Positions 1-49,197 are shown, counted from the first letter of the stretch. The stretch: DNA of 49,197 nucleotides from a virus (IMGVR_UViG_3300021962_000170:1-49197); one strand, 5' to 3'. Numbers and translations: made by a program. Notes: generated by a model not told the origin, from the sequence alone.

Positions 1-105
1 GCCGATAGAGATAGAGTAGTATATGTTTGCACTTTATCTAGATTTATTAAAGATGATATAACAAAAACCAATGTGTCATCAAGGATATGCTCAAAGGTAA
101 AGTGA
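1..105 (+). CDS. 3' end of a hypothetical protein (partial, runs in from the left edge)
   Basis: Frame 1 is open from base 1 to TGA at 103-105 (...VYVCTLSRFIKDDITKTNVSSRICSKVK*), 7 nt before the next ATG. Confidence 0.6.
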   Translation, partial: ADRDRVVYVCTLSRFIKDDITKTNVSSRICSKVK

Positions 106-112
106 GTTTGAT

Positions 113-523
113 ATGAAGAAATTATTATTGACTATAGCATTATTACTTAACGCTAATATAAGTTTTGCTGAAACGGCAAGTTCGTTAAACCTAGCTATAC
201 CAAACGCTCAACAAAGCTATCAATCGGACAGCTTTGATGCAGGAGAGTTAAGGTGTTCTAATGCTATAGGATCTGCTACGCAGTTAGAGTATGGTGTGAC
301 TGGGATTATTAATCAGGGGTCGAATTACGATCCAGATCAGTCTGCGCTTAGAGACGTTGGTGTGTATGCTAGAATAACCATACCACTAGGCAAAGTAGCA
401 AAGAATAGAATCGACTGTAATAGACTATACGAACTTGAGCTACAAAAGAAACAATTAGAATTGCAAAAGTTGCAGCAAGAACTAGATCAATTGCAAATGT
501 TACAGTTAGAAGAAATACCATGA
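113..523 (+). CDS. secreted hypothetical protein with C-terminal coiled coil
   Basis: N-terminal signal peptide (MKKLLLTIALLLNANISFA), two Cys, heptad-rich C-terminus. Confidence 0.75.
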   Translation: MKKLLLTIALLLNANISFAETASSLNLAIPNAQQSYQSDSFDAGELRCSNAIGSATQLEYGVTGIINQGSNYDPDQSALRDVGVYARITIPLGKVAKNRIDCNRLYELELQKKQLELQKLQQELDQLQMLQLEEIP

Positions 524-530
524 GGATAAA

Positions 531-1091
531 ATGGTTAAAGATCTTGGAGAAGAGCTTGAGAACCTCGAAGAGAGTGTAGAGAATCTTAAGAACAAAGAGT
601 TCCGTATATTCGGAATAAAGATGACTGCCATGACTATTAGCGCAGCAGCTGCTTTGGTAAGCTCTGTGATTGGTGCATTGTATGGCGCGTTTGTTGTTTA
701 TGCAGATTACATGAGTATGAAAGAAATCATACTGAATATTGACGTCGCAGCAATTGATGCTAAGAATCAACTTATTGAAACCAAACTAGATGAAGCTATA
801 GCATATACTAAAGACATTAAGACTAGCTTAAAAGATGATATAACTAGGCTGGAAACGACTGTTGATAGATCTGAGCAACGAGTTAAAGATGCTCAAGCAA
901 ATATCGAAAATGGTATTGAATCTATGACATCTGACAATAACCAGTTGCAGAAAGATGTTACAGAGTCTATCAGAGAAGTCGAATCCAATAACCGAACTGT
1001 TGAAAAAGATTTGAGAGCTGAGATGCGTCAGCTTGATATTGACTTGAACCAAAAACTACAAGAGGCACTAAACAACCCTCTATCAAAATAG
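531..1091 (+). CDS. membrane-anchored coiled-coil hypothetical protein
   Basis: GAGGA RBS, one TM segment then a long coiled coil. Confidence 0.75.
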   Translation: MVKDLGEELENLEESVENLKNKEFRIFGIKMTAMTISAAAALVSSVIGALYGAFVVYADYMSMKEIILNIDVAAIDAKNQLIETKLDEAIAYTKDIKTSLKDDITRLETTVDRSEQRVKDAQANIENGIESMTSDNNQLQKDVTESIREVESNNRTVEKDLRAEMRQLDIDLNQKLQEALNNPLSK

Positions 1092-1102
1092 TAAATGTTT
1101 TG

Positions 1103-1540
1103 ATGCGGACAATTGTGCTCTTTATACTTTTACTATTAACTTTTAGTACGCCATCTGTAGGTGCTACTAGACAGGACATCATATGTCTAGCCAAGAACAT
1201 ATACTTCGAAGCTAGCAACCAATCATATATTGGCCAGCAAGCTGTCGCATGGGTAACATTAAACAGAGTTCACAGCGGCGACTATCCAAACACTATCTGT
1301 GGTGTGGTTTTCCAGTACAAACAGTTTAGTTGGACGATTGATGGAAAGCACAGAAACCCTCGTAGCATTAAGAAATTTTCTGTGGCACTAGCTGCAGCAA
1401 TTAGTGTGTATAATAACTATGGGCGAGTACCAGATCCAACCAAAGGTGCTACGATGTATCATACAGTGTACATAGTGCCATATTGGCAGAACGATTACAA
1501 GCCCACAGTTATTATAGGCGATCACATATTCTTAAAGTAA
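1103..1540 (+). CDS. SleB-like cell wall hydrolase (Hydrolase_2)
   Basis: CLAKNIYFEA, AVAWVTLNRV, PNTICGVV, QFSW, DPTKGATMYH, IGDHIF motifs; signal peptide. Confidence 0.9.
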   Translation: MRTIVLFILLLLTFSTPSVGATRQDIICLAKNIYFEASNQSYIGQQAVAWVTLNRVHSGDYPNTICGVVFQYKQFSWTIDGKHRNPRSIKKFSVALAAAISVYNNYGRVPDPTKGATMYHTVYIVPYWQNDYKPTVIIGDHIFLK

Positions 1541-1816
1541 TTACTCGCTGTCTTTTTTCTTGCGAGATCCACCTTGGCCAGACAACATGATACCAGACAG
1601 CGTGCCTGTCAAGAATGTTGCAATTGGCTGAATTAACTCAAAGAACTTCATATCGTTAGGTGAGACAGACATTGGCTGTGTCACGTGAATAAGGGAATAT
1701 AGAACGGCAAAGATTGTTCCAGTAAGAGTGAATGCTAGGCAAACTCCTACAATGAAACGTAGCTTTGCATTAAGCTCTTCTACCATATCTCTTGGTTCAG
1801 TCGGTTGTTCGCTCAT
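1541..1816 (-). CDS. two-TM membrane protein (holin-like)
   Basis: Two hydrophobic helices, basic C-terminal tail; overlaps upstream minus-strand ORF by 4 nt. Confidence 0.65.
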   Translation of the reverse strand: MSEQPTEPRDMVEELNAKLRFIVGVCLAFTLTGTIFAVLYSLIHVTQPMSVSPNDMKFFELIQPIATFLTGTLSGIMLSGQGGSRKKKDSE

Positions 1817-2136
1817 GGGGTTCCTCCTTGGGTTTCAATATCAGTTAATATTTGGTCAATTGGTTCCTCAGCGACAGCCTCTGGCTGTGGCTCTGGATTC
1901 AAGATTTCAGGTGTTGTTTCCAACACTTGTGCTGCAGCTTCGCCGTCATACACTAGGTCCCTTGTGCATACCCCTGCAGCTTCACACATTGGTGGCTGGC
2001 AGATTGGGTTTTCCCAGTTAGCTGGGTCTTGGCACTCATAACGATAAGTGTCTTCAGAAGCGAAGACGAATACTATTCCAAGGAGTAGAGCGACAACAGG
2101 AAGATACAGGTACATTTTTAAAACGATCTGTTTCAT
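1813..2136 (-). CDS. membrane/secreted hypothetical protein with Cys-rich motif
   Basis: N-terminal TM, YRYECQDPANWENPICQPPMCEAAGVC motif; minus-strand late promoter upstream. Confidence 0.7.
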   Translation of the reverse strand: MKQIVLKMYLYLPVVALLLGIVFVFASEDTYRYECQDPANWENPICQPPMCEAAGVCTRDLVYDGEAAAQVLETTPEILNPEPQPEAVAEEPIDQILTDIETQGGTP

Positions 2137-2180
2137 ACATTACCTACTTTCTGTTAAGGATGCAAACAACGTTTGCGCGG

Positions 2181-2188
2181 TATTTATA
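2181..2188 (-). promoter_or_regulatory. T4-type late promoter TATAAATA
   Basis: tatttata on + strand, 45 nt upstream of the 2136 start. Confidence 0.6.
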
Positions 2189-2223
2189 AGTGCTCCATTA
2201 TTGGAGCATGCTACACGTAGCTG

Positions 2224-2252
2224 TTGACTTTGGCGCCAGGGTAAGCTATAAG
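2224..2252 (+). promoter_or_regulatory. sigma70-like early promoter
   Basis: ctgTTGACT-N17-TATAAG; same motif recurs about 10 times in the window. Confidence 0.65.
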
Positions 2253-2285
2253 TAAATATACCTGAAACAACTAACGGAAAGATTA

Positions 2286-2837
2286 ATGAAACTTAGCACA
2301 AAGATCGGCCTGTTCGGCAGTATTGCTGCACTCGCCTCAATGGTCGCTATAGGAGTAGATTCCGCAACTGCAAGAAGCAACTTCGACCAAATCGTTATTA
2401 ACAACACTGAAGTTGATAGACTACAATACATTGAACTTAGTAAACAAATTAACTGCCTTGCTGAAAACATCTATTTTGAAGCAAGAGGAGAGTCGAACCT
2501 TGGCCAAATGGCTGTAGCGTGGGTTACTCTCAACCGCGTACAAGATCCCAATTTTCCTGACACCATTTGTGATGTGGTGTGGGAAGATGGTCAATTCTCT
2601 TGGACCAATGATGGCAAGAGTGATAAACCAAGTGATCCAATTGCCTGGATGGATGCGCAAACAACTGCATGGCTGGTATACAATACTCAAGACAAGCAGT
2701 TTGACCCTACTGATGGAGCTACAATGTTCCATGCTAACTACGTCAAACCAAAATGGCGTAAAGACTATGATCAAACCAGCAGGATTGATAACCATGTGTT
2801 TTATAAAAACTTCATAAAACCTTCATCAAACCTGTAA
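2286..2837 (+). CDS. second SleB-like cell wall hydrolase (Hydrolase_2)
   Basis: CLAENIYFEARGE, AVAWVTLNRV, FPDTICDVV, QFSW, DPTDGATMFH, IDNHVFY. Confidence 0.9.
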   Translation: MKLSTKIGLFGSIAALASMVAIGVDSATARSNFDQIVINNTEVDRLQYIELSKQINCLAENIYFEARGESNLGQMAVAWVTLNRVQDPNFPDTICDVVWEDGQFSWTNDGKSDKPSDPIAWMDAQTTAWLVYNTQDKQFDPTDGATMFHANYVKPKWRKDYDQTSRIDNHVFYKNFIKPSSNL

Positions 2838-2848
2838 CGATTTTTCAT
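2809..2848 (+). promoter_or_regulatory. Pho-box-like tandem repeats upstream of pstS
   Basis: TTCAT at 2811, 2822, 2844 and CTGTAAC at 2832, roughly 11-bp periodicity. Confidence 0.45.
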
Positions 2849-2908
2849 ATTTCTATAGCTAAATATTTTTGAAGCAATGGGGCTTCTTGTATAATCAAGG
2901 AAAATTTA

Positions 2909-3862
2909 ATGAAACTTACACTAGCCGTTCTTACGACTATCGCTCTCGCTATGCCTGCTTTCGCGCGTGACAATGTTCACGTTGCAGGTTCCTCTACTGT
3001 ACTACCATATGCCACAATTGTCGCCGAAGGTTTTGGCGAGAATTACTCATTCCAAACACCTGTAGTTGAAGGTGGTGGATCTGGAGCTGGCCGCAAGAAG
3101 CTCTGTGAAGGAGTTGGCGAAGGCACTATTGACATTGCCAATTCATCTTCAAAGATGAAAGACTCTGAATATGAGGATTGTGCTGCCAATGGCGTCACAG
3201 ATGTAAAAGAAGTTCGATTCGGCTATGACGGCATCGTGTTTGCATCAGACATTAATGGTCCAGCGTTCAATCTAACTGCAAAAGACATCTATCTTGCTTT
3301 GACTGCATCGTCAACTGCAACTAAGTGGAGCGATGTTAATGCTAGCCTTCCAGACCAAGATATCTTGGTTATGATTCCAGGAACCAAGCACGGCACGCGT
3401 GAAGTGTTTGATGTCAAGGTTCTCGAGGAAGGTTGCAAGCAAGTTCTCGGTGTTGAGAAGCTAGATGACGATCAAAAGAAAGCGTGTATCGAAGTACGTA
3501 CAGATGGTAAAGCTGTAGACGTTGATGGTGACTATACAGAAACACTAGCACGTTTGGCTGCAAACAACACAGCCGTTGGTGTGTTTGGTCTTTCATTCTA
3601 CGAAAACAACATGGACAAGCTACAAGTAGCTACAATTGATGGTATCGTTCCATCTGTAGAAACAATCTCAGCTGGTGACTATCCTATCAGCCGTCCGCTG
3701 TATTTCTACGTAAAGATGCAACATCTTGATATTATTCCTGGTTTGAAAGAGTATGTTCAGTTCTTCTTGTCAGACCAAATGTCTGGTCCAGAAGGCGCGC
3801 TTGTGGACTACGGACTTGTTCCAGATCCAGAGCTAGCTGCTACTCAGGCTGAGTGGAAGTAA
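2909..3862 (+). CDS. pstS: phosphate ABC transporter substrate-binding protein PstS
   Basis: Signal peptide; AGSSTV, GGGSGAG, DIANSS, GYDGIV, HGTREVF, YPISRPLYFY motifs. Confidence 0.93.
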   Translation: MKLTLAVLTTIALAMPAFARDNVHVAGSSTVLPYATIVAEGFGENYSFQTPVVEGGGSGAGRKKLCEGVGEGTIDIANSSSKMKDSEYEDCAANGVTDVKEVRFGYDGIVFASDINGPAFNLTAKDIYLALTASSTATKWSDVNASLPDQDILVMIPGTKHGTREVFDVKVLEEGCKQVLGVEKLDDDQKKACIEVRTDGKAVDVDGDYTETLARLAANNTAVGVFGLSFYENNMDKLQVATIDGIVPSVETISAGDYPISRPLYFYVKMQHLDIIPGLKEYVQFFLSDQMSGPEGALVDYGLVPDPELAATQAEWK

Positions 3863-3887
3863 CCACGTAAAATACACACCTAAATAG

Positions 3888-3918
3888 AAAAGGAGAGGGG
3901 GAGACCTTTCTCCTTTTT
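3888..3918 (+). terminator. intrinsic terminator after pstS
   Basis: aaaaggagaggg...cctttctccttttt hairpin with U-tract. Confidence 0.7.
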
Positions 3919-3941
3919 GCATTAACAATTGGATATGATCT

Positions 3942-5834
3942 ATGAACAATGATATGGTGGTTCTGCAAAACCTTGCGCCAAAAATTGTAAACAAACCGGC
4001 ACGTAATTTTATCGAGCCTGTAACAATAGAATACAGCGCAACAAGAAAAACAAAAATTACCTTTGCTCTATTTGGATCTTGGTCAATCCAAATGCCGCCA
4101 TATGGGTTGGCAAGGTTGGTGGCACTAACAAGAGCATCAGGATACAGTACTCAAGTTTATGATTTCAACGTTCAATCGTACTACGATCTAAAAGCGGAAG
4201 ATCCAGAGCTTGCAGGTGCATATGAGGTCGCCAACTATTGGTGGTGGGAAGAACCATACTACTCACAAAAGATCTTTCCTGTGTATCAACACTTGTTGAA
4301 AGAATATGTTGACACGATCCTTGAAGGTGAACCCGACATTGTTGGGCTTAGTGTTTACTACACAAACATTCTTTCAACCACTTGGGTAGTCAACGAGATC
4401 AAAAGAAGACGCCCACAAACGACAATTATATTTGGTGGGCCGCAGTGTAATGAGGGTCACTTTGAAAAGCCGGATAACGTCGATTACTATTTTATGGGTG
4501 AGAGCGAACAGACCATATTAGACTTTCTGAACAATTGGGAGAATGGTATAAAGCCAGATGCTCCAAAAATTGGTGCGTTGTTTGGTAAAGTTCGTGTGGA
4601 CATTGATAGTTTACCGCTTCCTGATTACTCTAGCTTTAGTCTATACAAATACACACTACCTAACTCTATCTGTACCGAGCTCAGCAGAGGATGTGTTGCA
4701 AGATGCACATACTGCAGCGAGGTGTGGTATTGGAAGTTTAGAGATAGAGATGCAATAGCTATTGTTGATGAATTGGAATACCAAGTAAAGAAATACAACT
4801 TGAATTTTGTGTTCTTTGTTGATAGTTTGGTCAATGGTAACGTCAATGGATTAAAGAGGTTCTGCGAAGAATTAATTAACAGAAACTTAAATATTCATTG
4901 GTGGGCATATGCTCGTATCGATGGCAGAATGGACTTAGAGTTCTACAGATTGATGAAAAGATCTGGCTGCATTGGTCTTAACTACGGTGTTGAATCTGGT
5001 AGTGATAAAGTTCTTATGGCAATCAACAAAAAGAACACTGTTGTTGAAATTAATCAGAATCTGATTGATAGTCAAATTGCTGGTATGAATGCAACCGTCT
5101 GTTGGGTGATTGGTGCGCCTGGCGAGGACATCGAAGCTATGAACCACAGTTTCAATTGTCTATGGAATCATAGAACGCGTATCTTTGCGATTAGCCCTGG
5201 CCCTGGTCTTGGTGACAATATTGGATCTGCATATGATGACAGAAAAAAATACAATATGAACGAACGAGACAAATACTGGCTTAAGGGTTGGTATACGTTA
5301 GATTTTACAAACACCAGATTGCACAGATACATTAGAATTAAGCTAATGCACATTTGGTTAGACTTGTGCAACACGTTTGATGGGTCTATAATAAACTCGC
5401 ACACTGTGGGGGACATAAAAGAACACTACACTGTTAAATTTAGTGACAATATTCCCCGTGAAGATGTTCAGTATGAGAATTTTGATTACAACATCATTGA
5501 ATCTGGTTTTGGTGTGTTTGCTGATACATCAATGAATGAAGTGTTTAGCTTTTTACGAATGTTGTGGAGAGCCAAAGGCGCGTATGAGATCAATATTAAG
5601 TTTAATCCAGATCTTGATTATAAGTCTTTCGCATTTTGTATTGATCCACCGTTTCAGACATATGTTGCAGATATCAACTTCAAGATTGATGAGCATGGCA
5701 ACTACACTGTCAACAACACGTACAGTTTTGAGAACCTTGACAGACTGTCTTTCATTGGCGATAAAGACTACAAGTACACATACTCAGCATCTGGCACATG
5801 GTATGACCCAAAAGGCACAGTTGAAAAAGTTTGA
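3942..5834 (+). CDS. B12-binding domain radical SAM enzyme (class B methyltransferase-like)
   Basis: PPYGLARL, PDIVGLS, IIFGGP cobalamin-binding motifs; SRGCVARCTYC; FVDS; GVESGS. Confidence 0.9.
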   Translation: MNNDMVVLQNLAPKIVNKPARNFIEPVTIEYSATRKTKITFALFGSWSIQMPPYGLARLVALTRASGYSTQVYDFNVQSYYDLKAEDPELAGAYEVANYWWWEEPYYSQKIFPVYQHLLKEYVDTILEGEPDIVGLSVYYTNILSTTWVVNEIKRRRPQTTIIFGGPQCNEGHFEKPDNVDYYFMGESEQTILDFLNNWENGIKPDAPKIGALFGKVRVDIDSLPLPDYSSFSLYKYTLPNSICTELSRGCVARCTYCSEVWYWKFRDRDAIAIVDELEYQVKKYNLNFVFFVDSLVNGNVNGLKRFCEELINRNLNIHWWAYARIDGRMDLEFYRLMKRSGCIGLNYGVESGSDKVLMAINKKNTVVEINQNLIDSQIAGMNATVCWVIGAPGEDIEAMNHSFNCLWNHRTRIFAISPGPGLGDNIGSAYDDRKKYNMNERDKYWLKGWYTLDFTNTRLHRYIRIKLMHIWLDLCNTFDGSIINSHTVGDIKEHYTVKFSDNIPREDVQYENFDYNIIESGFGVFADTSMNEVFSFLRMLWRAKGAYEINIKFNPDLDYKSFAFCIDPPFQTYVADINFKIDEHGNYTVNNTYSFENLDRLSFIGDKDYKYTYSASGTWYDPKGTVEKV

Positions 5835-5842
5835 AATAGCTG

Positions 5843-5871
5843 TTGACCTAAATGGCTATTTCGTATACTAT
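5843..5871 (+). promoter_or_regulatory. sigma70-like promoter for tmRNA
   Basis: ctgTTGACC-N17-TACTAT. Confidence 0.6.
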
Positions 5872-5877
5872 ATAAAT

Positions 5878-6200
5878 TGTAGACGTTGAAGCAACGTGGA
5901 CACATTCTGGACTCGGGGGCGGTACCCGACGACTCCACCACAGATACCGGTTAGTTATGGAACCCTTGGATGTATGAAGTGTTGCTATCATATGGCGAGA
6001 TAAGTTTATGTAACCGAGAAGATCGGTATCTTTGCTGGGGTCGAAATAGGATCGACAGGTGTGAAGATGACGTGGAGTTTACCGGATGGCCTCGTATCGG
6101 CCGCTAAACTAAATGCAAACGATAATTTTGCTCCTCAGGCTTACGCACTAGCTGCATAAGTACTTGGGTACGGCTCCACCTAGAAACAGAACGGGCCACT
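5878..6200 (+). ncRNA. ssrA: two-piece (circularly permuted) tmRNA; tag ANDNFAPQAYALAA*
   Basis: Acceptor piece ends CGACTCCACCA at 5940; coding piece starts GGGGTCG at 6037 (G3.U70 Ala identity) with AATAGGATCGAC; tag reading frame 6115-6159; outer ends approximate. Confidence 0.92.
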
Positions 6201-6230
6201 AAACGCGTTTAACAAATATAGGACTACCAA

Positions 6231-6626
6231 ATGAAAACCTTTCTTATGACCGCTGCTGCTGTTCTTGCTCTTTCTGCTAGCTCAGCTTTTGCTCTTGATT
6301 TCGGCACCACTGGTGTTGCTTTGAACACCGAAGTGACCAGCGAATACAACATCGACACTGAGCTGTTCACTGTTGTGACTACTCCAGAACTTGCTTACTC
6401 TCCAGTCGAGGGTCTTGGCTTGTATGTCAACACCGATCTAACCATCTATGATGGCTCTGATCTTATGGTGTTTGATGAGTCTGCTTTCACTGGTGTGACT
6501 GTTGGTGCTACTTACGTTCCAAACGTCAACCTTGGCAGCGCTTCTGTTGAGCTTTACCTCGAGACCAGCTTTGATGCTGATTTCAACCGCGAAGATGCAC
6601 TCGTTGGTGCTACGCTTAGCTTCTAA
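6231..6626 (+). CDS. small outer-membrane beta-barrel (porin-like) protein
   Basis: Signal peptide ending AFA, alternating amphipathic strands, C-terminal Phe (VGATLSF). Confidence 0.7.
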   Translation: MKTFLMTAAAVLALSASSAFALDFGTTGVALNTEVTSEYNIDTELFTVVTTPELAYSPVEGLGLYVNTDLTIYDGSDLMVFDESAFTGVTVGATYVPNVNLGSASVELYLETSFDADFNREDALVGATLSF

Positions 6627-6663
6627 GGCTATATACTAACGTGTGGTTACGTAATAAACCCGT

Positions 6664-6691
6664 GCCGCGCCATGGTTAGCGCGGCTTTTTT
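6664..6691 (+). terminator. intrinsic terminator
   Basis: gccgcgc-catggtta-gcgcggc followed by a T-run. Confidence 0.8.
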
Positions 6692-6704
6692 ATATGAGGT
6701 AGGC

Positions 6705-7937
6705 ATGCTTAGTTATCCCCCACCACCCAACGATAATCAATACTTGTATGATTTAAATATTGAGTTTGACAAGGATTGGTGTTTACGTTATTATGATCAT
6801 GTAAAAGACACAGAAGAATCATACATAGACGAACGCCCCAATAGTTTAGATCATAATTGGAAGATCGCCCGCATTTCTGAATTTAGCTATGCTGATGACA
6901 TTATGGAACAGCTTGGTTTATTAGATATTGTAAAAGATTATCGAGTACGATTTTATAAGTTGAAGGCCAATGCAATCCTTGGCCCACATATTGATTTAAA
7001 TACTCAGTGCTCATTGAACTTTGTATTGTCAGAGTCTGCAGCACCAGTAACATTTGATCTCGATAAGCACTTCACATACAAGTACGCATTGTTTAACACT
7101 TCTCGTCGACATGGAGTAGTTAATGGTCCAGAAGATCGACTTTTGTTCAAGATATCGATAATGGATCGATCGTTTGAAGAAATTAAGAAGATCATTAGTG
7201 CTAAATTCCCAGTTTCGTTTTACACTGTTCTCAATTCAGATCCACAATACGAACTACTTCGTACAAAGCGTGCATCTCGTCCTAAGATTGATGCTGATGC
7301 TTATAACAAGATACACACTAAGAACTTAATACCACTTCCAATAACTATTGATTGCGATTTATTTGAAACGGAAATTCAACAGTTTCAAGATAGATTTGAA
7401 CAGTTTGGAATAACACACACCGAGATTGAACGATACTCGCTTGGTTTAACTAAATCTGATCCTGACTTTGACTGTAAGCCGACTCCAATTAACTGGCCAA
7501 TGGATATCTGGTCTCTTAATCATCCAGAAGCCCCATTAGACGATATTGACTTTCATATTCCAACTGATGCAATGACTTCAATGCAATCAATGAGACCTTT
7601 CACAGATATATTTGAACAGCATTTAGCTAGATGTTGTATACTAAAATGGAACAATGGAGCACACTTTAAACCTCATTTAGATGTTGGTATCCCTTGCGCA
7701 AACCTACGATTGTGGGGGACCAATGACCCTGCCAACAACCACTTTTGCTTCTGGAATAGAGAAACACAGCAGTATGAGGAGGAAGTTGGAATTGAAAGAG
7801 GTAGGTTATATCTAGCTGACACATCAAAATATCATCACGCGTATGCGACTGCTGACAGCGTATACACATTCTTCTTTGCATTACAGGTAACATCTTATGA
7901 TACAATTGCCAGGTTTGTACGACCTCAAACAAGTTGA
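6705..7937 (+). CDS. tandem two-domain 2OG-Fe(II)/AspH-like oxygenase
   Basis: Two HxD...H sets (GPHID...RHGVVN; KPHLD...YHHAYA); ATG 6705 after GAGGT RBS. Confidence 0.7.
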   Translation: MLSYPPPPNDNQYLYDLNIEFDKDWCLRYYDHVKDTEESYIDERPNSLDHNWKIARISEFSYADDIMEQLGLLDIVKDYRVRFYKLKANAILGPHIDLNTQCSLNFVLSESAAPVTFDLDKHFTYKYALFNTSRRHGVVNGPEDRLLFKISIMDRSFEEIKKIISAKFPVSFYTVLNSDPQYELLRTKRASRPKIDADAYNKIHTKNLIPLPITIDCDLFETEIQQFQDRFEQFGITHTEIERYSLGLTKSDPDFDCKPTPINWPMDIWSLNHPEAPLDDIDFHIPTDAMTSMQSMRPFTDIFEQHLARCCILKWNNGAHFKPHLDVGIPCANLRLWGTNDPANNHFCFWNRETQQYEEEVGIERGRLYLADTSKYHHAYATADSVYTFFFALQVTSYDTIARFVRPQTS

Positions 7938-8370
7938 CATTGAAATAAAATACTTGGTTGAAAAACACGGTTGGTGGGAAGACTCTCAAATAAGTTTACA
8001 ATCACCTGACGGAGACTTCCATAGCGGTATTGGAAAGATTGAATGGTCCAAGTATACGGAGTTGGATTTCACACATTTAAATATTCCAGATTGGTGGGAA
8101 ATTAGCAGATTCATTACAGAGAACAATCTATACAGGACTCGTATTATGAAGCTAAATCCTAAAACATGCTACTCATATCATACAGATAGAACACCCCGTA
8201 CGCATCTAGCTGTTCACACTCATCCAGATTGCTACTTTATGTTGAATAAGAATGTATTTCACGTTCCAAGTAATGGACATGCTTACCAAATTGATACAAC
8301 CAAATATCACACAGCTTTTAATGCAACATTAGATTTTGAACGTATTCATATTGTGGGCTGTGTAAAATGA
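7897..8370 (+). CDS. aspartyl/asparaginyl beta-hydroxylase-like oxygenase
   Basis: RTRIMKL, YSYHTD, DTTKYHTAFN, RIHIV. Confidence 0.8.
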   Translation: MIQLPGLYDLKQVDIEIKYLVEKHGWWEDSQISLQSPDGDFHSGIGKIEWSKYTELDFTHLNIPDWWEISRFITENNLYRTRIMKLNPKTCYSYHTDRTPRTHLAVHTHPDCYFMLNKNVFHVPSNGHAYQIDTTKYHTAFNATLDFERIHIVGCVK

Positions 8371-8987
8371 CTTTGGTATATGGATACTTGTTCTATTACG
8401 TTGCAGCAATGATAGGAATATCCGCAGGCTATCATCGATACTTTTCCCACCGAACTTTTAAGACGAGCAATATCGTTGAAGTTATCATGTTGTTGTTTGG
8501 CATGATCTGTGGTGCAAGAAGTCCTATTACATGGTGTGCGGTGCATCGAATGCACCATAGTACTAGCGACACTGAGCATGACCCCCACAGTCCTGTGTAC
8601 AAGGGTGCAAAGGCCGTCATACTTAGTCAATGGCGTGTGAATTACATACCTCGTAAGTATATTAAGGATCTTCTGTCCAATCCTCGTGTAGTGTTCTTTC
8701 ACCGATATGGAAAATACATTCATGCATATTATGCCATTGCAATGCTAATGATCAGTATCAAGGTGTTTGTTATCTTTGTCGCTATTCCGTTTGTGTTGGC
8801 ATATGTGGGCTTTGGGTTGTTGAATTACATTGCTCATAAGAATGGTAAGCCCACAGACATTCCGTTAATGAATGTTTTAGCGCCTGGTGAGGGGTGGCAT
8901 AAATATCACCATGAACATCCCAGCGCCAGTAGTTTGAATGCTTGGGATCCAACTGGAATCGTTATAAAATGCTTGAGCAAATTTTAA
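8367..8987 (+). CDS. membrane fatty acid desaturase (delta-9 type)
   Basis: His boxes HRYFSH, HRMHH, HKYHH (GEGWH); TM helices. Confidence 0.9.
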   Translation: MTLVYGYLFYYVAAMIGISAGYHRYFSHRTFKTSNIVEVIMLLFGMICGARSPITWCAVHRMHHSTSDTEHDPHSPVYKGAKAVILSQWRVNYIPRKYIKDLLSNPRVVFFHRYGKYIHAYYAIAMLMISIKVFVIFVAIPFVLAYVGFGLLNYIAHKNGKPTDIPLMNVLAPGEGWHKYHHEHPSASSLNAWDPTGIVIKCLSKF

Positions 8988-9754
8988 ATAAATCACTGGC
9001 AATCAGACCTCCTGTACTACCTTGTGTGCTAGATGTCATTGAAAAAGTTAAACCTGATTTTGATAGAGTATCAGAATACAATACCAACATAATCGAGTGG
9101 CTCAAACCAGTTGTTGACTTAACTGGTTTCTACGTGTATCCAATGAATGGAATTACAGAAGGTTTGAATTGGTGGAGTGGAACTACAGAGTTCAATATCT
9201 GGCGGGAGCAAGGTGACTATCAATGGATAGAGAACATCAACGGAAGATCACATCCGACGATAACATATCAAAGCATCCCAAGTGCAATCCACGGTAACTT
9301 TGTAGAACCTACATCTGGACCGACTGTATTAGATCTGGCATATGTTGGGTCAACAAAGGTTACTCCAATAACGCTACACAAAGACGTCTCAGCAGTATTC
9401 TACAGCCTGAGTAAGTCGTTTGGTGTTCGCAATGTAAGAACAGGTTGGTACTTCACAAGAACACCAGATCGTCGCTTAGAGGGGTTGATAGGATCAGCCA
9501 AGTATTACAATTACTATGCTCACGATGTGGCTGAAACAATCATAAGCAATTTTGACATTGATTTCATCCACAACCTATTGGCCACATACCAATCGGACAT
9601 CTGTCAGCAACTTAACCTAACACCAAGCGATAGTGTGTGGTTAGCAACAACGACTGACCCACTATATGATAAATTCAAAAGAGGAGACATTAATCGTGTC
9701 TGTATTGCGGAAGAAGTATCAGCTACCTACTGTAGCTCACTTGGATCAAATTGA
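8969..9754 (+). CDS. PLP-dependent aminotransferase-like protein
   Basis: NGITEGL, LDLAY, FYSLSKSFG (PLP lysine), RTGW. Confidence 0.7.
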   Translation: MLEQILNKSLAIRPPVLPCVLDVIEKVKPDFDRVSEYNTNIIEWLKPVVDLTGFYVYPMNGITEGLNWWSGTTEFNIWREQGDYQWIENINGRSHPTITYQSIPSAIHGNFVEPTSGPTVLDLAYVGSTKVTPITLHKDVSAVFYSLSKSFGVRNVRTGWYFTRTPDRRLEGLIGSAKYYNYYAHDVAETIISNFDIDFIHNLLATYQSDICQQLNLTPSDSVWLATTTDPLYDKFKRGDINRVCIAEEVSATYCSSLGSN

Positions 9755-10331
9755 GATTAATTTAGCAAGGCTGCAAAGTGAATGTGACAAGGTTGCTTCA
9801 CAGTTTGTCGATGTGATTACTGCTAACCCAGCGTTGTGTATGAACCATGAAGAGCTGGTTAAGAATGTCTATGACAACTTTGAGCAGATCAATCTAACTG
9901 AGCTCAATGGCGAAATGATGGAACATACCGACGACATCAAGGAACGAATTCGTCGAAGAGAAGAGACGCTGTATAACAAACCAACAAAGTTGTATGAAGG
10001 CAGCTACTTTCAAGAGATTGTTAATCAGTTTAAAGCTCCTGCAATGAGAGTTCGCATTACTAAGCTGGAGGCTGGTAAGCAGATTCCCTGGCATATTGAT
10101 TATGATCCTTCATATGCTACTCGAATCATTATTCCAATCTACACCAATACAATGGTTGAAAACTGGTTTAATGTAAAGGGTGTTGAAACTAACATTCATT
10201 TAGAAGCTGGTAAGGCATATTTCCTAAACACTGGTTTCTCACACGCTGTATTCAACAATAGCAAAATGAGTCGTATTGCCTTAATGTTTAGCTTGGATGG
10301 ACAAGATGATTTGGAAGCTATCACCAATTGA
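9666..10331 (+). CDS. aspartyl/asparaginyl beta-hydroxylase-like oxygenase
   Basis: RVRITKL, IPWHIDYD, RIIIPI, NTGFSHAVFN, RIALM; start uncertain. Confidence 0.8.
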   Translation: MINSKEETLIVSVLRKKYQLPTVAHLDQIEINLARLQSECDKVASQFVDVITANPALCMNHEELVKNVYDNFEQINLTELNGEMMEHTDDIKERIRRREETLYNKPTKLYEGSYFQEIVNQFKAPAMRVRITKLEAGKQIPWHIDYDPSYATRIIIPIYTNTMVENWFNVKGVETNIHLEAGKAYFLNTGFSHAVFNNSKMSRIALMFSLDGQDDLEAITN

Positions 10332-10761
10332 TTCACATCTTGATGATATTAAACAGCTATTCAGCCAAAATGCAGACCACAAGCACGCTGACAACTATCT
10401 AAAGAATCCGTTGTTTGAGTACACCAAGTTCTCCAGAATGGGTTGGGATCCTCAGTTGGTTTACTATAGTGCAGGGATTGAACGACCTGAATACAACGGC
10501 AGTATTCGGATTATGAGTCGGCACACAAGATCGCGTAGCTACAACTTTGGTGGCTTGGCGGCTGACCTAAAAAGAGGTGTGGAGACTCTTGACCTATCTA
10601 CAGACTACGCATTGTCATTGGGCTATACTAACATTTGGGTTAGCAGAGAAGAATCTCCAGAGTTGTTGCAATACTTTGCAAAGACAAGTAAATATAACTG
10701 GAAAGTCACGCGGGAGGAGCTTCCTGGAAGCAATTTACAATATGTTTTGAGAATGGTATAA
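10297..10761 (+). CDS. GNAT-fold-like hypothetical protein
   Basis: Size and RIMSR...YALSLGYTNIWVSRE pattern resemble GNAT acetyltransferases; weak. Confidence 0.45.
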   Translation: MDKMIWKLSPIDSHLDDIKQLFSQNADHKHADNYLKNPLFEYTKFSRMGWDPQLVYYSAGIERPEYNGSIRIMSRHTRSRSYNFGGLAADLKRGVETLDLSTDYALSLGYTNIWVSREESPELLQYFAKTSKYNWKVTREELPGSNLQYVLRMV

Positions 10762-10763
10762 TA

Positions 10764-12338
10764 GTGAAAAAAACTAACATATTGTTGGGTACAATATCAA
10801 TAATACACTCAAACTGGCTTCCATATGCTGTGGGTTGTATCATCAGTCACTGCAGTAAGATACAAGAGATCTGCGATCAGTTTGAGTTCTTAACACCAAT
10901 CTACAAGCATTGCCCCGTCGAGCAGTATAAAGAGATACTTCTGCAGACAGATATCTTGGGCTTGACCTGTTACGTTTGGAATCAGCAGTATAATGATGAG
11001 CTGTCGATGTATTTTAAGTCAATCAATCCAAATGGGGTGGTTGTATATGGTGGCCCACAAGTTCCTGAGGACGAGACTCAAAAGCAACAATTTGATCAGG
11101 AGCGACTGTGGTTGCATACCAGCATCGCTGGACTAGGAGAGATTGCATTCAGTGAATGGTTGTTGGGGTTACCACTTAGCACCCGTAAGCTGACCGACAT
11201 CCCCACACCGTACACCGATGGAATATTTGAACAGTTGCTGTCATCTGGAGAAGACTTCAAAGTCAGCTTCGAGACCAACAGAGGGTGTCCATATAGTTGT
11301 AGCTTCTGCGATTGGGGCGGACAATCTAAATCAAAGCTGACTACATTTGATATTAATAAAGTGTATCAGACGATTGAATATCTTTACACTAAGAAGAACA
11401 TTAGCGAGTTGGAAATATTGGATGCTAATTTTGGCATCCTAAAAAGAGACATCGACATCATCGATTATATGATATTGCAGCAAAACATGAACGATAATAA
11501 CCTGAAAATATCATACAGTGGATTGGCGAAGAATGGAAGTAAAAACCTCCCAATTATATTAGAGAAGATCTTCAATAATGTGTCGATTGACCAACGCAAT
11601 TTAAAGATCAGTTTTCAGACTCACACTCCTGAAGTATTAAAGATAGTCAATAGATCAAACATTGACAACAATCGGTTGCTGCCTCTTATTCAGCAGTATA
11701 AGAACAACAACATTCCAATCACTAGCGAAATGATAATTGCTTTGCCAGGTGAAACGGCGGACAGTTGGTTAAAGACTCTTCATCATAATTACCATGGTTT
11801 GGAAATCGATTACGTACGTACATACTTCCTACACCTTGTAACTAATATTGAAATGATGACACCAGCTTATAAGCAGAAATATGATATAAAGACTAAGGTG
11901 ATTAAGATTGGGCATCAAGAGTTTGAAATAATACATAGATGCTTTAGTTATAACTTAGATGAATTGGTAAAGATGTTTGACTATCATTGGTTTTATCACA
12001 ATCTGATAAACACCAATTTGTTAAAACCTTACGTGTCTAATTTGTATGATGATTGCATTAGGTTCTTTGATGAGCTAAACAATTACCGACAATTGAGTGA
12101 CATTGTGCAATCTAATCGACAACTGATAAGGTTAATATTTGCAGATGAAGATACTACACAATTGGAAGACAAGTTGAGTCAACGATTTTTTAGTTCGAGT
12201 ATGCGCCGAGATGATATTAAGATGATGCTAAATAACCAAAAAGCAATAGCTGATGAGTTGTCAATGTTTATTGGCGAGCGATTGGATATTAAGTGGGAAT
12301 GTAACGACATCTTCGGTGCAATGGCAACAATACAATAA
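10764..12338 (+). CDS. B12-binding domain radical SAM enzyme
   Basis: WLPYAVG, YVWN, VYGGP, ETNRGCPYSCSFCDWG, DANFG, LPGET. Confidence 0.9.
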   Translation: MKKTNILLGTISIIHSNWLPYAVGCIISHCSKIQEICDQFEFLTPIYKHCPVEQYKEILLQTDILGLTCYVWNQQYNDELSMYFKSINPNGVVVYGGPQVPEDETQKQQFDQERLWLHTSIAGLGEIAFSEWLLGLPLSTRKLTDIPTPYTDGIFEQLLSSGEDFKVSFETNRGCPYSCSFCDWGGQSKSKLTTFDINKVYQTIEYLYTKKNISELEILDANFGILKRDIDIIDYMILQQNMNDNNLKISYSGLAKNGSKNLPIILEKIFNNVSIDQRNLKISFQTHTPEVLKIVNRSNIDNNRLLPLIQQYKNNNIPITSEMIIALPGETADSWLKTLHHNYHGLEIDYVRTYFLHLVTNIEMMTPAYKQKYDIKTKVIKIGHQEFEIIHRCFSYNLDELVKMFDYHWFYHNLINTNLLKPYVSNLYDDCIRFFDELNNYRQLSDIVQSNRQLIRLIFADEDTTQLEDKLSQRFFSSSMRRDDIKMMLNNQKAIADELSMFIGERLDIKWECNDIFGAMATIQ

Positions 12339-12354
12339 CATATGGAATATTTAA

Positions 12355-12891
12355 ATGAATGGTAATATCATACCTCGATGGAACAAGTACTTCTTTAATC
12401 CTGTTGAGTTGAACTTAAATGATGATCAACGCGACTTGTTAAAAGAGAAGTTTCACAAAAGTGTTGAACGTGGATATATGTACATTGATAAAACACTGAC
12501 AACATATTATGCAAATTTGGAAATGTTGGAAGGAATATATCCCGACTACATCATTGAGGACTTAGCGAGAATCACTACAGGATGGGGATTCTGTACCAGC
12601 ATGGGTCTGATTCCAAAGCATGTTGACGCTCAACGTGTAGCTTGCATAACGATTCCAATATACAACGATGACAATGTTCCTTTAGAGTTCTTTGACTACC
12701 ACGACAAGCAAATCATTGAGACTCTACACTACGGTTACGGCACATGGATACATCGCACAAAAGAGGATCACCAAGTCAGCGGAAAGAGCAGTACACTGCG
12801 TGTGCACTTACAGGGCGATGTGTTTGCTCACAACTTCGACAACTTGCTGTATGAGTACGAAGAGAAGCTACTGTTCAAACCAAAGCAATGA
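12355..12891 (+). CDS. putative 2OG-Fe(II)/cupin-fold oxygenase
   Basis: IPKHVD, ITIPI, HQV, RVHLQ. Confidence 0.6.
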   Translation: MNGNIIPRWNKYFFNPVELNLNDDQRDLLKEKFHKSVERGYMYIDKTLTTYYANLEMLEGIYPDYIIEDLARITTGWGFCTSMGLIPKHVDAQRVACITIPIYNDDNVPLEFFDYHDKQIIETLHYGYGTWIHRTKEDHQVSGKSSTLRVHLQGDVFAHNFDNLLYEYEEKLLFKPKQ

Positions 12892-13508
12892 TAGTAGTTG
12901 TTGGCACTCCACGATCAGGAACAACATTTGTGGTTAATTGGATTGCCAACAATAATCCAACTTACAACCTGATGTGCCCAAACGATCTTGGTGAGTTGTT
13001 CCAACCATATTTCTACACAACTGATGACCATGATAAAGAAACATTCAATAGGTTGTCTTTACTTACCAATCGCAGCATTTTTAAGCTGCACACGGGAGTA
13101 GAGATGTCGCCGCGGGTGTGGAAATTAATCGATTGCCGGCCAGTAATTGTGGTTCGACGGGCGGATGTGTTAGGACAGTTCATTAGCTTTGGGTTTGGTA
13201 ATCATACAGACAAATGGGTGACATACGACAGTTCTGGGTCTTCTGACATTCAGCCATTCTATTACAAACGAGAGTGGTTTGACGATTTGGCACAACGGCT
13301 AATCGAGCTGGATAACAGATTGCCCACTCTAAATATAGTACAAACAATATGGTATGAAGACATACCCAACATGAAGCCAAATGGTAGGCTGCCTCAGAAA
13401 CAAAATAATGGAACGAATGCTGATAAGATCAAGTCTATATTAAACCAGGATGAGTTTCTTGATTGGTATAATAAATTTGCAAAGGCACGTCAATGTACAA
13501 AGAGTTGA
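12888..13508 (+). CDS. sulfotransferase-like P-loop protein
   Basis: N-terminal VVGTPRSGTT PAPS-binding loop, GELF, RRxD...QFIS, YED. Confidence 0.75.
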   Translation: MIVVVGTPRSGTTFVVNWIANNNPTYNLMCPNDLGELFQPYFYTTDDHDKETFNRLSLLTNRSIFKLHTGVEMSPRVWKLIDCRPVIVVRRADVLGQFISFGFGNHTDKWVTYDSSGSSDIQPFYYKREWFDDLAQRLIELDNRLPTLNIVQTIWYEDIPNMKPNGRLPQKQNNGTNADKIKSILNQDEFLDWYNKFAKARQCTKS

Positions 13509-14101
13509 TAAAAGATAGTCTATGGGTAATTGAGGATTTCCTCTCACCCGAAGAATTTGATACGATGTATAACCAATACGTCACTGCACAGTTCGACGAT
13601 ATGCTACACGTTAATAATCAGAAGTTTAAGCCACTAATGGCTGACACAGATATGAGTTATCGTGTAGTGACAATGGACCTATACAAGCCAATTTATAAAA
13701 AATTGAATCAACTCTCGATCGATCGGTTTGGTTGTGAGATGCCAGAAGAGAAGTTTCACGGGCTGAATATGCAGTACAAGCGGTTCTATCCTGGTGACTT
13801 CTATGCGTTGCACGCAGAAAATAACAAGATCTACGGTGATATGGTGTACGTTCTATACTTGAGTGATGAAGTGGATGGTGACATTGAGTTCCCAAGTCTT
13901 GAGGATGCTAAGCTGGAATGGAGTGATGGGTTTCAGCAGATGACAGAGATGTTTGACGTTTCATTTGCAGATAAAACATTTAAGTTTACTCCTAAGAAGA
14001 ACACGTGTATAGTAATGAGAACAGGTGTTGCACATCTTGTCAGACCGTGTAGTGGTCAACGTCACAGCATTGCAGGCTGGCCTTGGTTTAAGAGAAAATG
14101 A
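13493..14101 (+). CDS. 2OG-Fe(II) oxygenase (prolyl hydroxylase-like)
   Basis: IEDFLS, YALHAE, VLYL, GDIEFP, HLVRP, RHSIAGW. Confidence 0.75.
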   Translation: MYKELIKDSLWVIEDFLSPEEFDTMYNQYVTAQFDDMLHVNNQKFKPLMADTDMSYRVVTMDLYKPIYKKLNQLSIDRFGCEMPEEKFHGLNMQYKRFYPGDFYALHAENNKIYGDMVYVLYLSDEVDGDIEFPSLEDAKLEWSDGFQQMTEMFDVSFADKTFKFTPKKNTCIVMRTGVAHLVRPCSGQRHSIAGWPWFKRK

Positions 14102-14688
14102 ACTTCCATATTCAAGTCCCCAACCTACCGTACGATGTCAAACAGCTAATCGATTTAGCTGCTGTCGTTCCTTGGTATGGTTTGCCAAACCAAACACTAT
14201 CAGACGGTTTAGTGCCAATTGAGATGATTCCAGATAGCATATGTGAATTCTTTGGGGGTAGGCAATCATTTTGCTCGGCTGGGTTCATACGAGGTGATGC
14301 ACATTTTGAGATAGCTGCACATGAGGATCGTGATCTGCTAGAGAACATATCAGCTCTTGGTGAAGCGTGGCACAGTGCTATTGGTAGTTGGCCTACTAGT
14401 TACATGGAGTGGTTAGTCAAAACAAGTAACAGGCTCTGTGCACTTTCTATTCCAGTTGTTGGTGAGTTTGACAGAGTTGTCACTACACTAATTCCAACAG
14501 ACCCTAACCTGGCTATTGAGACTTTCACATTGGATCCTTACCCTGTATTGTTTCAAACAAATTGGGGTGTCAAGCATAAAGCAAAAAGCACTTCTGACCA
14601 TGAACGATTAATGTTTCAAGTTTCGTTTGGAGACAACAATGATTTCAATACCATCAAGCATAAGATTCTTGCCACTCGACCTACCTAA
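14098..14688 (+). CDS. putative 2OG-Fe(II)/cupin-fold oxygenase
   Basis: AAHED, ALSIPV, KH, ERLMFQVSF. Confidence 0.55.
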   Translation: MNFHIQVPNLPYDVKQLIDLAAVVPWYGLPNQTLSDGLVPIEMIPDSICEFFGGRQSFCSAGFIRGDAHFEIAAHEDRDLLENISALGEAWHSAIGSWPTSYMEWLVKTSNRLCALSIPVVGEFDRVVTTLIPTDPNLAIETFTLDPYPVLFQTNWGVKHKAKSTSDHERLMFQVSFGDNNDFNTIKHKILATRPT

Positions 14689-15307
14689 GTTTCAATATAA
14701 GCAAAAGGTGTTGGATGAGTTTAAGCCTGACACAGACTTTTACTTTTGGAGTGAAGAATACATTACCCATCGTGACAGATCAATTCCGTTTCACGATCCA
14801 ATGCCTATTAAGGATGGAGCTCACCCCGAGCTAGTCGACTATGCCAACACACACTTTCCATTCACGGGCACGGTATTGTTTAAACTCGTCAGAGCGAACG
14901 TAGATGTCAAGCCTCACGTTGATGACAACTACGTTGACTACTACGGTCCCAAAAAAGATTACAACACAATCACTCGAGAGTTCAGAGACCATCAGCTAGC
15001 CACAGAACCTTGTGGATACCGAATGACAATTGAAGGTGACCGTAAAAGCCTTTACTTGACAGATGGAGAGCCATCTCTTGTTGATGGTAAATTAGTCTAT
15101 GGTGAGATCACTCAACATATTGACACAGAGGTTCCAGAGTCAACTGATTGCTTTGCGTTGAAGAGCTACGGCAGCATGCATGGCGTAAAGAAGACTGACA
15201 AAGACAGTAACAGACTGCTGTTATTTGTGGTTGGCTGGCTCGATTTGGATCGTCATACTGAGCTGGTAAATCGTAGCTATGAAAAATACAAAGAGTATGT
15301 GAGATGA
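14639..15307 (+). CDS. putative 2OG-Fe(II)/cupin-fold oxygenase
   Basis: VKPHVD, EPCGYR, MHGV, RLLLFV; ATG 14639 after GGAG. Confidence 0.55.
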   Translation: MISIPSSIRFLPLDLPKFQYKQKVLDEFKPDTDFYFWSEEYITHRDRSIPFHDPMPIKDGAHPELVDYANTHFPFTGTVLFKLVRANVDVKPHVDDNYVDYYGPKKDYNTITREFRDHQLATEPCGYRMTIEGDRKSLYLTDGEPSLVDGKLVYGEITQHIDTEVPESTDCFALKSYGSMHGVKKTDKDSNRLLLFVVGWLDLDRHTELVNRSYEKYKEYVR

Positions 15308-15573
15308 ACATCTGGTCAGTTGCAACTTACGTAGCAAAGAGTGACATACACGGACAAGGTCGTTTTGCAGATCAGAATATTGCACAAGGAACGATAGTGC
15401 TGCAAATTGATGGCAACATTCACAAGAATGAAAACCAAAGCTACGTCAACCACAGCTTGAAGAACAACCTCAACTACATTGGAGACAAAACGTGGATTGC
15501 AAATAAAGAGATTGCAGCTAATGATGAGTTGACAATGAATTATCTACAATGGGTTAAGAGTGTGCCATTTTGA
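15304..15573 (+). CDS. minimal SET-domain protein
   Basis: KSDIHGQGRFA, YVNHS, IAANDELTMNY. Confidence 0.85.
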   Translation: MNIWSVATYVAKSDIHGQGRFADQNIAQGTIVLQIDGNIHKNENQSYVNHSLKNNLNYIGDKTWIANKEIAANDELTMNYLQWVKSVPF

Positions 15574-16052
15574 AATATGCAGTAACAGGTAATAGCAAAC
15601 GCTTTGGGAAGTTAATTACTGATGAGCTAACAAAGCGAAATATACCATACATTGGCTTTAGTAGGTCCACAGGTTATAACTTTGCTGATGTTGACACAAT
15701 AATTAAACACTCAGTTGATTGTGATGTGTTTATTAACAACGCATGTATAAACAACTGTCAAGTTGAGATATTAGCTAAATTCTATCAAGCGTATCGGAAC
15801 ACCAACAAGATAATAGTGAACATTGGCAGTCTAATAACAGATGTTGATGTGATAAACAATGCTCCACATTTGATATACGAACAGTCCAATAAGCTACAGT
15901 TACGTAATATGAGTGAGATGATGCAGTCATCTCTATTGTCAGTAAAATACCTTACGTGGGGATTCCATCATGGTAATCCTATTTTAGATTACTTTCCCCA
16001 TTTATTAGACACTACAACCATTCCTGAAGCAATTGATCAGATATTAATATGA
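15570..16052 (+). CDS. short-chain dehydrogenase-like Rossmann protein
   Basis: AVTGNSKRFG, DVFINNA, IVNIGS, YxxxxK. Confidence 0.7.
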   Translation: MKYAVTGNSKRFGKLITDELTKRNIPYIGFSRSTGYNFADVDTIIKHSVDCDVFINNACINNCQVEILAKFYQAYRNTNKIIVNIGSLITDVDVINNAPHLIYEQSNKLQLRNMSEMMQSSLLSVKYLTWGFHHGNPILDYFPHLLDTTTIPEAIDQILI

Positions 16053-16624
16053 TGGAGTATGTTTGCGGCCCAGCTTGGGATAGACGATTGTTTGATATTA
16101 CCCCAAAAGGTAATATTGGTATAATGATTACTGGTGGATTAGATAGTTGGGTGCTTTATAATCTTTTGGTATCGACAGGATCTGACATAACATTGTTTAA
16201 TGTTCATCGCAAAGATGGGTTTGATAATCCAGATCGCGTTACACTTTTAACAGGTAAAGAAGTTGTTAAGATTGAGGATAAATCACAACACAGTGGAGAA
16301 CGTGTTGCACGTGGGGTTGATACAATTTTAGCAGAATATCCAATCGATCAACTGTACATTGCTATTAATCGAGATCCACCAGTTGAACACTTTCCACAGT
16401 TTACAATGGAAGGGCGACCTTTTAGGCCGTGGAGAATTTATCATCCACGAATTTGTGCACCATTCTTGCAGCTGTACAAATATCACATTATTGATCTTGC
16501 AACCTCTTTAAATATTGATGTTGGCCTAACCCTTAGCTGTATTGCTAATAATAGTGATCCGTGTGGTGATTGCTGGCAATGTCTAGAAAGACGGTGGGGG
16601 TATGAACAACTCAATAAACCTTGA
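16049..16624 (+). CDS. QueC-like PP-loop ATPase
   Basis: ITGGLDS PP-loop; SC-x7-CGDCWQC zinc site; K.HII. Confidence 0.7.
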   Translation: MMEYVCGPAWDRRLFDITPKGNIGIMITGGLDSWVLYNLLVSTGSDITLFNVHRKDGFDNPDRVTLLTGKEVVKIEDKSQHSGERVARGVDTILAEYPIDQLYIAINRDPPVEHFPQFTMEGRPFRPWRIYHPRICAPFLQLYKYHIIDLATSLNIDVGLTLSCIANNSDPCGDCWQCLERRWGYEQLNKP

Positions 16625-17219
16625 TATCACACATCGCTGTTCTCTTGAGTGTGTAAAATGTCTCAGAGCATTCTACAAGGATAATGGTAATAAGGTTCCT
16701 GGCTACGACATGACTGTTGATGAGTATGTCAAGGTGATTGACTACTTTAAGCATGTTAACTTCTGTGGCAACATTTCTGATCCTGTTTTCAGCCCAAACC
16801 TGATAACATTCCTCAAGCTAAATTATGACCGAGGGATTACTTGCGAGGTGCATAATGCAGCAACAGGCAAACCACTTAGTTGGTATAGACAAGCGTTTGA
16901 AGCTAACCCAAAAGCTCGCTGGATCTTTGGTATTGATGGATATCCAGAAGACAGCCACCAATACAGAACTAACCAAAATGGCGAAGCTCTGTTTGAAGCT
17001 ATGAAACTGTGTGCACAAATGGGATTGGATACAACGTGGAGATATATCACATTTAGATATAATGAAGACCACATTGACGATTGTAAGCGTATAGCCAAAC
17101 ATTATGGTGTTAAATTTCACCTTATGGAATCCAGCCGCTTTGTTAAAGATGATCCGTTAAAACCAACTAAACATTATGTAGATCGGGATTATGAGCAGCA
17201 TTTATCCAAAGTGTATTAA
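16602..17219 (+). CDS. radical SAM enzyme
   Basis: DITHRCSLECVKC, FCGNISDP, FGIDG, FRYNE. Confidence 0.88.
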   Translation: MNNSINLDITHRCSLECVKCLRAFYKDNGNKVPGYDMTVDEYVKVIDYFKHVNFCGNISDPVFSPNLITFLKLNYDRGITCEVHNAATGKPLSWYRQAFEANPKARWIFGIDGYPEDSHQYRTNQNGEALFEAMKLCAQMGLDTTWRYITFRYNEDHIDDCKRIAKHYGVKFHLMESSRFVKDDPLKPTKHYVDRDYEQHLSKVY

Positions 17220-17478
17220 CAATCAACAGCAGATTGGGCACACAGCTCAAGGATACATTCTACCGTGCTGCTGGTGGGATCGTCCCAATTTGTTTAATGG
17301 TGAGATCAAAGATCTTGTTCAAGAGAAGTTCAAACTGACCAACGTCAATTCTGTAGCAGATATATTTGAGTCAGAAGAATGGAAGACTTTCTATCATAAC
17401 CTATCAAATGGTATCGGACCTAGCCTCTGCCACACATTCTGTGGTGGGGCTGATGTAAAAAAAACCATTCACGACTAA
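17191..17478 (+). CDS. stand-alone SPASM/Twitch-like Fe-S domain
   Basis: PKC, GYILPCCW, C-terminal CHTFCG; directly follows the radical SAM gene. Confidence 0.7.
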   Translation: MSSIYPKCINNQQQIGHTAQGYILPCCWWDRPNLFNGEIKDLVQEKFKLTNVNSVADIFESEEWKTFYHNLSNGIGPSLCHTFCGGADVKKTIHD

Positions 17479-17486
17479 ATTGTCTG

Positions 17487-17515
17487 TTGACTTTACTACA
17501 ACAACTCTGTATAAA
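17487..17515 (+). promoter_or_regulatory. sigma70-like early promoter
   Basis: ctgTTGACT-N17-TATAAA. Confidence 0.65.
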
Positions 17516-17546
17516 GGTGATCCGTTCATAACAACAGGAACACATC

Positions 17547-17882
17547 ATGGCTATGAAACATCTCTTCTATCCAGATAATCAAAAGTTTGACTATGGTCGG
17601 TTTAGCATTACAAAACTTTATCCTACTTCGTGCTGGAAAAAGCATCTTGATAACTACTTCTACCTTCGCTTCATCCTAGATCGCTCTGATGACCGAGAAG
17701 AGCGTTGGGTAGCAAACAAAGAAATGCAAATCGCCGAAAAGAAGATGAAGTACTGGGAAAGAATGCCAGAGTTTGATCAAGCTGTTGCTGATGCATACTT
17801 GGAAAAGTTGAAGAAAACTTGGAACCTCTCCAACAACAATTGCAAGTATGTTTTGGATCAAGATTACCGTCCAAGAAAATAA
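17547..17882 (+). CDS. hypothetical early protein
   Basis: AGGA RBS, downstream of early promoter. Confidence 0.7.
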   Translation: MAMKHLFYPDNQKFDYGRFSITKLYPTSCWKKHLDNYFYLRFILDRSDDREERWVANKEMQIAEKKMKYWERMPEFDQAVADAYLEKLKKTWNLSNNNCKYVLDQDYRPRK

Positions 17883-17905
17883 TCCAAAAATATTCAGATG
17901 CCCTG

Positions 17906-17934
17906 TTGACTTTATGTCGACGGGGCATTATATT
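17906..17934 (+). promoter_or_regulatory. sigma70-like early promoter
   Basis: ctgTTGACT-N17-TATATT. Confidence 0.7.
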
Positions 17935-17957
17935 AATAGCAACAGAGGAGAGATGAG

Positions 17958-18116
17958 ATGGTTACGGTAGAAAATAAGACGACTGGTGAAGTTGTAGAGT
18001 TCGAAACCTTTGGTGCCGCCGAGATGTTCACCACGTGTTTTGAGTATGGTGACGAGTTCTACATCGACGGCGTTCAGTATGAAATCGTAGAAGGTTTTCC
18101 AGAAATTAAAGAATAA
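17958..18116 (+). CDS. small acidic early protein (52 aa, not in ORF track)
   Basis: GAGGAG RBS; MVTVENKTTGEVVEFETFGAAEMF...FPEIKE*. Confidence 0.7.
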   Translation: MVTVENKTTGEVVEFETFGAAEMFTTCFEYGDEFYIDGVQYEIVEGFPEIKE

Positions 18117-18119
18117 CTG

Positions 18120-18148
18120 TTGACTTCACGACGACAAGCTACTATATT
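18120..18148 (+). promoter_or_regulatory. sigma70-like early promoter
   Basis: ctgTTGACT-N17-TATATT. Confidence 0.7.
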
Positions 18149-18179
18149 ATACTCATAGACACACACAGGAGACTACAAA

Positions 18180-19151
18180 ATGGCTCACGAACTCGAAATC
18201 GTAAACGGTGTTGCTCAGATGGCTTATGCAGGCGAGACGCCTTGGCATGGTCTGGGTGTTCAGGTCTCGAATGATCTGACTCCCGAGCAGATGATGGATA
18301 AGGCTGGCCTTAACTGGGCAGTTGAGAAAAAGGATCTGACGATCGAAGGGACGAACATCAAGGTTCCTGGCCATCAGGCTCTGATCCGTTCGTCAGACAG
18401 CAAGATCTTGGATGTTGTTGGCGAAGACTGGAACCCTGTGCAGAACGAAGAAGCATTCAAGTTCTTCTCGGAGTATGTGCTTGCTGGCGACATGGAGATG
18501 AACACTGCAGGCTCGCTCAAGGGCGGCCGCAACGTGTGGGCTTTGGCTAAGGTCAAAGAGTCGTTCACGATCCTTGGCAGCGACCAAGTTGATTCGTATC
18601 TGCTGTTCAGCAACCCTCACCAGTACGGTAAGGCGATCGACGTTCGCTTCACTCCGATCCGTGTCGTCTGCAACAACACTCTGACGATGTCGCTAAACTC
18701 AGCTTCGAAGAACCAAGTCAAGCTGAACCACCGTTCTGTGTTCGATGCTGAGACTGTCAAGACGACCTTGGGCATTGCTCACGAGAAGTTTGGCAAGTAC
18801 AAAGAGATGGCAGAGTTCTTGGCTTCCAAGAAGTTCTCGGTCGACTCCTTGATCCAGTACTACAACGATGTGTTCCCTCACACGTACAACAAGGACAAGA
18901 GTGTCAAGGTGACGAAGGCTGACGATCTGACCAAGACTGCAAAAGCAGCAATGGCTGTTCTCGACACTCAGCCTGGTGCTAACTTGGGTGCTGGTACTTG
19001 GTGGCAGGCGTTCAACTCTGTCACGTATCTGACTGACCACGAGATGGGTCGTTCTGCAGATACTCGGATGGAGTCGGCTTGGTTCGGTATCAACCAAGCT
19101 CGCAAGATCAAAGCTGCTCACAAGGCTGTGGAATACGCCACAGCCGCCTAA
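18180..19151 (+). CDS. DUF932 / phage-plasmid-like protein (TIGR03299-type)
   Basis: MAHE..., PWHGLG, AGLNW, VQNEEAF, TAGSLKGGRNVWALA, TPIRVVCNNTL, GTWWQAFNSVT. Confidence 0.85.
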   Translation: MAHELEIVNGVAQMAYAGETPWHGLGVQVSNDLTPEQMMDKAGLNWAVEKKDLTIEGTNIKVPGHQALIRSSDSKILDVVGEDWNPVQNEEAFKFFSEYVLAGDMEMNTAGSLKGGRNVWALAKVKESFTILGSDQVDSYLLFSNPHQYGKAIDVRFTPIRVVCNNTLTMSLNSASKNQVKLNHRSVFDAETVKTTLGIAHEKFGKYKEMAEFLASKKFSVDSLIQYYNDVFPHTYNKDKSVKVTKADDLTKTAKAAMAVLDTQPGANLGAGTWWQAFNSVTYLTDHEMGRSADTRMESAWFGINQARKIKAAHKAVEYATAA

Positions 19152-19211
19152 GCTCGAGCGCCTCCCCGACTAAATAAAAAGAAAGGGAGGCGTTTATGTA
19201 CAACTTTTCTG

Positions 19212-19240
19212 TTGACCTTCTAGAAAAAGCTCTGTATAGC
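19212..19240 (+). promoter_or_regulatory. sigma70-like early promoter
   Basis: ctgTTGACC-N17-TATAGC. Confidence 0.55.
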
Positions 19241-19352
19241 TATACTGTGACCAGTTGTTACGGAGAGTGGGATGACGACTTCTATCTCCAAGCATCTTAC
19301 GAGTCATTCATGGATCCCACGCTAGCTGCGTGCATAACAATGGACTATATTG

Positions 19353-19577
19353 ATGAAGCCTGCCTCCCAATTTACCAAGACGACAGCAAGAGTTTTTGCG
19401 AGTTCCTTGATAAATACAAAACGCCACTGGATGGTGGGTATCCAATGGGCTGTTGACGGTTCAAAGGGTAACAAGTATACTGTTGAGATGAGAGATGATG
19501 GTTTTGTTTGTAGCTGTCCTGCATTTAGGAAGTGCAAGCATATCGATGTGGTAGAACAGAGGATTGTGGAGGCTTGA
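19353..19577 (+). CDS. SWIM zinc-finger protein
   Basis: GSKGNKYTV...FVCSCPAFRKCKHI. Confidence 0.8.
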   Translation: MKPASQFTKTTARVFASSLINTKRHWMVGIQWAVDGSKGNKYTVEMRDDGFVCSCPAFRKCKHIDVVEQRIVEA

Positions 19578-19762
19578 TGATGGGTTATGTAAACAACGAG
19601 AAAGAACCAGAGCTTGTGTTTGTTGGTAACGACGACCAAGAATTGACTCAAATCGCTCGCATGGTCGAGAAGCTAAACGCCGATCTTGTTGACTCTGGTT
19701 TTGATCAGTACAAGTTTGACCTCGAGGTGAAAGGTGAAAAAGCCTACATCAAACGGGTCTAA
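19577..19762 (+). CDS. hypothetical protein
   Basis: GGAGG RBS, TGATG coupling to upstream gene. Confidence 0.65.
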   Translation: MMGYVNNEKEPELVFVGNDDQELTQIARMVEKLNADLVDSGFDQYKFDLEVKGEKAYIKRV

Positions 19763-19784
19763 GTGTTAGTGATGGTGCGATTGC

Positions 19785-19810
19785 AGGGGCGCTTATGCGC
19801 CCCTTTTTTT
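19785..19810 (+). terminator. intrinsic terminator
   Basis: aggggcgc-ttat-gcgcccct followed by a T-run. Confidence 0.85.
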
Positions 19811-19814
19811 CATG

Positions 19815-19822
19815 TATAAATA
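19815..19822 (+). promoter_or_regulatory. T4-type late promoter
   Basis: TATAAATA 25 nt before ATG 19848. Confidence 0.75.
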
Positions 19823-19847
19823 GTAGAAACTATTTTGTGAGAACCCA

Positions 19848-20804
19848 ATGCTTTCATTTAGATCCTACATCACTGAGGCCACTATGTACACCAAGATGAC
19901 TCCAGCCGAATTTGTAAAATATGACTGGAGAATTGATGTGTTTTTACGTAAGTATAAAGACGAAGAATCCTTCACGTTAGCTACTGGCGGAAACGTAAAG
20001 TTTCACTATGACCCCGCAATATCCAAAATTATGGATAAACGGAACCAACAATTGCTAAGAACTGTTAAGTTGCTTGGCAAAGATGGTAAAGAATATAGTC
20101 TAAGCGATTTGGGTAAAGATCGTGATTTTGGTGGCAAGGGTGCAGGCGCTGGTACAGCCGTTGAGGATATGGAGCTTCGAAGTTTACAGAAGCAGTTGGA
20201 TGATATTAGATCCGATATTGCTCAGGGGACAATTAAAATCAAAGTGGGTAACAGGGTGTATGATATAGCTGGAGCAGAAACAACGCCAGGTACACCAAAA
20301 TCAGACTTCCATTTGTTAGATGTAAATGGTAAGGAGGTAGTTTGGATTTCTCACAAGAAGGGTCGCACCGCTAAGGACTTCCAACAGTGGGGCGGCGTTT
20401 CACAAAGATCTGAACCAACTATTGCTAGCCACCCCGAAGTTCAAAAGTTTGTTAGTGATTTGAAGAAAGCCTATCCTCAAGGATTACCAAATGCTACATC
20501 GTTGTATAGAAAAATTGACGATGACCATTTGAAAAACCTCAGTGTATATGGTAACGACTATGGTAAGGCACTCGGCCGTCAGAATGTTTCTATACTGCTT
20601 CAAGGTGCAGTAAAGGTAATCAAATCTGGTTCATACTATCAACTATCAGCAAATCATGTGCACTTTAACAGTGACAAGATTACTGGAGATTATGAACCTG
20701 TGTTAGCTGCAATCTACAAAGGCGATAGAAGTGACGCTGGTGTAAAGGGAACACGTATTGTTATTATGCCAATTGCAGGGCGTAAATTTATAGGACCAAT
20801 TTAA
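19848..20804 (+). CDS. putative PD-(D/E)xK-like nuclease, probably head-packaged
   Basis: N-terminus MLSFRSYITEA (capsid-targeting-like); E...TPKSDF...WISHK...FQQWGG. Confidence 0.55.
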   Translation: MLSFRSYITEATMYTKMTPAEFVKYDWRIDVFLRKYKDEESFTLATGGNVKFHYDPAISKIMDKRNQQLLRTVKLLGKDGKEYSLSDLGKDRDFGGKGAGAGTAVEDMELRSLQKQLDDIRSDIAQGTIKIKVGNRVYDIAGAETTPGTPKSDFHLLDVNGKEVVWISHKKGRTAKDFQQWGGVSQRSEPTIASHPEVQKFVSDLKKAYPQGLPNATSLYRKIDDDHLKNLSVYGNDYGKALGRQNVSILLQGAVKVIKSGSYYQLSANHVHFNSDKITGDYEPVLAAIYKGDRSDAGVKGTRIVIMPIAGRKFIGPI

Positions 20805-22108
20805 TGGCTCAGTTTAGCACAGAAAAAAACGCACTACTAAACAACAATAACACCTTGTATGAGGTTGTTATGGTTGCTGGCCAAGCTGGTCCATCTGTTT
20901 ACGTTCCATCGGGCAACTTGAACACAAGCTCTGATGCCTTTGGTAGAATGCGAGCTGCGCTTCCCCACACCTTGTTTGATAGCTCGTTTAGATTTGCAGA
21001 TAACCAGAGAAAGTGGACTCAGAAGTCATCTGGAACACACACGGTAGCGTTCAACGCTAACCAAGGTCTAGTCGATCTAACAGTTGGATCAGCTAGCGGT
21101 GATGAGATCATACGTGAGACCAACAGATCATTTCCTTACCAACCTGGTAAGAGCCTGATCTCGATGAATACATTTACAATGAATACTCCAAAAGCTAATC
21201 TGCGACAGCGAGTTGGATATTTTGGCAAGAAGAATGGAATTTACTTTGAGCAGGATGGATTAACTTCTTACTTTGTAAAAAGAAGTTTTGTAACTGGCGT
21301 AGTTGATAATACAAGAGTATCCCAAGCTGATTGGAACATCGATCAGCTAGATGGCACAGGCCCAAGTGGGTTGGTTCTTGATATTACAAAGTCTCAGATA
21401 TTCTGGGTTGATTTAGAATGGCTTGGTGTTGGATCTGTGCGAACAGGTTTTGTAATAAATGGTCAGTTTATCGTCACACATATTTTTCACCACGCTAATG
21501 ATATTACAGGAACGTACATTACAACTGCATCGTTGCCTTGCAGATATGAAATAACCAACACAGGTGCTACAGATGGTGCTAGCACACTAAAACAAATTTG
21601 TACAACAGTTATATCTGAAGGTGGTTATAACGTACAGGGTTTGACCAGAAGCGCTACAAACCCAATCACAGGTAAAAACCTCGTCAATGATAAGCTCAAT
21701 CCTATGGTGTCTATACGACTCAGAAAAGGTCATACTGATGCTGTTGTCGTCCCAGTACATGCAGAGTTCTACGGTTTACAAGCTACAGCTTTTAAATATA
21801 TGATTATTCGTAATGTAACATCTTTACGTAATGCATCGTGGGTGTTGCAAGATTCATCTGGCGCTGTTGAATATGACATCTCAGCAGATTCGATGAGTGG
21901 TGGCGAGATCATATTACAAGGATTATTCAAAGGACAGGATACTGCCCCGACAGTAGCACTTGCAGATATATTTAACCACTCAGCGCAGCTAACCAGAGCT
22001 ATTATCGACAACGATAGTACTGGTGATATATTTACAGTAGCAATCACTCCAACAACAAACAACGACGATGCTATTGTTGCATTGAATTGGCAGGAGCAGT
22101 CACAATAA
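20804..22108 (+). CDS. putative virion structural protein (beta-rich)
   Basis: DAFGR, YQPGK, EWLGVGSVR motifs typical of large-phage structural proteins; late operon. Confidence 0.55.
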   Translation: MAQFSTEKNALLNNNNTLYEVVMVAGQAGPSVYVPSGNLNTSSDAFGRMRAALPHTLFDSSFRFADNQRKWTQKSSGTHTVAFNANQGLVDLTVGSASGDEIIRETNRSFPYQPGKSLISMNTFTMNTPKANLRQRVGYFGKKNGIYFEQDGLTSYFVKRSFVTGVVDNTRVSQADWNIDQLDGTGPSGLVLDITKSQIFWVDLEWLGVGSVRTGFVINGQFIVTHIFHHANDITGTYITTASLPCRYEITNTGATDGASTLKQICTTVISEGGYNVQGLTRSATNPITGKNLVNDKLNPMVSIRLRKGHTDAVVVPVHAEFYGLQATAFKYMIIRNVTSLRNASWVLQDSSGAVEYDISADSMSGGEIILQGLFKGQDTAPTVALADIFNHSAQLTRAIIDNDSTGDIFTVAITPTTNNDDAIVALNWQEQSQ

Positions 22109-23337
22109 TGATAAACTTCTCAAACTTCATTACAGAGCAGAAGAACACCCACATGACCCACATTGAGGACAAGGTGATCTATGGTGGCGTCGACGGAACA
22201 CGTCAAGCGATCCTAGCTCTGCGAATGCTTCGTGACATGCTTGGTGGTAAGCATGAAGGTAGCGTCTCTGTTAAGTGGGATGGTGCTCCTGCAGTGTTTG
22301 CTGGGATTGATCCAACTGATGGTAAGTTCTTTGTTGCAAAGAAGGGTATTTTCAACAAGAACCCAAAGGTGTACAAGACTGCTGCTGAGGTCGAAGCTGA
22401 TACGTCAGGTGACCTCGCAGACAAACTGAAAGCTGCTTTGAAGTATCTTCCAGAGCTTGGGATCAAAGGTGTTGTGCAAGGTGACTTCCTATACAGCAGT
22501 GAAGATGTTGGTGACGAAATGATTGATGGCCAGCGTTATACAACATTCCATCCAAACACAATCGTCTACGCTGTTCCATACGATTCAGAGGCTGCCAAGA
22601 CGATCCGTAAGTCAAAGATCGGTATCGTTTGGCACACTACATACAATGGCAATTCATTTGAAACCATGTCAGCATCCTATGGTGTTGACGTATCAAAACT
22701 TAACAAGAGCTCGAATGTGTGGTCACAGGATGCGATGTTGCGCGATGTGACAAATGCTACAATGAGCAAACAAGACACGGAGACTGTCAATGAACTTCTT
22801 TCGCAAGCTGGTAAGCTATTTAACCAAATCAGTGGATCAACCCTCAGAGAACTCGAGCGCAACGAGCTCCTCGCCCAACACGTCGAAACCTACAACAACT
22901 CCTTCGTCCGTTCAGGAACAATCGTTACAGACACTCGAGCACACGTTAGTGGCCTCATCAAGTGGATCGACAACAAATACCAAAAAGAAATCGACTCGCG
23001 CAAAACCCCAGCAGGAAAAGCTAGCATCGGTGCCAAGCTCAAAGACCTCCTCAACTTCTTCTCGGAAGAAAACAAAGCCAGTCTGATAAAGATGTTTGAC
23101 CTGCAAAAGGTCATTGTTTTGGCTAAACTAAAACTTATAAATACACTCAACAAGTTACAAACTGTTGATACATTTGTTAAGACTCGTAATGGTTTTAAAG
23201 TAACAGGCGCCGAAGGCTACGTTGCTATTGACAAACTTGGTGGTGACGCGGTAAAGATTGTTGACCGAATGGAATTCTCGTTCAATAACTTTTCGCCTGA
23301 TATACTCAAAGGATGGGATAAACTGGGAAGACGATAA
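22108..23337 (+). CDS. conserved T4-like protein (DUF6267-like) with ATP-dependent ligase-type motifs
   Basis: KNTHMTHIED, KWDGAPA (motif I), QGD, EGYVA, VKIVDR. Confidence 0.7.
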   Translation: MINFSNFITEQKNTHMTHIEDKVIYGGVDGTRQAILALRMLRDMLGGKHEGSVSVKWDGAPAVFAGIDPTDGKFFVAKKGIFNKNPKVYKTAAEVEADTSGDLADKLKAALKYLPELGIKGVVQGDFLYSSEDVGDEMIDGQRYTTFHPNTIVYAVPYDSEAAKTIRKSKIGIVWHTTYNGNSFETMSASYGVDVSKLNKSSNVWSQDAMLRDVTNATMSKQDTETVNELLSQAGKLFNQISGSTLRELERNELLAQHVETYNNSFVRSGTIVTDTRAHVSGLIKWIDNKYQKEIDSRKTPAGKASIGAKLKDLLNFFSEENKASLIKMFDLQKVIVLAKLKLINTLNKLQTVDTFVKTRNGFKVTGAEGYVAIDKLGGDAVKIVDRMEFSFNNFSPDILKGWDKLGRR

Positions 23338-24005
23338 TGGCAAAGAAAATAGATTTTAAAGACTTTTTGACTGTTGATTATGCTCCAGGAATGGACCCCC
23401 TAATCAAGCGCAACGCTAAGAAGCGTAAGAGCGACGAGACTATGACATCAGGTCCAAGCGAAGCTGTTGCGCCTGGAATCAAAGCTCCTAAACCACTAAG
23501 TGGAAAGGCTGCTCAGGCATACATTGATGGTGGCAAACATGCTGCTGATGTGTCTATGGGCCGCGAAGGAAAGCACGCTATTGTTAAAAATCCTGGATCA
23601 AAAACACACGTTCATGTGTTTAAATATGAAGAATTTGAACAGTTGATTGACTTGCTTCTTGATGAAGCTACTCTTAGCCCGCAGCAACGCCGTCAAAGAG
23701 CGATGCAGTTCAAGCGTATGCACGCTAAAATTGAGCTAGGCCAAAAAAGAGCTGAAAACAGATTTGCTGATCCCAAGCGTTTATTGAATCGTGCCAAAGT
23801 TGCTGCCCGTAAAACGTTGTTTAATAAATTGACTAAAGGTATGACAAAGGATGAACTTTCATATCAACGCAGACAAGAAATTGAAAAGCGTCTAGATACT
23901 CCTATGATGAAAAGAAAAATTCAACTAATGGCGACAAAAATGCTTCCCAAAGAGCGTCAAGCAGAAATTCAACGCCATCAACAGAAAGCTACTTCTGATA
24001 AATGA
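23337..24005 (+). CDS. basic hypothetical protein (probable internal head protein)
   Basis: DFKDFL N-terminus, LDEA site, Arg/Lys-rich C-terminal half. Confidence 0.65.
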   Translation: MAKKIDFKDFLTVDYAPGMDPLIKRNAKKRKSDETMTSGPSEAVAPGIKAPKPLSGKAAQAYIDGGKHAADVSMGREGKHAIVKNPGSKTHVHVFKYEEFEQLIDLLLDEATLSPQQRRQRAMQFKRMHAKIELGQKRAENRFADPKRLLNRAKVAARKTLFNKLTKGMTKDELSYQRRQEIEKRLDTPMMKRKIQLMATKMLPKERQAEIQRHQQKATSDK

Positions 24006-25039
24006 TCAATAGATTTAGTCAGTTTTTAGTTGAAGAGGACAAGTCGGTCTACTTTACGTTTGGCCGCATGAATCCTCCCACGATTGGTCATGGTAAACTA
24101 CTAGACAAAATATCAGCCTTGGCTGGCAGAAATCCCTATAAAGTTTTTCTATCACAATCGCAAGACGCTGCAAAGAATCCTTTATCTTACTCTGATAAGA
24201 TCAAGAACGTCCGTAAAATGTTTCCCAAGCATGCCCGCAACATAATGGTTGCAAAGGACGTTCATACAGCGTTTGATGCGGTGGTATCGCTATATGACCA
24301 AGGCTTCCGTAAGATCATAATGGTTGTTGGATCTGATCGTGTGACTGAGTTTGATACACTATTGACCAAGTACAACGGTAAAGAAGCTCGTCACGGATTC
24401 TATAACTTCCAAGAGATCAAAGTTGTTTCTGCTGGAGAGCGCGACCCTGACGCAGAAGGCGTTGAGGGTATGTCAGCATCTAAGCTAAGAGCTGCTGCAA
24501 AAGATAATGACTTTGTCAAGTTCTCCCAAGGTATCCCATCTACCCTATCGACCAAAGACTCTCGCAAACTGTTTAACGATGTGCGCAAGGGTATGGGACT
24601 TGAAGAAGAAATTTCCTTTAAAAATCATATTCAGCTATTTCCAGTAAACGAAGCTCGTGAGATGTATGTCAAGGGTCAATTGTTTAACATTGGTGATCAG
24701 GTAATTGTCAAAGAATCTGATGAGGTCGGAACCGTTACAATATTAGGATCCAATTACGTCATCATTGAAACTGCTGATGGAAGAAGAATGCGTAAGTGGC
24801 TGGATGCTGTTGAAGTGATTGAAAACACTGACCGTTGGTATAAAGATCAACCTGAATGGGGTACACCAGAAGCTGCTAAGAAAGCTAAGAAGGTCACCCC
24901 AGGCCAGTCTGATGTAAAAGAAGAATCAAAAGGGTTGTGGTACAATATCCAACAGCGCCGCAAAAAGGGACTGCCAAGGTTGAAGCCTGGCGATAAAAAT
25001 TATCCAAAAACCTTGGACATAGAAAAGGCTGACAAATGA
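24002..25039 (+). CDS. cytidyltransferase-like (HIGH-superfamily) nucleotidyltransferase
   Basis: FGRMNPPTIGH, KNPL, VVGSDR, SAGERDPD, MSASKLR. Confidence 0.85.
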   Translation: MINRFSQFLVEEDKSVYFTFGRMNPPTIGHGKLLDKISALAGRNPYKVFLSQSQDAAKNPLSYSDKIKNVRKMFPKHARNIMVAKDVHTAFDAVVSLYDQGFRKIIMVVGSDRVTEFDTLLTKYNGKEARHGFYNFQEIKVVSAGERDPDAEGVEGMSASKLRAAAKDNDFVKFSQGIPSTLSTKDSRKLFNDVRKGMGLEEEISFKNHIQLFPVNEAREMYVKGQLFNIGDQVIVKESDEVGTVTILGSNYVIIETADGRRMRKWLDAVEVIENTDRWYKDQPEWGTPEAAKKAKKVTPGQSDVKEESKGLWYNIQQRRKKGLPRLKPGDKNYPKTLDIEKADK

Positions 25040-25866
25040 AATCATTTGACCAAATCAGAGAAAAGCATTTAACACCTGCAGAGATGAAGAAGCGCGAAGA
25101 AGTTGCTAAGGCAATCAAGCGTGAGAATCCTAACATGCCTATGGCTAAGAAGATGGCTATTGCTACAGCCACTGCTAAGAAAGTTGCTGAAAGTGTTCAA
25201 GACATGGCTTCTATGGGTGGTAGATCGCTAGCCCGTATCGCTAACGCTGTTGGCCATCCTGACAGCGCTGCTGCAAAGAATGAGCTAGCACGTCGTAGAA
25301 TGAAGAATGAAGAAAGAGTAATCTCTGGCGGATACCGTGACAAGGATGGCAAGTATCATCCACCTAAAACAGCTAGCAGTATTGCAAAAGATCGCCTTGC
25401 AAAAAAGGCCGCTATTATGAAGAAGACTGCTGCAGCTATGCGTAATGAAGAAACTGAACTTGACGAAAGCATTACAAGAGTGTCAGACGCGAAGTTAAAG
25501 TTTCATGCTGTAAATGGTGTTCCACATGGTAGCTACAGTAAGAGTGAAATCTCAGCAGAGCACAATCGTAGAAAGAAAACCGGTGGCGCTGAGTATGCTG
25601 CTGTTAAGCCTTCAATGAATGAAGCTGTAACAGAAGCTGCAGATATGTCTAAGCTAAAGTTGCTTGCGCGTGCTGGATTGGTCGACTCGAAGGATGTTGA
25701 AAGACTGATGTCTGCGTTCAAGGTTATGCAAGCTGGAAAGCCTTTGACCCAGCAACAGAAAGATCTAGTAATTTCATCATATGGTGAGTTGGCTAGTATT
25801 GTGACTGGCGATTCTCAGACATTCCAAAAGGCAAAGAAAGCAGTTTCAGAGGCTATAGGTGACTAA
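25036..25866 (+). CDS. probable internal head protein
   Basis: MKSFDQIREK N-terminus; recurrent (L/V/M)xE junctions between basic modules. Confidence 0.6.
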   Translation: MKSFDQIREKHLTPAEMKKREEVAKAIKRENPNMPMAKKMAIATATAKKVAESVQDMASMGGRSLARIANAVGHPDSAAAKNELARRRMKNEERVISGGYRDKDGKYHPPKTASSIAKDRLAKKAAIMKKTAAAMRNEETELDESITRVSDAKLKFHAVNGVPHGSYSKSEISAEHNRRKKTGGAEYAAVKPSMNEAVTEAADMSKLKLLARAGLVDSKDVERLMSAFKVMQAGKPLTQQQKDLVISSYGELASIVTGDSQTFQKAKKAVSEAIGD

Positions 25867-25867
25867 C

Positions 25868-26134
25868 ATGATTGGGTTCAAGGCATTCACAGAAGCAACA
25901 TACCAGGGTAAGAAAGTTGCCCTGAATAAACCATCCGCTGGTGATGTTAAGAAGTCAAAAGTGTTTGTCGATCTTGATGGTGATGGTAAAGCTAAGAAAG
26001 TTAATTTTGGCGATCCTAATATGACAATCAAGAAGGATAATCCTGCACGTCGACGTTCATTTAGAGCTAGACACAATTGTGATGATCCTGGTCCAAAAGA
26101 CAAAGCTCGCTACTGGTCTTGCAGAGCTTGGTAA
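25868..26134 (+). CDS. conserved small basic phage protein
   Basis: KKVNFGDPNMTIKKDNPARRRSFRARHNC...ARYWSCRAW. Confidence 0.75.
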   Translation: MIGFKAFTEATYQGKKVALNKPSAGDVKKSKVFVDLDGDGKAKKVNFGDPNMTIKKDNPARRRSFRARHNCDDPGPKDKARYWSCRAW

Positions 26135-26175
26135 TTTTTATCAGATAAATAACTCTAAATTCTATGGGAATCTAA

Positions 26176-26454
26176 ATGACTGACGCAAACGAATCAAGAC
26201 TTAATCGTATTGAGGATAAGATCGACAAGCTCGCTGATGCGATGGTGTTGATTGCTCGTACCGATGAAAAGCTAATCTCGATGGAGCAGAAGTATGCTGC
26301 TCAGTATGAACGAATGAATCGTTTCTCTCAGAAACTAGATGATATAGAAAAATTAGTAGAAACCAACAATCATACAGTTATGTTAATTAACAAGATTGTT
26401 GGAGGAGCAGCCATCGCAGCAATCGGTGCGTGGGCAACCCAGTACTTCATGTAA
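26176..26454 (+). CDS. coiled-coil protein with C-terminal TM (hemolysin/holin-like)
   Basis: RLNRIEDKIDKL coiled coil followed by a hydrophobic C-terminus. Confidence 0.65.
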   Translation: MTDANESRLNRIEDKIDKLADAMVLIARTDEKLISMEQKYAAQYERMNRFSQKLDDIEKLVETNNHTVMLINKIVGGAAIAAIGAWATQYFM

Positions 26455-26466
26455 GGAAAATAAAAA

Positions 26467-27669
26467 ATGAAGACACAAGACATTAGAAGCATGGGACTTG
26501 CTTACCTCGAAGTCCTCGAAGGCAACAGCAATGCAGCTAGAAGAGCTCAGAAGGCAGCTTGGGACGCAGAGGACAATGCGGTCCTAGCTAGAGCTCACGC
26601 AATGAACAAGCATGGTCACGATGCGGTTGGTCAAGAAGATCCAGACGTCAACAACGATAAGAAGGTTGACAGCACTGACAAGTATCTGTTGAATCGTCGT
26701 AAGGCAATCTCTGCAAATATCCGTAAGGAAGAGACAGAAAAACTTGACGAGCTTTCAACAAAGACAACAGATTCGTATTGGAAAAAAGCAACCAAACAAC
26801 TGGATGATCCAAAGACGGATCTTAAAACTTTCGACAAGCGTGTTAGTGGCGTACTTACAGCTTTAAAAAAAGATTCTAAAAAGACTCAAACTGAAGAAGT
26901 TGAAGAAGTCGATGAAGCTCTTGTAGGCAATCAGCACAAGATTGATGCTAACAAGAACGGTAAAGTTGACGCACACGACTTCCACCTTCTCCGTAAGGGT
27001 AAGAAGGTTGCAGAAGAAAAAGAGGAAAGCAAAGCTCACGAAAAAGCTGAGAAGAAGACAGTAACTGCTAAGTCAATCAAGAATGCACTTGCTTCTGCAA
27101 AGGCTCAGGCTAAGCCAAAGAGTGCTGTATCTCTTGCAAAGACACCTTGGAATGAAGAAGTTGAACTTGATGAAGTTTCTGCTAAAACTCTTGGCAACTA
27201 CTCAATTAAAGCTGCTCAGCAAGGTGGCTCAGATAAGCGTGTAGCTGGTCAAAAAATGGCTGATGAGAAGATCCGCAAGAAGTACGGATATTCATCTGAC
27301 GCCAAGGTTGCTGCAGAAGCTACGGAATGGCCAATCTTTGCACGTATCCAAGAAAAAGCTACTGAGACTAAAAAGGGAAAGTACGAAATCTCTAAAGTTG
27401 GAGATGACTTTGCTGGTGACATTGACACATCCTATGCTAAGCACAATAAAGGTGCACATCCTAATGAGCCACATGGTTCAACAGCATCTCAAGGTGAAAA
27501 AGACTTTATTGCAGCACATGGTGGGTTAACTGGAACCGACTCTGGTATCAGTGCTAACAAGTATCACGATGCAAACTCTAAAGCTCTTCGTGCAAGTGTT
27601 AAGCAAGCTCCAGGCCGTCACAACGATCAAAAGATTGGTGATAAGACCCCACCAAAGGCCTCAGCATAA
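26467..27669 (+). CDS. probable internal head polyprotein with EF-hand-like loops
   Basis: Repeated LDE/VDE sites; DVNNDKKVDSTD and DANKNGKVDAHD loops. Confidence 0.65.
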   Translation: MKTQDIRSMGLAYLEVLEGNSNAARRAQKAAWDAEDNAVLARAHAMNKHGHDAVGQEDPDVNNDKKVDSTDKYLLNRRKAISANIRKEETEKLDELSTKTTDSYWKKATKQLDDPKTDLKTFDKRVSGVLTALKKDSKKTQTEEVEEVDEALVGNQHKIDANKNGKVDAHDFHLLRKGKKVAEEKEESKAHEKAEKKTVTAKSIKNALASAKAQAKPKSAVSLAKTPWNEEVELDEVSAKTLGNYSIKAAQQGGSDKRVAGQKMADEKIRKKYGYSSDAKVAAEATEWPIFARIQEKATETKKGKYEISKVGDDFAGDIDTSYAKHNKGAHPNEPHGSTASQGEKDFIAAHGGLTGTDSGISANKYHDANSKALRASVKQAPGRHNDQKIGDKTPPKASA

Positions 27670-27729
27670 TATATGCCGGACTGCTAACAACCGCAGATTT
27701 ATTATACAGGGTTTTTAGAAAAAGGCAAC

Positions 27730-28095
27730 ATGAAAAATTTTGAATTGACAGAAGAAAATCTCTTGATATATGCTGCAAAGAATTACTACAATCCAAAGTA
27801 TATCAATGCAGAAGAGTTTTATGAAGATATAAAACGATTCAAATATATCAAGAGACTTCTAAATAGATATGAAGAAACGTCTAATCTATCGGAAAGATTA
27901 ATACTAAACCATTTGATTGTTGTCTTTAATGTGTTTGGAATTGAGCCAGCTTTAAAGATTCTTGAGCTTAAACTTGAGAAAAAATACTGGCCTCAAATCA
28001 AACCATTCTTGATCTTCTTGAAATATATTCGTAATGACCAATACACCAACATAACAATGGACCCCATTGTAGTAAACAAACTGAGAAGCATTTAA
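27730..28095 (+). CDS. conserved T4-like hypothetical protein
   Basis: LTEENLLIYAAKNYYNP...EFYEDIKRFKYIKRL...ERLILNHLI. Confidence 0.8.
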   Translation: MKNFELTEENLLIYAAKNYYNPKYINAEEFYEDIKRFKYIKRLLNRYEETSNLSERLILNHLIVVFNVFGIEPALKILELKLEKKYWPQIKPFLIFLKYIRNDQYTNITMDPIVVNKLRSI

Positions 28096-28694
28096 TGGGC
28101 ATTTTTAAGACTACCGGCGACTTACTCTATACGTTTAGATTTCTTAGACTTCTTACCATGAAGTTTGAGGATACTGAAACGTATAAGGCTGGTATTATTG
28201 ATGCTAACGGCAATAAAAACAAATCTTTTGATATGACGCTCAGCGTCAATAGAAAAAACTATGCGGAATATTACACTCCGTTCCATCGCCTTGTGTTTAA
28301 CATTAAGAAGCTAATGGCTAAGGTTCCAGGCGGTGGATCACGTTTAGCTACGTATGCTGCTGCGTTGTATCTAATGAAAGAGAAGTTTGACGTCTCTGAC
28401 AAACACATTCAGCAATCGCTAAAAGAGGTTGGTATTGACTCAACAGATTTTATGCTTGAGCAATCACAATGGTTTGTGCTTAGCGATGGCCGATTGTCGC
28501 CTGGTTCGTACAAACTTGCAAATGATAAAGTGATTAACTCAACTTGTGAAGACATAGTTAAAGCTAAAGACAGCGTTCACGTAGAGGATAAGTGCTACCC
28601 AGTGGGATCAATCTTTGGATTGAATATCTATGAAGCGGTGCACACTAGATCAAAGCAAACAGTATACGTCACATCAGCGGAGCTACTAGTATGA
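28095..28694 (+). CDS. conserved T4-like hypothetical protein
   Basis: YTFRFLRLL...GIIDANG...YTPFHRLVFNIKKL. Confidence 0.8.
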   Translation: MGIFKTTGDLLYTFRFLRLLTMKFEDTETYKAGIIDANGNKNKSFDMTLSVNRKNYAEYYTPFHRLVFNIKKLMAKVPGGGSRLATYAAALYLMKEKFDVSDKHIQQSLKEVGIDSTDFMLEQSQWFVLSDGRLSPGSYKLANDKVINSTCEDIVKAKDSVHVEDKCYPVGSIFGLNIYEAVHTRSKQTVYVTSAELLV

Positions 28695-28849
28695 AGCCAG
28701 TAGATGAAGAAGCCCCAGCAACATCTGTCTCTAATGCATCTGTTGACACCACTCCAGGAATTAAACAAACAGTGCTGGTTGATAAGAGATACAGCCCCAA
28801 GAAACCACCTGTGTACTTGAAGAAGTTTCGTAAATTCATTGAGAAGTAA
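28691..28849 (+). CDS. small hypothetical protein (52 aa, not in ORF track)
   Basis: GGAG RBS, ATGA overlap; MKPVDEEAPATSVS...KKFRKFIEK*. Confidence 0.6.
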   Translation: MKPVDEEAPATSVSNASVDTTPGIKQTVLVDKRYSPKKPPVYLKKFRKFIEK

Positions 28850-28851
28850 TT

Positions 28852-29259
28852 ATGTTTAAGCTATATGCTATTCTTGCTATTGTAGGTATCGTTGCCACTG
28901 TTGGAACAGGTGCGTTTGTTTATGTGTCAAGTTTACAAGAACGTGTAGCAACCCTGCAAGCAAACAATGCTAAGCTCGAAGGTGCTGTTCGCACTCAACA
29001 AGAGACGATCAAGCGTGCTACAGAAGATGCTAAGCACTTCCAACAACTAAATACACAACTGTCAGCGGATCTAAAAGCAGCTGAGGCTGGTGTTGACCAA
29101 TTGAGATCAACGCTAGCAAACCATGATTTGACCAGACTAACCCTTGCTAAGCCTGGATTGATACAAACAAGGATTAATAATGCGACTAATGAATTGTTTA
29201 AACAGCTCAACGCTGACACAGCTATTGCTGCCCCTGTCGAGCCTGCTCCTGCTGAGTAA
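28852..29259 (+). CDS. inner-membrane spanin (Rz-like)
   Basis: N-terminal TM, coiled coil, LAKPGLIQTRIN; overlaps a lipoprotein gene. Confidence 0.75.
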   Translation: MFKLYAILAIVGIVATVGTGAFVYVSSLQERVATLQANNAKLEGAVRTQQETIKRATEDAKHFQQLNTQLSADLKAAEAGVDQLRSTLANHDLTRLTLAKPGLIQTRINNATNELFKQLNADTAIAAPVEPAPAE

Positions 29260-29596
29260 CTGTGGCTTGATGGCCAAACCTCCAGAACCAGAGGTAGTGG
29301 TTCAGACAGAGTACATCTCAAGAACAATCCCACTTCAAGCTCAACCTAAGCCTGTTCAGCTTGTTGATGTTAAGTGGTATGTTGTTACCGAGGAGAATCT
29401 TCCTCAATTCTTGGAACAGTTTAAGAAAGACAACGGCGCTGTAGCGTTTATGGCTGTCTCTGTCCAAGGATATGAAAATATTTCCATGAACGTCCAAGAG
29501 CTTCGTAGATACATCTTGCAACAGAAGTCCGTCATAGTGTATTATGAGAATGCTGCGCAAGAGCCTCCTAAGCCACCAGAAACAACCACAAAATAA
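29180..29596 (+). CDS. outer-membrane lipoprotein spanin (Rz1-like)
   Basis: AAGGA RBS, lipobox LLLSNC, Pro-rich linker, overlaps the i-spanin 3' end. Confidence 0.75.
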   Translation: MRLMNCLNSSTLTQLLLPLSSLLLLSNCGLMAKPPEPEVVVQTEYISRTIPLQAQPKPVQLVDVKWYVVTEENLPQFLEQFKKDNGAVAFMAVSVQGYENISMNVQELRRYILQQKSVIVYYENAAQEPPKPPETTTK

Positions 29597-29691
29597 ATAT
29601 ATTTTTATCCCAGTGCAACTCGCTGTTGTGCTGGTTGTGGATTTTCTATATACTAATCCAATAACGCTATCAATATAGGATCGTATCAATA

Positions 29692-30927
29692 ATGATTGAG
29701 TACGTAGTTAAGCGGGACGGTTCGACAGAGTCGTTTGCCCGAGAGAAAATTGTTGTCGCTGTTGAGAAAGCGATGAAATCTGTCAAGATCTCCAGTAAGA
29801 GCTTGCCAAATGAGATTGCAGATGAAGTGATCAAGCGTCTCGAAGGTGATCCTATTACAGAAGTAAACCAAATTCATAAGACCGTTGAAGATGTTATCAT
29901 GGACATGGGCATTCACAATCTTGCCCGTGAGTACATCGTCTATCGTGCAAAGAACATGCCAAACATCTTCCGTAAGCGTCATAACCTCAAGCCATACGAA
30001 TATCCGCAGTTGATCGAGTACCTTGAAGCGATCCGTCACTCGTACTGGATCCATACAGAGTTTAACTATTCTGGCGACATCCAAGATATGAAAGTTCGCT
30101 TGACTCCAGAAGAAGCTGACGTTGTTAAACGTGCAATGCTAGCTATCTCTCAGATCGAAGTGCAAGTAAAGACATTCTGGGCCAAGATTGGTGACAGAAT
30201 GCCAAAGCCAGAAGTGCAAGCTGTTGGTGTAACATTTGGTGAGTCTGAAGTCCGTCACGCTGATGCATACTCCAACTTGATTGAGATGCTTGGCCTGAAC
30301 AAAGAGTTCGAAGCGCTGGTAGAGGTTCCAGCTATCAAGAAGCGTATGGCTTATTTGGAACAGTCTATGGTAACTCCTATCGAAGACAAAGACTATTTCC
30401 ACAACATCATTCTGTTCTCGATGTTCGTAGAGAACGTCTCGTTGTTCTCTCAGTTCCTAATTATGATGGCATTCAACAAGCACCGCAATGTACTCAAGGG
30501 CATCTCAAATGCTGTTGAAGCTACTTCCAAGGAAGAGGATGTTCACGCTCGTTTTGGTTTTGAGCTTGTCAACATCATTAAAGCAGAGAACCCATCATGG
30601 TGGGACAAAGAAACTATCCAAACAATCAACTCACTTGCTAAGGATGCCTTCAAAGCTGAATCTGCAATTGTTGATTGGATCTATGGTAATATCGATCTAG
30701 ACTTCCTACCTAAAGAAACAGTTAAGGAATTCCTCAAGCATCGGTTCAACCAGTCGCTTAATGCTATTGATTTGAAGAGTATTTACGAAGTCGACCCTAA
30801 AGCAATCGTTGACACTGAATGGTTTATAGATGAAACTTTGAGCACAAAGAACGTTGACTTCTTCGTCAAGAGAAGCACAGCATATTCCAAAAAGACTAAA
30901 TCATTTACAGAAGACGATCTATTTTAA
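29692..30927 (+). CDS. nrdB: ribonucleotide reductase beta subunit with N-terminal ATP-cone
   Basis: VVKRDG...AREYIVYR ATP-cone; ISQIEVQVKTFW, ESEVRHADAY, ENVSLFSQF, KEEDVH; C-terminal DFF..RSTAY...DDLF. Confidence 0.92.
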   Translation: MIEYVVKRDGSTESFAREKIVVAVEKAMKSVKISSKSLPNEIADEVIKRLEGDPITEVNQIHKTVEDVIMDMGIHNLAREYIVYRAKNMPNIFRKRHNLKPYEYPQLIEYLEAIRHSYWIHTEFNYSGDIQDMKVRLTPEEADVVKRAMLAISQIEVQVKTFWAKIGDRMPKPEVQAVGVTFGESEVRHADAYSNLIEMLGLNKEFEALVEVPAIKKRMAYLEQSMVTPIEDKDYFHNIILFSMFVENVSLFSQFLIMMAFNKHRNVLKGISNAVEATSKEEDVHARFGFELVNIIKAENPSWWDKETIQTINSLAKDAFKAESAIVDWIYGNIDLDFLPKETVKEFLKHRFNQSLNAIDLKSIYEVDPKAIVDTEWFIDETLSTKNVDFFVKRSTAYSKKTKSFTEDDLF

Positions 30928-30937
30928 GGAGAAACGA

Positions 30938-32590
30938 ATGGCATTTGATTGGCTTAATGATCAATCACGCGCATTCCTCTCACGTGGCTATCTGTTAGAA
31001 GGACAGACAGCCGAGCAACGTGTAAGAGTTATTGCGGATACAGCAGAGAAGCATCTTGGTATCAAGGGCTTCGCTGACAAGTTCTACGACTACATGGGAC
31101 GAGGTTTCTATTCCCTCGCTTCGCCTATTTGGTCAAACTATGGCACCGACAGAGGACTTCCTGTCTCTTGCTTTGGATCGTATATTGACGATCATATGGA
31201 GTCTATCCTTCATGGCACCGCGGAAAACGGCATGCTAATGAAAACGGGGGGTGGCACATCAGGCTACTTCGGAGCCGTGCGTCCTAGAGGCGCTCCCATT
31301 CGCAATAACGGCGAATCTTCGGGCTCAGTACACTTCATGGAGCTGTTTGATAAGCTAGCTTCTGTAATCTCACAAGGCAATGTTCGTCGTGGGTTCTTTT
31401 CTCCTTACCTACCGATCGATCACAAAGATGCTGATGAGTTCCTTGATGTTGGCACAGAAGGTCACCCCATCCAAGGTCTGACAACTGGCATTACAGTATC
31501 TGACGCATTCTTGGAGCGTATGACTGCTGGTGATCCAGAGGCTCGTCGTTTGTGGGCTAAGGTTCTACAGAGACGTTCTGAGATTGGCTATCCATACATT
31601 CTATTCTCTGACAATGTTAACAACGGTAAGCCAGACGTCTACAAAGACCTCAAGATGACAATCTGGGCATCTAATATGTGCACAGAGATTGCATTGCCAT
31701 CGTCAGTAGATGAGACATTCACTTGTGTGTTGTCTTCATTGAATCTGGTTATGTGGGATGAGATTGAAAAGACAGATGCTATTCAAGTTCTGATTATGTT
31801 CCTTGACACTGTTGTCACCGAGTTTGTTCAGAAGACAGAAGGTATGAAGTACTTTGAACGTGCTCGCCGCTTTGCTGAACGTCACCGTGCTCTTGGAGCT
31901 GGTGTGCTTGGTTGGCATTCGTTCTTGCAGTCAAAGATGATTGCATTCGAGTCTGCAGAAGCAGCTAAGCTCAACTTGAAGATTGCCAAGACCATTCGTG
32001 AACAAGCTAATACAGCATCACAGTCTCTTGCTACGATGTTTGGTGAGCCTGAGCTGTTGAAGGGATATGGTCGTCGTAACACAACTCTTCTCGCTATTGC
32101 ACCAACTAAGTCCAGCAGCTACATTCTTGGTCAGGTTTCTCAGTCGATCGAGCCAGAGTTCTCTAACTGCTATGTTAAGGATCTTGCAAAGGCAAAAGTG
32201 ACAATCAAGAACCCATATTTGATTAAGTTGCTACAAGAGAAGGGTCAAGACACTCACGAAGTGTGGGACTCGATCAAGAACATGGACGGATCTGTTCAGC
32301 ATTTGAACATCTTGACTCAAGAAGAAAAAGATGTGTTCAAGACGTTTGCTGAGATCAATCCAGAAGCTATTATCACGCAAGCGAGTGTCCGTCAAACCTA
32401 TATAGACCAGGCGCAAAGTATCAATCTCATGCTTGATCCTGACACGCCAGTAAAGGAAATCAACGCTCTTTATTTACTTGCGTGGAAGATGGGCATCAAG
32501 AGTCTGTATTATAGCTTCTCAATGTCCAAAGCCCAGTCCCTTACACGTAAGCGCGTAATGAGTCAAGGTTGTGCAGCTTGCGAGGGTTAA
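30938..32590 (+). CDS. nrdA: ribonucleotide reductase alpha subunit (no ATP-cone)
   Basis: AAGGAG RBS; PVSCF, GGGTS, SNMCTEI, IAPTKSSS, DQAQSIN, KSLYY, C-terminal CAACEG. Confidence 0.93.
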   Translation: MAFDWLNDQSRAFLSRGYLLEGQTAEQRVRVIADTAEKHLGIKGFADKFYDYMGRGFYSLASPIWSNYGTDRGLPVSCFGSYIDDHMESILHGTAENGMLMKTGGGTSGYFGAVRPRGAPIRNNGESSGSVHFMELFDKLASVISQGNVRRGFFSPYLPIDHKDADEFLDVGTEGHPIQGLTTGITVSDAFLERMTAGDPEARRLWAKVLQRRSEIGYPYILFSDNVNNGKPDVYKDLKMTIWASNMCTEIALPSSVDETFTCVLSSLNLVMWDEIEKTDAIQVLIMFLDTVVTEFVQKTEGMKYFERARRFAERHRALGAGVLGWHSFLQSKMIAFESAEAAKLNLKIAKTIREQANTASQSLATMFGEPELLKGYGRRNTTLLAIAPTKSSSYILGQVSQSIEPEFSNCYVKDLAKAKVTIKNPYLIKLLQEKGQDTHEVWDSIKNMDGSVQHLNILTQEEKDVFKTFAEINPEAIITQASVRQTYIDQAQSINLMLDPDTPVKEINALYLLAWKMGIKSLYYSFSMSKAQSLTRKRVMSQGCAACEG

Positions 32591-32728
32591 ATGGAAGAAG
32601 AGTACTACTGTCTGTGTGATAACTGCGAAGTTGAAACGCAGGTTATGGTAATAGACGAAGAAGAAGTTCCAGTATATTGTCCAATGTGTGGATGTAATGT
32701 AGAATTTGAAGCATTAGCGGACGATTAA
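32591..32728 (+). CDS. small zinc-ribbon protein (45 aa, not in ORF track)
   Basis: CDNC...CPMCG, directly after nrdA. Confidence 0.7.
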   Translation: MEEEYYCLCDNCEVETQVMVIDEEEVPVYCPMCGCNVEFEALADD

Positions 32729-32739
32729 TTAACTTGACT

Positions 32740-32771
32740 AAATATCCCTGGAAACGGGGATATTTTTTTTT
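32740..32771 (+). terminator. intrinsic terminator
   Basis: aaatatccc-tggaaacg-gggatattt followed by a T-run. Confidence 0.8.
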
Positions 32772-33218
32772 ATGTGGAACATTACGTTTAATACCAAATG
32801 GGATTTTGATACATTAACTGTGCCATTTGATCCTGTCGAACACGACATTAGCAAGTATCACGGATTTGTCTATGTGATTATTGAGAAAGCTACCAGAAAG
32901 AAGTACATTGGAAAGAAGTTCTTTTGGAACAGTAAAATTCTTCCTGTAACAAAAACTCGTAAGCGCAGACAGAAAACGCTTGTCGAATCTGATTGGATGC
33001 AGTACTATGGATCTAGTGCTGAAGTGCAATCACTGGTAGAAGCCAATGGACAAGATGCTTACGAACGGATCATTCTGCGGTTATGTAAGTCTAAAGGTGA
33101 ATGCTCTTACTATGAAGCTAAGTTGCAGTTTGAACACGATGTGTTGCTTCGCGATGACTTTTTCAATGAGTTTATCGGCTGTAAGATCCATTCAAAACAC
33201 CTGAAAGGTTTGAAATGA
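32772..33218 (+). CDS. GIY-YIG endonuclease (T4 endonuclease II-like)
   Basis: GFVYVI...KYIGKK, ESDWMQYYGSS, YYEAKLQF, FNEFI. Confidence 0.85.
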   Translation: MWNITFNTKWDFDTLTVPFDPVEHDISKYHGFVYVIIEKATRKKYIGKKFFWNSKILPVTKTRKRRQKTLVESDWMQYYGSSAEVQSLVEANGQDAYERIILRLCKSKGECSYYEAKLQFEHDVLLRDDFFNEFIGCKIHSKHLKGLK

Positions 33219-34075
33219 TTCTAATTGATTATAATGCTATTGCTATTAGCAATATTGTGACACAAAAGCTGGCGTTGGATGAGAATCTAATCCGTCATAT
33301 GATCCTCAACTCCATCCGTATGTACCGCAAGAAGTACTTCCTCGAGTTTGGCGAAGTTGTTATCACAAGCGATGGTAGCAAGAACTGGCGCTATGAGGCT
33401 TTTCCTCAATACAAGTTCAAGCGCAAAGATGCTCGCAAAGAGTCGTCAATCGACTGGAAAGAGGTATTCCGTATTACCAACAAGGTGCTTGATGAGCTTC
33501 GTGAAAACTTTCCCTACAAAGTTGTTGTGCACGATAAGTGTGAAGCTGATGATGTAATTGCACAGTTGGTTGTCAACTCTCAAGTAGACTTTGGCCATCA
33601 AGAACAGGTAATGATTATATCGTCTGACAAAGACTTTGGTCAGTTGCAGAAATATTCTAACGTCCGTCAGTACTCTCCAATGTTGAAAAAAGAGATTGAG
33701 ATCCTCAATCCTCGTCGTCACCTGCTTGAGCTGATCCTTCGCGGCGATCAAGCTGATGGTATTCCCAACGTGCTGTCTGCTGATGACTCTTTCACTCAAG
33801 GGATTCGTCAGACTCCTCTTCGTGAAGCAAAGATCGAAGAGATTATGAAAGATCTCGACGATGGTGAGTTGCTGTATGCTGCTGTGTGGTATCGCAACTA
33901 TCTTCGTAATAAAAAGCTGATTGATCTTACAGAAACACCAGATGTCCTAAAACAAGAAATTATAAATAACTTTGATCAACAAGGTAATAAATCTGATAAC
34001 AAGAAAAAAGTACTCAGCTACTTAATTGCTAATGGATGTGTTAATCTAGTTGAAGTGATTGGAGACTTTATTTAA
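33215..34075 (+). CDS. rnh: T4-type RNase H / 5'-3' exonuclease
   Basis: ILIDY, WR..FPQYK..RK, EADDVIA, SSDKDFGQL, GDQADGIPN, RNKKLIDL. Confidence 0.9.
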   Translation: MILIDYNAIAISNIVTQKLALDENLIRHMILNSIRMYRKKYFLEFGEVVITSDGSKNWRYEAFPQYKFKRKDARKESSIDWKEVFRITNKVLDELRENFPYKVVVHDKCEADDVIAQLVVNSQVDFGHQEQVMIISSDKDFGQLQKYSNVRQYSPMLKKEIEILNPRRHLLELILRGDQADGIPNVLSADDSFTQGIRQTPLREAKIEEIMKDLDDGELLYAAVWYRNYLRNKKLIDLTETPDVLKQEIINNFDQQGNKSDNKKKVLSYLIANGCVNLVEVIGDFI

Positions 34076-34506
34076 TGGCTAACAACGTAACGAAATATAT
34101 TCACGAAGTGCTTGCACTTGTAGATAAAGCTGCTACTAAAAAAGAAAAGATTGAGATTCTTCAAAACAATGATTCGTTGGTTCTAAAGAACATCCTCATT
34201 GGGACATTTGATGAATCGCTCGAGTGGCTTCTTCCAGATACGCCCCCTCCATACGAAGCGTGTGATGCACATAACGCACCATCTTCCCTAAACAAACAAC
34301 TGGATAACTTTGCCTACTTTGTCAAAGGTGGCAAGGGTCCTGATATGTTAAAAGTTAAGCGTGAGATGATGTTCATCCGCATGCTTGAATCTATTCATCC
34401 CGAGGACGCTAAGATTGTCGTCGCGATGCTTGCGCGTAAGCTGCCAACCAAAGGTTTAACCAAAGCACTAGTAAAGGAGGCATTCCCTAAACTACTTCGT
34501 AACTAA
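34075..34506 (+). CDS. conserved T4-like hypothetical protein
   Basis: WLLPDTPPPY, KREMMFIRMLESIHPEDA, LVKEAFP. Confidence 0.75.
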   Translation: MANNVTKYIHEVLALVDKAATKKEKIEILQNNDSLVLKNILIGTFDESLEWLLPDTPPPYEACDAHNAPSSLNKQLDNFAYFVKGGKGPDMLKVKREMMFIRMLESIHPEDAKIVVAMLARKLPTKGLTKALVKEAFPKLLRN

Positions 34507-34529
34507 GTTTAACTACAACAGGAGATTGC

Positions 34530-34691
34530 ATGACTGCTCAGCTCGAACGATTAATAGAAGATTCTAATCAACTCCAAAACTATATAAGCAAAGTCCAGAA
34601 AAAGGGTCGAACAGATCTAGTACCAAAACTAAATCAAAAACTACATTTTTTAGACCAAACTATAGCTGAGTTTAGACAACAGTTGCAATAA
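34530..34691 (+). CDS. small coiled-coil protein (53 aa, not in ORF track)
   Basis: AGGAG RBS; MTAQLERLIEDSNQLQ...FRQQLQ*. Confidence 0.6.
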   Translation: MTAQLERLIEDSNQLQNYISKVQKKGRTDLVPKLNQKLHFLDQTIAEFRQQLQ

Positions 34692-34745
34692 GGAGATACG
34701 CGAGTCGGCTAGTTCCGGCTAGCCGACTACTCAAGGGAAAATATT

Positions 34746-34976
34746 ATGCCAACCTACACTATGAGAAATTTAGAAACTGATGAAGTACAAGAGATGATTA
34801 TGTCTCTTAGCGAACGGGAAAGTTTGCTTGCAACAGGCAAATTTAAACAGGAGCTAGCTACACCCAACTTTATTTCATACACGGGTGGAACTTTATCAAA
34901 AACCAGCGGCGATTGGCGAAATTTGATGACTAAGATCAAAAAAGAAGCTGGGCGTGGCAATACCGTAAAAGATTGA
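34746..34976 (+). CDS. FmdB-like small protein
   Basis: MPTYT...W..LMTKIKK pattern common upstream of phoH in T4-like phages. Confidence 0.6.
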   Translation: MPTYTMRNLETDEVQEMIMSLSERESLLATGKFKQELATPNFISYTGGTLSKTSGDWRNLMTKIKKEAGRGNTVKD

Positions 34977-34978
34977 TT

Positions 34979-35674
34979 ATGACAAAAAGAATTAAGGCAG
35001 CTCCGATTAACCCAACCGCGGAGTGGTTAGCAAACATCACACCAATCACTGCAACGCAGCAAAAGGTGTTTGATAGTTGGGACGATCAAAACAATTTGGT
35101 TCTAGCTGGTTCAGCAGGCACAGGTAAGACATTCATTGCCTTGTATCTTGCCCTACGTGACTTGTTGAAGTACGATTCGCTGTACAACCAAATTGTTGTC
35201 ATCCGATCTGTTGTTCCTACACGTGACATGGGCTTCTTGCCTGGAACACAGAAAGAAAAAGAAGAAGCGTATCAGTCACCATACAAAGCTATCTGCAATG
35301 AGCTATTTGGTGATGCTTCTGCTTATGCAAAGCTCGCTGGAACACAAAAGATACATTTTGAGTCAACTTCGTTCATTAGAGGGTTGACCTTTAACGATAG
35401 TATCCTTATAGTGGACGAGATGCAGAACTTGAACTTCCACGAGTTGGACTCTGTGATCACTCGTGTGGGTAAGAACTGCAAGATTATCTTCTGTGGTGAC
35501 TATCGCCAGTCAGACTTCAAGAAGGAAGATGAGAAGAGTGGCATTCTGACGTTCTTGTCAATCATTGAACGAATGAACAACTTTGAGATTGTTAACTTTG
35601 GTTGGGAAGACATTGTTCGATCTGGCCTTGTCAGGGATTATCTAATGACGAAAGAGATGCTAGGGATCGAATAA
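34979..35674 (+). CDS. phoH: PhoH family ATPase
   Basis: GSAGTGKT, RDMGFLPG, FIRGLTF, DEMQN, TRVG, GDYRQSD, DIVRSGLV. Confidence 0.93.
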   Translation: MTKRIKAAPINPTAEWLANITPITATQQKVFDSWDDQNNLVLAGSAGTGKTFIALYLALRDLLKYDSLYNQIVVIRSVVPTRDMGFLPGTQKEKEEAYQSPYKAICNELFGDASAYAKLAGTQKIHFESTSFIRGLTFNDSILIVDEMQNLNFHELDSVITRVGKNCKIIFCGDYRQSDFKKEDEKSGILTFLSIIERMNNFEIVNFGWEDIVRSGLVRDYLMTKEMLGIE

Positions 35675-35922
35675 TGGTTATCATTTATGGCACAGAATGG
35701 TGCAGCTATTGCATCAGAGCAAAGAAGCTAGTTGAGCAATATCAGCTTGACTTTGAGTTCAGAGATGTGGATAATCCAGAGATGAAGGCACAACTAAAAT
35801 CAATGTTGCCTGATCACAAAACTATTCCTCAGATATGGTGGCATGGAAACCATATTGGAGGCTATTCCGAGTTCGCTAACGAGCTCGAAAACACTCGCAG
35901 CTTTGGTCAAGATAAGTTCTGA
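35674..35922 (+). CDS. glutaredoxin
   Basis: WCSYC, TIPQI, HIGGY. Confidence 0.9.
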   Translation: MVIIYGTEWCSYCIRAKKLVEQYQLDFEFRDVDNPEMKAQLKSMLPDHKTIPQIWWHGNHIGGYSEFANELENTRSFGQDKF

Positions 35923-35941
35923 AAGGTGAAATAACTCTACG

Positions 35942-36130
35942 ATGGCTAAATTTGGTCGATTTGATCCTCGCAACAAGAAGCAGGGTCGGAACAAGCAAAA
36001 GTCTTTGTATAAAGACATCCGTATGCATGAGAATGACAAAGATCGAAAAATAAAAGGGACCACCTACACCCAAGTTATTGTTGATGACCTTGAACCAATT
36101 GAGGAAGATTATTATGATTTTGAAGAATGA
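35942..36130 (+). CDS. small hypothetical protein
   Basis: MAKFGRFDPRNKK basic N-terminus, acidic C-terminus. Confidence 0.6.
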   Translation: MAKFGRFDPRNKKQGRNKQKSLYKDIRMHENDKDRKIKGTTYTQVIVDDLEPIEEDYYDFEE

Positions 36131-36344
36131 TGTGTTTGAGCTGCTACAGCTTCGCTATGAGTGGGAAGAGATTGCTCGTACATTTAAACTTGGCGATAAA
36201 TCTGGACACCTAGATAATCTCAAGAGATTTGTACAGGCTGGCCATAAAGCCAATCGCTTTCGGGATGGATACGACCGCGCTGTGGAGATCGCTAACTTGA
36301 TTATTGCGAGGTGTCCAGATGAACGCGAAGAGACTACAGCCTGA
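36114..36344 (+). CDS. hypothetical protein
   Basis: GAGGA RBS, ATG 36114. Confidence 0.6.
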   Translation: MILKNDVFELLQLRYEWEEIARTFKLGDKSGHLDNLKRFVQAGHKANRFRDGYDRAVEIANLIIARCPDEREETTA

Positions 36345-36615
36345 TCTAAATGATGATGGGCTACTAACAGACTCAGAGCTCAGTCGATCAGAACGGTTGA
36401 CTGAGCTCGACATTAAGAACCAAAAAGCTGACGCACAGAAACAAATGGCATGGGTGGCAATGTTCTCCATGATTGTGTTTACTATTGCGTTGTTTAGCCC
36501 TATGCTGTCGGATAGTAGAGTATCAGCTCTTGCCGATTTGCTAGGGCTTTTTTACATTGCACAGGCTGGTGTAGTCGGTGCTTACTTTGGAATGACTGCA
36601 TGGATGAGTAAATGA
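36319..36615 (+). CDS. two-TM membrane protein (holin-like) with EF-hand-like loop
   Basis: DLNDDGLLTDSE; two TM helices; GVVGAYFG. Confidence 0.65.
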   Translation: MNAKRLQPDLNDDGLLTDSELSRSERLTELDIKNQKADAQKQMAWVAMFSMIVFTIALFSPMLSDSRVSALADLLGLFYIAQAGVVGAYFGMTAWMSK

Positions 36616-37388
36616 AGAGATTAATTTATCAAGTGTATGTTGGCAAGAAATCAGCATTGTATGATCACTGCACAGCATCTGTAAAAGAATACTGCAAGCG
36701 TCACAACATTGACTATGTTGTTCAGCGCACCCCTATTTTGTTTATCAAACCAGATCCGTTTATGACAGGTCGTAGCAAAGAAGCTACCGATCGTCTTGGA
36801 TATCTGCCAATCTTCGAGAAAGAGAATGCATTCACATATCTTAAAAGTTATGACCAGGTTGCGATTATTGATAGTGATATCTTTATTCGTCCTGACGCTC
36901 CCAATATTTTTGATGAAGTTGACGCAAATGCTGATTTCGCAGGTGCTGTAGAACGTGAGATGCCAATCACTCCTCACTACGCAAGCAAGATTGTAAACTA
37001 CTCTCGTATGCAGTATTCTTCTATTCGCAACGTCGATTGGAAGTGGAATGATCTTGGCGGTGAGTTTATTAACATGGGTGTGATGGTGATGAACAAGTCG
37101 ATTGAGAAGTATCTCAATGGAGAAACACCCAAGCAATTCTTGTCTCGCCCTCGGTTCAAACCTTTTGTTGATGGGCAAGGTAACTGGAAGTGGTCAACCG
37201 ACCAGACACTACTCAACACTTGGATTAAAGAGGAGAAGATGAATGTTCATCATCTTGATTGGCGATTTAATGGGCTGTATACTGCAAACACTAGAATCCG
37301 AGACTGTCACTTCGTCCACTTCTTCTTGAAAGATAAGCTGCCCAATCGTGGTGAGGATGTTGAACAATTGATGAAGGACATCCAATGA
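36612..37388 (+). CDS. GT-A glycosyltransferase (GT8-like)
   Basis: IIDSDI DxD motif, PNIFD, NMGVMV, DQTLLN, FVHF. Confidence 0.8.
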   Translation: MKRLIYQVYVGKKSALYDHCTASVKEYCKRHNIDYVVQRTPILFIKPDPFMTGRSKEATDRLGYLPIFEKENAFTYLKSYDQVAIIDSDIFIRPDAPNIFDEVDANADFAGAVEREMPITPHYASKIVNYSRMQYSSIRNVDWKWNDLGGEFINMGVMVMNKSIEKYLNGETPKQFLSRPRFKPFVDGQGNWKWSTDQTLLNTWIKEEKMNVHHLDWRFNGLYTANTRIRDCHFVHFFLKDKLPNRGEDVEQLMKDIQ

Positions 37389-38188
37389 AACATATTGCGT
37401 TAAGAGCTAGAAGTGTTCGCAACCCCAAGAATCCATTTACAGCAACCGGCCTTGGTGACAGAATCCATTCCGTTACCTTGGCTTGGTGTTATAGTAAAGT
37501 TCACAACACACCTGTGACAATCCACCTAACCAAGAGTAAACAGATTGGTGGGCAGTTTGACAACAAGAAGCAATCGTGGCAAGAAATCTTAGATCTGTTT
37601 CCAACTGGCCACGTTGATATTGGATATCATCCCTACGAACCGAAAGATGAGAAAGATTGGATCCGCCACCTAAAAGAGTATAACATTGATGCTGAGTTGT
37701 TTTGGTATGCTGATCATCCTGGTGCACACGAATCACCAGCCAAGTTAGACATCTCTCAATATCTGAAAAACATTCCCACCCTAAAAGCTGAGTCGGTTGA
37801 CATGCAACTACCTGAGAAGTTTGTTACGTGTCAGTGGGACTCTAGCGACAGAGCACGCACGTTAAAACCTCACCTGCGAGAGATGGTGATGGATAACTAC
37901 AAGCGACAAGGATATGAAGTGGTAACAGTTGGTGGCGAGTCACCAGACAAACACCTCAACTGGTCGTTGAAGCATATTGCATACGCTATGTCGAAAGCTG
38001 ATATGCATGTCGGAGTCGATTCTGCATTTATGCATATGGCCTTTCTGTATAAGCCATATAAAAAGATCCATCTATATAATGAGCCAAATGGGTTTTATTC
38101 ACACCATTTTCGTAGAGCACTCGATAATGATATCAAGCTCAACCAATACTACACCCCAGTTCGTTTAGCAGATGGAACCATATTATGA
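37385..38188 (+). CDS. GT-B glycosyltransferase (GT9-like)
   Basis: GLGDRI, HVGVDSAFMHMA. Confidence 0.7.
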   Translation: MKHIALRARSVRNPKNPFTATGLGDRIHSVTLAWCYSKVHNTPVTIHLTKSKQIGGQFDNKKQSWQEILDLFPTGHVDIGYHPYEPKDEKDWIRHLKEYNIDAELFWYADHPGAHESPAKLDISQYLKNIPTLKAESVDMQLPEKFVTCQWDSSDRARTLKPHLREMVMDNYKRQGYEVVTVGGESPDKHLNWSLKHIAYAMSKADMHVGVDSAFMHMAFLYKPYKKIHLYNEPNGFYSHHFRRALDNDIKLNQYYTPVRLADGTIL

Positions 38189-38538
38189 AACTTACAATAC
38201 CGATTAGTGTAGGCGATTTTATTGATCGACTGAGTATTCTACAGATTAAAAACAACAGAGCTCTACCTGTCTCAGATGAGCTTAATCAGTATGAAGAAAT
38301 AGCTTTAGCATTTGATAAAAAGTCTTTGAATTGCTACATTGAAATGTTCTTTGCTGTTAATTCTCAGCTATGGGAATTGGAAGACCAAAAGCGTAGCAAG
38401 TTGCTTGAAGTTGGTTCGGAAGAATATGTGGAAGTAGCTGAATTAATTACACACCTCAACGATCTAAGATTCCAAATCAAAAAGAGTGCTGATAAACATT
38501 TTAACAGCGAGATCTCGGAGAAGAAATCACATGAGTGA
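38185..38538 (+). CDS. DUF6165-like protein
   Basis: IPISVGDFIDRLSILQIK, VNSQLWELED, NDLRFQIK, EKKSH. Confidence 0.7.
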   Translation: MKLTIPISVGDFIDRLSILQIKNNRALPVSDELNQYEEIALAFDKKSLNCYIEMFFAVNSQLWELEDQKRSKLLEVGSEEYVEVAELITHLNDLRFQIKKSADKHFNSEISEKKSHE

Positions 38539-39157
38539 ACAACTAGCAGCACTATTTAACAAGTACAACTGTGACAAAGCGTCTAAGCATTTATATCATA
38601 CTGTGTATGGTCCAGAGCTAGAGCACTTGCGTGACAAGCCTATCAACATTCTCGAGGTCGGTGTGTTCAAAGGTGCGAGCACTGCAGCGTGGCTTGAATA
38701 CTTTCCTCAGGCAACAATCTACGGGCTTGACATCTTCACTCGTGTTGAACCAAAAGACATTCCTGTGCTGAATGACCCACGCGTTAAGTGGCTGAAAGGC
38801 GACTCAACCAATCTTGATGTGATTACAAGTATCAAAGAAGCGTGGCCTCGTATTCGATTTGATGTCATCATTGATGATGGTCTTCACACCCCTCGTGCAA
38901 ACGCTAGCACACTAGGTAACTTGTTTGGCTTGTTGAAGACAAAAGGAATCTACTTCATTGAAGATGTCTGGGCTCTTGATCAAATGACCAGCAAACAGTT
39001 GAACGATCCATGGATTCAAGGTCACAGTAAAGATCTCAATCACCTTGAGAACCAACACTTCCTAAATGTGTTAGCTGATAAGAACGTGACACGTTTTGAT
39101 CTACGTACTAAAAGTAAGCACCCCGACAGCTACATCATCAAAGTAACAAATGGATAG
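38531..39157 (+). CDS. class I SAM methyltransferase (sugar O-methyltransferase-like)
   Basis: DK...H.Y...Y, ILEVGV, YGLDI, FDVIIDDGLH, GIYFIED. Confidence 0.85.
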   Translation: MSEQLAALFNKYNCDKASKHLYHTVYGPELEHLRDKPINILEVGVFKGASTAAWLEYFPQATIYGLDIFTRVEPKDIPVLNDPRVKWLKGDSTNLDVITSIKEAWPRIRFDVIIDDGLHTPRANASTLGNLFGLLKTKGIYFIEDVWALDQMTSKQLNDPWIQGHSKDLNHLENQHFLNVLADKNVTRFDLRTKSKHPDSYIIKVTNG

Positions 39158-39160
39158 CAA

Positions 39161-39853
39161 ATGAAAGCAGTATCAATCGTTATCAAAGATAATGCAATTT
39201 CCGAGCTTGGATATTCCAGACTCGTTGAATCCTCTAAAGCTGTTGGTAACGATTTTGATATTGTAAGGTGGGATGCTATCACGCCCGACAAGGTCGATAA
39301 TTTCATGCAGATCTCGGGTATCAAATGGAATTACCCTTGGGAGGGTGAGGTAGTTGACTTTGCTACTGGGCTAAAGAAATCTGCATACAAGACAGCTAAT
39401 CCAAAAGCTAGGATCGCCTGTGCATGCAGCCATTACTATATGTGGCTGACCAGTGCTACAAGCGATACTACCATTCTGGTGCTCGAGCATGACGCCAACT
39501 TCATCAACAAGATTGACTTTGATCCTAATGATGTCAAGGCTGAGATCCTCGGTATCAACAATCCTCTTGGTGCAACTCGTAAGTCGCAGCTTTACTATGA
39601 CTTGATTATGGAATCATCTGCAAGCTATCAGCTTGTTCCATGGATCGACAATGTCTATGTTCCTCAAGGGCTCGCTGGTAATTCAGCCTACATAATAAAA
39701 CCTGCTGGGGCAAAGAAGCTACTCGATTTAGTTAAGCAATACGGCTTGTGGCCTAACGATGCCATCATGTGTAGACAGCTCGTGTCAAGAATGGGCGTCA
39801 CCCGTAAATTTTACACCAACATTCAAGGATTGAAGAGTACGACATCATTATGA
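39161..39853 (+). CDS. glycosyltransferase family 25-like
   Basis: DAITP, ACACSHYYMW, LVLEHDA, GNSAYIIKPAGAKKL, PND. Confidence 0.8.
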   Translation: MKAVSIVIKDNAISELGYSRLVESSKAVGNDFDIVRWDAITPDKVDNFMQISGIKWNYPWEGEVVDFATGLKKSAYKTANPKARIACACSHYYMWLTSATSDTTILVLEHDANFINKIDFDPNDVKAEILGINNPLGATRKSQLYYDLIMESSASYQLVPWIDNVYVPQGLAGNSAYIIKPAGAKKLLDLVKQYGLWPNDAIMCRQLVSRMGVTRKFYTNIQGLKSTTSL

Positions 39854-40494
39854 AAAATTATGTAATTACGATTATTGATAATAAAAAATCGATTGATGCT
39901 GCTGATCGCTGTATTGATTCTGGTGTGAAGCATGGAATGCTTATCCAAAACTTTAGAGCGATTACCCCACGAGATCCTATACAAAATATTTTAAAAGCTC
40001 AAGGGATATCTGACCAAGGGTTCAAAGAGAAATTCTCACGACTAGATAACTGCATTGCAGCATTCCTATCACACTATGCATTGTGGACTCAGTGTGCTGC
40101 AGGCAAAGAAGAATTTCAGATCTTTGAACACGATGCTGTTATTGTCAACGAGATCCCTGAATTTATCAACTATAAGTACTGCATATCTTTGGGTAAACCA
40201 TCATATGGTAAGTATCAGACTCCAGCTAACATTGGCGTCAATTCTCTTAGTTCTAAGCGGTATTTCCCAGGCGCTCACGCGTATAGATTGAAGCCAGCGG
40301 GTGCTAGGCTGCTTGTTACTCAAGCAAAGGTATTAGCGCGTCCTACGGATGTTTTCTTGCACCTAGATACTTTCCCATGGCTAGAAGAATACTATCCTTG
40401 GCCAGTTGAAGCTCACGATACGTTCTCAACGATTCAGCGGACAGAAGGCTGTCTGGCAAAACATAACTATAGCGATAAATATGAAATCATTTGA
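39850..40494 (+). CDS. glycosyltransferase family 25-like (paralog)
   Basis: AITP, AFLSHYALW, IFEHDA, GAHAYRLKPAGARLL, PTD. Confidence 0.8.
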   Translation: MKNYVITIIDNKKSIDAADRCIDSGVKHGMLIQNFRAITPRDPIQNILKAQGISDQGFKEKFSRLDNCIAAFLSHYALWTQCAAGKEEFQIFEHDAVIVNEIPEFINYKYCISLGKPSYGKYQTPANIGVNSLSSKRYFPGAHAYRLKPAGARLLVTQAKVLARPTDVFLHLDTFPWLEEYYPWPVEAHDTFSTIQRTEGCLAKHNYSDKYEII

Positions 40495-41131
40495 TAAAGT
40501 ATTCCTAACGGGATGTGACGGCAAGACAGAGTGGATGCTTGCTTGGTTCTTAAAAAACTTCAACAAGCACAACACAACCCCAATTGTGTTTGCTGACTTT
40601 GGAGTAAGCGAGCAAGGTGCAAACCACGCATCATCATGTGCTAGCATTATTGATATGACAGGCACAGGCGGTCAAGGGTGGTTCAAGAAGCCTCAAGCTA
40701 TGATTGAAGCATCTAAACTTGCTAATAAAGTTTGTTGGATAGATACAGATTGCCATGTGCTTAGCAACATCAGTGGTGTGTTTGATTTAATCGAGCCAAA
40801 CAAACTTGCAATGGTTGAAGACATTCCGTGGTCAAAGCGCAGGCAAGAGGTGTGGCACAATACTGGTGTTGTAGCATTTCAAGATCGCCCGCCAATTCTT
40901 GATGAATGGTTCAAGGCTGTTAAAGCTAATCCTGTGCAAGGTGACCAGGAAGTGTTGCATATGATCCTCAGAAAGGATCTCAAGCGCCAAATAAACGCAA
41001 CTTCGTTGCCACCAGAGTACAACTGGCTACGGCTAATGCTACAAGATGGTAACGATAGCAAAAAGAAGAAAGTGATGCACTGGACAGGTGCCAAAGGTAA
41101 AGAACACATTAAAGGTATTGTTAATGACTAG
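40481..41131 (+). CDS. GT-A nucleotide-diphospho-sugar transferase
   Basis: GWFKKP, WIDTDC, NTGVV, GDQEVL, YNWLR, MHWTG. Confidence 0.75.
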   Translation: MKSFDKVFLTGCDGKTEWMLAWFLKNFNKHNTTPIVFADFGVSEQGANHASSCASIIDMTGTGGQGWFKKPQAMIEASKLANKVCWIDTDCHVLSNISGVFDLIEPNKLAMVEDIPWSKRRQEVWHNTGVVAFQDRPPILDEWFKAVKANPVQGDQEVLHMILRKDLKRQINATSLPPEYNWLRLMLQDGNDSKKKKVMHWTGAKGKEHIKGIVND

Positions 41132-41717
41132 AACTGCTCATGTTATTGGAAATGGTGATAGCGCTTCGAGGTACAATCCAGCAAAAGGTTTCAAGATTAC
41201 TTGTAACTTACCACCGTTTGCTGTAGATAACGTCTATGCGAGTTGCATAGTCGACTTCAAGATGATGAATGCCATCAAAGAGGGTAGTGTGGCAGTTCCA
41301 GGCGAATGGGTGCTGGGAGCACGGCCAAAAAAGTTTATGGAATTAAATCCACAGTTCAATCTAAAGTATGCTAGTCAGGTAAAAGAATACTACGATGTGC
41401 TACCAAAGTATGCTGGCAACTACACCAACTTCAATTGTGGCCACATGGCTGTTCACTATTCTGCAAATAAGCTAAAGTGTGAAGAGATTCATATGTACGG
41501 GTTTGATTCAATCTTTGACTTCAACCTTCGTAGCGCTAGTGACCTTTACCTAGTCAGTGACAGAGAAGCTAACAACAGCCTTAGACTGTCCAACAACTGG
41601 CGGCCTATCTGGCAAGAGATGTTCAAAGAGTTTCCCAACACTAAGTTTGTTCTGCACCACAAGCACAACCAGATTAAATTTCCTGTTGGAAAAAATGTTG
41701 AGATCGTTACAAATTAA
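41124..41717 (+). CDS. sialyltransferase/MptE-like fold protein
   Basis: VIGNGDS, TCN, NCGHMA, IHMYGFD. Confidence 0.6.
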   Translation: MTRTAHVIGNGDSASRYNPAKGFKITCNLPPFAVDNVYASCIVDFKMMNAIKEGSVAVPGEWVLGARPKKFMELNPQFNLKYASQVKEYYDVLPKYAGNYTNFNCGHMAVHYSANKLKCEEIHMYGFDSIFDFNLRSASDLYLVSDREANNSLRLSNNWRPIWQEMFKEFPNTKFVLHHKHNQIKFPVGKNVEIVTN

Positions 41718-41720
41718 CAG

Positions 41721-41748
41721 TTGACCTTCTGAACTATCCCTGTATAAT
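41721..41748 (+). promoter_or_regulatory. sigma70-like early promoter
   Basis: TTGACC-N16-TATAAT. Confidence 0.6.
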
Positions 41749-41781
41749 AAAACTGCGGTTGTTAGCGGGGTTGCATATACT

Positions 41782-42180
41782 ATGCTCTATGATGTCGTCG
41801 GTGGAAACAAACATAAGCGTGATGTTGTGCACAAAGCAATGTCATACGCTATACATCTTGTGAAGATTCCAAATAACGTATGTGTGTTGATTGACTTTGT
41901 TCGTTCTGGCAATCACGGTGTGATGCAAGAGACTAAGACAAGGTTCTTGATGGAGATTGTCACCACAGTTAGCCTAGCAGAGATTGCATACACTGTGTTC
42001 CACGAGATGAAACACATTGAGCAGGTGACATCAGGTAAGTTGATCACCACGGAAGATCGTCGCCGCTTGTGGATGGGTGAAGATCACACCAATACTGCAT
42101 ACTTCGACTGCCCTTGGGAAATTGAAGCATATAAATTTGAGAAAAGTGCAGATTTGATGTTGACTTCCATTGCAGCATGA
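41782..42180 (+). CDS. zincin-like metallopeptidase
   Basis: HEMKHIEQ...PWEIEAY. Confidence 0.75.
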   Translation: MLYDVVGGNKHKRDVVHKAMSYAIHLVKIPNNVCVLIDFVRSGNHGVMQETKTRFLMEIVTTVSLAEIAYTVFHEMKHIEQVTSGKLITTEDRRRLWMGEDHTNTAYFDCPWEIEAYKFEKSADLMLTSIAA

Positions 42181-42188
42181 CTTATATT
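42160..42188 (+). promoter_or_regulatory. sigma70-like early promoter
   Basis: TTGACT-N17-TATATT. Confidence 0.65.
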
Positions 42189-42211
42189 AGGGGCACAGAA
42201 GGAGAACAGAC

Positions 42212-42394
42212 ATGGACAGTATAGTGCGCGATGAGATTGCTCGGTTGTATCCTGGCAATGTGTCCAGCGATTTTGAGAACAATGTCCGCGGTGAAATCAT
42301 CGACTGGGTTTTGCTTGCACCTACCCCACTCAAGTTAAGTGGTATGGACATGAAGGATGTAATTAAACTGTTTTGGAACGAAAGGCTAAACTAA
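42212..42394 (+). CDS. hypothetical early protein
   Basis: AAGGAG RBS. Confidence 0.65.
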   Translation: MDSIVRDEIARLYPGNVSSDFENNVRGEIIDWVLLAPTPLKLSGMDMKDVIKLFWNERLN

Positions 42395-42594
42395 TGGCAA
42401 ATCAAACAAACAACAATCATAACAGTGGTGGGATCGGCTTCTTAGGCCTGTTGACCATTCTGTTTATTGGGCTTAAGCTGACTGGGTACATTGCTTGGTC
42501 GTGGTGGTGGGTTCTTTCACCGCTGTGGCTAGGCTTTGTTGTAGCCATTACCATCTTCCTCATCATAGCAATTATTGCAGGATTGTTCAAATGA
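42394..42594 (+). CDS. small two-TM membrane protein
   Basis: GIGFLGLLTILFIGLKLTGYIAWSWWWVLSPLW, a common phage membrane family. Confidence 0.75.
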   Translation: MANQTNNNHNSGGIGFLGLLTILFIGLKLTGYIAWSWWWVLSPLWLGFVVAITIFLIIAIIAGLFK

Positions 42595-42965
42595 AACTTG
42601 CAGCTATCGCACTAATGTTCGCAACCTCTGCTTCTGCAGAGAATGTTCGTGCAACTGTCAAAGATCACTATGTGTGGCAAGATGTCAACACTCCTATCAC
42701 GCAGACGTATTGTAAGCAGAAGTCTGGTGGTCAAGGTGCTCTCGAAGGTATGATCATTGGTGGCCTGCTTGGCAAAGGGATTACTGGTGATGACCAAGGT
42801 GCTGCTGCTGGAGCAGTACTTGGTGGAGTGATTGGTGCTGATCAAGCTGGTCGTAAGTGTTGGGAAGAGACTACATACCACACTGAAACGACCCAAGTTT
42901 ATGACTACAGCACAATTACTTTTACACAAGATGGTCAAACCTACACTATCGACTTTTATAAATAA
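42591..42965 (+). CDS. secreted glycine-zipper protein
   Basis: Signal peptide; GMIIGGLLG...GAAAGAVLGGVIG. Confidence 0.75.
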   Translation: MKLAAIALMFATSASAENVRATVKDHYVWQDVNTPITQTYCKQKSGGQGALEGMIIGGLLGKGITGDDQGAAAGAVLGGVIGADQAGRKCWEETTYHTETTQVYDYSTITFTQDGQTYTIDFYK

Positions 42966-42972
42966 GAACAAT

Positions 42973-43049
42973 GCTTCCATAGCTCAACTGGATAGAGCAA
43001 CGGATTTCTACTCCGCAGGTTGAGGGTTCGAGTCCTTCTGGGAGCACCA
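42973..43049 (+). tRNA. tRNA-Arg(UCU)
   Basis: Cloverleaf, loop TT-TCT-AC, GTTCGA, encoded CCA. Confidence 0.9.
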
Positions 43050-43050
43050 A

Positions 43051-43482
43051 CTATTTTCTTACACGAGATCTCCAAGTAGGTGTGAGAGCATGACAATTAC
43101 AACAAAGTAGTCGCAAGTTATCTCGGCTGTTGTTTCTATTGTCTCCATCAATATGATCTAACTCAAGAGGTATGGGTTGATTTTGCCAACTATCTAATTT
43201 ACAATGCCAACAAGTAGATCCATGTTCTTTTAACAATCTTTTCTTTATATTTACTGGCCGCTGCAAATTTTCAAACATTACAAACTCTTTACCTTTGTTA
43301 TGAGCTTGATGCAGCATATGAGATGTGTCTATTTTAAATTTTTCCACGTTTCTTTGGATGGTTGCAATAGAACCCCCTTTATCGCTAATGTTTAGCTTCC
43401 TACAACATTCAGCAAAAGATGTTGAGCTTTTTATTACTGGTTCTAGTAATTCTTTAGTATATGTGGTATATCGTCTAGACAT
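43051..43482 (-). CDS. HNH homing endonuclease
   Basis: CWHC...LELDHIDGDNRNNSRDNLRLLCCNCH; inverted and AT-rich, between tRNA genes. Confidence 0.9.
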   Translation of the reverse strand: MSRRYTTYTKELLEPVIKSSTSFAECCRKLNISDKGGSIATIQRNVEKFKIDTSHMLHQAHNKGKEFVMFENLQRPVNIKKRLLKEHGSTCWHCKLDSWQNQPIPLELDHIDGDNRNNSRDNLRLLCCNCHALTPTWRSRVRK

Positions 43483-43502
43483 AAATAAAGTTATCCTTTA
43501 AT

Positions 43503-43579
43503 GGGGGTGTAGTCCAAAGGCAGGAGACAACAGACTTAAAATCTGTACAGTGAGGGTTCGAGTCCCTCCACCCCTACCA
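43503..43579 (+). tRNA. tRNA-Leu(UAA), short variable arm
   Basis: acaga-CT-TAA-AA-tctgt, A73, CCA. Confidence 0.88.
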
Positions 43580-43583
43580 ATTT

Positions 43584-43591
43584 TATTTATA
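43584..43591 (-). promoter_or_regulatory. T4-type late promoter pointing at the HNH gene
   Basis: tatttata on + strand. Confidence 0.5.
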
Positions 43592-43606
43592 AGAATAACT
43601 ATCTAC

Positions 43607-43625
43607 AGTCCGACCATGGGCACCA
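43607..43625 (+). pseudogene. orphan tRNA 3'-end remnant
   Basis: agtccgaccatgggcACCA resembles T-loop end, T-stem, acceptor strand and CCA, with no 5' half. Confidence 0.45.
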
Positions 43626-43643
43626 ATCTTCTAAGGGGTTTAA

Positions 43644-43799
43644 ATGAGTAGCACAGATTACGCCGAACTTGCAGGATTGACTATCGCGTTGAGTCGTCTA
43701 TCACTCACATCTCTTGACTATCGAGATGAAGCATGGATTGCTACTACAGAGTGGATGACAGAGCGCATCAAGGATCTAAACAACAAAAAGAGACCATAA
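43644..43799 (+). CDS. small hypothetical protein (51 aa, not in ORF track)
   Basis: AAGGGG RBS; TAATG coupling to the next ORF. Confidence 0.55.
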   Translation: MSSTDYAELAGLTIALSRLSLTSLDYRDEAWIATTEWMTERIKDLNNKKRP

Positions 43800-43972
43800 T
43801 GTTTTACGTAAAAGAATACGGCTTCTACTATGAAAAGAAGCACGGACCGTATAGCACCTTGAAGGAAGCTATGGCTAAAAAGCCGGCTGATAAGACTGTT
43901 GGCCGCGAAGAAGCGTGTGTGAGGTTTACAATTGAATCTACAGAAGGTCAGGTTCAACTACTAAACGAATAA
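43799..43972 (+). CDS. small hypothetical protein
   Basis: MFYVKEYG...HGPYSTLKEA. Confidence 0.55.
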   Translation: MFYVKEYGFYYEKKHGPYSTLKEAMAKKPADKTVGREEACVRFTIESTEGQVQLLNE

Positions 43973-43973
43973 T

Positions 43974-44065
43974 GGAAGTGGGTGTTGGGACACAAGAGGG
44001 CCTTATAAACCCTTTAGCAGTAGATGACTGTTCTGGACCGAGATCGAAACTCGGCACTTCTACCA
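43974..44065 (+). tRNA. tRNA-Ile(UAU), atypical (long variable arm, short D arm)
   Basis: GGAAGTG/CACTTCT-A-CCA, loop CT-TAT-AA, T arm ccgag-ATCGAAA-ctcgg. Confidence 0.75.
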
Positions 44066-44066
44066 T

Positions 44067-44143
44067 ACTCCTGTAGCTCAGTTGGTTAGAGCTGGGCGCT
44101 CATAACGCCTAGGTCAGGGGTTCGAGTCCCTTCGGGAGTACCA
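44067..44143 (+). tRNA. tRNA-CAU (Met or Ile2)
   Basis: ggcg-CT-CAT-AA-cgcc, canonical cloverleaf, CCA. Confidence 0.88.
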
Positions 44144-44148
44144 ACTAT

Positions 44149-44156
44149 TATAAATA
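44149..44156 (+). promoter_or_regulatory. T4-type late promoter for dps
   Basis: TATAAATA 27 nt before ATG 44184. Confidence 0.7.
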
Positions 44157-44183
44157 GCTCAAACAGCTATAAGGAAAGCCTTA

Positions 44184-44618
44184 ATGGAAGCGTTAATTGA
44201 ACAACTAAAGGTTATGTTAGCAACAACCTTTTCATTTTATCTAAAAGCTCATAACTTCCATTGGAATGTTACGGGGCCAAACTTTACTGAGTATCACAAG
44301 TTTCTTGCTGATGTCTATGGTCAAGCGCATGAAGATGTTGATGGCTATGCAGAACTGATTCGTGCTATGGGTGGTTTTGCTCCTGGATCGTTGGCTCGCT
44401 TTGCAGAGTTGACTCGGATCCAAGATGAGTATAACATTCCTCCTGCAATGTTCATGTTTGCTCGCCTCGATGCTGATAATGATATCCTACGCACAGAGCT
44501 GTATGCAACTCACAAGTATGCTGAAGCTAATGGCCAAGCTGGTGTGACCAACTTCCTCGAAGATCGTATCCAGTACCACGACAAACTTAGCTGGATGCTA
44601 AAAAGTTTCAACAAATAA
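44184..44618 (+). CDS. dps: Dps / ferritin-like DNA protection protein
   Basis: KAHNFHWNVTGPNF..YHKF...D.YAELIRAMG...WMLKS. Confidence 0.9.
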   Translation: MEALIEQLKVMLATTFSFYLKAHNFHWNVTGPNFTEYHKFLADVYGQAHEDVDGYAELIRAMGGFAPGSLARFAELTRIQDEYNIPPAMFMFARLDADNDILRTELYATHKYAEANGQAGVTNFLEDRIQYHDKLSWMLKSFNK

Positions 44619-44629
44619 CAAAATAACTG

Positions 44630-44659
44630 TTGACTTACTGTAACAAAGTACTATATAAT
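44630..44659 (+). promoter_or_regulatory. sigma70-like promoter of the tRNA-array leader
   Basis: ctgTTGACT-N18-TATAAT. Confidence 0.7.
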
Positions 44660-44689
44660 AGAAGTACAAACAAAGGAACTCTACTGCAA

Positions 44690-44776
44690 ATGACTTCGCT
44701 GCATAAACAAAATCAAAACTGGTTTATGACCCCGCTCTGCGGCGAATATATTCGCATGTGTGGAGGCTCTATGTAA
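44690..44776 (+). CDS. putative attenuator leader peptide MTSLHKQNQNWFMTPLCGEYIRMCGGSM
   Basis: AAGGA at 44673-44677; 28 codons using 17 amino acids; 3' end overlaps the antiterminator strand. Confidence 0.65.
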   Translation: MTSLHKQNQNWFMTPLCGEYIRMCGGSM

Positions 44777-44812
44777 CGTATACCCGAAGTATACCTTATC
44801 AAAGAGCCCTCC
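44762..44812 (+). promoter_or_regulatory. putative antiterminator hairpin
   Basis: GGAGGCTCT(44762-70) pairs with AGAGCCCTCC(44803-12); inner TAA/TTA and GTATAC-ccgaa-GTATAC. Confidence 0.65.
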
Positions 44813-44838
44813 CAGATGAAAATCTCGGAGGGTTTTTT
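44803..44838 (+). terminator. intrinsic terminator between leader ORF and tRNA-Cys
   Basis: ccctcc-c-agat-GAAA-atct-c-ggaggg-TTTTTT. Confidence 0.85.
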
Positions 44839-44843
44839 AATAC

Positions 44844-44921
44844 GGTGTGGTGCTCGAGTGGCCCAAGGGAATGGATTGCAAATCCATAAAGTCGTGAGTT
44901 CGAATCTCACCCACACCTCCA
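44844..44921 (+). tRNA. tRNA-Cys(GCA)
   Basis: atgga-TT-GCA-AA-tccat, U73, CCA. Confidence 0.9.
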
Positions 44922-44923
44922 AT

Positions 44924-44998
44924 GTTGGTGTAGCTCAATGGTAGAGCGGCGGTCTCCAAAACCGCGCGTAGGGGGTTCGATTCCCTCCACCTTCGCCA
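44924..44998 (+). tRNA. tRNA-Trp(CCA)
   Basis: gcggt-CT-CCA-AA-accgc, G73; two U.U mismatches in acceptor stem. Confidence 0.85.
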
Positions 44999-45002
44999 AT
45001 TT

Positions 45003-45074
45003 GGTGACACCGCACGGTGCGGACATGGGTCTCATAAGCCCGTTGAGATGGTTCGAGTCCATCTGGCACCACCA
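45003..45074 (+). tRNA. tRNA-Met(CAU), atypical cloverleaf
   Basis: atgggt-CT-CAT-AA-gcccgt 6-bp stem; D hairpin abuts the acceptor strand; GTTCGAGT; CCA. Confidence 0.7.
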
Positions 45075-45084
45075 AAAATAACTG

Positions 45085-45113
45085 TTGACCTTTGTGTAGA
45101 CAATGTTTATATT
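45085..45113 (+). promoter_or_regulatory. sigma70-like promoter inside tRNA array
   Basis: ctgTTGACC-N17-TATATT. Confidence 0.7.
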
Positions 45114-45151
45114 AGGTTAACAAGGGACGAAGCGATCGCATCAATCTCCCA

Positions 45152-45167
45152 CGCTCTTTTACAATTT
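45152..45167 (+). promoter_or_regulatory. boxA-like antitermination element
   Basis: CGCTCTTTTACAATTT versus rrn boxA TGCTCTTTAACAATTT. Confidence 0.6.
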
Positions 45168-45207
45168 AGTATTTGTCCTAGCGTAAGCGATGATGGACTG
45201 GAAACAG

Positions 45208-45319
45208 ATGACTCTGTTTTCAACTAGGGTTCACGGTTCGATTCCGTGTTTGGCTTCGCGGGCCAATGTTGCTGCAGCAAAGTGTCATGGATGACGGCCC
45301 TAGCTGTAAACAGAGTTGT
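45208..45319 (+). ncRNA. structured ncRNA with permuted tRNA-like module (YrlA/Y-RNA-like)
   Basis: Long terminal stem enclosing T arm cacgg-TTCGATT-ccgtg, two small hairpins and gtcat-GG-atgac. Confidence 0.55.
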
Positions 45320-45394
45320 TGGGAGATAGCATAGTGGTTTTGCAGCAGACTTTGAATCTGTAGATCGAGGGTTCGAATCCTTCTCTCCCAGCCA
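45320..45394 (+). tRNA. tRNA-Gln(UUG)
   Basis: U1-A72, CT-TTG-AA loop, G73, CCA. Confidence 0.9.
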
Positions 45395-45401
45395 AAAACA
45401 T

Positions 45402-45475
45402 CAGGGTATGTTGTAGTGGTAGCTTGCTGGCCTTGGAAGCTCGCGGCGGTGGTTCAATTCCACCTACCCTGACCA
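45402..45475 (+). tRNA. tRNA-Pro(UGG)
   Basis: C1-G72, CT-TGG-AA loop, CCA. Confidence 0.85.
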
Positions 45476-45484
45476 AAATAGCTG

Positions 45485-45513
45485 TTGACTTCTGTGTTCA
45501 AAGGTGTTATATT
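45485..45513 (+). promoter_or_regulatory. sigma70-like promoter
   Basis: ctgTTGACT-N17-TATATT. Confidence 0.7.
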
Positions 45514-45536
45514 AATAACATCGAAGGAGATCACAG

Positions 45537-45671
45537 ATGATCCATACAGGAAACATAAGCTATCTAAACAAAGTGCATCGTTCGTACGGTGTTTGGAAAT
45601 ACACTATGGTTACGTTGAAGCGTTGGTCTGACGGTAAGATGACTGTCATGTTCAAGGAGAAAGAAGTATGA
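45537..45671 (+). CDS. small hypothetical protein (44 aa)
   Basis: AAGGAG RBS; ATGA overlap with next ORF. Confidence 0.6.
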   Translation: MIHTGNISYLNKVHRSYGVWKYTMVTLKRWSDGKMTVMFKEKEV

Positions 45672-45847
45672 AAACTTATCCGATTAAAATTGAGTCAGAC
45701 ATTTACCAATACGGCGATAGTGTGTTTGTTTGGTTTGACGAGACTGGTGGTGTTGGTGGTGCTTCCAACTACCTCAGTGAGGCAAAAGCACAGATGAATA
45801 GATATGCGGAGAGCTTAAATGAAACGAAAACAGAAAGAGCTTCCTAA
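45668..45847 (+). CDS. small hypothetical protein (59 aa)
   Basis: AAGGAG RBS; MKTYPIKIESDIYQ...VWFDETGG. Confidence 0.6.
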   Translation: MKTYPIKIESDIYQYGDSVFVWFDETGGVGGASNYLSEAKAQMNRYAESLNETKTERAS

Positions 45848-45974
45848 ACAACGCAACCCTTATGTTGAGCATATGCGCTTCAAGGTTGCTGGTGCTCATG
45901 GGAAGAGTAAGAAAGTTCAACGCCGTGATGATAAAATGGCTTTGAAGAATGGATCGGTAGCTGAGCTGGTTTAG
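45819..45974 (+). CDS. small very basic protein (51 aa), stop inside tRNA-Lys
   Basis: GGAG RBS; MKRKQKELPKQRNPYV...AGAHGKSKKVQRR. Confidence 0.55.
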   Translation: MKRKQKELPKQRNPYVEHMRFKVAGAHGKSKKVQRRDDKMALKNGSVAELV

Positions 45975-46027
45975 CGATGGACTTTTAATCCGTGTCAACC
46001 TGGGTTCGAACCCCAGTCGATCCACCA
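45951..46027 (+). tRNA. tRNA-Lys(UUU)
   Basis: atgga-CT-TTT-AA-tccgt, CCA. Confidence 0.9.
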
Positions 46028-46139
46028 TTACTTTGATGATATACTACATGCACCATTCGAAAGATGTAAGCGGGTAGACATGGTAGTATTGCTTGCAACA
46101 CAGCAGTATAACGCTTTGGTAGTGTATCTTCTAAGTAAT

Positions 46140-46214
46140 GCGCCGGTAGCTCAGAGGCAGAGCAGGGGTCTCTTAAACCCAAGGTCAGGATTTCGAAATT
46201 CCTCCGGCACACCA
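46140..46214 (+). tRNA. tRNA-Lys(CUU)
   Basis: gggt-CT-CTT-AA-accc, CCA. Confidence 0.88.
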
Positions 46215-46341
46215 AAACGCGCCCTTTGACGTTGAAACAGACTAGGGTGATGGCAAATGATTCTCTCCAGTCCGGCCGGATAAACGGGAGACGTCTAAAT
46301 AACCATCCGCTGCTAAACTGCGATAGTGTTTAGTGCAATTT

Positions 46342-46419
46342 TGTCCCAGAGTCGTCCAGGTGACGGCACGTGACTGTTAATCACGATGGAGGCAGGTTCG
46401 AGTCCTGCTGGGACAGCCA
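46342..46419 (+). tRNA. tRNA-Asn(GUU), 6-bp D stem
   Basis: cgtga-CT-GTT-AA-tcacg, G73; gtcgtc/gacggc D stem. Confidence 0.85.
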
Positions 46420-46423
46420 ACAT

Positions 46424-46498
46424 GCCTTGGTAGCTCAATGGTAGAGCGCCTGCCTGAAGAGCAGGGCGTAGGGAGTTCGATTCTCCCCCTCGGCACCA
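46424..46498 (+). tRNA. tRNA-Phe(GAA)
   Basis: cctgc-CT-GAA-GA-gcagg; two acceptor-stem mismatches. Confidence 0.85.
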
Positions 46499-46546
46499 AT
46501 TGTGTCAGATCCGGCTGCACATTAAAAGAATTTCCGGCTGAATTTT

Positions 46547-46621
46547 GGTCCTATAGCTCAGTGGTAGAGCAAAGAGCTGATAACTCTTAGGTCAGGTGTT
46601 CAATTCACCTTAGGACTACCA
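46547..46621 (+). tRNA. tRNA-Ile(GAU)
   Basis: aagag-CT-GAT-AA-ctctt, CCA. Confidence 0.9.
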
Positions 46622-46626
46622 AGTTT

Positions 46627-46718
46627 GGGTGTGTCAAATAAGGCTATGCTGGTGCTAGCAGCGGACTGTAAATCCGTTCCTGAAGAGGCAAGTTGTTCGA
46701 TTCAACACACACCCACCA
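46627..46718 (+). tRNA. tRNA-Tyr(GUA), atypical 8/4 fold
   Basis: gcgga-CT-GTA-AA-tccgt; gggtgtgt/acacaccc acceptor, gttg/caac T stem, extra 8-nt linker before D arm. Confidence 0.8.
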
Positions 46719-46726
46719 ATAACCAT

Positions 46727-46803
46727 GCAGCGTCAGACTAGATGGGGTGGTCGCCGTACTTTCAATTCGGAGATGACGGGTTCGATACCCGTACGCTGTA
46801 CCA
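46727..46803 (+). tRNA. tRNA-Glu(UUC)
   Basis: CT-TTC-AA loop, CCA. Confidence 0.85.
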
Positions 46804-46808
46804 ATCAA

Positions 46809-46885
46809 CTCCCATAGGACTACCAGGCGATGGTCGCTGCCCTCTCAAGGCAGAGAAGCGGATTCGAGCTCCGCATGGGGGACCA
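46809..46885 (+). tRNA. tRNA-Glu(CUC)
   Basis: ctgcc-CT-CTC-AA-ggcag, CCA. Confidence 0.85.
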
Positions 46886-46891
46886 ATTTAC

Positions 46892-46965
46892 ATCCCTGTA
46901 GCATAATGGCAGTGCGCTGTCCTGACTCGACAGATGAGAAGGCTCGATTCCTTCCAGGGATACCA
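46892..46965 (+). tRNA. tRNA-Val(GAC)
   Basis: ctgtc-CT-GAC-TC-gacag (U37 unusual), A73, CCA. Confidence 0.8.
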
Positions 46966-46970
46966 ATAAC

Positions 46971-47044
46971 GCTGCTATAGTATAAAGGTATTATGCATCT
47001 TTGGTAAGGATGAGACGGAGGATCGTTACCTCCTAGCAGCACCA
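46971..47044 (+). tRNA. tRNA-Thr(GGU)
   Basis: catct-TT-GGT-AA-ggatg, CCA. Confidence 0.88.
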
Positions 47045-47047
47045 ATT

Positions 47048-47120
47048 GCTTCTGCCGGCGGATCCGGTGGCGGGTCTACGAAGCCTGCTCACGAATGTTC
47101 AACTCATTCCAGGAGCGCCA
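47048..47120 (+). tRNA. tRNA-Arg(ACG), atypical cloverleaf
   Basis: gcgggt-CT-ACG-AA-gcctgc 6-bp stem; D hairpin ccgg-cggat-ccgg abuts acceptor strand; CCA. Confidence 0.75.
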
Positions 47121-47138
47121 TAAACAAAGAGGTTGACA

Positions 47139-47405
47139 ATGTCTAAAGTACCATATACAATTAACATCGACCGCTACATCTGCACCGAGCTTGAATACAT
47201 TCGGAAGATGAACGAGAATCGTGACTATTCGATGCTTGCTGCTACAATTGAGCGTATTCAGTATCACGCTTCGTCAATGGAAGATGCTCTGTATCGTTAC
47301 GATGATATCAAGTACAAGTTGAAGAGCGATGTTGAAGACAAAGATATGAGTGATGCAGACTTTCGTAAGAAAGCTGTTGAAGTGTTGAAACTGCTTGAAA
47401 AATAA
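47139..47405 (+). CDS. hypothetical protein within tRNA array
   Basis: GAGGT RBS; RYICTELEYIRKM...ERIQYHASSMEDAL. Confidence 0.7.
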   Translation: MSKVPYTINIDRYICTELEYIRKMNENRDYSMLAATIERIQYHASSMEDALYRYDDIKYKLKSDVEDKDMSDADFRKKAVEVLKLLEK

Positions 47406-47411
47406 CAAATT

Positions 47412-47486
47412 GCCTCCATAGCTCAGCGGAAGAGTACTGGTCTTCGAAACCAAGGGTCGGGAGTTCGAATCTCTCTGGGGGCCCCA
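47412..47486 (+). tRNA. tRNA-Arg(UCG)
   Basis: tggt-CT-TCG-AA-acca, CCA. Confidence 0.85.
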
Positions 47487-47621
47487 ATAAAAACACTATA
47501 GTAGAGGTCGACATCTGCTATAATGAGAATACTGCGTGCGCCACAGGGCTACTCGGCGCATCGGGGCTGGTAACAGCGTAGGGGTAAAAGTCCCAATTGT
47601 GAGATGGCCCAGAAATTTAAT

Positions 47622-47697
47622 GCCGTGACAAGTGTAAGTGGAAGCATATCTCACTGTGACTGAGATGGAATGGGATCGAAGCCCATGCACGGTACCA
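47622..47697 (+). tRNA. tRNA-His(GUG), alphaproteobacterial type (no G-1, A73)
   Basis: tctca-CT-GTG-AC-tgaga; G1.U72, A73, preceded by T not G. Confidence 0.82.
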
Positions 47698-47712
47698 ATT
47701 TGAGAGGGATAT

Positions 47713-48012
47713 ATGATGGTTAAGGTTCTGATATACGGCGCGAAAGATATTTTTGATGCTGCTTCCTATGAAGGTCGAGCAGAATCTGATATTGTAGCTT
47801 ATCGTAAAGATGATGGATGTTATCAAATCATAAAGAACCGAACCGGTCGCTATCTGGGTTCTTATACAACTTTCCACGGTTTGCAACTTGAGCTCAAATG
47901 GATTGAGCGTGATGAGTTCGACCAAGAATTAAAGAATTACAAGCTAGCTCAGCGATATGTGGATCATCCTAATATCGAGCTTAGCAAGAATGCGGATGTA
48001 GCTCAGGGGTAG
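47713..48012 (+). CDS. hypothetical protein, stop inside tRNA-Gly
   Basis: GAGGG RBS; 99 aa. Confidence 0.6.
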   Translation: MMVKVLIYGAKDIFDAASYEGRAESDIVAYRKDDGCYQIIKNRTGRYLGSYTTFHGLQLELKWIERDEFDQELKNYKLAQRYVDHPNIELSKNADVAQG

Positions 48013-48066
48013 AGCGTCACGTTGCCAACGTGAATGTCACGGGTTCGAATCCCGTTATCCGCTCCA
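47992..48066 (+). tRNA. tRNA-Gly(GCC)
   Basis: GCGGATG start, tcacg-TT-GCC-AA-cgtga, U73, CCA. Confidence 0.92.
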
Positions 48067-48071
48067 ATAAT

Positions 48072-48149
48072 GTCCTTGTAATGGAAACTGGTAAACCTCT
48101 TCCGTCGAGAGCGGCAGGCTTGCGGGTTCGAGTCCCGCCAAGGACACCA
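48072..48149 (+). tRNA. tRNA-Leu(GAG), short variable arm, C33
   Basis: gtccttg/caaggac-A-CCA; ccg-TC-GAG-AG-cgg; GTTCGAGT. Confidence 0.7.
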
Positions 48150-48156
48150 ATAATGT

Positions 48157-48232
48157 TCTCCCTTCGTCTATGCCGGTAGGACGCCTGACTCTGAATCAGG
48201 AAACCGTGGTTCGAGTCCACGAGGGAGATCCA
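48157..48232 (+). tRNA. tRNA-Gln(CUG)
   Basis: cctga-CT-CTG-AA-tcagg, U1-A72, CCA. Confidence 0.88.
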
Positions 48233-48246
48233 ATATATTGTGATCA

Positions 48247-48254
48247 TATAAATA
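48247..48254 (+). promoter_or_regulatory. T4-type late promoter
   Basis: TATAAATA 30 nt before ATG 48285. Confidence 0.7.
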
Positions 48255-48284
48255 TACGAAACTTCTTGATCCAATGGGGTAACG

Positions 48285-49197
48285 ATGGTAAAATCTTTTC
48301 GCGGGCACATGAAGACAGATGATCTTTATGAAAACACTCTATTCACAACTCCACAGGAACGAACCGCTCTAGTAGCGGATAAATCTCGTGTTGCGAATGC
48401 ATTCTTGTTAAACTTCTTTGGAACGCTGGGCATGATCAATGCCACCAAGCCAGCTCAGAAAAGGACTTTGCTTACGTTCATTAAGACAGATAAGAAGCTG
48501 CGTATTGATACCATTGATGATACAAACAACGATATGTCATTGTCATTGAAGCTGGCTGCTGATGCCGGCTTCTTTACTAATCCTGCCACTGTTGCAGAGA
48601 TCACTCGATTCCTTGTTAAGCTAAAGGCTGGACAGATCGACCACATCGACTCTGCTGTTGTTGGTAAGTGGGCTGTCGGCATGAAACCAGACTTCCTTGT
48701 GTACATCAGGGATCCTGCTGCTCGTCGAATCTTTAACCAATTCCGTATGGATGAGGGCAAGACAATCGACGTTTCCAGCATTGCTGTTGTATTGAAGACT
48801 CGCGTCAACAAAATGAGTGAAGGTGGTGACTTCCAACGCTTTGCTAAGCGCTTCATCGGTCTCACAGCTATTAGTCCAACTGCAACAACCCCAGTTGCAG
48901 CCGCTCCAATTGCTCAACCTGCTGTAGCTCCGGCCCCAACCGCTCCAGTCAAGTTGAACTACTACCAGCGTCAAAAGCTAAAGAAACAGCAAGCGGCCGC
49001 TGGTACAACTACAACACCAACTACTCCTGCAGCGGCTCCTGCACCTAAGTTGAGCTACTATCAAAAGCAGAAGTTGAAGAAGGATGCTGGAAAAGCTGAT
49101 GCTGCAAAGATTGCTGCTGACGCTAAGGCTGCTGAATTGGCTGCCCTGCAGGCCAAGTGGGCTGCCGAGGACTTGAAGAAAAAAGAGGAAGAAGAAA
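48285..49197 (+). CDS. large late protein, 5' part (partial; probable head-packaged protein, possibly Alt-like)
   Basis: Open from ATG 48285 to the window edge (MVKSFRGHMKTDDLYE...); Ala/Pro linker with repeated KL(N/S)YYQ(R/K)QKLKK; absent from ORF track because no stop is in the window. Confidence 0.75.
   Translation, partial: MVKSFRGHMKTDDLYENTLFTTPQERTALVADKSRVANAFLLNFFGTLGMINATKPAQKRTLLTFIKTDKKLRIDTIDDTNNDMSLSLKLAADAGFFTNPATVAEITRFLVKLKAGQIDHIDSAVVGKWAVGMKPDFLVYIRDPAARRIFNQFRMDEGKTIDVSSIAVVLKTRVNKMSEGGDFQRFAKRFIGLTAISPTATTPVAAAPIAQPAVAPAPTAPVKLNYYQRQKLKKQQAAAGTTTTPTTPAAAPAPKLSYYQKQKLKKDAGKADAAKIAADAKAAELAALQAKWAAEDLKKKEEEE

Follow-up and report, generated by a model that had tools for sequence, protein, structure and literature searches.

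Organization of the leader region and tRNA array

In the 49,197-nt stretch of viral DNA that we analysed (the window), a Dps/ferritin-like gene is followed on the same strand by a short leader region and 21 tRNA genes, with four further tRNAs upstream (Table 1). Eighteen of the 21 were found by ARAGORN at default settings, tRNA-His by Rfam and relaxed ARAGORN, and tRNA-Tyr(GTA) and tRNA-Arg(ACG) by fold reading only. A first-pass annotation had placed a promoter, an AAGGA ribosome-binding site and a 28-codon ORF ahead of this array, and all three are present in the sequence and by promoter scan. A terminator scan of the window found no terminator between the dps gene and the leader, and a hairpin scan of the + strand found no strong terminator within the array. 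Upstream of dps lies the motif TATAAATA, which we take to be a late promoter of the kind used by T4-like phages; a motif scan found none between 44156 and 48248. The caveat attached to the first-pass annotation, that promoters at 45085 and 45485 might serve distal tRNAs, proved justified, with the first of them conserved in three relatives, and we add a third promoter-like site at 47133. As had also been noted, tRNA-Cys, Trp and Met precede the first of these promoters. Metatranscriptome contigs from four runs overlap parts of the region, one of them spanning 44375-44788; such contigs give no reading of transcript ends, strand or level.

Table 1. Features of the leader region and tRNA array (window coordinates; L numbers are related loci)
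Feature	Position	Strand	Remarks
tRNA-Arg(TCT), Leu(TAA), weak Ile(TAT) at 43974, Met(CAT)	42973..44143	+	Upstream of the leader, outside its control
TATAAATA, presumed T4-like late-promoter motif	44149..44156	+	Ahead of dps; no further copy until 48248, past the array
Dps/ferritin-like gene	44184..44618	+	Directly upstream of the leader
Leader promoter, sigma-70-type, TTGACT-N18-TATAAT	44630..44659	+	11/12 consensus matches; kept in L250, L267, L268
Ribosome-binding site AAGGA	44673..44677	+	ATG 12 nt further on; also in L267, L268, L270
Leader ORF, 28 codons	44690..44776	+	Predicted sensing window, codons 5 to ~22
Weak 1:2 hairpin	44730..44770	+	Folding compared with shuffles
Region 2, antiterminator 5' strand	44759..44770	+	GGAGG at 44762-44766, codons 25-27
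Small inner hairpin past the stop codon	44778..44794	+	Fits with both alternative folds
Intrinsic terminator, 3:4 hairpin and U tract	44801..44838	+	-21.8 kcal/mol, z -6.6
Region 3, shared strand	44803..44812	+	Partner is region 2 or region 4
tRNA-Cys(GCA), Trp(CCA), Met(CAT)	44844..45074	+	No promoter-like site between the terminator and these genes
Internal sigma-70-type promoter (45085-45113), then boxA-like motif (45153-45164)	45085..45164	+
tRNA-Gln(TTG), Pro(TGG)	45320..45475	+
Second internal sigma-70-type promoter	45485..45513	+	Ahead of three small ORFs
tRNA-Lys(TTT), Lys(CTT), Asn, Phe, Ile(GAT), Tyr(GTA, 46627-46718), Glu(TTC), Glu(CTC), Val(GAC), Thr(GGT), Arg(ACG, 47048-47120)	45951..47120	+	ARAGORN; Tyr and Arg(ACG) from folds
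Third internal sigma-70-type promoter	47133..47161	+
tRNA-Arg(TCG), His(GTG, 47622-47697), Gly(GCC), Leu(GAG), Gln(CTG)	47412..48232	+

The terminator, whose U tract ends 5 nt before tRNA-Cys as the first-pass annotation had it, was missing from the output of a simple terminator scan and was recovered by folding, with none of 200 shuffles reaching its stability. An alternative hairpin at 44755-44818 (-25.8 kcal/mol, z -6.2) was likewise equalled by none of 200 shuffles, and the two structures are mutually exclusive because both use strand 44803-44812, which agrees with the earlier claim that the alternative hairpin captures the terminator's 5' strand. The 1:2 hairpin at 44730-44770 was no more stable than its shuffles (z -1.0; 31/200 as stable). 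Six terminator-like hairpins occur on the + strand of the window, and the one in the leader is alone in being accompanied by a short ORF and a strong pairing strand.

Match between leader codons and the array

All leader codons from 5 to 24 are decoded by tRNAs of the downstream array, and by 16 different ones, as first described. The array decodes 34 of 61 codons, which account for 62% of the coding codons in the window, and the probability of a run of at least 20 array-read codons among 27 random codons is 3e-4. The count of 17 amino acids in 28 codons was also correct, but is not significant on its own (P = 0.095). Codons 23-24 probably lie beyond the sensing window. Of the 21 array tRNAs, Lys-CTT, Glu-CTC, Val-GAC, Arg-TCG and Gln-CTG find none of their codons in the leader, and valine is wholly absent from it. 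With regard to the tRNAs encoded upstream, the codons AGA, AGG, TTA, TTG and ATA are likewise missing.

The match extends to other phages. Across 49 clusters of loci, which are not fully independent lineages, the fraction of leader codons read by the leader's own array was 0.64 compared to 0.44 for shuffled arrays, and the fraction of own-array anticodons sampled by the leader was 0.78 compared to 0.52 (z about 11 for each); with 24 coarser clusters the own-array match still gave z about 9. Protein genes at the same loci reached 0.43 and the two other frames of the leaders 0.37 and 0.41. Anticodons found only downstream of a leader were sampled in 119 of 155 cases (77 expected), whereas those found only upstream were avoided (3/59, 24 expected). 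The match declines with distance, to about 0.55 past 3 kb. The excess was about +0.2 through codon -3, at most +0.03 at codons -2 to -1, and absent from GGAGG onward (0.40 vs 0.40), so that it appears to stop at the point from which a ribosome, once stalled, would mask the pairing strand. Alignment gaps between related leaders were mostly not multiples of three (48/64 and 6/9).

Related elements in other phages

A search of related phage arrays for a short ORF and terminator, with covariation of hairpins and of leader codons, had been set beforehand as a check, and its outcome was favourable. By sequence, a predicted ORF-antiterminator-terminator layout is present ahead of tRNA arrays in dozens of unrelated phages, including cultured ones. 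Same-strand tRNAs lay within 1.5 kb of 29 of 66 distinct viral matches to a GGAGG core, and of 0 of 67 matches to a GGCGG control core. The leader stop fell 12-20 nt past GGAGG in 62 of 68 tRNA-linked matches, compared to 13 of 71 other matches. The GGAGG core was itself fixed by the search pattern used to collect the family; outside it, pairing came to 99 of 196 versus 77 when shuffled (p 0.0002), and pairing was kept with differing sequences in L026, L071, L288, L314 and phiCbK. In S-PM2 the purine/pyrimidine polarity of the pairing strands is reversed. The control count of 0/67 for GGCGG leaves room for a preference for GGAGG. There is no need to suppose that GGAGG is kept for anti-Shine-Dalgarno pairing by a ribosome positioned on the stop codon, since the pattern fixed GGAGG, other cores exist and S-PM2 has the opposite polarity.

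Cultured phages with the element are phiCbK (Caulobacter), phi38:1 (Cellulophaga), phi4:1, Panino and S-PM2 (Synechococcus), and in phiCbK, phi38:1 and S-PM2 the leaders are unannotated or labelled as hypothetical proteins. In four cultured phages with two to three leaders each, the leaders being chosen by eye, all 11 fit their own block best, and sampled 74 of 81 own-block anticodons as opposed to 39 of 147 for other blocks. A small held-out metagenome set of five clusters was concordant (p 0.017). Six non-coding RNAs are reported for phi38:1 (PMC5335546) and could be terminated leaders. KVP40 has a weak candidate, which uses 19 amino acids over 37 codons (P 0.03) and shows modest pairing. 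For T5, Vibrio phage Ceto, RpAliso, RHph_X66 and Hallingskeid, no element was found in the stretches examined ahead of their tRNA arrays. A Dps protein search returned two loci, both without tRNAs, and a blastn search of cultured phages with the leader region matched tRNA-Trp and nothing else. Among the matches listed for bacterial genomes, from a scan that favoured one tRNA type, there were at least 120 pattern matches, at least 19 before a real tRNA and at least three passing the leader filter, one of which (L407) is plausible.

Proposed mechanism and alternatives

Starting from the observed ORF, two exclusive folds, codon match and their conservation, we propose, with a probability of about 85%, that the leader is a ribosome-coupled transcription attenuator that admits polymerase into the tRNA array when decoding of any one of the listed codons is slow. 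A ribosome at the last codons or the stop would cover region 2, the terminator would form and polymerase would halt 5 nt before tRNA-Cys. If the ribosome stalls between codon 2 and about codon 22, or if there is none, region 2 would be free to bind region 3 ahead of the synthesis of region 4 and transcription would read through; the newly made tRNAs would then let the ribosome move faster and so close the switch, a negative feedback. The multi-codon sensor of the tRNA pool envisaged in the first-pass annotation is supported by conserved layout, codon tracking and pairing kept through sequence change. Snapshot folding before region 4, with an assumed footprint length, put P(2:3) at 0.8-0.99 when the ribosome was stalled within codons 2-21, at 0.9 without a ribosome and at 0 with region 2 covered, and without a ribosome P(2:3) exceeded 0.5 in 38 of 49 loci. 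Since there is no significant 1:2 protector hairpin, the prediction for a leader that is not translated is read-through and not termination. At equilibrium the full transcript favours the terminator at nearly every ribosome position, and the attenuator model therefore requires kinetic control. For gp335 of phiCbK, the predicted antiterminator forms both with and without a ribosome at the stop.

As trigger, we lean towards loss of functional tRNA during infection, through host tRNA nucleases or general RNA decay, as the likeliest. A possible but unlikely alternative is the same attenuator responding mainly to tRNA left uncharged by amino-acid starvation, or to slower translation of whatever cause. 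The strong match at the amino-acid level (0.76 vs 0.55) would suit it, as would the weak enrichment in synonymous choice inside the array's own codon boxes (z 2.4 and 1.7), the read-through predicted even without any ribosome, and the presence of the same GGAGG/CCCTCC core ahead of host aroF-like (DAHP synthase), asnA and argG genes with leaders that carry the matching amino acids. However, leaders avoid the Arg, Leu and Ile codons of isoacceptors outside their block despite the amino acids being the same (0/26, 7.8 expected), division of arrays into blocks with their own leaders suits tRNA-specific loss, and extra tRNA does not relieve a shortage of amino acids. A reading that we consider doubtful accepts the attenuator but has it gate tRNA-Cys, Trp and Met only in this genome, the other 18 being expressed from internal promoters and the wider match being inherited. 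The sites at 45085, 45485 and 47133 do share the upstream motif of the leader promoter, and the first, with the boxA-like motif (so assigned by the boxA consensus), is kept in L267, L268 and L270, the boxA-like motif lying at the matching site in L268 and L270. Against this, the leaders still match 217 of 306 anticodons that lie beyond the first internal promoter (83/101 before it; about 0.52 by shuffling), the diverged leader of L270 samples 12 of 16 anticodons with tRNA-Met alone before the internal promoter, and the array here is free of terminators and late-type motifs. Among the 49 loci, 30 have a sigma-70-like site within the array and nine have one ahead of the first tRNA, a late-promoter motif showing no association with the latter (6/9 vs 19/40, p 0.46). 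Under the attenuator model, tRNA-Cys, Trp and Met would rely on read-through at all times in this genome. The attenuator is probably not the sole route to the distal tRNAs; by analogy with T4-like phages, we give an even chance that these tRNAs, which also have sigma-70-type promoters, need read-through mainly late in infection, a stage at which the sole late-type promoter motifs would be those ahead of the leader.

That the peptide is itself the product, a small effector whose transcript the hairpins simply end, is very improbable: some leader peptides, peTrpL among them, are reported to act in trans (PMC7968998), and recognisable peptide motifs are kept within sub-families, but across lineages the peptides are unrelated while their composition tracks the tRNA block, NCBIfam gave no match for any of five leaders, and the codon match ends at the pairing strand. 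Hardly credible at all is a plain terminator that closes the dps transcript, the ORF and the complementarity both being fortuitous. Chance short ORFs do lie near such terminators, as in the 13 non-tRNA matches above, and related leaders lack an excess of third-position substitutions (150/413, p 0.11; 35/90, p 0.16), but array match, tRNA linkage, stop placement and upstream avoidance all contradict it, and it would leave tRNA-Cys, Trp and Met promoterless.

Implications and comparison with known systems

It has long been asked why phages encode tRNAs, the answers being codon bias or replacement of destroyed host tRNA. The two roles are separated in this genome, where Arg(TCT), Leu(TAA) and Ile(TAT) lie upstream and ungated and the rest stand behind what would be a codon-naming sensor. 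Targeted literature searches found no published account of a leader-peptide attenuator before a phage tRNA array. We consider it slightly more probable than the converse that large phages of Alphaproteobacteria, Bacteroidota and Cyanobacteria hold a widespread, unpublished class of tRNA-pool sensors, in which block-specific leaders detect host tRNA-cutting immunity by stalling and replace just the lost set, the leaders thereby recording which tRNAs are attacked. If the switch works as proposed, it would be a feedback loop on the tRNA pool, a protein-free counter-defence sensor and a means of reporting immunity that targets tRNA.

Counter-defence by tRNAs that the phage supplies has a precedent in the tRNA-Tyr of T5/SP15, which rescues from retron Eco7 and for which expression level matters; there, a strong promoter is used and attenuators or leaders go unmentioned in the part of the report available (PMC11555353), and our scan of the T5 array found no element. 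In Anabaena PCC 7120, a spare tRNA array, the trn operon, is induced by translational stress (PMC8421152, PMC10272220), but by a repressor, TrcR, at promoter repeats that is not codon-specific, and the words "attenuat-" and "leader" are missing from the available portion of the former article (PMC8421152). The toiL uORF of topAI-yjhQ, like other stress-sensing uORFs, answers to several kinds of ribosome stalling with one uORF (PMC12121999); it senses antibiotics, controls a toxin-antitoxin pair and is not known to carry a codon list that mirrors the regulated genes.

Among RNA switches that answer to the state of tRNA, the T-box riboswitch shares the choice between terminator and antiterminator. 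It binds one uncharged tRNA directly, with no ribosome, whereas the information of the phage leader sits in its reading frame; Rfam gave no match to a T-box specifier loop or T-box bulge at gathering thresholds or at E up to 10. The leader had been compared to trp/his-type attenuators, and the attenuator logic is supported, with a leader ORF and ribosome-binding site whose spacing to the terminator is conserved, exclusive folds and control codons upstream of region 2, but the element is nearer to the thr/ilv type. There is no significant protector hairpin, and Rfam His_leader scored 19.1 bits, below its cut-off of 49. The strict classical feature of downstream genes that make or load the sensed amino acid is absent, tRNAs lying downstream instead. 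The closest of the amino-acid-operon attenuators are the multivalent thrL and ilvGMEDA leaders and pheM-pheST. With thr/ilv-type leaders the phage element shares a short leader ORF, a choice between 2:3 and 3:4 hairpins, several amino acids, a region 2 placed inside the ORF in its last codons, and a stop sited so that a finishing ribosome covers the pairing strand. Classical attenuators have a 1:2 protector and terminate without translation, whereas the phage element is predicted to be on. Amino-acid-operon attenuators use runs of one to three amino acids and control enzymes; the phage leaders carry 7-20 different codons, mostly once or twice, control tRNA genes, and are viral, often with several per genome, one for each tRNA block.

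The leader, its folds and the tRNA array

Our analyses of the window found all the elements named in the first-pass annotation, that is, the promoter, RBS, ORF, terminator, alternative hairpin and tRNAs. The two hairpins are mutually exclusive, as had been proposed, since they have one strand in common, and each is more stable than 200 of 200 shuffles. The array of 21 tRNAs downstream of the terminator was likewise recovered, two of them (tRNA-Tyr and tRNA-Arg(ACG)) being identified from folds read by eye. That array can decode every leader codon from 5 to 24, a stretch with a chance probability of P = 3e-4, and five array tRNAs are not sampled by the leader. The leader's 17 different amino acids, which had been pointed out, are not significant by themselves (P = 0.095). 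Folding against shuffles showed that the window's 1:2 hairpin, the classical protector, is no more stable than shuffled sequences. Three spacers between array tRNAs have structure, with no Rfam match at the gathering score.

Features of the window, and one leader of phage phiCbK, with their positions
Feature	Position	Strand
tmRNA	5839-6250	
ATAAATA before tRNA-Arg(TCT)	42958	
HNH endonuclease gene	43051-43482	-
ATAAATA before tRNA-Leu(TAA)	43481	
Leader ORF	44690-44776	+
1:2 hairpin	44730-44770	
Alternative hairpin	44755-44818	
Terminator	44801-44838	
Strand common to both hairpins	44803-44812	
Internal promoter-like sites	45085, 45485, 47133	
Internal promoter, boxA-like motif and stalk	45085-45316	
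Structured spacers	46030-46140, 46215-46340, 47520-47620	
ATAAATA next after that upstream of dps	48248	
phiCbK leader with Glu and Asp codons	5302-5390 (phiCbK, locus L584)	

Recurrence of the element

The IMG/VR search pattern comprised only the pairing core (GGAGG, CCTCC, GGAGG and a T tract) and held no tRNA or ORF information; flanks were fetched for 80 loci among the matches listed. Among those listed, tRNAs lay on the same strand and no more than 1.5 kb away in 29 of 66 distinct usable matches, compared with 0 of 67 matches to a GGCGG control core. Four narrower scans enlarged the set to 225 matches, duplicates included. The layout of a short uORF and terminator before phage tRNA arrays recurs: an ORF of 12-45 codons with its stop 12-20 nt past GGAGG is present in 62 of 68 tRNA-linked matches versus 13 of 71 other distinct matches. 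Searching the fetched loci without the core revealed 21 further terminators ahead of tRNA blocks; five of these have both a leader and a duplex at or below -8.

Match between leader codons and tRNA arrays

Leaders were picked in each locus by a rule that took no account of the tRNAs, and clustering at 70% identity gave 54 clusters, of which the 49 with at least three tRNAs were used and five dropped. Leader codons were expected to co-vary with array content, and they do: 0.64 of codons are read by a leader's own array versus 0.44 by shuffled arrays, and 0.78 versus 0.52 of anticodons are sampled (z ~11; 0 of 20,000 shuffles as good). Under coarser clustering (24 clusters used) z is still ~9. 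Protein genes from the same loci score 0.43, with 42 of 48 loci above this background, and the leader's two other frames score 0.37 and 0.41. A held-out metagenome scan added five new clusters in the same direction (p 0.017). ARAGORN overlooks some phage tRNAs, which should weaken this signal, not produce it. Synonymous choice is weak overall (z 2.4 and 1.7), and tests for excess third-position substitution among related leaders were null.

The match follows position. In 12 partly related loci with tRNAs on both sides, 119 of 155 anticodons found only downstream are sampled (77 expected), as are 3 of 59 found only upstream (24 expected). In loci that have tRNA-Arg(TCT), tRNA-Leu(TAA) or tRNA-Ile(TAT) upstream, none of 26 leader codons calls on them (7.8 expected; loci partly related). 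Among the 49 cluster representatives, Cys is sampled in 28/28 and Ile(GAT) in 28/29; Leu-CAA, Glu-CTC, Pro-CGG, Lys-CTT and Arg-TCG are seldom sampled (0-3 of 5-12 each).

Cultured phages with divided arrays extend the comparison. Cellulophaga phi38:1 and phi4:1 and Caulobacter phiCbK have three leaders each and Maribacter Panino two, with arrays divided into blocks. Because the blocks were visible while these leaders were being picked by eye, the figures are optimistic: the own block is the best match for 11/11 leaders, with 74/81 anticodons sampled versus 39/147 for sister blocks. Six ncRNAs are reported for phi38:1 (PMC5335546). Cyanophage S-PM2 has a late-type motif and a 34-codon leader; a block covering 25 of 61 codons can read 18 of the leader's 20 sensing codons. 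Its antiterminator has the opposite polarity, and its tRNA-Arg(TCT) lies ungated upstream, like that of the window. KVP40 is a weak candidate, and the element was not seen in the retrieved stretches of T5, Ceto, RpAliso, RHph_X66 or Hallingskeid.

The phiCbK leader with Glu and Asp codons precedes tRNA-Glu/Asp and is wired differently, the terminator's 5' strand lying within the ORF. ARAGORN called tRNAs for Thr, His, Ala and Arg in phiCbK, and those for Tyr and Asn were read by eye in its array, although all six are stated to be absent in the genome paper, whose tRNA and terminator passages mention neither leaders nor these terminators (PMC3556154).

Pairing and ribosome geometry

Excess codon match stays at ~+0.2 as far as three codons ahead of GGAGG and vanishes from two codons ahead onward, where a stalled ribosome would start to cover the pairing strand; pairing also constrains the last codons. 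In snapshot folding, that is, of the transcript before the terminator's 3' partner is made, the antiterminator forms for stalls at least four codons ahead of GGAGG (94-98% of loci over codons -4 to -16); with no ribosome, it forms in 38 of 49 loci. In the window its probability is 0.8-0.99 for stalls at codons 2-21 and 0.9 without a ribosome. The full window transcript favours the terminator at equilibrium, and therefore the switch must be kinetic. Pairing beyond the fixed core is more frequent than with shuffled partners (99/196 versus 77), with duplex energies of -18.6 versus -15.2 kcal/mol.

Promoters, motifs and genome setting

The caveat that internal promoters may drive distal tRNAs independently holds: three sites resemble the leader's promoter. 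Across the family, promoter-like sites occur inside 30 of 49 arrays, but the anticodons beyond them are matched all the same (217/306). The first one in the window is kept with its boxA-like motif in three relatives; a long stalk there surrounds a variable small RNA, its frame being kept in L267, L268 and L270 with differing inserts (fold z only -1.9). Of the 49 leaders, 25 have ATAAATA upstream, against 5.7 for shuffled sequence and 1 for the opposite strand. The window has 12 such motifs on the + strand and two on the - strand; that for the leader sits upstream of dps, and two others lie 15-22 nt upstream of the ungated tRNA-Arg(TCT) and tRNA-Leu(TAA). No strong terminator was found inside the window array. 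By analogy with T4-like phages, we infer that early expression would start at internal promoters, the attenuator being the sole route to late expression.

A boxA-like motif lies 4-13 nt past the attenuator U tract in five loci (L204, L211, L068, L239 and L257), a position that would suit shielding of untranslated read-through transcript from Rho. In L267, a near-copy of tRNA-Trp lies 87 nt past the terminator; its anticodon loop is altered, and ARAGORN calls it SeC(TCA).

The window, a contig of 49 kb, comes from a large phage. Its virion gene has 45-47% identity to T4-like cyanophage counterparts, and freshwater metatranscriptome runs contain near-identical sequence. The phage-encoded tmRNA is of the alphaproteobacterial (permuted) type, the best hint from which we infer the host group. 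An HNH endonuclease gene separating tRNA-Arg(TCT) from tRNA-Leu(TAA) is likely a recent insertion, because these tRNAs directly adjoin in four relatives (L250, L267, L268 and L270).

Proposed mechanism and comparison with known systems

The layout, exclusive folds, codon match and conservation are direct observations, and we put attenuation by decoding speed at roughly 85%. Fast translation would place the ribosome over the antiterminator's 5' strand and let the terminator form, whereas a stall at any of the listed codons, or no translation, would give read-through into the tRNAs, and the newly made tRNA would close a feedback loop. Loss of tRNA is the main trigger that we lean towards. The element is real and widespread, a probable and apparently unpublished variant of ribosome-mediated attenuation; attenuators that control phage tRNA arrays did not turn up in the literature searched, which mostly excluded subscription journals.

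The phage element would work as the thr, ilv and pheST attenuators do. It differs from strict classical attenuators in that its 1:2 hairpin is no more stable than shuffles, in the genes regulated and in having no match to library leader models. The GGAGG core also precedes host aroF-like (DAHP synthase), asnA and argG genes (L648, L655 and L600), whose leaders contain aromatic, Asn and Arg codons, respectively. These are a possible origin of the phage element, and the ones before argG and asnA may represent host attenuators not described so far. T5-like tRNA rescue is described as relying on a strong promoter (PMC11555353), and the Anabaena trn operon as induced by translational stress via a repressor (PMC8421152; PMC10272220), in contrast to the leader and attenuator proposed here.
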